Source: Iphione sp. A-MEVVRFRX5 (lineage: Eukaryota). Taken from it: a stretch of DNA of 64,000 bases. This document shows positions 1 to 64,000 of the stretch, in pieces; position 1 is the first letter of the stretch, and each line of letters opens with the position of its first letter. Under the pieces are notes generated by a model, which searched no databases, was not told the DNA's origin, and saw only the letters and a program-made list of their open reading frames with translations. Position numbers and translations under genes: made by a program. The stretch is from contig OZ320318.1 in NCBI GenBank assembly GCA_976226885.1, forward strand, positions 81,344,001 through 81,408,000. Reading direction: 5' to 3'.

Positions 1-229
1 ACGTTTTTGCACTGGAAACATTGAAAATAAGGTGGACTTGTCCTAAAATCGGCTTGGTTGGCAGCCATTTCACCTACTAATAAAATACACAAGTGATTGC
101 CGCGCCACATTCGAGAAATTGTCGGATATCCATCAGCGACAATACACGGTACAAACACATTTATCCCCACCCTCCACAAAAATGGTCCATGTCTATCGCA
201 TTTTTCATCGGTGCAACTGCCACGGCTTC

Positions 230-481
230 TCATGTGACATGTCATGTGATGATCGGTCAAAGCTGCATTCATTCATGCTAATACCGGCCCCCATCCCCCC
301 GCTCTCACTCGGGGAGGGGATCCACTACTAGTTGATAAGACGGTGTGAGATAACGGCCCACCTGTACCAGGTGTCAGGAAACTGGTCACTTCCTCACGTA
401 TTTATAAACCAAGTCGTCACAGGCAGCACCAGATAGGCGTGGTCCAGTTACATCGCCGGCCGGGCTTGTTGGCATGTTGGT
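230..481 (+). promoter_or_regulatory. Candidate TATA promoter with tandem M-boxes and a short first exon
   Basis: TCATGTGA at 230-237 and 242-249, CACTTCCT at ~388, TATTTATAAA at 399-408 and a donor-like TTG|gtaggt at 480. Confidence 0.35.
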
Positions 482-533
482 AGGTTAGTTTAGCTAAGTT
501 GTAGGAATGTTTGTGTAACTGAGGTAACTGTAA

Positions 534-571
<38 letters not shown>

Positions 572-578
<7 letters not shown>

Positions 579-687
579 CCTCACATAAACACACATGCTG
601 CACAGTGTGTGGCAAATTATGTGCAGGCCAATGGGGGGGGGGGGGATGAATGGCAGAGCGTGTTCTCTCTCTCTGTCTCTCTCTGTC

Positions 688-754
<67 letters not shown>

Positions 755-807
755 TATCCTCACATAAACACACATGTTGCACAGTGTGTGGCAAATTATG
801 TGCAGGC
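572..807 (+). repeat. 57-bp direct duplication (572-628 and 751-807) among (CT)n/(CA)n/(GTCT)n microsatellites
   Basis: cacatatcctcacataaacacacatg(c/t)tgcacagtgtgtggcaaattatgtgcaggc occurs twice with one mismatch. Confidence 0.9.
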
Positions 808-1810
808 TTAAAAAAAGAAAGACATTAGGTACTAAGCGCAGGTGCTTTGTACGCGAAAATACTTACAAACAGAAAGACACCCAGTGACCTGCAGAGATCA
901 CCCTCAGTAACATCCACATCCATCCTCTGGGAACATTAACGACGTTTCCACAACTAAAAAACCGTCTTTGGCAGCCGATGGGACACATTACTGGGACACA
1001 CTAGTCTCATTGCCTCTTATTCTCTCTACTCCATTCATGAAGAAGTGTATGATACCTTTTGTGTTTTTTTTGTTTATTTTCGTCTTAATTTCGTAATTTG
1101 ATTTTTGTGGTTGTTATTTGTGTATAGATGTGGCATTCCTCAGTGAGTTTTTCTTTACCCGTTCATAGGCCGACCTCTCCTCCGCTCCTGGGAGGAGTAT
1201 TATAGACCTTGCTAATATGTATTGCTAGCATATGCGTATCGCGATCGTGGCACACTCGCACGACGTGCTAGTTGTTTGTATATTTGTACATCTTTTGACC
1301 CATTCCATTTAGCATCGAGCTGGTTTCTCCCCAATCCAGCCCTGTGTCTTACTTCCCTGCAACGATCAAAGTCCATCAAACCTTCGAACGAATACATAAT
1401 GGAGAACACATGAATAGCTTGGAAAAGTTCGTGCGTAGATATGCCCGAGGACTTTCATGTATCCATTTTTTTTCCATATTGTGCTTGATCCTCTCAGGTC
1501 ACATTACTGCGTGGGGGGTTGAAACATTGTAGCAAATGGCGCAGACTAAGTTATTCCACATGACCTTGCCAAGTGCGTGACCTCTAATCAACCCAGAAAC
1601 GCAGCGTCCATCGGAGCGTCCTTTTCAGCTGGGTAATGGGAAGGAGCCGGGGAAAGAGGGGTGGGGGGCGCAATCTAGGTGGGGAGGGCATTATACATAT
1701 TTTATACATTTTTTGGCGGACTTCCAATACTTCGACCTGTTTGTACCTCGCCAAGAATGTATAGGACAGTAGTGTATGAATCCTGTGGGACGCCCTGAAT
1801 ATAACTGTTG

Positions 1811-2280
1811 TTGTCCCCCGCCTCATAGAGGGGGGGACATTAGGAATGCTGCCAGCTGGTGTCCCGACCATCCGTCACACTCTTGTGGGTCTTATAAGTC
1901 TTAAACCCTTCACTCAAAGAAACTGATTTTAATATATGATATTGGTATATATGGCCCCATGGCACTGGGTAATTTTGGTAGTAATTCAAATATTTTGAAG
2001 GTGAAATTATGCCAATTTTACTCTTTTCCTAACACACCTACAAACATACATACCTGGTTCAGGGGTTCTTAGGTCTGACAATGCAGATACATACACACTC
2101 AGTGCTCAGTCAAGCAGAACCGAGGGTTTGTAGCAGTCTGGTGCTCAGTGAGGCAGAACCGAGGGCTCTGTGCCCGGTCAGGCAGAACCGAGAGTTGTAA
2201 ACCTGAAGGACTTAAACAAGTCTAGCCAACTACCCCCAAAACAAGCTGCCAATCAAGGTGGTTGTAAGGAGAGAGAGACA

Positions 2281-2315
<35 letters not shown>

Positions 2316-2416
2316 TTTTCTCTCTCTTTCTCTCCCCTTCTTCCCCCCCCCCCCCCCCCATCTTTATGGGCAGTTGATGGCGGGGGACAATAGACCTCAC
2401 AGGTCCACACTCTTGT
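1811..2416 (+). mobile_element. Non-autonomous Helentron-type (HINE/DINE-1-like) element, copy 1
   Basis: 12-bp subterminal inverted repeats TTGTCCCCCGCC (1811) and GGCGGGGGACAA (2379-2390). Also a 5' internal palindrome gtccccc...ggggggac, internal (CA)n/(CT)n tracts, three short internal repeats (gcagaaccgag) and a 3' mini-hairpin GACCT-cac-AGGTC (2393-2405). Near-identical to copy 2. The family call rests on architecture only. Confidence 0.7.
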
Positions 2417-2883
2417 TCTGTTTATGTTGACGTCGTTATCATTCTTGTCGGCACTCTTCATCATCCTTATTGATAATAATGGAGATGATGGTGGTGGTTG
2501 TTGTTGTTGCTGCTGATGCTGTGGTAATGTAAAATGCTTGTCTTTGCCACGAGAGTCACAGTCTGGGCTTACGTTTGGGACAGAGAAATGGGGCCATATG
2601 TGCACTAAGAGAGAATTGCTCATAATTATAAATAGTCTGGTAACAGTCGGGTTTCATTGTCAGTAATTGTTGTTGAAGCGTTTTAGGAACTTCTGATATC
2701 CTTTTCAGTTATGAGGAAATAACAGATTTTCAGTGCACATGCGCTGAAATATTGCACAGCCTTGTCACCCCACCCTATTTATTTTTCTGTGTGTGTGTGT
2801 GTGTGTGTGTCTGTGTCTGTGTGTCTGTGTCAGTGTGTGTGCCTCTCTCTCATCCCCCATCGCTCTGTCCGTCTGTCCGTCCA

Positions 2884-2964
<81 letters not shown>

Positions 2965-3487
2965 ATATACTAAAGGGAAATCGAGGATACTGTATTAGTG
3001 ATAAGTAGACATGTTTTTTTTTCTATTCCTCTGTAATTTCACGCCCGAGTCAAATGATGAGATTTGCGTAGATCACAGGCATCGGTTCTTTGTAATCTTG
3101 GCTATCGTCCCGATGCTAAGCTCTGCCCTATACTGCCCAGTACTGCCCATGCCTGTAGTGTGGTACACGTGTACCTAAGTGAATACTCGATCTGGCCCCG
3201 TTAATCACCTCCATGTTCACGTTTGATCTGCGCCTGCCAGCAACTGCAATGTTGGAGCCCCATTGTCCTAAACACACGGAAGAAAAACAGTATGCAGGTG
3301 TGCGGGTGATTGATCATGTGGTCTATGGTGTATATGTGGTTATTTGTCTGCATGAAATGAACACTATCGCCTGGTCTCACTTGCATGAGTTTTTGTGTTC
3401 AGGCATTCAATTGCTCTCGGAGTTATTGCTCGCTGGCCTACCTACGCTTGAGTGAGTTTTTTTTTCTGGCCATCACAGCACTATTAG

Positions 3488-3760
3488 TGTACTCCTCTTA
3501 GTATGAGTGGGACGAGTCTGATTGGCTGTATTCACTCATCATTTATATGTCTAAACAGCTCTATAGCCTACTTCTGTTTGTATGAGCGGGTCCAGCCTGA
3601 TGGGCTATAGTCACTCACCACTGTCAACTTCTGATTGAGTGACTTGGAAATTTCTTTACAGTTCTATAGTCTACTCCTGTTTGTCCGAGTGGGACGAGTC
3701 TGATGGGCTGTAGTTACATATCGTAGTCTACATCTCTGATTGAATGACTATAGACACACC
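3488..3760 (+). repeat. Degenerate tandem repeat (~3 copies, ~80-100 bp)
   Basis: Recurring tactcctgtttgtatgagtgggacgagtctgat(t/g)ggct(g/a)ta(g/t)tcactca-like unit. Confidence 0.75.
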
Positions 3761-4279
3761 CAGGCAGCCCCTATTTCAACTAGTGAGAGCAACCTGACCA
3801 GTTGATTGGCCGCGTGTACGTGAAATATCTGCATCATTTATTGATTGTCGTTCGCGTCTGGGCAGTGTGCCATCGCGCATGTGACCGTCACAAGATTAAT
3901 CAATTACCATTGGTCGTCTGGGCAATTGGTGATAACAGTGACGAAGAGTAGCTCCGACACTTCTAAGAGTCGTAGGGAAAGTGAGACAGCCCCCCTCTCC
4001 CCCCCCCCCACCACTAAATCTGGGAACAGCAGTGGAGAGACGAACGTACCAGTGGGGTGTATTTTGTGTTTTCTCGCCTCCGCCTTTCAGTAATATTTAC
4101 ATAATTACATACGTTATCCATCTTTTGGGAGGTCATATTGAATTCTATGTAATACCCCCTTCCTCGTTTGTAACTATGGCAAGCCTGATTTATAAAGATA
4201 TCATTTTAAATGTCTTTTTTTGTGTGTTTGGACATGCATTAGAACTTTTTTCTCGCGTTTTTTCCTAATCATCTCTTTT

Positions 4280-4872
4280 TTGTCCCCCGCCTCATAGAGG
4301 GGGGGACATTAGGAATGCTGCCAGCTGGTGTCCCGACCATCCGTCACACTCTTGTGGGTCTTATAAGTCTTAAACCCTTTACTTAAAAAAACTGATTTTA
4401 ATATATGATATTGGTATATATGGCCCCATGGCACTGGGTAATTTTGGTAGTAATTCAAATATTTTGAAGGTGAAATTATGCCAATTTTACTCTTTTCCTA
4501 ACACACCTACCAACATACATACCTGGTTCAGGGGTTCCTAGGTCTGACAATGCAGATACATACACACTCAGTGCTCAGTCATGCAGAACCGAGGGTTTGT
4601 AGCAGTCTGGTGCTCAGTGAGGCAGAACCGAGGGGGCTGTGCCCAGTCAGGCAGAACCGAGAGTTGTAAACCTGAAGGACTTAAACAAGTCTAGCCAACT
4701 ACCCCAAAACAAGCTACCAATCAAGGTTGTTGTAAGGAGAGAGAGACACCACGCACACACACACACTCATTCTCATTTTCTCTCTCTTTCTCTCTCCTTC
4801 TTCCCCCCCCCCCCCATGTTTATGGGCAGTTGATGGCGGGGGACAATAGACCTCACAGGTCCACACTCTTGT
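4280..4872 (+). mobile_element. Non-autonomous Helentron-type element, copy 2
   Basis: Direct copy of 1811-2416 with unrelated flanks. subTIRs at 4280 and 4835-4846; starts in a T-run; shorter microsatellite. Confidence 0.7.
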
Positions 4873-7249
4873 CTCCCTCGTAAAACATTTTTGCAACATT
4901 AACTTCTTTAAAAAGAGTGACCCTGACGGTTACGAACGTAACAGTCATTTACGTAGGCGTACTGCTTCCAGTCCGGACCCTAACAGTGAAACCCTTCCCA
5001 GTCGTAACCCTTACCATGAGCCTGCCTGTCATGATCCTAAAAGATACCTCCACTAACTCACCTTCCCACCCACCCACCCACCCACCCACCTGTCTATGTA
5101 CAGATTCAACCAGGTGAGTCTCTGCCTCCCATTCTGCTCCAACAGTCCTGACCCCCACCCCCTTCCCCGCAGGTAATACAGTTATGAGGACGGACAGACG
5201 AACTGCCACGGCAGGCTAAAAAGTCAGGCTTACGGACTATGCAGGGATGTTGCTAGTATGGACAACCCAACCCACGCAGCAGTTTGACATATATGGATTG
5301 TTGGAGTCCCTTGTCATAGTATACATTGCATATAACTTAAATGAACTGCCCCCCCCCCCCCCAGGTAATACCACGGCAGAGCCAACTACCATGTCAGGTT
5401 TAGGTAAGACGGGTTTGGCAACCTTATGGTTTGCCCGGCCCTCACCTCCCCCCCCTCCTACTCCCACTGCCAAATCCTGAACACTCAGCTCTCCTCCTAG
5501 ACTGATCAAAGATCGCGTGATCACAACGGGGGGGGGGGGGGCGTTGCAGCCAAGAATTATTCATGTGTGTTTTTTGTGAGGTGATCAAGGCAGTGGTGGG
5601 GGGGGGGGGGGGCGGAGGGAGGCGGTGTTCTTGGGTTGCGGAGAGTAAGGTGGAGGTGCTTTGTCGAGGCTGTCCCTTAATACTGGATTGAAGTAGCCCG
5701 AGTCGACGGTCGACTATTGAAATACAGTAAGGTCTTAGTCAGCAGTAACATAAGCTTGTAAGACCACCCCACCCATGGTCTCAAGTGGCAAGCGAGAAGA
5801 TAGGTGTTAAGGAGGCAAACGTCCTTGAATTACGCATTATCAGCTCGATCTAGTCAATATATATATTATGTGTATATACGCATATATATATACGTGCACT
5901 TCCTTTCACTTCTTTTCTCCATTCTCTAATCTTCTATCCTTGCGTCTGGCCACACGCCTACGCCTTTAAAATTTTATCTTCGAACACTGACAAGTGATGC
6001 TTATAGCTGGCACCTCTATGCCAAAATGTTAAAAATGATTTCTGTTATGTAAAGCTCTTTCCAAACGCCTTAGTCATCCATCTCTTCCCAAGTGTTATTA
6101 GTTTTTTTCCCAAACCAAGTGCGTGTTCATTAATGAGATACCATCACTCTTGAAGGCTCAGCTGACAAGCGGGAGTATGTTTTGTATATTTGTTTGTTGA
6201 TATAATTCTCTCTGAGGACAGAGCTGCGAATGCCAGTAGGAATATCTCGAGGTCGATCTAGGAGAAGGGTGTGTCTGTACACCTGAAAGGTTAACCAATC
6301 AAATCGCAGCATTGTCCAGGGTGTTTTTTTTTTACCTACGTCGTTTGGTAGATTGGTTGGCTGCCACCGGGTGGGCCTGCAGGGATTAAGACGGGACTTA
6401 AAAGCTGGTCAGTTATTGAAACTTTTCCAGGTTTGACTTGGAACGCTGCCATCTGGCCAGCCAAAGACCAGACCTCCCAACACCAAGGCGAGACTTGAAC
6501 AGTCTTTAACTAGAGGGAGAGAAAAGCATCAACACATTCTGCTCCTGACCTAGAAGATCCCCACTGAAGCTCAGCATAAAATGCAGAGCATATTTATACA
6601 CACCTGTATATTTACCCTCCACCAAAGAGGCCCAGTTCATGTGGTTCGTTGACTTCGAAACAGGCCCTTCAAGAAAACGTGTTCACAGCTAGGCATACCC
6701 CATCCTCCCCCAGGTCATCTGCCACCAAAGTATTTACCCGTAACAGGTAACACGCACGCATATACGTGCATATACATACATGTATAATATACATGCACAT
6801 ATTTCTTCATATAGGAAAGATATGCAAATATATAAAGAGTTGTCCCTAGGATGAAACCGGTTACAGCCGTGCTCTTCACAACCGACCACCACCACCACCA
6901 TGTCTGGGAGGCACAGTGTAGAGGGGTCCTGTAAACTGGGTCCTTGTGCAAAGACGGTAGGGACTAGGAGACCCAAAGGTTCACCCACCAAGAATTACAG
7001 GTCGACGCAGCCAGGTGTGACGATCATCTTCCCAGTAGCTCACTAGCATTCAAGATTAGGGGAGGTCTTCGTTCAGTTATCGTCCTAAAAAAATATTTTC
7101 TTAAGGATACTGGATGCAACAAGTATACACCCGAAAAGGGAAGTAACTGAACATTGTATCGTATTCCTGTATGTGTGTGTGTGTATGTGTTGATGTGTAT
7201 GCGAGAACGCACGTGTGCATGCGTGTGTTGGTTTGCGTGCGTGTGTGTA

Positions 7250-7288
<39 letters not shown>

Positions 7289-7331
7289 ATTCGAGTGATT
7301 AGAGTCGCTGGTGGATACCTGATTAATACAG

Positions 7332-7366
<35 letters not shown>

Positions 7367-10300
7367 TACACACACACGTGCGCGTGCGCGTGCTTACTCA
7401 GATGGAGACAGACGAGACTCCTTAGGAGAAAAATAAAACATATGCTACCCAGAATACATGTTGGGGAAAAGCAAGACTGGAAGCTACTAGCTCCAAAAGA
7501 GACATGGGACAAATAGGTCGAGAGGCAGACAAGCAGACAGAGAAGAGTTCTCTCTCTTAAGGCCCCTTCAGGTCATCAGTCAGCAGGGGACACAGGGTCA
7601 CCCCTACTCCCCACCGCCCCACCAACCCCCCATACAGAGAGGCACCAAACTCGACAGAAGCAAGCATTAGAACATGTTAAAATTGTTCGCTTTCTTATCT
7701 ACTCCACTCTACAACAATACGCAATAACTGCCCAGCAGACGACATTGCAAGACGCGGAGACTTGCATTTTTTTTTCTTTATCGCAGTGCTACCTAAAACG
7801 TTGAACAGCCACGTAGAGTGCAGTCATACCTGGCTGGAAATGGAGCAGAACTCAGCGAGGAGGTGGGGGAGGGAGGAATTAAACTGTATGAATATGACAT
7901 TATTATATATGGCGTCTTTCTTGCACAGTGATCTCCGCGTAGGAGGATTACGTTCTGTGTGGTACGAGCCATTGCGCTCCCTTTAGTCAACTTTGTTGTA
8001 GTTTTACCTGCGGGGGGCACTTCCAAGAGTGTAAATCCGCTTCTGACGGCAACTGATCAGCCTAAATATGTAGAATTTAATAGAACATATTCCCCTCCCT
8101 CTGCGGAGAGAGAGTCATCAAATATTGGGTATAAAAACAGAAAATGTCAGTGCGTTATTGAATGATGACAGCACTTGTGGCCTGGACCACGCTTCTCAAC
8201 TTAAGACTTCACATTTAATATTCACATGCTTCCTGGTTTGTGTCATGTTGTAGAATGATTCATTCATTATGTCCAGAGTTATGGTTTCTAAGGAAAATAA
8301 ATTAAAAACAAAAATTCGGGAATGATGTACTTCAGAATTATTGGAGAATGATTTAGTTAGAAGAGCATATGTGTATTAGATATTGACCTCCCCCCCCCAA
8401 AAAAAAAGTGTTTTTCCCCCCAAACTAATAGTTGGCAGTAGCAAAATGGATGGACATCTGCCGAGGTAACCAGATCTGATCGTTCTTGGCAATAGATACT
8501 CACATAAATTGTGTTCAAAGTGGAAGATCGTACACAATAATAAAAGAAATCCGCGTGTGGGGCTAAACCTGCGAAGTTTAGACATTAATTAAACGGGTAT
8601 GCATAGCTTAGCTCTAAGTAGGAAAAGGGCAGTGTGAGTGTGTCTGTGTGTGCGATTTTGCGTACATGTTACGGTAAGTGTGAGAGAGAGACGGGCTTGG
8701 TATTAGTTTGATGGACGTGGTAGCAGCCAGCAGTGCTGAAATCACTTACTTTTTCATGTCAATGACAATGCACCTTTCCATTGCATCGATATATATATAT
8801 ATATATATATATAGTATAAGCCTCAGTGTGCAGTGTTTCATCCTTTGATACACGGGAAGGTTTTTCACCGCTCACATGAGTGATCGTGCCATTTTTGTTT
8901 GAATATCTCAAAATAAACCATTACACTTGTTCACACTTCATCTGTGCTTTGACCCTACATCTACCATACATTTTTTCATGTAGAAATGCATCCGAAACAT
9001 ACATGGCTCAATATTTCATCAAAATTTCCTGGGTTTTTTTCACGCACAATTTACCCGCAGGCGACTAACGTACGCAGAGATGGATATTCGCCGTAGTGTA
9101 CCTATTTCCCATGTAAGATGATGATTGTATTAGACGTGACGACGTCATTCACATGTTCCATCCTTAGACCAGCATCTTGTTAATGCCGTATCAGTATTAA
9201 GAGGCATTGCATTGGATGGCATAACTTAGGAAATGAACGTAGCTAAGTGTTAGTATGGCTTTCACAAGCGGACTTTTTGGTGACTTTTTTTACTGTACAC
9301 GTGACATCTTTCGAGTACTACTTTTTTTTTGGGGGGGGGGGAATTTCCAGAATCCATATCGTCCTAGTTTTCGGCCCTTAGACAAACTGTGTGTCAAGAG
9401 AGTTGTTGAGCGCGCACTGATGCCCATGCACGTACTTCACAGACGCGCGCATGCGCACACGAAAGATGACATAGACATACAGGTCAAGGTACAGACTACA
9501 CACCTGTAGAAGCGGACGCAAGTGCTTGCCTTTCTCCCCCCCCCCCCCACACACACACTCACTCACTTACTCACTCACCCAACTCACTCACTCACCGCTA
9601 CCTACCCGCACCTAACTTCTGCCAATCCTGTCAATTCAAATACCAACCAGCACCCACCTCGCCACATGTCTCATGCCTTCCCTATAATCTCACCACATCT
9701 ACTTACCACCTTCCGACATCTTTACTTTCGGGCCTGCATGCTTCTACACACATCTCGCCACAGCGTCAGATGAACCCCCACTTCCACCACCGGCTCCACC
9801 CCTATCATCACACACCTAGCACAGCTTAATGGGCCAGTCTGACTGCTGAGGTAATAAAGAGTGAAACGGGAGTTAAACAGGCTCCATTTTCCCACCAGGT
9901 AAAAACTTCAATACGGAGAGGGGCGTTTGATTGATTACACTCTGGACGTGTACAGCATGTAAATCAACTTCTGCATTTGTATGACGGGTTTTCCATGCAC
10001 ACATACATGTATTCATACTTTTCAGATGCATTGCCATTTTTGTAATTGTTGTATCGTCACAGACAGGGCTTCATGAGTGGCTTCCCATGTAGATGTATTC
10101 AAAAGGATAGAGAAAACGGGCCCTGGGGTCCATGTCGAGAACTAATATTAGTTTAAATCAACCTCTCACATAACCCACACCCAGATCCATAGGCGTTAAA
10201 AACTTCTGGTTCATCAGTTGGTATCACAGTGATGCATTGCTAAGCATTATGTCTGGACACTTGCGTAGTACATGTAGCTTGTATATTCCTTATATTCTCA

Positions 10301-11636
10301 TCTCTCAACCATGTCCAAGCAACGCATCCAGAAGCATGAATATGTGTACATGGAAAATCTCCTGTGTGTTTGCATGTGTCAGTCTGTGTGTCTGTCAGTC
10401 TGTTTTCGTTTCTCTCTGAGAGAAAGACAGACACACTTGAGGACATACACATGTAGAGTGGCAGGAAGAGAGACAGATACACAGACACACAGGCAGATTG
10501 AGATCGGGAGGGAGAGACAGAGTTTATCCGTGAGTGACAGTATGTTAATACCGTCGCCTAGCGGTATATGAACGAGGAGTAGGACTGGTTATATTTACCT
10601 GACCGAGTGGCTTAAATGCACTCACTGGTATTTTTTTGGTTTTTAATCCTGTAGGTTAGTTGCTTGAATGTGAGTATTTCAGTGTCTACATCGCTGGCAT
10701 TCCAGTTTGTGTGTCTTTGTGCACAGGCCTAGGTGTATTAGTGTGTATCTACTGTTATCTCTATCGGTGTGCATCTTCGTGTTTTGCAAAATGTGGGTGC
10801 GTTTCTGTGTTGTTTTCTAGATGTCATTGAAGTGGACTAGTGAGGTGAGGTGTATTTATGTACTTGTTACCAGACTATACTACTGTCGGTGTGTGCGTAC
10901 GTCTGTGTCTGTCAATGCGTGTGTGTGTTTGTCTTGTAAGTGTCGGTGAAGTAGACTGGAGTGAGTTGAGGTGGTATATTTACTTCTCAGCAGACTACAC
11001 TACTGTCTAGAACTGTATCGTCTGCCCGTGACGTCACCGTCGCTGGTTTTACCCTAGATCACCCCGCTCGCCACAAACAGCAGTCCCTCTCCCCACCCCC
11101 ACCCTCCAAGCTCTCCCCTTCTATGCCTCATAATGCCATACTTCATAACCACGTCCTAAAAACATCACAGATGCTAGGAAGACCGGTGGTAAGCAAGTAG
11201 TACATGTATACACCTGCTCCCGTGATGTCGGTCATAGCCAGTTGGGGGGGGGGGGCCTTGTGGAGAGACCGGAGGATGATTTCGTAGGTATGGTTCTTCA
11301 TACTGGGGAGGAGAAAGGGAGGGGGGCAGAGAGAAGGGTGATTTGTATGTTTGTTATTGCGTCTGGATGAGATAATGGGGTGAGGAAGCGGGCCAGGAAC
11401 TAAAATGGTGTGCATGCTTGTGTTTCTATCTTTCGCTGGTTTATTTTAAAACGTTTAAAAGAACATGAAGCGCTCTGAGTGAGTGCAAAGATGCACAACA
11501 AGTTGAATGTAAAGATGCATAACAGATGAAAGTGAAATTCATGAAAAACAAATTCAGTGGTCCATAGATGTGCCCACGGGAACGTCATTTTGATGTCAGT
11601 TGTCAGATATCATGACCGTGGCAAAGTGACTAATTT

Positions 11637-11950
11637 GTAGTCAAATAGATATTAGGCCCATTTTTATGCGAGCGAGTAGTCAATAGTTAGAATCCATGTC
11701 CATGGCGATGTTGAAAAGTAGTCAGTAACCAGGTAGAGGTTGTGTCTTTAGGAATGTAAACGTGCAGTAGTCAGTTTGTTACCTCTGTGGTAATGTGACA
11801 AAGTAAAAAGTATTCAGGCAGATTTCAGGTCCAAAGTAACCTGACCCAGTAGTCAGTAGTCTCACAGATATCAGGTCCGTAGTCAACCAGTAGTCAGGTT
11901 GATATAATACAGGATCCATGGGAACATAACGACCAGAAACCAGTAGTTAT
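11637..11950 (+). repeat. Degenerate minisatellite built on GTAGTCA
   Basis: The motif (a/c/g)gtagtca recurs about eight times. Confidence 0.6.
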
Positions 11951-12443
11951 ATAAGACAGCAGAGCTTCGGACCAGCCCCTCAGTACCTCGGCTCGTTAAC
12001 ATGCGTGCCCATTTTTTTTTCCCGAGAGGCCCCCTCCCCTTTCTTCCTTGTTTCTTAGAAATCAATTAATAGTAGTTTACTACCTATTACGGTCCTTAAG
12101 GCTAATCAGAATGCGCCTCCTTCTTTCTACAGCGCCCCCTGTAGCAGACAGGTTAACACACGTCAGATGATAACGAGAGTGAGGAAATGGCGTGGTAGTG
12201 GCTATCTCTGATTGTTGTTAAACCTCCACTGAGTGGGGTTTAAGAGAGATAAGAGCTACACTTGTCACAGGTACGGAAATAAAAGCCCAGATAACAGGTG
12301 TACGTGGTATCAGGTGTCCAGAGACGATGAGAGGTACTTGGGTTGTTGATGGTCCTTCAACTGATTAGAGAACATGGGTCTTTTATCTTTCTTATCTTTT
12401 CTGGGACAACGCTACCACTGGGGCTGGGGCTCTGCCATTCATT

Positions 12444-12450
<7 letters not shown>

Positions 12451-12522
<72 letters not shown>
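12451..12522. repeat. (CT)n microsatellite
   Basis: Perfect run seen directly. Similar CT, CA, GTCT and AT runs occur at ~534-575, 665-750, 2770-2960, 7250-7380, 8790-8812 and 14760-14785. Confidence 0.95.
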
Positions 12523-12525
<3 letters not shown>

Positions 12526-13232
12526 CCTGCCCCTCTCTCCCTCTATTCCTCCCCATTCCCCTCTTGTCACTCCTCCCCTTCCCCGTCTACGCCCCTCCTT
12601 TGTCCAGGAGCTCACTGGCAGTGTTAAGTACCTGGAGATATGTCCTGAAGTGATCTGTACCTTAAGTGGCGGTTCAAAGCGATGACCAGTTTGTCATGTG
12701 CCCGTCTCCTTACTGCCTGTCTCTACTGTCTCCCTGTCTCTACCTCCTCGTCCTTCATCTGACTGCTTAGTCTACGCCCTGCCACGCTTTCATACATACA
12801 CTTCATGTGTCTTCCGTGATAACAGTATGCGTATAATATGCAGTAGAATCTTGAACACGAAGCACCCTTTTAGACCTGGTACATATGGCTGGAGCAGAAT
12901 AATAGTTTGGTTATACATGGTTCCATCCTTAAATGGGGGGAGTTTCACTGGGAACCAAAAATGTTCTGCTGTACATTTTGTACATGTTTCTCTCCCTCAG
13001 GATCCATTCACCCTCTCTCGTATTATAATCGACGAATCGCTATGACACCGTTACTATGTTGATTGTTTTACTATTTGTGATGTCACAATAGAATTTCCAC
13101 CAGTCAGCATGCTGTATTTCCAGACATTGTCTTAAGAAATGGTAAACATAAGTGCTGTAACGGGTTCGTTCTACTGCAGGGGATTCGTCAATTCTTATTC
13201 CTTGACCTCATACTAGCTTCAGTCCCATGCCA

Positions 13233-13327
13233 CTCCCTCCCTCCCTCCCTCCCTCCCTCCCTCCCTCCCTCCCTCCCTCCCTCCCTCCCTCCCTCCCTCC
13301 CTCCCTCCCTCCCTCCCTCCCTCCCTC
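13233..13327. repeat. (CCCT)n microsatellite (~23 units), homopurine/homopyrimidine mirror repeat
   Basis: Seen directly. Confidence 0.95.
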
Positions 13328-26500: not shown

Positions 26501-27623
26501 ATAGGAAAGTGTGTGTATACATGTGTGTGTGTCAGTGTTGGCATGTGTGTGAGTAGAGATAAGTGTGTAGAGATGCAGGGATCTGTGTAAGTGTGGGGTG
26601 TGAGAGTGTGTAAAGGTGTATATATATATATAATATATGAGCTCCCGTCGACTCACTCTTTGAAGCCGCTTCGCAAGTGAATGTCAATGAGTAGGTGTTC
26701 TTAAAGCTGGACACACTCACTATTGAGTAGATATTGAGTAAACATCACAACCATGTCATGGCATATTGAACTGGTTTATATAAGCTCCGCATGTCCAGTC
26801 AGGATGTGGGTACTGTATAAACTCTACACACCTTGTCAGAGCGTATTGAGTAAGTATTGTATAAACTACACGCGCCCAGTCATGGTTGTCTGGCCGTAGT
26901 CTCCTTTGACCCTCTTCTGTACCCCTTCAACCTTTCAACCATTGATCTGAACCTTGCCAACATATCCTCATTCGAGACTAAACCTAGAGCCCATATTTTG
27001 AGGTCTTGAGATTTTTAGCTTAGCTCTAGAGCACATGTATCTCTATTTAGATATGTCGAATCATTTCCTTTAAAGTCTACGAGGCCTAGAGTTTATATCT
27101 TCTGTGAGACTAAGATACCTGTATCTCTTCTTAGACTAATAGACCCAGTAGACCTAGAGCCCAGATCTTCTCTGAGACTAGGAAACCAGGAGTTCATATC
27201 TCCTCGGGGACGAAGGGACTTACAACTCCGAAAAGATTTCAAGAGAGTGCTTTCCCCTACGTAGACTCTCGCTGTAGAACGGTGTTGATATCATAAGTAC
27301 AGAAATAGAGGAGATATTAACATGTATTTCCGTCCTTCAACATATTACACGGAGACTACCAAGACGTCCCACTGCTGGTAGGGAGGAACCTTTGCAACTT
27401 GTTCAGTTGATTTCGGTGCCAAGAGTTGTAATTAACACTGGTAATCACCATATCCCCCACATGCGCAATTATAAATACACTTGATACACGATAATTGACA
27501 ATTACTGCTGATATCTAGCGGGCTGGTTGTCGATGAATACATGTACGGGACGCATGTGATGGGGTTGAGATATGCGATATTTGACCGATTAAAAAGTCTG
27601 GCGTCCTGGCAGACCAGAGAAGG

Positions 27624-27842
27624 NNNNNNNNNNNNNNNNNNNNNNNNNNNNNNNNNNNNNNNNNNNNNNNNNNNNNNNNNNNNNNNNNNNNNNNNNNNNN
27701 NNNNNNNNNNNNNNNNNNNNNNNNNNNNNNNNNNNNNNNNNNNNNNNNNNNNNNNNNNNNNNNNNNNNNNNNNNNNNNNNNNNNNNNNNNNNNNNNNNNN
27801 NNNNNNNNNNNNNNNNNNNNNNNNNNNNNNNNNNNNNNNNNN
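27624..27842. other. Assembly gap (N)
   Basis: N run. Confidence 1.
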
Positions 27843-30737
27843 TTTGGTAAGAGACAGATTGACAGACACACAGGGTTGGGTGTGTAGGTTTAGATGTAGG
27901 CTAGTGTGAATGTATAGATGTAGGTATATGCGAGTTTGTGTGATTTTTAGGTGGACACGTGTACCAGAGGGTTAAGTTGGCGGAGGGGAAGGCCGAGTGT
28001 GGCATGGGATTAGTGAGCTTCTGTCCATTTATGGCATCGAGTTGCGACTCACGTTTCCGCATTCCTTACCTTTTTGCTCTTTCCTCAGAAAGAACACTTC
28101 GTGATCGCTTTCATTATGAGTCGCACTTCAGAAATAAAATCTGCAGGAAGTACAAACAAATTTAGTCCGTGTCTCATGTCTATGCTGAAGCTGTGAAGTG
28201 TAAAGTGCGAAGGAAATCTAAAGCAGTGCTTTGGACGTAACCAATAACTTCCGAGTGTTCACACATAACACTCGTCGTTCATATTGTATGTACTTGGACA
28301 CTAGAGCCCGATTTATACTTGAGATCCAGTGTTGCTGGGGGGGGAGGGGGGTGATGATGTAGTGATTTATTTCGTGTTGGAGGAGGGGCTGGATGGATCT
28401 TACTGAAGTGTTACCTCTGACTGACCTGACTCCGTGTGCAGTCGCCTGGAACTGTCACATGGCAAAAGAGTAGTTTCCTAAATTTCCTTTCACGCTTCAC
28501 CGAGCATGCTCCAGAGTTGGCAGCGCCAACACCCTGGAGGTATCTTCCCCCCCCCCTCCCCGTCCTACCACCCTCCATCATCTCTTAACCATTGTTGCCT
28601 AGCAGCACTGTTGTGGAACTTGCCGAGATCTGTGTGCTCATTGTCATTGAGATCTGCTCTAATTTTCACTCAGGCTCTTATGCGCGTTTCAGACCAACTT
28701 TTTGCCTGTGTTCAGACATGAACGTTATTTAGCCAAACTCTTTGTCTTTTTCTCTCTGTCTCTGTCTGTCCGTCTGTCTGTCTCTCTTCTATCTCGCCCT
28801 CCCTCATGCCTTGATCTATTTCTCTGTCACCCACTGCCTCCACCACCCGGCGTTCCATCACTCACGGACGCTGCAGGTGAAAAATTCGTCCACAGACGCG
28901 CTTTCTCTGGGGACGCATCTGTCCTGCCCCCGTCTGTAGTGCAGCTTTATGGCATCCGTTGTCGTTTTCATTTGCATGATACGATCCGGCCCATCGAGGA
29001 AATGGCCTCAAATGTCTTCCCATTTATAACCTCTGTAATTTGTTTTTCATATGATGCGTGATTCTTTTCATTAGAGATGTCACTCGTGGTTTGTCTCAAC
29101 AGACTAGTCGGTTTAGCTTGAAATGTGAATAAGAGCTGTTTTTTTTTGCTTGGGGTGTTCCTTTTTACAAGATTTATATCATGCGTTTCCAAAGGGAATA
29201 TCTATTGTACATGCATAGTAATAAATGTGGTGTTCATGTGCACAAAGTTGTCAGTGGAACTCACGTCCGATTTATAGACTGTATAATAAGTAGGTCGAAG
29301 GAGCTTCATGCTATGCAGTGTTAGAAAGGCACAGTTAGTTAAGTTGCAGTTCTTTGAAGTTTAGAGCCAGCATCAGGTCTTGATCATAGAAGGCTCCGAC
29401 CCAGCAAGTTGTGGTTACTGATTACATAAGGCTTTGCCCAGAACCTTCCCTGCTTGCCAGCTCTCTCTCTGTCTCTGTCTAAGTCTCTTTCTCTCTACTA
29501 GTTCACAGCTGCATTTGCTGCTAGTTACAAGAAAGCACAGCCAAATATGCAGTGTTAATCATAGGGATGTACGATTGGTAACAAAAACAAGTCATGGCCG
29601 ATTTTGTTTCTGAAGAGGACAGATTTAATTAGCTGAACAGAGTGTGGCAAGTACACGTACTGTTAACCAAGCTTGTAGGTGGAGAGATAAGGAGTAGGAT
29701 AAAGACAGAAAAGAGAGACCGCGACGCACACTGCATAATAATACTGTTTATGTCATTAGTCTCAGCAGTAGCCCGCCCTTCAATAGCCATTATAACTGCT
29801 ATAAAACCAGACCAGTTTGCATTTTATGCTAATGTTGATGATAAAGCAGGTCTGGGATCCAGTGCAAGTGTACCGGCTGGCTGCCGATCACCTCACATCA
29901 CGTGACTGAGCTAAGGTCATAGGGTTAGCTCCGGACCAATGTGGCGTTTCCTCCTTGACTGATGTCTTTTTTTAAGCTGTAGAGCATCCTGCTTCAACCA
30001 GGAACTGAAATTATGCGTAGATCCGTTGTCCGTTCATCCACTTTTACAGTCTTTTTGATCTTCATGGACTCTGGCCCTTAAAACGTAGGAACACAGTTCA
30101 GCCTTCTCCCCCCCCCCCCCCACACACACACTAGAATACCATATTTCACATAATTCTTCATATGGCAGCTACTGTTAGCTAGATATACTAATACCTATTA
30201 ACTCTACTAATCAACAAGATAGGCAGGCCATCAGGATAACAGCCCGCTGGGTTGATGATGTGTTCTGTTGAAAATAAAAAAAAAAAACTCTTAGAATAAC
30301 GCACCTCTGAACAGTAGTACATGGCACAACTGAATTTAAGTGATATATACATGTGAGACAGTTGGAATGATAGATTAGTTGGTCATATCGGACGTTTTGA
30401 ATCTATGGCCAGTGGAGAATTTTCTTGATGAAAATATTGTGGTCCATTATCCGTATGATTTATAAATATAAAAGAAAACTTAGACGAATTGGCCTTAGTA
30501 TGAAAGCCTTGTGTGCTTTCAATGTGAAGAATGTACTCCTTTTCCTGGCTTTGTCTGATGACTCTAAGGACAGAATATGCCCTTGTACATGTATGCTTTG
30601 TTGCTCCTCCCTCTCTCTGTTGTCTTTCTCTAAGTCACTTTAAGTCCTGTCATCCTGATAACATGCAGCCCTCTCTCTCAAAATAGCCATCTCCCCCCCT
30701 CACCCCACATACTCAGACATACACACTATACACAAAC

Positions 30738-30878
30738 NNNNNNNNNNNNNNNNNNNNNNNNNNNNNNNNNNNNNNNNNNNNNNNNNNNNNNNNNNNNNNN
30801 NNNNNNNNNNNNNNNNNNNNNNNNNNNNNNNNNNNNNNNNNNNNNNNNNNNNNNNNNNNNNNNNNNNNNNNNNNNNNN
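30738..30878. other. Assembly gap (N)
   Basis: N run. Confidence 1.
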
Positions 30879-31259
30879 TCCTCTCCATGTCCTCCCTGTC
30901 TCTCGTCTCTGTCTAGACTCTCGGTCCTTACTAGTGCCTTTTGGATCCTGTCATCATTATCTGTAATGCCTCTGTTTCTGAGTGCCTGTTTGTCTCTGTC
31001 ACTTCCCCCCGCTCTGTTGTATTTTCCCGCCTTCTGTTTTACCAAGAGAGAAAAATATGATAAACAATTTAGGGAGAGAATACATCCTGTTTTTAAATGC
31101 AGATAATGAACACGCGATAGATTTAAAGGGTCTTTGAATGTAATGTAGTTCCTGTTCCTTTGAAGTCAACACCCCTAAAAATGTCTGCAGGGTTCAAGTA
31201 GTTCAAGTGGGTCCACATGCATGTACATGTACATGTGTACGCAAATACACCCCCATGTA

Positions 31260-31520
31260 CGCCAAAAGGGGTGAGCCGGGGGGCGAGAGACGCATGTTAC
31301 CATGGACTACAAACAAAAGCAGTCGACATTCGCTAACGACCGTTTGTCAGCGGCGCGCGTCCAGGTACAGTCGCTGAAGGCGCATGAGAGGAGCGCTGTG
31401 ATTGGCTAGAGGCTCGATCGCCTGATGTCGGTCGGCCCCGCCCCTCAACTATGAATACAAACATGTTCTAGCGGCCACGTGGTACAATGGGAGGCGGCGT
31501 GGGGTGACGTGGACGTGTGG
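31260..31520. promoter_or_regulatory. CpG-rich promoter-like region (GC box, CCAAT box, E-box)
   Basis: GTGATTGGCT (~31398), CGGCCCCGCCCC (~31433), CCACGTGG (~31475) and GTGACGTGG (~31504); high CpG density. Confidence 0.5.
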
Positions 31521-32408
31521 GCATGCGTGTGTTTGTGTGTATGTGTGTAATCGGTGCGTACGATCGAACAGGCGTGACGGACTTAAATGTGGGTGTGGTC
31601 TATCCGTCTGTCTCTGTCTCTGTCTCTCTCTTTCTCTCCCCCATCCCTCCCTCCCGGTGTACGCGAGAGTGCGTGCATGGCAGGCAGGACGACGAAATGC
31701 AATATGCCCGCCTAAAAATAGCGCCCTATTAAAGTACACATGCACTCGGCGCGCCCCGGGCTCAGCCTTGTTTAATAAACGTGGGGCTATATAATGATAA
31801 CATTTACCTATCCTTCCAGATATTTATGATAGACCGCTGCTGGCACATTCTATAGACGTGGATAGATACCATCCTTTATAACTCATTAACATTTTCTGTC
31901 CCTCGGTCGAACAGTTGAATCTTCATCATGATCGAGTGTACTAGCGTGTCGTTTTCACCTGTGTTTACAGTGATGATGTCACTGACAGTTTTACCAGACA
32001 AATGAAGAGTATTAGCGTTCAAGCAGTTTAGGAGTCCATACTTCTTTGAATAGCATATGCCACAATCAACGGAAAACGGTCCTCTTGTTGATGGAGCGTT
32101 TTAGACTGACAAGAAACATGGATGCTTCGAAATTAAGGCTCACGGTAATTTCCCATGTGGTTGTAAATGTTAGCCATGTTTTTTTTCTGGAACAGCCCAG
32201 AATCTATGTTTTAGTATGGACCGTGTAGAGCATGGAACATGCTCACATGGAAAGTTTGGCTCGTGTAGTGAGTCTTCGCCAGTTGTCCATAGTGACACTC
32301 AAGCGGGCTGCTGTAGATGTCACTTTCTTGCTTTATATATGAGAAAAAAAAACTATATGAGAAAGTCTGTAACACAACTAACTATATACCTCTTTTATGT
32401 CATTACAG

Positions 32409-32611
32409 GTGTACTCCGAGACATCCGGGCTTACTACAACATCGACCGCTCCAAGGCCGGCCTCCTGCAGACAGCCTTCATCTGCAGTTACATGATCTTT
32501 TCACCCATATTTGGATATCTCGGAGACCGTTACAACCGCAAGTTCATCATGGCCATTGGCATTTTCTGCTGGTCTTCAATCACGTTTATTGGGTCCTTCA
32601 TTCCAGCTGAT
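32409..32611 (+). CDS. SPNS1: SPNS exon (203 nt, phase 1 to 0): [13 protein letters not shown]...[10 protein letters not shown]...SFIPAD
   Basis: Acceptor ttacag|GT at 32408/9 and donor GAT|gtaagt at 32611/2; encodes motif A. Confidence 0.95.
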
Positions 32612-35600
32612 GTAAGTTCAGTTCCAGTGCGTTTTCTTTTCTGTTCTTCCCCCACGCAGCATAGAGATTTGTCACATGATTCAGTGTATGTCAGGTTGTT
32701 TTACACAGTGTGAATTTCTTCATCAAGTCCACCTAAAGCTCTAAACGAACTACAGGTGTGTTTGCTTATCAGCAAATATAGGTCAATCCATGTGTCTTAT
32801 GCTGTCCCCACCACACTTGTCATAATCAGTATGTTACTTGACCTTCAGCAATACTGGCTGTTCTTGGCCATGAGAGCATTGGTCGGTGTCGGTGAGGCGA
32901 GCTACTCCACCATTGTTACTGACTTCTTTAATGTGTCTTATGCTGTCCCCACCACACTGTCTTAACCAGTATGTTACTTGACGTTCAGCAATACTGGCTG
33001 TTCTTGGCCATGAGAGCGTTGGTCGGTGTCGGTGAGGCGAGCTACTCCACCATTGTTACTGACTTCTTTAATGTGTCTTATTGCTGTCCCCACCACACTG
33101 TCTTAACCAGTATGTTACTTGACGTTCAGCAATACTGGCTGTTCTTGGCCATGTGTCGGTGAGGCGAGCTACTCCACCATTGTTACTGACTTCTTTAATG
33201 TGTCTTATTGCTGTCCCCACCACACTGTCTTAACCAGTATCTTACTTGACCTTCAGCAATACTGGCTGTTCTTGGCCATGAGAGCGTTGGTCGGTGTCGG
33301 TGAGGCGAGCTACTCCACCATTGCTCCCACCATCATCGCTGACCTCTTCGTCAAGGACATGAGAACAAAAGCTCTGGCTGTCTTCTACTTCGCCATTCCC
33401 GTCGGAAGGTAAGACGACCCTAATACCCATTACCATACCATTGTATATGTGAAATGACTCCTAAGTAGAGAGCCTTTAGCAAGAAAAACTTCCAAGTGGA
33501 AACCGGACATTTTTTGTTCTTTTGCAAGCTCTCCCTTTTTTAGGCATGACCTTGTTAGAGATGTGTCCGTATGTTCGAGGCTGTCACTCTAATGTCGCTG
33601 CCAGCTGGATATGAAATGGGTTTGATTTTGGTAGAATTAATCCTAAATAATTGCTCATTTTCAGCGGTCTGGGCTACATTATCGGCTCCAACGTTGCGAC
33701 GTTGCTAAATGGTTGGCAGTGGTCTCTCCGAGTAAGTATTGGTTCAGTGGGAGTTTAACGTTTCTGTGTGAGAAACAGTTGGTCAGGCATACCTCTGCAT
33801 GCAGAGTTGACATCTGCTTGAGTGATGGGAATTTGGATGTATGACAGGGTCTTAGATAGGTGCTTGTGGTGGTGTGTCGGCTGGGGTGATCATCGTTACC
33901 ATCTACCGTGGACGGGGACCTGAGAGCAGGCGGGTTCGGGACTGTTGGAAACAGGATTAGGGCGTAATTATTTTAATTATAAAATTGTTAAATTCGAACA
34001 AAGTATGTTAACGTGCATAACTCACTGTTGGATGTGGTTTTAAGATCATCTATTCCTGCAATAAGTCCCTGACATTTGGGCCACCACATATAGTATGGGA
34101 CCTCAAGAATGTGTGACTGATCTGTCAAAACCTTTCAGCTCCTAAACTTTAGTTCGCAGGACTTTAATGTCGGTGTCATACTTCAGGTGTCATACCTCCC
34201 GTACATATCAGTTCTTTCATGTACTCTCTGACTTATGCCGGACCGAACCTTTGACATTTCCAAATTGCCCTCCTATTTAGCATTCCTGGCCTTGCATCAG
34301 TTAGAGTGTAAGCGGGCTACAGGGCCTCCCATCTAGGCAGCAGTGTAGCACGTGTGATGTTCTTTGTCACTGTGTTCTGTTCGGGCTGCAGGTGACGCCA
34401 GCACTCGGGGTGATCTGTGTCCTGTGCATCATCTTCCTGGTCCGGGAACCACCTCGCGGGGCGGCAGAAGGTGGCACCCACCTTGGAAACACCACCGTGA
34501 CAGCCGACCTCAAGTATCTCATGCGAAAGTAAGTGATCCGCTCGCCGAACTGGTCAGAAGGTAGTTGACAAGCAACCACCTCTCCACTTTCAACAACACA
34601 CATGGAATTGTTACAAAATCACAATATGAGCGTGAGCTTTCAAGTCTGTACAGTAGGTCTTCCTAGGCAGAGAACTAGAAAAAGTTCTCCATGAGGTGAC
34701 AGATGCTTTGAATCCTACTCAGATAATTACCCAGTCTCTGAAAGAGGGTAAAATTATTGCCATTGGCAGGTTCTGTGTTCCTGTGCACGTGTACATCAGT
34801 GTACAATCTTTCATTAAGCAACCTCCCATTCAGCCTATTTTATCAGATATTACGTAGATAAAAACAGCTGGCTTCTGACTTGTAACTTGTGATCACTGGT
34901 GCTTTCAGTGAAACCACTCGTTGCTATGACTCGTTCCATTTCAGGTGTCAGAATTCGAAGCATTTCAGTGACATTCAGAAGAATTTTGCAAATACAGAGA
35001 CTATGAATTGGTTTGAAAATATTTAATGTTTTGTTGGAAGATTAGTTCAATTTAACCTGTTTTTTCCTTCCCCAATTCCAGTAAAAGCTTTATGCTGTCG
35101 ACGCTTGGCTTCACGTGTGTGGCCTTTGTGGCTGGAGCGTTGTCCTTCTGGGCGCCGATCTTCATATATGGTTCAGTGCGGGTCCAGGGCGACATCAAGA
35201 CTGAAAATACGTGAGTGTAAACATGCACAAAAACAGACATCTGAATCGAATGTTGTCTATATCCACAAATCAAGGAGTTACATATCAAATTATAGGCACG
35301 TTATTGAGAGGAATACAAAAGCACTTACCCTTGAATGGTTGGTCCAAGAAATACAAATGGCTAGTTGATATACGAAAGACCCTTGATCATCGTTTGGAAA
35401 AATCAATTTATTACGGTATTGAGCCGTCTCCCGCCGTTAAAAGTTAAAGTTAATAACAGCGCTACTCATTCAGAAATCGTAGGTTTGGGGTTACTGAGTG
35501 TAAGATATGGAGTGTTCGTATATGGATACTTATGATTTAATAATGAAAAACAGACGATGTGTGGAAAAACCGACCATCCACTGATGAAAAAAGTATACCC

Positions 35601-38600
35601 TTATTCAGTAGGAAATTTAATTAGTAATATATTCTTACTCTCCTTTTTTAGCCTCATCAGATTCATATATCAGGATAATTGTCTTTACATATGATATACA
35701 TTATCATATTCCCTTTCAGGATTGGCTTATACTTCGGAGTAATCACATGTGCAGCTGGTTTCCTCGGTGTCGGTATCGGCTCAGAGACTGCGCGGCGCCT
35801 GCGGCCCAGGACAATGCGTGCTGACCCGCTTGTGTGTGCCATTGGGCTCATCTCTTCAGCTCCTTTCTTGTTCCTCACGATAGTATTCTCTAAATACAAT
35901 ACAATAGCAACATGGGTGAGTAGTCATAAGGGGAAATAAATGATGATAGTGGTCATGTAAGGATAAATGTCAAATCGATAATACATAATGAAAAGACATC
36001 CTTGAAACTATTTATGTCGACTATCAATGCCCTGATAACTATGCATCAAATATATATGAACCGCTTAGCAAATACCAGTGAATCAGATTCAATGTCTTGG
36101 CATTTATTGGTATATTTTACTCACGTTTTGGAAATATTGCGATGACATTACTTAAAAGGAAAATCCAAGTATTGGTCTATTGCATCCAAGTATTGGTCTA
36201 TTACATTTATTAGTGAAAAAATGTACACATATGGTACCACTACTTTTATTTGTACTGCAGATCCTAATCTTCGTTGGAGAGACACTGCTGTGTTTAAATT
36301 GGGCAATCGTCACAGATATTGTATTGGTAAGAGATTCTTCTTCCAAAAATCTTAGTACTAACAGATTGTAGTGCAAGACGAGTATGCAGAGGCTCTAAAT
36401 CTCCTGCTTCTGTAGTAGTTCTGCCGAATTTTGCAGGGTCTCCTTTTTTCTGTGTTAGACAATCCCATAAAAAAACAAAACTGACAAGAAAACAGAGCAA
36501 AATCTCCCTTTTGGGGCCACCCTGCGGGAAACGATCTGTTCTTTGTACCTCTTCAGCTTGGAGCCTCTGCGCCTAATTCCTACATAGAACTGTAAGCTTA
36601 ATGGCATGGAATGTAACCGAGTGCAATCACATGCTGAGTTATATTCAATAATCCAAGCTACAAAACAAGCCGTGAGAAATTGCATTGTGCTTACAGTAAG
36701 CATTGCTCATACTGATTGGTATTGTGTGCATCTCATTTCAGTATATAGTAATACCAACGCGACGATCCATGGCTGAAGCAGCCCAGATTCTCATATCGCA
36801 TCTCTTCGGGGACGCTGGCAGTCCTTACCTCATTGGTCTGGTACGTCACTTCACTTCTCTACCTCTAGATTGTCTGTAGAAGTGATATTGTTAAGGAGAT
36901 GGTAGGGGGTTTGACAGATTGACAGCTTTCTTGTCAGTGATGGCAGATGGGATTTAGTTTACAGACAACAAAGCGCCCTCTTCATCCCACTTAATTACGA
37001 GATAAAACCACAATTTTGCGATCGGCTTGATGTAAAGATCCAAATGTATAAAGCAGTTATAACAATTATGCGGCTTAAACACGTAACCAGGAGAGAATAC
37101 AACTGCGTAGTTACACTCTTCTTGATACACAGTACACGTACATGTACACAAATTGATTTTTCATTACTTGCACTGGGTAATCGAGACTGGTGACGTTTTT
37201 TACACAGGTTGCAGACACCATCAAAAGTGGCATGACAGACCGGTCGCCGATCGCTGCCGACTTCATCAGTCTGCAGCTTTCGCTCTACATGTGCTGCTTT
37301 GTGTGCGTCATTGGAGGAGCTCTCTTCCTCGCCACTGCTGTCTTTGTAGTGGAGGACCGCGCCCGTGCCGAGAAAGCAATCCGAGGTACGACCGGTGTCC
37401 GCAGTGACAACCATTAACTGCTTGACCGTGAATGACTAATAGCTGAAACACAGGCCTATCCATCTGGACGGTGAAATCACCCTACATTTCTGTTTTAATG
37501 TTAAACTGGCGAAATGTAGCTTTTTAGACAACTTAATGTACACCTGTACACTGTTTAGGCTATCCATGTCAATTGTCTTATTTCCTCAGTTTGTTTTATA
37601 CACCAGCACCGAATTTCTTTCGTTTAATTTGAAAAAGTGGTCCAGAAAAAAATTCTGTTAACATCTTAAGTTGTTTTGGACACATTTATTATAATATTCC
37701 TTATCGTGATGTAAACTTTGTATCTTATTTTCCTTTTTCCCCTCAACAGAGACAAAAGCATACATGCAAAACGGTGAGAATTCCGTTTGGGCTACTTTAA
37801 GTGGGTCATAGTGATAACAGAATGAGGTCATTTCAGTGGCTACTGATAAGGGTGGATAGGTCACCTCTTGCCGCATTCCCCACCCCCCCACCCCCCACCC
37901 CCATCTGCAGGTCCCTTGTGATATGCCTATTAAATACCCTAACCTAGTCCTCACATTCAAACAAAATAGGTAAGGTAAATAGGTAATAGGTAACTTACCC
38001 CATACGACCAGTAGGGTCTGGAGGAAAAGGGTTGCCCCTCTCTGTCCAAAGCTTTGCATGGTAATGCTTCGGCTCCCAGGATTTGGTATACCATCCATGA
38101 GTCCCAGGTGCTTATTTGTGAAGCTGGGGAGGTGTTGTTTCCATGGAGAGGGAATTTATAACCGTAACCGGTCTGTCTGGGGGGTCTGGTGTGGTATTTT
38201 TGTTATCGTCTTTGTTCATAACCTGAATCAAAGCAATTGGTTTCCATATTTTCTGTTCCGTTCTCCTTGTGTTACTCGATAATTTTGTTTTGCCAGGTGA
38301 TTGTGATAACATCTGGAGTTTGTATCGTAACAAAATGCCAATAGCCCAGTGAAATTCACTTTATTAATACACTGGAATTACTATTGACAACATAAAAGAG
38401 ACCTACCAGCTAAAATACCAAGGCGAGGCTCACTGTCCGTAGTGTTCAAAGCCTTAATTAGATTCAAGACTTCAGAAATTATTTAAGTACAAGTTCATTT
38501 ATTTGTTCCTGAGTTCGGCTCAATCTCCATATACCCGGGTTTCTCATCTGTGTTTCAAACGTGGATTCAGATTTTATTTACTCTGATGTGACAAGGTATA

Positions 38601-41600
38601 CAGTTACAGATTTGTAGGGGAAACAACGGAAACATCGTCAGGAAATAACGGGTATATAGACACCCAGCCTTTTCCAATATTTTTGCGATTTGCTCCTCTA
38701 AATTCTAGGTTAATCTCTATTTAACTTTTTATAAAGAACTTGACCCCATATAAGCTGAGATATATATCAGTAGATTAGGTTTTCTCACAAGTGTTACAGC
38801 TTTATACACAGTCATATCATCAGCTGGAGTGGGTCTGCTGGGAACAGAACTCTATTAAAGCAGCAGACCAACGATTTTTTGAGGAGAGCATTTTTGTATG
38901 ACTTACAGATTTTACAAATCTTTTGGGCGTTCTCCCTATTTTTTAAGTTTGAGAATTCATCTTCCCTTCGTATTCCCTTCTCCTGCACAACGGAGGCCAG
39001 TAATTTGGAAATTTACAGCACTGAGCTTCTCATTAAAATAGTTTATAGAGGTGGGCAATTAGGGAATTTACAGCTCTTCAGGTGGAGAACACCCTCCACG
39101 GGCAGGGAAAAGGAGGGTCAGAGTGAGTCTACTCACACAACCAGTGCTTTTACATATGCTGTGAGAGTAGGTTTTAGCTGAGTTGCAAATATTCCTCAAG
39201 GGCGGTCACAGTTGATTAGGTGTTGAACGTGTAAATCATGGTAGGGCAAACTTTGGGTTGATAGTGATGACCTTCATATCAGTGGTAAAAGATTGGGAGG
39301 TAGTTGACAGAACAGAACATGCGCCCCCGAGTTCCCCTAGTAAAAGCAGAAAGCAGCTACGGTTATACAGATGAGACTGTCACACGGGTGGTGTTGCCCA
39401 CCTATAGGGGGAGCCACTGTCATCACACCAAGGTCTGTCGTCCTGTCACTTTGTTACTCGACATTAACACCCGAGTTGCATTTTGTTGTCTTTGTTTTGA
39501 GTTTTCCAACCCACTCACCCCCAATGTCTCCCTATAACCCATCCCCCGTTTCATTCGCTTTGTTGGCAGGTCATCATTCTATCAGGCAGTATTGTTTTAA
39601 ACTGTCATGGTGAAGTTGTTAAAAAAATGTACAAGGTGAAGTGGTATATGAAGGTGTATCTATTGTTATCGTATGGCGGGGCTAGGCGAGAATGAAGTGA
39701 TGCGACCGTGAACCAGTGTTGTAGTTCCACTCATTGAAAATCCCACCAACTTTTTTTTTTTAGTGGACTTGTTGTCATCAGTGGTGACGTGATGAAGCAA
39801 GAGACAGGTAGGGCAATGAGTGGCCTCACCTCTTGTAGAGAGGTGGCTGCTATAGCAGTTCAGGCTAGAAATCCACCACATTTGTTGTCATTACCTCCTT
39901 GTCTTCTGTCGTTCTGTTTTATCCTTTCGGTTTAAACTTTCATTCAAGTTCTTTTTTGTTTTTTTTTTGTATTACCCCTTTTCAATCTTGTTTGTCACTA
40001 TAGGCATTCTTCAATTCTTGAATGCTTAGGTTCTTATTCTCGTGAGCTGCCGTGATAAACTAGTGCATCATCTAGCTGGCTGCAGTGGAAGTACCCCTCG
40101 ATGTATGAACTTGCCCTTGGATCAGAGCACCGTACATTGTGAATAGTGATGATGGCTCTGTCGAGTATAAACATGTCTTCATTGAATGAATCGCATGCCT
40201 TGCTTTTTACTCAAGAAAAGCTTTCAGCTGTTCCGTGTCGTTAGTCCAATTACCCATTGTATGAACCGTCCATGCTTTTAATGTCAACATGGGCTGGAAA
40301 ACACCGTTCAGAGAAACGCGTTTTGTTTGACAGTGCATACGCAGACACACGGACATCTGGCCTTAAACCCCACGTCAGAAGTCATAATACCAAATGCCAG
40401 CATCTCATATGATAAGCCTGTAGTCCAGATAAGATTAACTAAACATTAATTGAAGCAGACTTCATCCGTACCAGCCTTAATATACATGTACATGTATATG
40501 CAATTAAGTCTAAGTTTTATCCTCTGACCAAACCCTAACAGCCGAGGACTGAAGGCAAGGCAGAAGTAAATAAGTCTGCACCAGTCGTTTGAAGTCTTAT
40601 TTAGTCCTTTGACCAAACGCACGTGGTCTTTTTAAGTTACAGGAAGGGTCGTGGAAACCATGTGAAAACTAACTTGACTGCACTGCACAACCTTGTCTAG
40701 CCAAACCTTACACTATAATGAATGTGATAAATTGATGAAATACTGGAGCGACTAAGTAGGCATCGCCATAGTTATACATGTATTTACAAGTATCGAGATG
40801 GGGGTCTCCTGATCCCAGACCTGTGCTGCCATTGTGTGTCTGCTGTGCTGAGGCCTCGGGAAAGCTTGAGCTGTGAATGTTGAACACTGTGATCAGGCTG
40901 GAGTTACGGTCATCTGCTTAGTCGCTGAAGTGGCAGCAGCCAGCCTTTTCAGTGTTATTCAGATAGTGACAAACAGTCATTATTAAGGATCTGAATTCCT
41001 GCTTCTCATTACGTTGAGTGGGAGGGAGTGAATGAGTGTGTGTGTGTGTGCATGCGTGCACGCATACGCAGGTGTGTGTCAGTGAGAGAAATTTCTCGGG
41101 TCATGTTACTCGAGGGTGATATTTTCAGCAGCCTGATTACTTTGTGTTTCATAGCTTGCAAATTTACGAAGGAATAATACCGATTCCTGTGCACGTTGAT
41201 GTTAAGACAAGAGATTGCTATTCGTTAGTTATTATGCATAGCCTCAGTTTGTCAATTAGTCATGCACTTTTATCCGAAGTTGTTGTAGGAAAGGTCATCC
41301 TAAGGTCAATTTACCACCTATTGATAACGCTTTTATTAGAAGAAAACCTCTCATATCCTCTGTTGTTCCCATATCGTATGTGTTGTTTTATTGTCAACTT
41401 CAAGTGTAATTTTTTTTTAAGTGTTCCAGTTTTTGTTTTTGTCTACAAATTGAGCTCAAGCAAATTGTGTATCGTGGTGGTTTAAGTGTTAAGATTTCCT
41501 TGTTAAAAACTACATGAAGTTCTGTTCCAGTTAATCTAATGTTATGCAAGCAGAATTATCCAAGGTGGCTGAAAACCGTATTACATATACCTCAGTCAAA

Positions 41601-41861
41601 TCACCTGGGTTTCTTTACATTATATAATTTCTCTAGGAGATTAAAACGAAGTACATTATTGTGTTATTTCTCCTGTATGGAAATTATTTCTCCATGCTAA
41701 GAAATTATTCTGTCATTTCATGTAAGTAATGTCTGACTTTTCCAGGTTCAACAGCAGTGCCGGGTGATCCTGACAATGATGAGGACAGCGATGATGCCAT
41801 GATCACAGTCGGGGGTCGCCTCGCAATTAACGGACCTTCAGATCCAAGGGTTGTTGCCTAG
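32409..41861 (+). CDS. SPNS1: Spinster homolog (SPNS1-like lysosomal MFS transporter); spliced gene span of 10 visible coding exons, 5' exon not seen
   Basis: Hand-spliced exons join in phase into one ORF. It carries the MFS motif [66 protein letters not shown] and [14 protein letters not shown], all characteristic of the spinster family. All introns are GT-AG. SPNS1 versus SPNS2/3 orthology is not formally tested. Confidence 0.93.
32790..33323 (+). repeat. Four-copy tandem duplication (periods 141, 140, 127 bp) of the SPNS intron 3' end plus the first 66 nt of the TM4 exon
   Basis: Units start at 32790, 32931, 33071 and 33198 (atgtgtcttat...ttcag|caatactggctg...accattg). Acceptor AG|C positions are 32849, 32989, 33130 and 33257. 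Unit 3 has a 14-nt deletion. Confidence 0.95.
33257..33408 (+). CDS. SPNS1: SPNS exon (152 nt, phase 0 to 2): [31 protein letters not shown]...FAIPVG
   Basis: Acceptor ttcag|CAA and donor AG|gtaaga. This is the only copy of the upstream tandem array that continues into the full exon. Confidence 0.93.
33665..33731 (+). CDS. SPNS1: SPNS exon (67 nt): [23 protein letters not shown]
   Basis: ttttcag|C and CGA|gtaagt; phases match the neighbouring exons. Confidence 0.93.
34392..34528 (+). CDS. SPNS1: SPNS exon (137 nt): [28 protein letters not shown]...DLKYLMR
   Basis: ctgcag|GTG and AA|gtaagt; contains the REPPRG motif after TM6. Confidence 0.93.
35082..35210 (+). CDS. SPNS1: SPNS exon (129 nt): [26 protein letters not shown]...KTEN
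   Basis: Polypyrimidine tract with ttccag|T and AC|gtgagt; TM7 sequence matches the family. Confidence 0.93.
35720..35915 (+). CDS. SPNS1: SPNS exon (196 nt): [20 protein letters not shown]...RADPLVCA...IATW
   Basis: tttcag|G and TGG|gtgagt. Confidence 0.94.
36261..36326 (+). CDS. SPNS1: SPNS exon (66 nt): [22 protein letters not shown]
   Basis: ctgcag|ATC and TTG|gtaaga. Confidence 0.94.
36742..36840 (+). CDS. SPNS1: SPNS exon (99 nt): [33 protein letters not shown]
   Basis: tttcag|TAT and CTG|gtacgt. Not in the supplied ORF track; translated by hand. Confidence 0.94.
37208..37385 (+). CDS. SPNS1: SPNS exon (178 nt, ends phase 1): VADTIKSG...[38 protein letters not shown]
   Basis: tacacag|GTT and G|gtacga; encodes TM12. 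Confidence 0.92.
41746..41861 (+). CDS. SPNS1: Probable SPNS terminal coding exon: [38 protein letters not shown]
   Basis: ctgacttttccag|GT acceptor with branch-like CTGAC. The phase-1 join is in frame, and the segment is a GC-richer island encoding an acidic tail; stop TAG at 41859-41861. Weak family conservation here lowers confidence. Confidence 0.7.
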
Positions 41862-44800
41862 ATGAAAGTGTTTGTATCTTCCGTGTGCTGCACAGCATTG
41901 AAGTAGCTTCCAGAAATCATATGAGCGATTGGAGAGAGTAGTAGGTATTTCAAACCAGGAGTCGGGCCTGTTAATTCTCACAAGGGACAAACATAGGGAT
42001 ACCTCTTCAGCAGTGGACTTTGGTCGAGTTTGGCGCAGCTTCATTTATCAAAGTATTTGAAACTGTCATGTGAGCACTGACAGGACTGTCACAATGCAAG
42101 ATTTAATCCTCTGTTATTTATACTCCTAGATGTCTTTGCAAGTTCTCATGTTGGTTAACACACTGGGCTTGTGACTTGTGAACGGTTGTGCTGCAGCATT
42201 TATTTCTGTCTGATGCAAGACAGACTTAGGTTAGAAAATACAAAGGAAGATCAGTAGCAGAGAAAGTCCCTAATGGAATGGATGCCTCATTTGTCTTTGA
42301 GACTTGGAACCATTCCCCTGGTCAGCACTTTCGTCTACAGTAGTCTTTGTATGCCTACGCACTTTTATGACTACATAGAATATAGGACCTCTCAGCTTGG
42401 CTATATTTTGGTAACTCCTGAATGGTGCTTGGGTCAGTTTTATTAAAAAGAATGCTCTGTACACTCTACTTTATATTGCAGCATATGGAGGAGTCCCCAA
42501 GGAGGACTTTTTCTATGGTCTACATGTGTACAATATTGTGTGTTATTGTGTGCTGCCACCAAGTGGTGATAATTGAAAGCAATCTCTTGTGTTGCCACAT
42601 GTTTTTTTTTGTGAGTGTGCTGTCACGTCATTACGTTTGATCGTGTCTGCATCGAACATGTTCCTGTCAGTATTTCAGGAAGACAAAACTCGAATACGCA
42701 GTAGAGCAGTGGTAGGCTAGAGAATAACCCCGACGATAGCACGAGCAAGGCTGGTCATTGTGCATCGAGTGAATCACTTCTTAGGTGAGGTCGTAAAATG
42801 ACTTTGCAAAGGGGAGTCATGTCAAGTCGCACTCTCAGGGAACAAAGTCACCTTTCAGCTGATCCAGGTTGAGTAAACTGGTAGATGGTGGCTTACAAGG
42901 CCAATTTATATAATACCTTTACTGCACAGTCTTAGTTTGAGCTGATGTAAACATTGTCATCCACCTTACTGAGGTCTGTAAAGCAATAGCGAAGAGCAAA
43001 AAACAAGAACTTCTGCTTCCACTTGTATAAGATCCCCCCCCCCACCAAGGCCAGTTTTTTCTCTGATTCCTCTTAGCCCGAATATCCATGTAAACATAGT
43101 TGTCATCTTTATAAGCATTTTCTACCTGTGGATCTGCAAATGCAGTTGTCGGGACAGTGGTAAAAAAATTGTACAACATGGATTCGTAACCAAACAAAAT
43201 GCTCACATGGATATTTAGGCTTACTGCTGTTCAAAAGGACAGTAGAACTCCTGATATATACATGTATGTATATACAATTATATATAGGACTATAGAAATA
43301 TACTTGTGTATATATGTGCACGTAAATGTACTGGTGCAGTGGAAATCTAAAAAGAAAACCGCTTTCCTACTTTAATCAATTTACGCCAAATATTTCCCTC
43401 TTTTTACTTATTCATTTACCATTAGGGGATAGCCACTAATGTGGACTTGACAATTCATTTGACCATCAAACCAGAACAACAAACGGCTGCACCTCAAGAA
43501 GAGCTTTTGTTCACAGGGCTAGTGGATGGTTGACATAATCACTGTACATGTACTGACATGTAAACATGTTTAGTAAGATAGTGTTGGACATTTTTGACTC
43601 AACGAAATTGTCTGAAACCAAAACAAATCACCTTATTTAGGCCCTCTGACATAACACACTTTTGACCCATTTATAGTACACGACGTGTCAGAGCATACGT
43701 GTCAGAATTGCTTTCAGTACATGCACATACAAGCTGCCCTATTAGTAGCTTTCAACAATTTGTACATATGAATATACGTACGTACATATACATGTGTATA
43801 TTTTTATGTATATCTATTATATACAGACTTTCTGTGTTGAATTCCGGCTGAAAATCTACCAAATTTCAAAATTATACTGGACTACTAAGTTAACCGTTCA
43901 TTCACAGGAAAGTGTACAATATGTGTCACGTACAGTTGGTGGACTCCGGGTCTGCGGAGTACAGCAGATACTACACGAATGAGGAAGTATTCTGATAGAG
44001 TGGTAGAGCACAGACAAATTACACTCATACCTCACAACTTGCCCTTCAACCTTTGACATCATTTACAGCTAATGCCTATTTATGTGAATCTATAAAAGGT
44101 CTGTTTCCATGCAGTCAATTTTTGTAATTTAATAACATGCCGTCCACATCCTTGGCGGATTGTTTTTTTTTTGTTTTTTTTTAACCAAGCAGTGGTGAAG
44201 TTGTGTGATATGACTGTACCTCTGATGCAACAAAAAATCCATATGAGGATATTTTTTATCAGCTATCGTGGTTTCTGCATCCGTGAAAAGTTGGCCAACC
44301 AATGCTGTAGAATCTCACAGAAAATTCACTGAGTTAAAAAAAAAAATTGTCCCGATTTACCTTCTAAGCAGAAATTATGTCGGTGTCTGTATAATGCTTT
44401 TCTACGTTTTCAATCTGCTGTAGTTGACAGTCACTTCCAATTTGCTGAACATGACAACTAGGGAAGTAAATGGATCCCCCCCCCCCCTGCTTACCCAGGA
44501 TAGATATCCCCTGCATCTTTCGACAGCTTATTATTAACAGGAGGAAATGAAACTACATTACACTGACCACTGTAAAAGATACACCACAGCTTAACATTAT
44601 CCCTAGATAACTAGCTCCATAGTAGCAGCGCTCTGAATTTATTACATTTATAAATTATCAGAACCTGAGATAGCAAAGTGCGCGTCAAATAAGTACAGCT
44701 ACCGAATGGTAAGTAAGCATCCAAGTCAGACTAAACCCTCAGTACAAGTAATCTGTCTTTTTCCCTTTAAAGTAGGTAAAATTTAAAGAATCTCATTCTC

Positions 44801-46766
44801 TTTATTTGCTGGTATATACGTTCGTTTTAAAGAAAGGATCAGTCTTTAGTTTTTTTACAGAACACAACACCTGCACGAGTTTAAGGAGAACCCTTTCATG
44901 GACAGAACACTTTACTTCTTTTTTTTTAATTGATATGGCTCAGGAAGGATACACGTGTCAACATTGCTTCACTTTTGCTGGATAAAACTTGGTACGCCTT
45001 AAGAGGTTGCCAGTTGTTCATACCAGAATCACATATTTTGACATTTCTGCGTTGAAACTTGCCCACCAAATCGCCACTAGGAAGGATTGTGATGTTTTAT
45101 GTCAGCTGAGACTTGACACTTTACTTGCCATCCAACCAGCTCTAAAGTGGTTCTTTATTTTGCGTCCATAGTTTCTAAAAGATGCTTGTTAAGCATGGCA
45201 GTGCATAAGGCCAGGAATTTTAGTGCTGGTCAGGTGTAATTTTTCAACCTCAGTAGGATCCCTTATCTTTTAAAGGTCGCAACTTGTTCCCCCCATAGTT
45301 ATGTATGGTGTACATGTTCATGGCAACAAATGCACTTCTGACTGAGTGCAGTGTGATGACTTGTGTAGTGTTCTCCATCAAAACATTTTGGAACTCGCTA
45401 AGAAAAGAAACTGACCTGTGATGTACATGTTCGTGGTAACTTTAAGTTGGGTTACCCATCGAAGTTTAAAAAAACTCACTAAAACCAAATTGTTATGTGT
45501 GGTGTACACGTTCATGGCAACAAATGTGCTACTCACTGAGGGTAATGTGAAAAACCTAAAGTTTGTTTGAGCAGTAGGCTCACCGTAAATCATTTAGTTA
45601 CATATGCATATTCATGACTAGGACCAACATCCAATGCGCTGCTCACAACACATCATGTGATGACCTAAGGTTCCAGGCGGAGCCGCGTGCAGGGTTCACT
45701 GTAAATAGCTATTTTTTCAGGCACAGCTAGCACATATTTTTTTCCAACTAGGGAGCACTTAAGTTATTTCCGATTGTTGACAAATTGATGTAAAAAGAAA
45801 TATATTTGTGTGGATACTTTGTACATAGATCGTAATATGTATGCATACAAGTAAATGACTTGTCTGAGTGTGTCATCATATACAGTTCTACAATACACAG
45901 GAACTTGAATTCTTTTGGCATATTTTGGTTGCACTTTCAAGGTTTGATTGCAGATGCAGTGTATTAAGTTGTATTATGAATACATAACCTATCCGAAGTG
46001 GGTTGCTATAACATGTCGTTTAGCCCTTGTTATCGGACCGCATTATTCTTATGTCCAATCCAACCATATGAAATTGTTATGCCATTTATTTATGTGCCTT
46101 TTTGTTTAGTACTATTTAGGGACCACTAACATCTGGTTGTACGATAATTTCACGGAAGTTCAACCCAGACAGTGATATCAACACTTGTGGGTGACCTGCT
46201 TCAGCAAAACCAGTCCCATGTTCACAAACTGTTGCAAGATTTTAAGGTACAATCAAACACTGTATTCCAGACAGAACACAAAAGACGGTATAGCCTTTGA
46301 TCAAGTCCCGGTGTCTGCTGAAATGCAAACTTCTACTGTTTTTTTGAAGGAAGTTGATGTTAGTGTTCTATTGTTGCTTGTTATATTTCTGAAGCTGTCA
46401 GTCAGATAGCTTATCCTTATGTATGGTTTATACTCATTTTCTTTCTGTTTTAAGAAATGTGTTGTTCACAGCCATCCAAATGAATGCAAACAATTCAGGC
46501 CCAGTCGTTTAAGACATCAGAAACGTGTAGAGCAGTAAGTTTAGCCGATACTTTCAGAAAGTAGTGGTAAACATGATTTTTCCTCAGTTTTGTTTTAAAT
46601 ACATAGATTTCTCCATTGTGTCCGTACTGTAATTTCAAAACTGCAATGAGGCTGATTCTGATGAAGCAAGTTATACATATGATGGGGGAAAGGTATACTG
46701 TGAAGTATATTTATATTTGGGTGATACTAATGTATACATTTATCCAGAAGCTTATTGGAACCAGTG

Positions 46767-46934
46767 CAGTCAAATCTCACTCATCTTTATGCATGAGAGT
46801 GAATCGATAAGACCGAACGAATACCCCGCATAAGATAAAGAGGGATTTGTAGGATGGTGGCAACATGTCAGATAAAATCTCGGCTTTGCAATTAATATTT
46901 CCAAGAGTCGAGTTTGGATGAGGAGGTTTGACTG
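46767..46934. mobile_element. Degenerate pogo/Tigger-like MITE
   Basis: Imperfect TIRs CAGTCAAATCTCACTCATC and GATGAGGAGGTTTGACTG followed by TA; left flank is TG. Confidence 0.45.
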
Positions 46935-47447
46935 TAATAGTTCAACAAGTATATTTGACGTGTACAGTCTGAATGTTGGAAATCATGAATAGAAGAATAA
47001 TGTGAGGAAAACTGATCAAACAATGGATATTCTAACAACATCATCATCAAACTTAAGCTTACTGACCCGGGTGTTTCTACAATTAGTTTAAGGTATACTT
47101 TAGCAGGTACCAAGCTAATCCTCTACAGTTCATTGTATTTGTCTTGCCGGTGACATTTTCATGCTATGGTTGTGTCATAGTAGTGGCACACTCTGAATCC
47201 AAAAATATTTCCGAACAAAAACTTCCAATGGTATTAAATCAGTGTTTTCGAATAGAACTATGATGCAGTATCCAGATTACTTGGTTTTTTAAAGAATAAA
47301 ATCAAATGAAGCAGTGATCGTTTGAATATCAAGGCATGACTGTGTATCATCTGTAACCTTCCATGGGAAAATGCAGCATGTGAGCATTCTTGCTGAGTGA
47401 GCATTTGTGAATTTATCACGGTGGTAAAAGGACAGATCAAGCATTTG

Positions 47448-47573
47448 CAGTCATGCCTCACCTTCTGGATTCTATTTCATCTGGATAAGGAGAATTGGGC
47501 AAATAGCACAAAATGATACATCTGTATAACGAGAAAGTCCTGATTTGAGTATCCGGATGAAGAGGTTTGACTG
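47448..47573. mobile_element. Second related pogo/Tigger-like MITE relic
   Basis: CAGTCATGCCTCACCTTCTGGA and TCCGGATGAAGAGGTTTGACTG followed by TA; the right end matches 46916-46936. Confidence 0.42.
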
Positions 47574-49757
47574 TATACTGGAAAAAAGTATTACGTGTAT
47601 AGCCTTTATTGACTGCTAATTCCTCTTAAAAAAACAATTCTGGCATTTAAGTAAACTTGACCTTTAAAGTATTATACATACTTGTATAAGTTCAAGTAAG
47701 CAAAATCGATGCTTTTTTTCAACTTGATGCAAATTTATTCTTGAGTTTGTGATTCTGGCGAGTCTAAATTTGCGTAAAAGAAAACTTTGCTTTGTGATAG
47801 CTCTGTGCACTAAAATGCAAAGTACTAATCAAAAGGTAATTTTTGTCTGCACAGTGTAGTAGCAATCTTAGGTATGTGCTGCTATCTGTTAACAGTGCAT
47901 AGCATTGGAGCTTTACATGATTTCTACAGAGGGGTCTTGCCCGATCTAGCACAGGATAATATGTATGGAAACTTTCTACAGCAATTTTGTTTTGACAGCG
48001 GGACTAATGGGGATATCTTCAGTGTCTGGATCTGTTGGCCTGCGCCTGTGGCTGCAGTTGTATGAAAGCCTGTCTGAACGTAAAACACTGAAGGAGCTTT
48101 GGGGACCTAGGACATCCTAGAAGGAGCAGTGGTGCTCCTAGATGCGGATACCTTATTGCATTAAGCATCATCTGTTGAGCAGATACATATGGGTTTTTAT
48201 CTCCAACCAAGGTCATTACCAGCCATACTGGAGTAGTAGCTGAGTAAGCTTTTGTGACTAGTTGTAATATCTAGCAACCAAAACGATTGACGCACTGCAG
48301 AGCAGCCAAGGATGTCTGCATCTGGGAAGTGTCTTAAGGATCTGGCACCAGTAGTGATGCTGACGTAGTCGGCAGTAGTAAAGAAAAGGGTGTCCTATTT
48401 CTGTGTTGTGACTGGGGATGCCACTGGAGGGGCTCGGGGATGCATCGACTCCTGGTTAGATGTCTCCTTGTTTCCTAACAGTTAAGGCACTACCTGATTG
48501 GTAGACGTCTCCAAGCAACCAAGCCAACTTCTGATATGATGTCTCCCCTGAACCCAAACGTGAACGTATGGCTCGTATCAACTAAACCAGATGCTACTGA
48601 GGTGGCTCATGTATAACAAAACAATTCCCATGGAGGATCATCATGCAAAACGAAGCATTTAAGATAACGAGTGCTTAACTGTATTCAAACTTGTATTTAG
48701 GTGAATAAATAAGGGGAGAATCAGTTCAGATAGAAGGCAGCTTATTTAATCCAACCTCCTTTTTTTTAGTTCTGGTCGAGGCATAAGACTTTGTAAAATG
48801 ACACTTTTTCTGCTAAACGGCTGCTTGTTCCCTAGTGTATTTCTTTGTTGATCACCACAGGGATCTCGTAAAATTGTTCATCCTTGACCTCTTGAAAGCC
48901 GCAGTTTTGTAGCAGCGGTGTGCTTGCCTTCTTTTCCTAGCATTAAACTGATTGTACATTTCTTTATAATGTAATGTGTGAATGTTTTATAATTGTGACC
49001 ATCAAATTGATCTTCTCCATGAAATGTTTCGTTAACAAATGTTAATTTGAAATAAAAAAAATCCCATTTTGATGTGATGAGCTTTGTAAGTATACAAAAG
49101 TGTGAACATGTACTTAGGGTCTTCCTTCCGTCTGTGGCATTGAAGTATATATGCCATTTTGTTGCTTTTGGGAGGTAATGTGTAACAGTAATGTGTTCTC
49201 GTGAACCGAAGGTGTCCCTGAAGTGAAAGGTCAAAATGACAAATTGTATATTGTGCTAGTGTTCCTGTATGTTGTACAGTGTAATTGAAGGACGTAGTTT
49301 TGTCTTTGTTGGTGAGAAGACTTTCCAGAGATATTCCAGTACTATGAATAAATTGATGTGTTGAAGTACTTGTTTTTCTTTATTTTGGATGTTTTTAACA
49401 ATCCCATACTTAATGCATAGTAGATGTTTTCAGTGAAATATATATCGTATTCTAAAGGACGTTACTAATACATTTTATGTGAATATTTATGGAATATATT
49501 CTCGGGAGAAAACCCTTGGCAAAATTTATATCATCGATAAAGCAACCCTAAAGCTGCTCTACACGTATACAGATCACTAATACTACGTACCACTGACTAC
49601 CCAACAATCTCTCTACAGTGATGTCCTAAGAAAATACTCAAGATACAGGAGCTTACGGACAGAGCTTTCAGCAGTTAATCTCAATCCCTAGCTTAAAATG
49701 TTAACATATACAAGCATTTCATTTTACTCATTACTCTATGACCCATCACGCTGTACA

Positions 49758-52446
49758 TTTGAATTTGAATTTGAATTTGAATTTTATTCAACCATAATCT
49801 CCGTAGGTGTACAAAGTTATCCATGGTCGAAAACAATTGAAAGGAAGAAAACGACATACAAGTAGGAATATGGCACACATGAACATAACATATGAACACA
49901 GGACAAATGTATACAATGGACAGGCAGACAGTCTATACATTCAAGTGCATGTCACAGTTACAACCAGACTAGGGGTACACACAGAAAAACAACCAGCACA
50001 CATTGGGACATTTTAAGGAAGGAGACACACAAAGAGGAACATGACACACGTGTGAGGACATATAATTACAGATTGGGATATTGCTATATCATGTGCTGGC
50101 AGAAAATTTACATAATCTTGTGCACTGCACGGTTTGAGTCAGACTAGTGTAACACGCAGAGAAGCATACCAGATACAGACAACTAGCACCAACCACAGCG
50201 CTGGACGGATATTGACAAGTATACACCTTGGGTACAGCACATAGCACAGTAGACAGACGACAAGTATATATACACGACTCAACAATGACATAATCGACAG
50301 TGACCCATGCAAGCATAGTCCCTAGTCGCAGGCAAACGTTCATCCCTTGCTGTCATAGTAAGAGTAATCTGGTAACATCATGCAATTGGAGTCTTATGAG
50401 TGTCAAACTCGGCATACACTCTCATGTGATCTTTATGTACATACCCAATACTGGCTATCTGTCATCTGGTCACTGTACTATTAGTAAGCAGCTGTCATCG
50501 ATATACCACCCTCGTTTCACCTGCCTACCAGCCTCTTTTGAGAGATGCGACCCTCAGGAGAGTATCAGATGGTCAAGTCCCTTTACCCATCCTAGTGTGC
50601 TGTGTCAAACATACGACAGCAGACTAGTCCAGCATGGTCATACCGCTTGAGGCACCTGCTCACGCAGCGGTTAGCTGGGCTTTTCAACGATAACCAGTCT
50701 CAGGACGACTAAGTCCCCGTTGGGGGGTGGGGGCTGGCCAACCAGTAAACCACTGTTGTACCCCTCTTGTCACAAGGGGCTGCTACAAGATTAACTCAGA
50801 CTGCTCTAGCAGCCGATCAGCTAAGTATTAGAAGCTGGATAATAACCGCTGACAATAAGCTTTCAGTTAAGTCATACTGGATGCCGGCATTCCCGTTCAA
50901 TCTCATCCCAAGTACTCTTTGTTGGGTTGCGAATACGCTTTAGCCGTGTTGGAAGAGCGTTCCAGACTGAGACAGCACCATACCTCAGGCTTTTAGCGAA
51001 TCTCAAACTCTTCGGTCGAGAGACTCTGATCCGGTGAGACGTACCAATCCTGGTGCGTGTTGGGGTGACACTGGGGAGCAGGTTTAAGTGTACCTGCCGA
51101 TGGATGGCGGCAATTGCCTTCCTACGTACCATCCCCTGTACACGCTCAACTTTAAATCTTTCAGATAGCTGCTTGGCAGAGAGTCGCTTGTTCAGAATTA
51201 CTGCCACTCGCATGCAGCGGTTCATGTGAACCTGTAGCCTGCATATGTCACCACTGGTCACACCATACAGCAGAACAGCAGCATAGGATAGATGGGGCAG
51301 TACTAGGGCTTTGAACAGACGAACTCGCATCTCCAGTGGAAGCAGGGATTTGACTCTACCTAACTTAAGTGCTGCCACCCAAGTTTTCGACTTGATGTCC
51401 TTGATAAGCGCACGGAATGTAAGCTGTGAGTCGATAGTATAACCCAGCAGCTTCATTTTTGGGACTACTTCCAGAGTGGTGCCCTCAAGTCTGATGTCTA
51501 AAGGCGTGTCCATGGCCTTCCCTAATACCATATAAGCGCATTTGTTTACGCTTAACAAGAGCCCAGATTCCATACACCAATTGGACACACGCTCAGCTGC
51601 TAGCTGGGTGATCTGTCGGAGTCTTAGGAGGTCTGGTGCAGAGGTGACTACCGTGAGGTCGTCAGCATACATCGTAAGTTCGGCTCCACGTGGCAGTCTG
51701 CTGACGACTTCGTCAATGACGATGGAGAAGGCGCTCGGTCCAAAGACCGAGCCCTGTGGGACGCCATGATTTACTTTTTGAAGGCTAGATGACACCCCGT
51801 TGCAAGACACATATTGCTTGCGATTATCAAAGTAATTGGCAACAAGACGACGAATACCAATACTAGCTCCAGCAGATTCCAATCGCCACAAAACACCCAC
51901 CGACGGTACAAGGTCAAAGGCTTTGCGAAGGTCTAGCGCTAACAAACAGCAGTATTGCCCCGCATTCAAGCTCTCCTGAACCTTACAGACTAGGTTAACA
52001 ATTGCAGTCTCAGTACTCCGACCAGCACGGAAGCCGTGCTGCTCGTTTCCCAAGAACTCCATCCCCTCGAGCTTCCGCATTAGTTCCCCAACATACCATG
52101 ACTCAAATACCTTCCCCGGCAGGGGAAGGATTGAGACGGGGCGATAGTTCCCAAGCTCTTCCCTGTCGCCCTTCTTGAACACGGGAGTAACCCGGGCAAC
52201 CTTCCAGAGGTCAGGGTATACCCCAGTCTGTATGATCTGAGAGAATAATCTCGATAGGAGGTCTAGTTCAAGAAGAAGAAGGGGCTTCAGGATTATAGTT
52301 GGTAGATTTGCAATACCAGATGCTTTCGTCAAACTCTGTTTCTTGACAAACGGTCTTAATGTCTCTGGCGTGGGAGGCAGGATGTCAAAGTGAGGCATCC
52401 TACCCTTTGTAACCCAGCCATTCCATTTCATCTCCGTAAGAATCAT
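49758..52446 (-). mobile_element. 5'-truncated non-LTR retrotransposon (CR1/L2-group LINE) with ~1.1 kb 3'UTR and (ATTCAA)n tail
   Basis: Uninterrupted RT ORF at 50872-52446. AATAAA at 49788-49783 is followed by (ATTCAA)x4 on the minus strand. No endonuclease domain is present, so the copy is 5'-truncated. The 5' boundary is approximate and no TSD was found. Confidence 0.88.
50872..52446 (-). CDS. LINE ORF2 fragment: reverse transcriptase and C-terminal region (524 aa)
   Basis: Motifs WKVARVTPVFKKG, YRPVSIL, QHGFRAGRST, LDLRKAFD, GVPQGSVFGP, YADD and LGYTIDSQLTF, plus the C-terminal VWNALP typical of CR1/L2-group elements. Confidence 0.95.
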   Translation of the reverse strand: MILTEMKWNGWVTKGRMPHFDILPPTPETLRPFVKKQSLTKASGIANLPTIILKPLLLLELDLLSRLFSQIIQTGVYPDLWKVARVTPVFKKGDREELGNYRPVSILPLPGKVFESWYVGELMRKLEGMEFLGNEQHGFRAGRSTETAIVNLVCKVQESLNAGQYCCLLALDLRKAFDLVPSVGVLWRLESAGASIGIRRLVANYFDNRKQYVSCNGVSSSLQKVNHGVPQGSVFGPSAFSIVIDEVVSRLPRGAELTMYADDLTVVTSAPDLLRLRQITQLAAERVSNWCMESGLLLSVNKCAYMVLGKAMDTPLDIRLEGTTLEVVPKMKLLGYTIDSQLTFRALIKDIKSKTWVAALKLGRVKSLLPLEMRVRLFKALVLPHLSYAAVLLYGVTSGDICRLQVHMNRCMRVAVILNKRLSAKQLSERFKVERVQGMVRRKAIAAIHRQVHLNLLPSVTPTRTRIGTSHRIRVSRPKSLRFAKSLRYGAVSVWNALPTRLKRIRNPTKSTWDEIERECRHPV

Positions 52447-52613
52447 CGACCCGGTCAGCTTTTGTATTATTAGCAGTAGTAATTATCAATAGAATTATTA
52501 AAGGGAAGACATGTTTATGTCCGGAATAGGTCAATATTTAAACAAAGATTACAAGAGGATATACCTCCTGCTTTATGGATGAGCCTATCACGACGGTGGC
52601 CTCTTTACACCTG

Positions 52614-52627
52614 CTGCCATCTAGTGG
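52614..52627 (-). promoter_or_regulatory. CTCF-like motif
   Basis: The reverse complement CCACTAGATGGCAG fits the CCASYAGRKGGCRS consensus. Confidence 0.45.
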
Positions 52628-52730
52628 AACTTATTTCCTTTCAGAAAAAAAATATATCAAACAGATGGGTCATGGTGGCCATATAAGACATGCCTCCTTT
52701 GTATCCCCCACCCCCTCCCTGGAAACAGCA

Positions 52731-52842
52731 GTTAAGTTCAGTTTTTGAGTTGTCCATATGATTAACGCCTAAAGTCAAGGACCAATAGGCCCTAGGCTGA
52801 AGACGATAATCATATGGACAACACTCAAAACCTTAACTTAAC
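52731..52842. repeat. Foldback/inverted repeat with ~35-bp imperfect arms
   Basis: gttaagttcagtttttgagttgtccatatgatta pairs with taatcatatggacaacactcaaaaccttaacttaac; the loop is ~43 nt. Confidence 0.75.
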
Positions 52843-54375
52843 CGTCGTTCTGACAACGAGCATAATTATCTGTATTTAATTCAGTGTTTTAGACATAAAA
52901 ATGAATATCATTCTAAATATGAAATCACCGCCAGGCTTCAGTCCCGAGACTCATGCCCCGCTTGAGTCCACTGCTCTCCATAGGCAAAGGTCATGACGCA
53001 AGTGTTTAAACTGCCTACTCAAGACTGATGATTCGCCAGCAGCACTCATACTTGAGGCATGGCAACGACAGGCAGACGAAATCATAATGTTTTATTGTGT
53101 TTCACGTCTGACTCCGTTCTTGTAAGATTTACACAAACACTATATTTAATACACATCATTTGACTTGGTGCTGTTTTGAGACTGGCCAGTTGATAATGAA
53201 CACTAACATATGGTTGCATTACTAAAGTGTAGATCTGGACGGGGAAAATTCAACTGAAGCAGGAAACAGCACCGCCGCCTACTGAGTAGTCGTACTATTT
53301 GTGTAGCGATGTAATAGAGTTAATTTCTGCCCGTCTTACCTGCCACCTTTTTAAACAAAAACGGATCCGTAGTTTTCACCCAGCAAGCAGTAACCCAATT
53401 CAAGGCAAAACCATACTGATGGTTAATCAAAGATTTACACAAGAACACAGTCCACTTTTAAGTTAAACTTTATTACCTCACTTCAAGCAGCGACTGTATA
53501 ATTCAAGAACCACAACACCTGTGTCCAGAGAACCGTTCCATACATCATAGCACCTTCCCTTGTATCTAGTTGGCTTTTCTAGGGCCTTGTCACAGAGAAA
53601 AAAAATAGGACTACTCTCACAACCAACTATACTTTTGCACTATAAAAAGTAAATCTACCTGACGAACAATTTACCACATAAAATACTGATTCATTCAGGG
53701 CCAAGCTGCATTCACATAACGTTTGCCGAGACAAAAACCTCACACACACCTTCTGTCAGGTGCAAAAGTCAAATACTTCCGGACGTCCCTGCTTAGCGTT
53801 GGATATCAAAATCTTGACAACTAAAGACGTTGATTAAGAAAATCGTCTAAATTGGGCTATTGACGCACTTTTATATTTGTCTCATGGAAATCTGTTGTCA
53901 GAAATGACACATTTTAGGACATGAGTCTGAAGAAATGGTGTCTTCTGAGTACATGGCAATACTGAAATTATGCATATTCACTTTGCCACACAACACTTCC
54001 ACCTGATTAGCACATTCATGACAAATAATGGCCATTTGTTATCGGTCATTTTCGAAGCCACTTTCAAAGGGGATAGGTTACAAAAGTGATCAATCATATA
54101 TTGATTCTATACTTGAAAAGGTGGCAACACGTGCAGCATATAACATCAGAACCAGGCACACAATACCCACATAGAATACATGTACAGGACAGCAGCCCTG
54201 CCAAAAAATTGAGTCTGTGACTAATTATCTCTCTGGATAGAAGCAAAAAAAACTGAAGACACCAAGTGACATTCAGATCAGGTTACGTACTGCATCTGCT
54301 GGGAGAGAAGAGCAACAGGTGTTTTTGTTCAGTCCAAGCAAGAAATTCGTTAAAAAAGAGGCCTGCATTAAAAAA

Positions 54376-55225
54376 TGATACCTATGACTTTACTTTGGTG
54401 ATAAGGTTGGTCAGGCCTTTAAGAATCCCTTGATCACATGTTGGACAAGAATTAGGACCTCAATACCCTGGACTATTGGATAGGCAGCTCTGTGACCTTA
54501 CCCATACCTTTTGTTTGACCGGTCTATGACCTGTCAATGACTACTCGAAGGTAGGTCCGTGACACTGTTCGTGTTTAGTCGGGTTTATGGCCCCACTCTG
54601 GCCAAAGGATGGTACTTTCATGACTCTGCCTTCGTTTTTGGTGTGTCAGTCTGTCGACCTACCTTGACCTCTGATGGAGCGGGCCGGTGATCTCACTTTG
54701 AATTTTCAAGCCTGAAGAAGTCGCTGAGTGAGCAACGAAACGTTGCAGTGCATTGTACATCATAGTCACAAACAAGTCTCAGGACTTGGAACATCTTGTC
54801 TTGTCTGTAGGTGGGCCAGGCCTATGAGGGTACTGACTGGGAAGTCTTCTGATATACATTTACTGTAGGTGGATGAGCCGGGCGACAACATTCTACGGAG
54901 TGGGCGGTCTTGTGGACATTACAGTGGTTACTGATGATACAGGCCAACGACTTATCCCTTATGTGCAGGCAGTCTTGTAGCATCACCTCGGTTAAAGATG
55001 GCGTAGGCTCATCACTTTACACAACGGGCAGTTTTGCACGATTACCTTGAATGCTTGTGGTAAAGGCCTATGACGATTCTACTGAGCAGACAATTTAGTA
55101 GTCGGTGGGACAGGCATATATGACTTTACTTAACGGTCAGGCCTATGACCTTAACCCTGACCACTCATGAGATAGGCCTATGACCTTACTCAACTGAATG
55201 GATACGCCCATGACCTTAACCTGAC
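54376..55225 (+). repeat. Degenerate minisatellite with core aggcctatgacctt
   Basis: The core or variants recur at irregular ~30-65 bp spacing, best preserved at 55060-55225. Confidence 0.65.
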
Positions 55226-56790
55226 TATGGCTGGGTCCGGGACATAACCGTTACTTAAATGACTGATTAGATTATGCTGACGTTAATGGTATCAAGAAGT
55301 AAACACACAAATCTATCACAATATAATCGACACCAGATCACCACTGAAATGTTGGGATCGTGTCTATGAGGTTTTCTGATTACTGTACAATGTTTCTCAC
55401 CTCCCTGTGAAGTTGACCCCCTCCACTCCAAATCTTTGGTTCAAAAGGACCGAAACGTAACGTCTGATGACTGAAGTGTTAACGGAGGAGGGGGGGGGGA
55501 GGGATGTCCCCATACTTCAATTCTCAGTTGCATAAGAAACTCGCAATTAAGACCAAGCACTGGACTGGCCAACATTGGTCTCTCTCTCGGACTACTCTCT
55601 TCAGAGGATTGGTGATATAATACAAACACACAGTTGATGCTTGAAGGTTGTGGTGACTTTCATGGTTTGGTCTCCTACATGGGTTGGTCTTTTTAAGTGT
55701 GTCCCTACTTTTTCCATGTGCCACCAAAGATCAGGAGGAACAGGGGTGAAAAGGTAAGCATGGTAGAAACTGGCTTGTCGGTTAACACTGTTTATGCAAA
55801 ATCCTTTCATATGTAACCTTTTATTTTTCAGCCCACTCAAAACATCCTTCAATATGGGGTACAGTTCAGCCCTTTCTTTTTCAGGCTGAGTAACCAAGTC
55901 TGTGCATTATGGTCATCCAAAGTCTCTCATCATCCGACTTATTGTACAGTCGGTATTTAAAGTCATTACCGCACGTTGTTTTTGTGCGGTCAGCGAGAAC
56001 TAGACGAAGTTGAGTCATCTTACAATACCAAGACGAAGCAGGTGAAATCAGTTCGGAAATCCCATATGTATTTGTAGATACTGAGTGTGCAGATATCAAG
56101 TCTTGACTATTTACCTGTTATACAAACAGGATTTAGTTAACATGGACTGGCTGTATTTAGTATGTAAAGATTTTCTCATGTAGGGGATGTTGTCTGACTA
56201 ACATGTCCTGGATGACCCTTGGTTTTATTGAATGCAAAGTTGTACATGACTTTTCAGTCCCCTAAAACCTGCCCTATTCTCAGGGTGACACCTTGTGTCC
56301 ATCGCTGGTACTAAGCCTGACATTGATGGCAAGGGTAAGAAACATCCCGTGAGATGAAAATGAACCTTAAGTCGACCAATGATAAACATATCCTATTAAA
56401 CGCGTGGGCTGAGTTGTACTGTATCTTGTGGCTAGAAGAAGTCAAATGCAGTCTTCCTGGAAAGTCTATTAAGTCTGGGTCCCAGTGTTGTTAGCCAGGC
56501 AAGACTTACAAGAGCACACGCCCTTCTCTGGGTAAATGCTTCTCCGTTGAGAATAATTCGTGAGGTAACCAAATTCACAACACTCTTGTGTTCACAATCA
56601 ACAAGTAATTCTTACTTAATCAACAACCCGCTGCCAGGGGTAACAATAGTTTACCCTTCCTTTCCCGAATCTATATCATTCTATGAACGCTGCAACATCT
56701 ACGCATAAATATTCTATTTCCGCCCTCGGAGTCCTACGTTGTATAATCTTACTGGCATTTTCAAATTGTTACATGTCCTCGCGCCTGTTG

Positions 56791-56970
56791 TCAATACTGG
56801 TGTACTTTGTTGGTGAAGTTTGAGAGGTTGGTAAAGCGGTATTTGTTCTGCAGCACAAACTCCAGGTTGGACATCCACCCTGACCGGATTATCTTCTGGC
56901 GTATGATATGTGAAACCGTCCAGATGTTTCCGGTGAAGAGGATGAGGAAAATAATGGCCAGGACAAGAAC
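56791..56970 (-). CDS. TMEM120: TMEM120 terminal exon: [26 protein letters not shown]...KVHQY*
   Basis: Minus strand ttcctcctgcag|GTT; last TM helix; TGA at 56793-56791. Confidence 0.93.
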   Translation of the reverse strand, partial: VLVLAIIFLILFTGNIWTVSHIIRQKIIRSGWMSNLEFVLQNKYRFTNLSNFTNKVHQY

Positions 56971-59900
56971 CTGCAGGAGGAAGAAATACAAATATGAAAA
57001 AGACAAAAAAATATTAAATACATGTATTGGTTTCACCTACTCTTAGCATACCAGCACGCTCACTATACGAAAATGTGCGACTCGCATATGGATTTAACTG
57101 ACACCAGTTGTGTGTTAAGTATAGAAATAAGAACTGATATCCAGGTTAACTCGATTTTTGAACAAAAATACATGCAACAGAGACCATTTAGAAAACAAGT
57201 CTTGACTTGTCTGATTGTATGAGAATGGTGGGAAAAGTACTGTGAACATAGCCGAGTTGTTGGCACTCAGAAGACAGCAAAAAGACAGGAGGGTATCACA
57301 TTACGAACCTAGCAACCGAAGCGAAATAACACATGGGGTAAAATGTATACAGGCGAAAAACTTCTTCATTGTTGAGTCCTTGCCAAAAGAAGTATTTTTT
57401 CCCCGTATTCCATAACATAGTTTGAAATATATTTTGTGGAAATTTCTTAGATTGTATACATCTAGACTACAGCAAGTACAAAACATGTCCTAAGGACGGT
57501 AAACTGTTGCTTTTAAGACCACCTCTGGGACTTCAAAAAAAAAACTCTGGTATCTGTTGCGGTCTGGTCTCCTCTGTGATCTAATTTTTTACAGTCCTTA
57601 ATGTATGCGTTTGGTTTTGTCAATAGCTCGTTTCTCTCCTAGCTGGTTGCCTCTGTGATCTCGTCTTTAACTGAGAGTTGACTCTCTTTATAGACACAGT
57701 GAGTGACAACTGCGATGAACTAGAATAGCAAATGCACTCTTTCTTACCTGCCACTCAACACAGCGGTCATCTCGCGACAACCAGAAGAGGATATATGCAT
57801 TGTATAACTGGAAAATCTGGAAATACATAAGGAGGTATTTCACGTATATAGTTAGTAGGCATCATCAATAGGAACACTTCAGCCGTGAGGAAATCTCACT
57901 AATGTGGGTCCCTCAAATGACTAAGAGGAGCACCCAACTGACGAAGGCATCAGAAAAACAGGGACGCCTTATTGATGAGGGTATCTCACTCAAGTCACCT
58001 TCTTTAGTATTGGAAAAAGACTTTCATTCGTACTTCCCTTACGACGGGGGACAGCATTCATAATGTTGCCTGGTGGGAAGTCGGTATGAATATCACAACT
58101 TTCCCTTATTTGTTAAATTCTTATTTAGTTGTTGTGGATTGACGGTATAGTGATGATGTTAAATGAACTTGTAGATACCACTGACTGATCCTGATCTAGT
58201 TTGATCTTTGAAGCCCTAACCACACGTTAACCACACATAAACCAAGCAAAGGCCAAACTTCAGCTAAGACTGAAGATCCAACCTTTGGATTTAGAAATGC
58301 ACTTAACCCAAGCACTACTGCATCGAAGGAAGACTTTGTACTACTCTTCACCTCAAAGATCAGTTTATCAATTCGTATACATACGATCTGGGTTATGTTC
58401 ACAGGGGCCGTAGTATCTACGACTAAGCACGTCGTCTAACAATCTTTTGGTCTGAGTAACAAATGAGTTTCATTTGCAAAATGCTTTTCTTCATTACAAA
58501 AAAAATTCCCACTGACTTCCTTCACTAAAACTATATATATTATGATCAAACCTCTTGGATGTTTGTAAAGTAATAAGCCAGGGTGCAGCTATGCCGAAAC
58601 ATGTACATGTACATGGATGTAGGTGCATACAAATCGTTTCACCTCCAGGTGGCAGCAGCTGCAGCTATATCTTCCTCAATACCCGAATGCAGCGAGCATA
58701 CTGGACAGTTAACAGCTTGGGAGAGCCCATTTGTCGCTCAGCTTTTCAACACTGAGTTAGAGTCGGCGTGAATGGAAACATGGTAACAACCCTCCGCTTA
58801 TCTTGTAGAGCAAAAAGCTGGGACTTTAGCACGGAATGCCAGGAAATTTTTGCTTCTTCATCTGGATGGAATCCATGCTACCCTTTCAGTGGTTTAGTCA
58901 GTACTATGTCAAATGGTTGCTTCGCTTATCCGTACATGATTATCAGAGAGAACAACAAAGACAAGAAACTGTTTCGGCTGCGTCGGTACTGTAAGAGAGA
59001 AGCAGCACGTGGATGCAACCATTTGCTACTTACCACATCGTCTACAACATCATACTACAGTGGGGACACTACACAAATACTCACTGGAACTGACACCTAC
59101 TCACCAAGGGATACTGTACTACATACAGCATGGCCATTTGTTATAGTCAGCATTAGAAAGGCCTCGTAATATCGGGCTTAACAGCAATATGCAGTTTTGT
59201 GAAATAAGATCTTTTAGTGAACATGTATAGCGTAATGATATAAGACTGGAGGTTACAACATACTGAAGTACAAGCTGCCTTTTGTGTACTGCACAGGGGG
59301 AGCCAGAACAACATTCACTGATAAAGAAAGGATACGTTGCCATCTCTTGGAGATGTGACCGACGGTGACTTTGTTAAATAATAGAATAACAATGTAGTGA
59401 AGATAGAAGGGTGTACTAGAATCCCACGCACTTGGACCCAGGAGACGGAGTCAGAGCTTTATCGATAGTTTGGACCCCTACAGTAGAATTCACAGTTCCA
59501 ATTTCATTGATGTGGACTGAAAAAATGTTGAGGGATTAATTAAATCCCTACCGCTCAGTAAAGCGTTGCTCCGTTCCAAGCTAAACTTGCTTCACCACAG
59601 ATGTGTGGTCTCTGTTCTTGACATCAGCAATAAACACCAGGATTAGAAAAACCTTATGTGAGTGGTTTCCATTGATGTACTTTGTTATACATTACACAAA
59701 GGTTCACTCTATTAACAGACATTCCATGCGGGATATACATGTAATACAGTGCGACCATGACACAAATGCTGGCAGTATGGACAGCCACTTTATGAGGGAT
59801 ATCGTATGATAGTGAGGCAATTACACAAAAGCTGACTGCATCTACATGTACATGTCTTAACGAGTTATATTATACTACAGTGGAGGCAGTGAGCTTGTAT

Positions 59901-62900
59901 CATAATAGTTGGGGCAATTATACTAGGGCGCACAATATCGACAGCTAAGGATATGGTATAACTATGGGCTCGTAAAATATATTCTGACTGTACTTACATA
60001 ACCAGCTATCAAGAAAGGTAGGATGAAGGAAAGTCCACGCCACATCCAAGACTGAAAGCCCTCTGAAAGTGGGGGGACACAAAGAGATACGAGTGTTAGT
60101 TTTCATCGAGAAAACACCTTCCACGCCCGTTGGCTATTAAATGATGGTTTTAGCAGAGTACGTACATCTTGACAGTTATCAGCTACCAGTCATCAGTGTC
60201 TGTACATCGACTCGTTCACTGTCATGTCTGGGAAAGGACAGTAGTTTATACTGGCAGTTAGTAATGCGGTTGATGGATTCGCAAAGATGTCTTCACCGCA
60301 TGCACACACGCACACACACAAATCCACAGCACGCCACAACATACACACGTAATATTTACGTTTGTACACTCAAGAGACTGCCTATACACTGACAGTGAAG
60401 TCTGTACTCGTTGTTGTAAATGCATGTACATATATAACGGAGTTGTAACTCTTTCTGTCACACACTGTGTACGTGTACTTATTCACCGAAGGTTTACCGC
60501 GTTGCAATGATAAATATGTAATACTAGAGTAAGGATCCCTTCTCTCACAGACTGTCTGTATATAAACGATGACTTACCTACTGTGATGTCCATACTCCGC
60601 CTCTCACCCAGCGCCCGCAGCCGGTACAGGGAGCCTTTCTGGTAGTAATATTGTAGAATTTGAACCACACCTGGTGGAGGAGAGAGAAAGCAACGTCACG
60701 ACGCGCTCTTTGTCAATAATGTATGCATGTTAAGCAAAACCTACTTCAGAACAAATCGCAAGCACGAAAGACACAAACATTGAAAAAAAAAGTTTGCCAC
60801 AAAGCCGCTAACCCCTGCTGTGCCATCAATACCAGCCACCGACTCACGTGTCGAATTACCAGGGTTGACCAGGGCAGGAACAGAGTGAAGCTTGAACTCA
60901 CCAAATCCTCTGTGCTGTCTGATTTTTCTAGTCTTATTGGGCTTTTTTCTAGTACACACAGCTCTTAATGTTTGAGAACATTACTGAGTGTGTCCACGCA
61001 TAAAAACTGCTGTACAAAAATTGAGAGGTCCGTTTGCCTGAAGTGACATCTGTGCCCATGTCTAAGATAGACACCTAGGGCACAACGGCGGAACTAAAGT
61101 CTTGTATGGCAACACCCTGATTTGTTCATTTTCAGTCAACCGTATTCTTTGTCGGAATTTTTGTGACCCTCTTAATAATTTTTCATATTTTAGGTGGTTT
61201 TGTAGTTTTTTCCTATCGTTTCTATAGTAAAAAGGCTAGTAAAACCTTTATCAATAATCAAAAATAAATAAAGCAACCCCCCTTTTTCTTTCCTTTTCTG
61301 AGATGCTCTATAAATAAGCTTCCCCAAAATGACAGTATAGCAAATTTCCCTGATACTTTTTTTCCCCAAAAGCCATCCTCATGGAAAATAAATGGTCCTC
61401 TGCAATTATAACTGGTTCAACCTCTTATTTAATTCGTCACTCGTGGTCGTGCACTGGGAAGCTCCCCTGAAGCTTCACACAGATTATCTTTCACTGTCAG
61501 ATAAGGGTTTCGCTTCCTCCTGACCCGGTCCTGATCTCTGCCCTTTGACCTTTACAGCTTCACTTTGACCGACGAGGTGTGTTACCAGTGGAGGAGTCTG
61601 AAGCGTTCGGCTTTACAGTGGGCAGTTCAGGCCGCATAATTTCATTCAGCCGAAAGCGTCAGGTTATAGAGTTTGTCTGTTGAGCTGTGTGCGTGTCTCT
61701 CTTTGTCCCTGCCTGTCTCTCGGTTTGTCTATTTGTCTCGGTCCTTGAATCCTTTAGTTGCAAACTCGCCATACGAGGCAGGCGAATTATGCGTGTAAAT
61801 ACATGTAGATATGTACATGTGCTGGCCGGGCCCGCCAGGTCAACGCTAGTTCGATGCTCTTTTCACCTTCTCAGCAGGTGAGATTGAGTAACACTCATCC
61901 CTATCGGTAGGTCAGAACGGCTACCTGTATGATCTATATAAACGGCGGTGCTTAGCTGAAAGGTGATGACAAGATCGACAGATAAGGCAGGTTCTCTTAT
62001 GGACCTTTTGCTGGAGTGTGGAATTTCCTATCAGCAAAACAAAGGACTTGAAGATAAGTACACGTACACTAAAAATCTGGGAGACCTTGCATATCTCGAC
62101 AATTACTCTGAATCTCGTGAGGTGCTTTGGATTCACCTTCACACAGGTCCTCCCGCTTATACTATACATGTATTCGCATTTCTTCTTCTCCTAATCTCTT
62201 ATTCACACTGCCGTAAAACCTTTGATAAAACCCACGTTTCCCAACGGAAGCCTACGTCGTTTGAGGATCTTATCAACGAACTCTTTAAACACTACATACA
62301 CGGAAAACTCCCCAACTTGTCGTCATATTTTCGGATTTTATGAGTTGCTCGCCACTATCTCCGAACACCTGTCAACACTAACCATATCCAGACCAACTCC
62401 TCTACCAATAACAACCAGTGACCTCTGGTAGAGGTTTCCCAGCAGTGCAATTTGACACAGATGCCCATATCCTTTGATTTCTGATCATCAATTGGTGCAT
62501 GTTCATTTGTTTATTGTTTGTTCTGGATGACCTACTATGCAAAGGTCAAAGAGTCCATAGATATTCCGTCTGACACTGCACTCAAATAGGATGAGATCTG
62601 AAATATGATGCCGTTATCTAGATTGGTGTGGTTATAACGGTCGTTTGAAATGTCCAGGCCCTATCATTATGATGAGCCTACCAAGACTTGACGAGGCACT
62701 GTTGCAAGGCTATATTCTAGACTGATCTTCACTGAACATCACTTCACAAACAGCCTCATATCTCAGGTGTTTAGGTAAAATGTACCAAACGGGCACTGTT
62801 GCAAGCAAATGTTGTGGACTCTACTCTCTTTTTAGTACTATAACGACCGAAAACTCTGAGGCATGGTGCCCATAAAGTTTGGAGAGACGCAAGGTCAGAA

Positions 62901-63945
62901 AGTCAGGTCCGAGGTCATACAGCACTACTACATATATTTCTAGGGTTGCCCCTTCCTCCACTTGGAGCGGGGAGCCAACAAGCCCATTACAATGGCACCA
63001 ATCCTACACAATTATAGACAATGATTTAATAATATAACAGCTAATGAGCTAAGCAACATACAAATATGCTGATATAGTCAGTGGAAAAACTTTAAAAAAT
63101 GATTTAAACATGGCTAGACAGACCTGTTTACATACAGAGAAACGCCGTCGTATAGGGTTAAACGATGGGTGCTTCTACTTACTTATGTACATGGTGAAAA
63201 CCACAAACTGGTTCCTGAACTGACTGTATGTGTATCCAGCCGGCCTGTCAAGGTGAAAAAGAGGGGGAATATGTGGTTAATGACTTTCCAGGAATCTAGC
63301 GCCAAAACAAACAAAAAGACACGCGCAAACACTATCGTGGAGTAACCCTGCATATAAAAGAGGACAATGAAAATATGAGGATAGCGATAGAAAGCTTTAA
63401 AACTGGTTTTCTCCAGGACCATTCTGTGATACAGTTAAAATATTTTGTATGATTCTGTAAAGTCAAGATTCTATATCTGCACATTTAATAAATGAACAAA
63501 TTCCACTGTTATCCGTGGGCTTCTTGGTAGAGAAATATGACTGCTGGATTCCCTTGATTCTGAAACAACAATGTGCAAAACTGAGACCATTTGGATATAG
63601 AAGTTTAACTTCAGCTGTCTGGTAGTGGCAGAAGTTCGGAAAACGCTATTGTTATACGGCTAAACATGCTTCCCAGACTTAATGTATGCTATAAAGTGTT
63701 TCAGACGGTCACGGGCCCCCAAGGTTATGAGACATATGACATCAGTCTGACAGTGTTTGCTGACAGTGCCCCGAGGACTTAGGCTTTACCAGATGAGAAT
63801 GATGCCGGCGCAGACAGTGGCGATGAAATGATGTGAGATCCACCAGCCTCGAATCCGAGATCCGTTGACCTTGAGGATGTGTTCTCGGATGGTGAGCGTG
63901 CAGTAGTACCAGACGAGCAGAAACTGAAATGCGGCATCAGTCACC
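56791..63945 (-). CDS. TMEM120: TMEM120 (TACAN/TMPIT family) homolog; last six coding exons, 5' exons beyond the window end
   Basis: The spliced product reads [40 protein letters not shown]...[14 protein letters not shown]...[47 protein letters not shown]...IFQLYNAY...[20 protein letters not shown]. These are diagnostic TMEM120 motifs, and all phases are consistent. Confidence 0.95.
57748..57816 (-). CDS. TMEM120: TMEM120 exon (69 nt): [23 protein letters not shown]
   Basis: Minus strand tttccag|ATT and CAG|gtaaga. Confidence 0.94.
59998..60062 (-). CDS. TMEM120: TMEM120 exon (65 nt): [22 protein letters not shown]
   Basis: Minus strand ctttcag|AG and TAT|gtaagt. Confidence 0.95.
60578..60670 (-). 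CDS. TMEM120: TMEM120 exon (93 nt): [30 protein letters not shown]
   Basis: Minus strand ctcctccaccag|GT and G|gtaagt; lies within ORF 60483..60668. Confidence 0.96.
61963..62431 (+). mobile_element. Possible decayed LINE endonuclease (APE) fragment in a TMEM120 intron
   Basis: Overlapping ORFs give [15 protein letters not shown] and [14 protein letters not shown], loosely resembling the E-x-LWI and PTR...LDL APE motifs. The frames are broken. Confidence 0.3.
63183..63244 (-). CDS. TMEM120: TMEM120 exon (62 nt): [20 protein letters not shown]
   Basis: Minus strand ccttgacag|G and A|gtaagt. Confidence 0.93.
63790..63945 (-). CDS. TMEM120: TMEM120 exon (156 nt): [52 protein letters not shown]
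   Basis: Minus strand ttttcctccag|G and TG|gtaaag. Confidence 0.95.
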
Positions 63946-64000
63946 CTGGAGGAAAACAACCGATCCGACGTTTCACTATCATCGGCTATGGATGTGAGTG

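What the first reader, a model, noticed from the sequence alone, without database searches (positions are those of the whole stretch)
32790..33408. Four stacked copies of one SPNS 3' splice site plus partial exon (acceptor array)
Seen: the intron end (CTTAAC/TAATCAG branch region, ttac-ttgac-ttcag) plus the first 66 nt of the TM4 exon is tandemly repeated. This gives four near-identical acceptors at 32849, 32989, 33130 and 33257. Using acceptor 1, 2 or 3 with the normal donor at 33408 hits premature stops (32963, 33160 and 33160), so only the most distal one yields intact protein. Known: 3' splice-site choice tends to favour the first suitable AG after a branch point, and premature stops trigger NMD. 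Inference: the array may throttle SPNS output as decoy/poison acceptors, may be a copy-number-variable hypomorphic allele, or may need a mechanism to reach the fourth acceptor.
Basis: partly seen in the sequence, partly recalled or inferred. Interest (0 to 1): 0.8.

Follow-up and report, generated by a model that had tools for sequence, protein, structure and literature searches.

The report
Fourfold repeated splice acceptor in spinster
A short stretch spanning the end of an intron and the start of an exon in an invertebrate spinster transporter gene has been copied into four tandem units, so three extra splice acceptors sit ahead of the real one; this is a multi-copy case of a known, usually harmless kind of mutation, and its effect on splicing could not be tested.

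Summary
A 127-141-nt unit (59 nt of intron end plus the exon start) occurs 3.9 times at 32790-33323. This gives four near-identical acceptors at 32849, 32989, 33130 and 33257. Only the last gives an open frame; the other three run into stops at 32963 or 33160.

The gene is a spinster-type MFS transporter. Nine exons give an open frame of 418 codons with canonical splice sites. Five homologous loci from other organisms share the intron position and have a single acceptor, so the array is lineage-specific.

Copy-specific variants in a mosaic pattern argue for real, evolved DNA and against an assembly error.

New here:
- The unit originally reached about 93 nt into the exon.
- Each copy carries a donor-like GTGAGG 43 nt after its acceptor.

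The closest precedent is human CBS 844ins68, a duplicated intron/exon junction in which the distal acceptor is used and the allele is benign. By analogy, and because the gene is intact, the upstream copies most likely behave as intron, with some unproductive use.

No RNA or DNA reads, and no close relative, could be obtained. Acceptor usage, copy-number variation and the proposed throttle function remain untested. The same stretch was noted once more in this scan (s1-349364).

The parts
32409..32611 (+). Upstream exon (TM2-TM3 of the spinster/MFS protein). Its donor, gat|GTAAGT, starts at 32612.
   Evidence: Translation matches SPNS1/SPNS2 chains and Pfam MFS_1 positions 23-81. It is 75% identical to the orthologous exon in L001.
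32612..32789 (+). Unique 5' part of the intron, upstream of the array.
   Evidence: Not part of any repeat copy. Not alignable to other loci.
32790..32930 (+). Copy 1 (141 nt). Intron-end part 32790-32848, decoy acceptor before 32849, exon-like part 32849-32914, tail 32915-32930. The branch-point region is altered (cataatc instead of cttaacc).
32931..33070 (+). Copy 2 (140 nt). Decoy acceptor before 32989. G at -5 interrupts the pyrimidine tract.
33071..33197 (+). Copy 3 (127 nt). Decoy acceptor before 33130. A 14-nt deletion in the exon-like part (between 33152 and 33153). G at -5.
33198..33256 (+). Intron-end part of copy 4. It carries the TTAAC branch-point-like motif (A at -24) and the tract tatcttacttgaccttcag, which belong to the productive acceptor.
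33257..33408 (+). True exon (152 nt, TM4 region). Its donor, aag|GTAAGA, starts at 33409.
   Evidence: The only acceptor that keeps the frame open. Pfam MFS_1 positions 85-133. 90% amino-acid identity to L001.
32892..32897 (+). Donor-like tcg|GTGAGG, 43 nt after decoy acceptor 1. The same motif lies at 33032-33037, 33159-33164 (29 nt after acceptor 3) and 33300-33305 (inside the true exon).
   Evidence: On a rough donor matrix it scores 3.6, against 2.6-6.9 for the gene's eight real donors.
33665..37424 (+). The remaining seven exons of the gene: 33665-33731, 34392-34528, 35082-35210, 35720-35915, 36261-36326, 36742-36840 and 37208 to about 37424.
   Evidence: The joined exons give an open frame of 418 codons with GT-AG introns of 256-660 nt. 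Each exon is collinear with L001 at 67-83% amino-acid identity.

Best explanation
This is a lineage-specific tandem duplication, later amplified to four units, of the junction between an intron and the TM4 exon of a functional spinster (SPNS-type MFS transporter) gene. The original unit held about 59 nt of intron end and about 93 nt of exon. The upstream copy then lost 12 nt and was re-amplified, probably by unequal exchange or slippage, with exchange between copies. Productive mRNA is made by joining donor 32611 to the most distal acceptor, 33257. That is the only acceptor followed by the complete exon and a strong donor, so the three upstream units behave as extra intron: 645 nt instead of about 237. 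Any use of the upstream acceptors, alone or as 43/29-nt micro-exons ending at the internal GTGAGG, gives premature stops and presumably unstable RNA. The array is therefore most likely a tolerated, neutral to mildly costly structural variant of the CBS 844ins68 type, not an evolved regulator. Shown: the array, the frames, the intact gene, and absence from the other loci. Inferred: which acceptor is used and how much is lost.
For: - Repeat structure and acceptors.
- Only acceptor 4 keeps the frame. All single uses of a decoy give a premature stop.
- The gene is otherwise intact: nine exons, 418 open codons, canonical splice sites. Every exon is conserved with L001 at 67-83%. SPNS identity and MFS_1.
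- The copies differ by 0-4 substitutions and 1-3 indel events per 110-124 aligned nt. A gene left unselected for that long would be expected to have picked up frame-breaking changes in its roughly 1250 nt of coding sequence. None is seen (inference).
- Five other homologous loci have the same intron position and one acceptor.
- Copy-specific variants form a mosaic: the T indel is shared by copies 1/2 versus 3/4, and position -5 is C in copies 1/4 versus G in 2/3. This points to real evolutionary history.
- Small signal differences favour copy 4. Copy 1 has an altered branch-point motif, copies 2 and 3 have G at -5, and copy 4 has C at -16.
- Precedent: in CBS 844ins68 the distal of two identical 3' sites is chosen and normal mRNA results (PMC1802585, PMC7277093).
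Against: - There is no RNA evidence at all, so acceptor usage is unknown.
- The gene's introns are short (256-660 nt). If intron definition dominates in this animal, pairing of the donor with the nearest acceptor (copy 1) would be favoured.
- The signal differences between copies are slight: one to three bases each.
- The decoy copies also carry a donor-like GTGAGG, so they could be recognised as micro-exons.
- The G-run element that enforces distal choice in CBS is absent here; there is no GGG in the unit.
- Only one assembly of one individual was seen, so fixation and the true copy number are unknown.
Confidence: 0.6

Rival explanations
1. The array is a working throttle. The three upstream units act as poison acceptors or tandem decoy exons. 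They divert a set fraction of transcripts into premature-stop isoforms, or stall intron removal, and so set spinster dosage. The effect might be regulated or depend on copy number.
For: Each decoy unit has a full 3' splice-site region plus a donor-like GTGAGG 43 nt downstream, which is the layout of a decoy exon (PMC6097662). Decoy use gives premature stops. The 16-nt tail has diverged by 6 transitions while the rest of the unit stays 97-100% alike, which could mean the array has been maintained for a long time.
Against: The array is absent from all five homologous loci examined, so there is no conservation. Copy 3 has a 14-nt deletion and the copies show scattered changes in their splice signals, as expected for drift. 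No expression data exist.
Confidence: 0.15
2. It is a hypomorphic or polymorphic allele. The array is a recent copy-number-variable minisatellite in the sequenced individual or haplotype, and it measurably lowers spinster output.
For: Tandem units of 127-141 nt at 96-100% identity are prone to unequal exchange. The mosaic of shared variants suggests such exchange has happened. Copies 2 and 3 have no substitution differences, which indicates recent amplification.
Against: Copy 1 differs from the others by 3-4 substitutions plus indels, so the array is not brand new. No population data were available.
Confidence: 0.12
3. It is an assembly artefact. The genome really has one unit, and the assembler stacked reads or haplotypes.
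For: Only one assembly was seen, and no reads could be laid on it.
Against: The four units differ at seven variable sites plus a 14-nt deletion, in a mosaic pattern, and they share a derived tail with a 12-nt deletion relative to the exon. Stacking of identical reads would not produce this. The array is only about 530 nt long, well inside a single long read.
Confidence: 0.08
4. Mini-exon inclusion or intron birth, the reading of the scan's other note. The 66-nt exon-like parts are spliced in as in-frame mini-exons separated by 74-75-nt GT-AG spacers, adding 22-residue repeats to the protein.
For: Mini-exons 1 and 2 are 66 nt and in frame. Including one or both keeps the frame open. A real 66-nt exon exists in this gene.
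Against: The proposed donor, att|GTTACT, scores below zero on the donor matrix, against 2.6-6.9 for the real donors. Copy 3 is 52 nt and breaks the frame. The insert would repeat half of transmembrane helix 4 in a conserved MFS core, and no homologue shows such a repeat.
Confidence: 0.03

Closest known systems
Human CBS c.844_845ins68 (844ins68) polymorphism
   Same: A tandem duplication of an intron/exon junction that creates identical 3' splice sites in series. Use of the distal site removes the extra copy and restores normal mRNA, so the allele is common and benign (PMC7277093; PMC1802585, citing Romano et al. 2002; PMC2630376).
   Different: CBS has two sites 68 nt apart; here there are four sites 127-141 nt apart. 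In CBS, G runs between the sites drive distal choice, and no GGG occurs in this unit. This is an invertebrate gene with short introns. Usage here is untested.
[quoted passage not shown] 2011, Lehmann et al. 2010)
   Same: An intragenic tandem duplication whose redundant copy can be spliced out, leaving the protein unchanged (PMC3265369, PMC2891723).
   Different: No new intron position is created. The duplication spans an existing intron end that five other loci share, so it only lengthens that intron.
Decoy exons and poison cassettes in retained introns (Parra et al. 2018)
   Same: Non-coding units inside an intron that have their own acceptor and donor-like site. They can engage the flanking splice sites unproductively (PMC6097662, PMC7373989).
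   Different: Known decoy exons are conserved and lie mostly in introns over 1 kb. These units are lineage-specific copies of the real exon start in a 645-nt intron, and no effect on retention has been shown.
NAGNAG tandem acceptors
   Same: More than one usable AG at one exon start.
   Different: NAGNAG sites are 3 nt apart, share one branch point and change one codon. Here each site has its own branch-point region and the sites are 127-141 nt apart.

Membership tests
Tandem duplication of an intron/exon (3' splice site) junction, CBS 844ins68 type | Direct tandem repeat spanning the 3' end of an intron and the 5' part of the next exon | tested here: met
   TRF period 141, 3.9 copies. The copies align in register with 59 nt of intron plus the exon start.
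Tandem duplication of an intron/exon (3' splice site) junction, CBS 844ins68 type | Each copy keeps the acceptor signals (branch-point-like motif, pyrimidine tract, AG) | tested here: met
   The 25 nt before each AG are nearly identical. TTAAC is present in copies 2-4 and altered in copy 1.
Tandem duplication of an intron/exon (3' splice site) junction, CBS 844ins68 type | Use of the upstream site disrupts the product; use of the distal site restores it | tested here: met
   Frames computed for all paths.
Tandem duplication of an intron/exon (3' splice site) junction, CBS 844ins68 type | The distal site is the one actually used in vivo | not testable with these tools
   No sequencing run was listed for this stretch.
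Tandem duplication of an intron/exon (3' splice site) junction, CBS 844ins68 type | G-run silencer between the sites (specific to the CBS case) | tested here: not met
   No GGG in 32790-33323 (sequence).
Intron gain by tandem duplication (Rogers model) | The duplication lies within coding sequence and creates an intron at a new position | tested here: not met
   The intron position is shared by L001-L006. The proposed new donor GTTACT scores below zero.
Decoy exon (Parra et al. 2018) | Cryptic unit inside an intron with both an acceptor and a donor | tested here: inconclusive
   There is an acceptor plus tcg|GTGAGG 43 nt downstream. The score lies within the range of the real donors, but the matrix is rough and was recalled from memory.
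Decoy exon (Parra et al. 2018) | Conserved between species and promotes intron retention | tested here: not met
   Absent from five homologous loci. Retention is not testable.
Spinster (SPNS) subfamily of MFS transporters | Sequence match to SPNS proteins and the MFS_1 domain | tested here: met
   SPNS1 and SPNS2 chains at E = 1.9e-45 and 1e-44 over 117 residues. MFS_1 is above its cut-off on both exons. The N-terminal TM1 exon was not found.

The most novel reading that the evidence does not exclude
The array is a naturally occurring tandem set of decoy exons or poison acceptors that sets spinster dosage. A copy-number-dependent fraction of transcripts would be lost to nonsense-mediated decay or intron retention, making it a tunable and possibly polymorphic splicing rheostat.
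Probability: 0.15. Interest if true: 0.6.

Novelty: new member of a known kind. Interest (0 to 1): 0.3.

Why it matters
If usage could be measured, the locus would be a natural competition experiment: four almost identical 3' splice sites in series behind one donor. It would show how an invertebrate with introns of 250-650 nt chooses among equal acceptors, by proximity or by exon context. It would also show how much unproductive splicing a conserved transporter gene tolerates. As it stands it is a clean, multi-copy example of a known class of tolerated junction duplications, and it shows how introns can grow by absorbing copies of exon sequence.

Tried and rejected
- **Sequencing runs.** A search for window:32300-37500 listed none, so read laying could not be used.
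- **Metagenome scans.** Exact scans for the copy junction and for the exon start itself both gave 0 matches. The blank for the junction therefore says nothing about polymorphism.
- **Protein word searches.** Two searches, one with the ORF spanning copies 3-4 and one with the exon alone, found no protein more than 90% identical. No conspecific or congeneric sequence was available. None of the first 120 hits contains the GEASYS motif twice.
- **Upstream TM1 exon.** Looked for by motif and by comparison with L001 and not found. It may lie in the N block at 30738-30878, which was left untouched.
- **RNA folding.** Folding of 32600-33420 gave z = -1.8 and no structure that singles out acceptor 4.
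- **Rfam and the minus strand.** Rfam found nothing at 31000-35000. The minus strand shows only short chance ORFs.
- **The 66-nt mini-exon model.** Rejected on donor strength and on the frame of copy 3.
- **Literature.** A phrase search for duplicated 3' splice-site competition found nothing usable.

Full report
**Observation**

The repeat is real in the sequence. Tandem Repeats Finder reports 32790-33323 with period 141, 3.9 copies, 91% matches and score 905. The repeat finder gives four copies in register. The units start at 32790, 32931, 33071 and 33198 and are 141, 140 and 127 nt long, followed by the fourth unit, which continues into the exon.

Each unit holds 59-60 nt of intron end, including a TTAAC branch-point-like motif, a pyrimidine tract and the AG. 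It also holds the exon start, CAATACTGG... The acceptors therefore fall at 32849, 32989, 33130 and 33257. No further copy lies elsewhere in the window, and it is the only long-period, high-scoring tandem array in the 64 kb.

**Frames**

Donor 32611 was joined to each acceptor and read through to the normal donor at 33408.
- Acceptor 1 stops at TAA 32963.
- Acceptors 2 and 3 stop at TGA 33160.
- Acceptor 4 is open.

**The gene**

The two flanking exons match SPNS1 and SPNS2 chains at E = 1.9e-45 and 1e-44. Both score above the Pfam MFS_1 cut-off.

I rebuilt the gene from TM2 to the C-terminus. It has nine exons: 32409-32611, 33257-33408, 33665-33731, 34392-34528, 35082-35210, 35720-35915, 36261-36326, 36742-36840 and 37208 onward. 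All introns are GT-AG and 256-660 nt long. The joined frame is open for 418 codons. The exon that should encode TM1 was not found. It may be under the N block at 30738-30878, which I did not try to fill.

Earlier notes of this scan describe the genome as an invertebrate 'worm'. I did not verify that.

**Comparison with other organisms**

The best database relative is a 1.6-Mb ENA contig (L001). It is collinear exon by exon at 67-83% amino-acid identity. It has one acceptor and one exon start, with no tandem repeat at that place.

Four more loci, from three further samples, show the same intron position and a single copy. Intron sequences do not align between any of these loci. The array is therefore specific to the window's lineage.

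No protein closer than 90% identity exists in the searched collection. No sequencing run was listed. Neither the copy junction nor the exon start occurs in the metagenome collection. Copy number in other individuals and the use of the acceptors therefore could not be examined.

1. **The unit reached further into the exon.** The 16-nt tail of copies 1-3 is GTTACTGACTTCTTTA. It aligns to exon 33335-33350 (ATCGCTGACCTCTTCG) once 12 nt are removed. The purine/pyrimidine pattern is identical at all 16 positions, and all 6 mismatches are transitions. Only 44 of 20,000 shuffles reach this. The original duplication therefore covered about 59 nt of intron and about 93 nt of exon. The upstream copy then lost 12 nt, and that derived copy was amplified.

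2. **The copies carry their own variants.** Copies 2 and 3 have no substitution differences. Copies 2 and 3 each differ from copy 4 by 2 substitutions. Copy 1 differs from the others by 3-4 substitutions. There are also small indels and a 14-nt deletion in copy 3. Shared states form a mosaic that suggests unequal exchange or conversion: the T indel is shared by copies 1/2 versus 3/4, and position -5 is C in copies 1/4 versus G in 2/3. This pattern is hard to reconcile with an assembly artefact.

3. **The tail is far more diverged than the rest of the unit.** The cause is unexplained. Either the first duplication is old and the body of the unit has been homogenised by conversion, or the breakpoint was repaired mutagenically.

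4. **Every copy contains a donor-like site.** It reads tcg|GTGAGG and lies 43 nt after the acceptor (29 nt in copy 3). On a rough donor matrix, recalled from memory and so qualitative only, it scores 3.6. The gene's eight real donors score 2.6-6.9. Each decoy unit thus has the layout of a micro-exon. The GTTACT 'donor' of the scan's other note (s1-349364) scores below zero.

**Splicing paths**

I enumerated the paths through the array.
- Every single use of a decoy, as a long exon or as a micro-exon, gives a premature stop.
- GTGAGG micro-exon 1 or 2 combined with micro-exon 3 (72 nt in total) stays in frame.
- GTTACT mini-exons 1 and/or 2 (66 nt each) also stay in frame.
- These in-frame products would insert a repeated half of transmembrane helix 4 into a conserved MFS core. 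No homologue shows such a repeat.

**Mechanism**

The gene is intact and conserved although the array has existed long enough for its copies to diverge by several substitutions and indels. Productive splicing to 33257 must therefore occur at a sufficient level (inference).

Acceptor 4 is the only one followed by the full exon and a strong donor within 152 nt. It also has the cleanest pyrimidine tract, with C at -16 and -5. Copy 1 has an altered branch-point motif, and copies 2 and 3 have a G at -5. These differences are small and not statistically compelling.

The nearest documented case is CBS 844ins68. It is a duplication of the intron 7/exon 8 junction in which the distal of two identical sites is selected and normal mRNA results (PMC7277093; PMC1802585, citing Romano et al. 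2002). In CBS, G runs between the sites help the choice. This unit has none.

The concept of redundant duplicated sequence being spliced out is that of Rogers and of Hellsten et al. (PMC3265369, PMC2891723). The difference here is that no new intron position arises. The decoy-exon model (PMC6097662) is the known framework for the throttle reading, but known decoy exons are conserved and these units are not.

**Verdict**

The most likely reading (about 0.6) is a tolerated, lineage-specific junction duplication that is absorbed into the intron. The rivals are:
- a dosage throttle (about 0.15);
- a polymorphic hypomorphic allele (about 0.12);
- an assembly artefact (about 0.08);
- mini-exon inclusion (about 0.03).

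It is a new, multi-copy member of a known kind. It is of moderate interest, mainly as a natural test case for acceptor competition once RNA from this species is available.

Noticed in passing
window 30738-30878: An N block of exactly 141 nt lies about 1.5 kb upstream of the first recognisable spinster exon. That is roughly where the missing TM1 exon (the NYMDR-type motif) would be expected.
   Followed up: no
window 33300-33305, compared with L001-L006: The true exon contains a donor-like GTGAGG created by the synonymous codon GGT. The orthologues read GGA or GGG there, except L002/L003, which read GTGAAG. This cryptic donor inside a constitutive exon is evidently tolerated.
   Followed up: partly
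window 32750-32761: An AG|GT-type site, ctacag|GTGTGT, lies 35 nt upstream of the array. Its donor score of 5.6 is higher than that of most real donors of the gene. The pyrimidine tract before it is poor, and its significance is unknown.
   Followed up: no
window 32915-32930, 33055-33070, 33182-33197: The 16-nt tail of the decoy copies differs from its exon source by six transitions and no transversions. Both CpGs read TA. The rest of the unit is 97-100% identical to copy 4. The cause could be conversion of the body or mutagenic breakpoint repair, and is unresolved.
   Followed up: partly
window 23312-23450: A 74-nt tandem repeat (1.9 copies, 82% matches) lies inside a long open frame rich in E, R, K and G on the + strand (23310-23753).
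   Followed up: no
window 13233-13327: A perfect (CTCC)n microsatellite of 23.8 copies.
   Followed up: no
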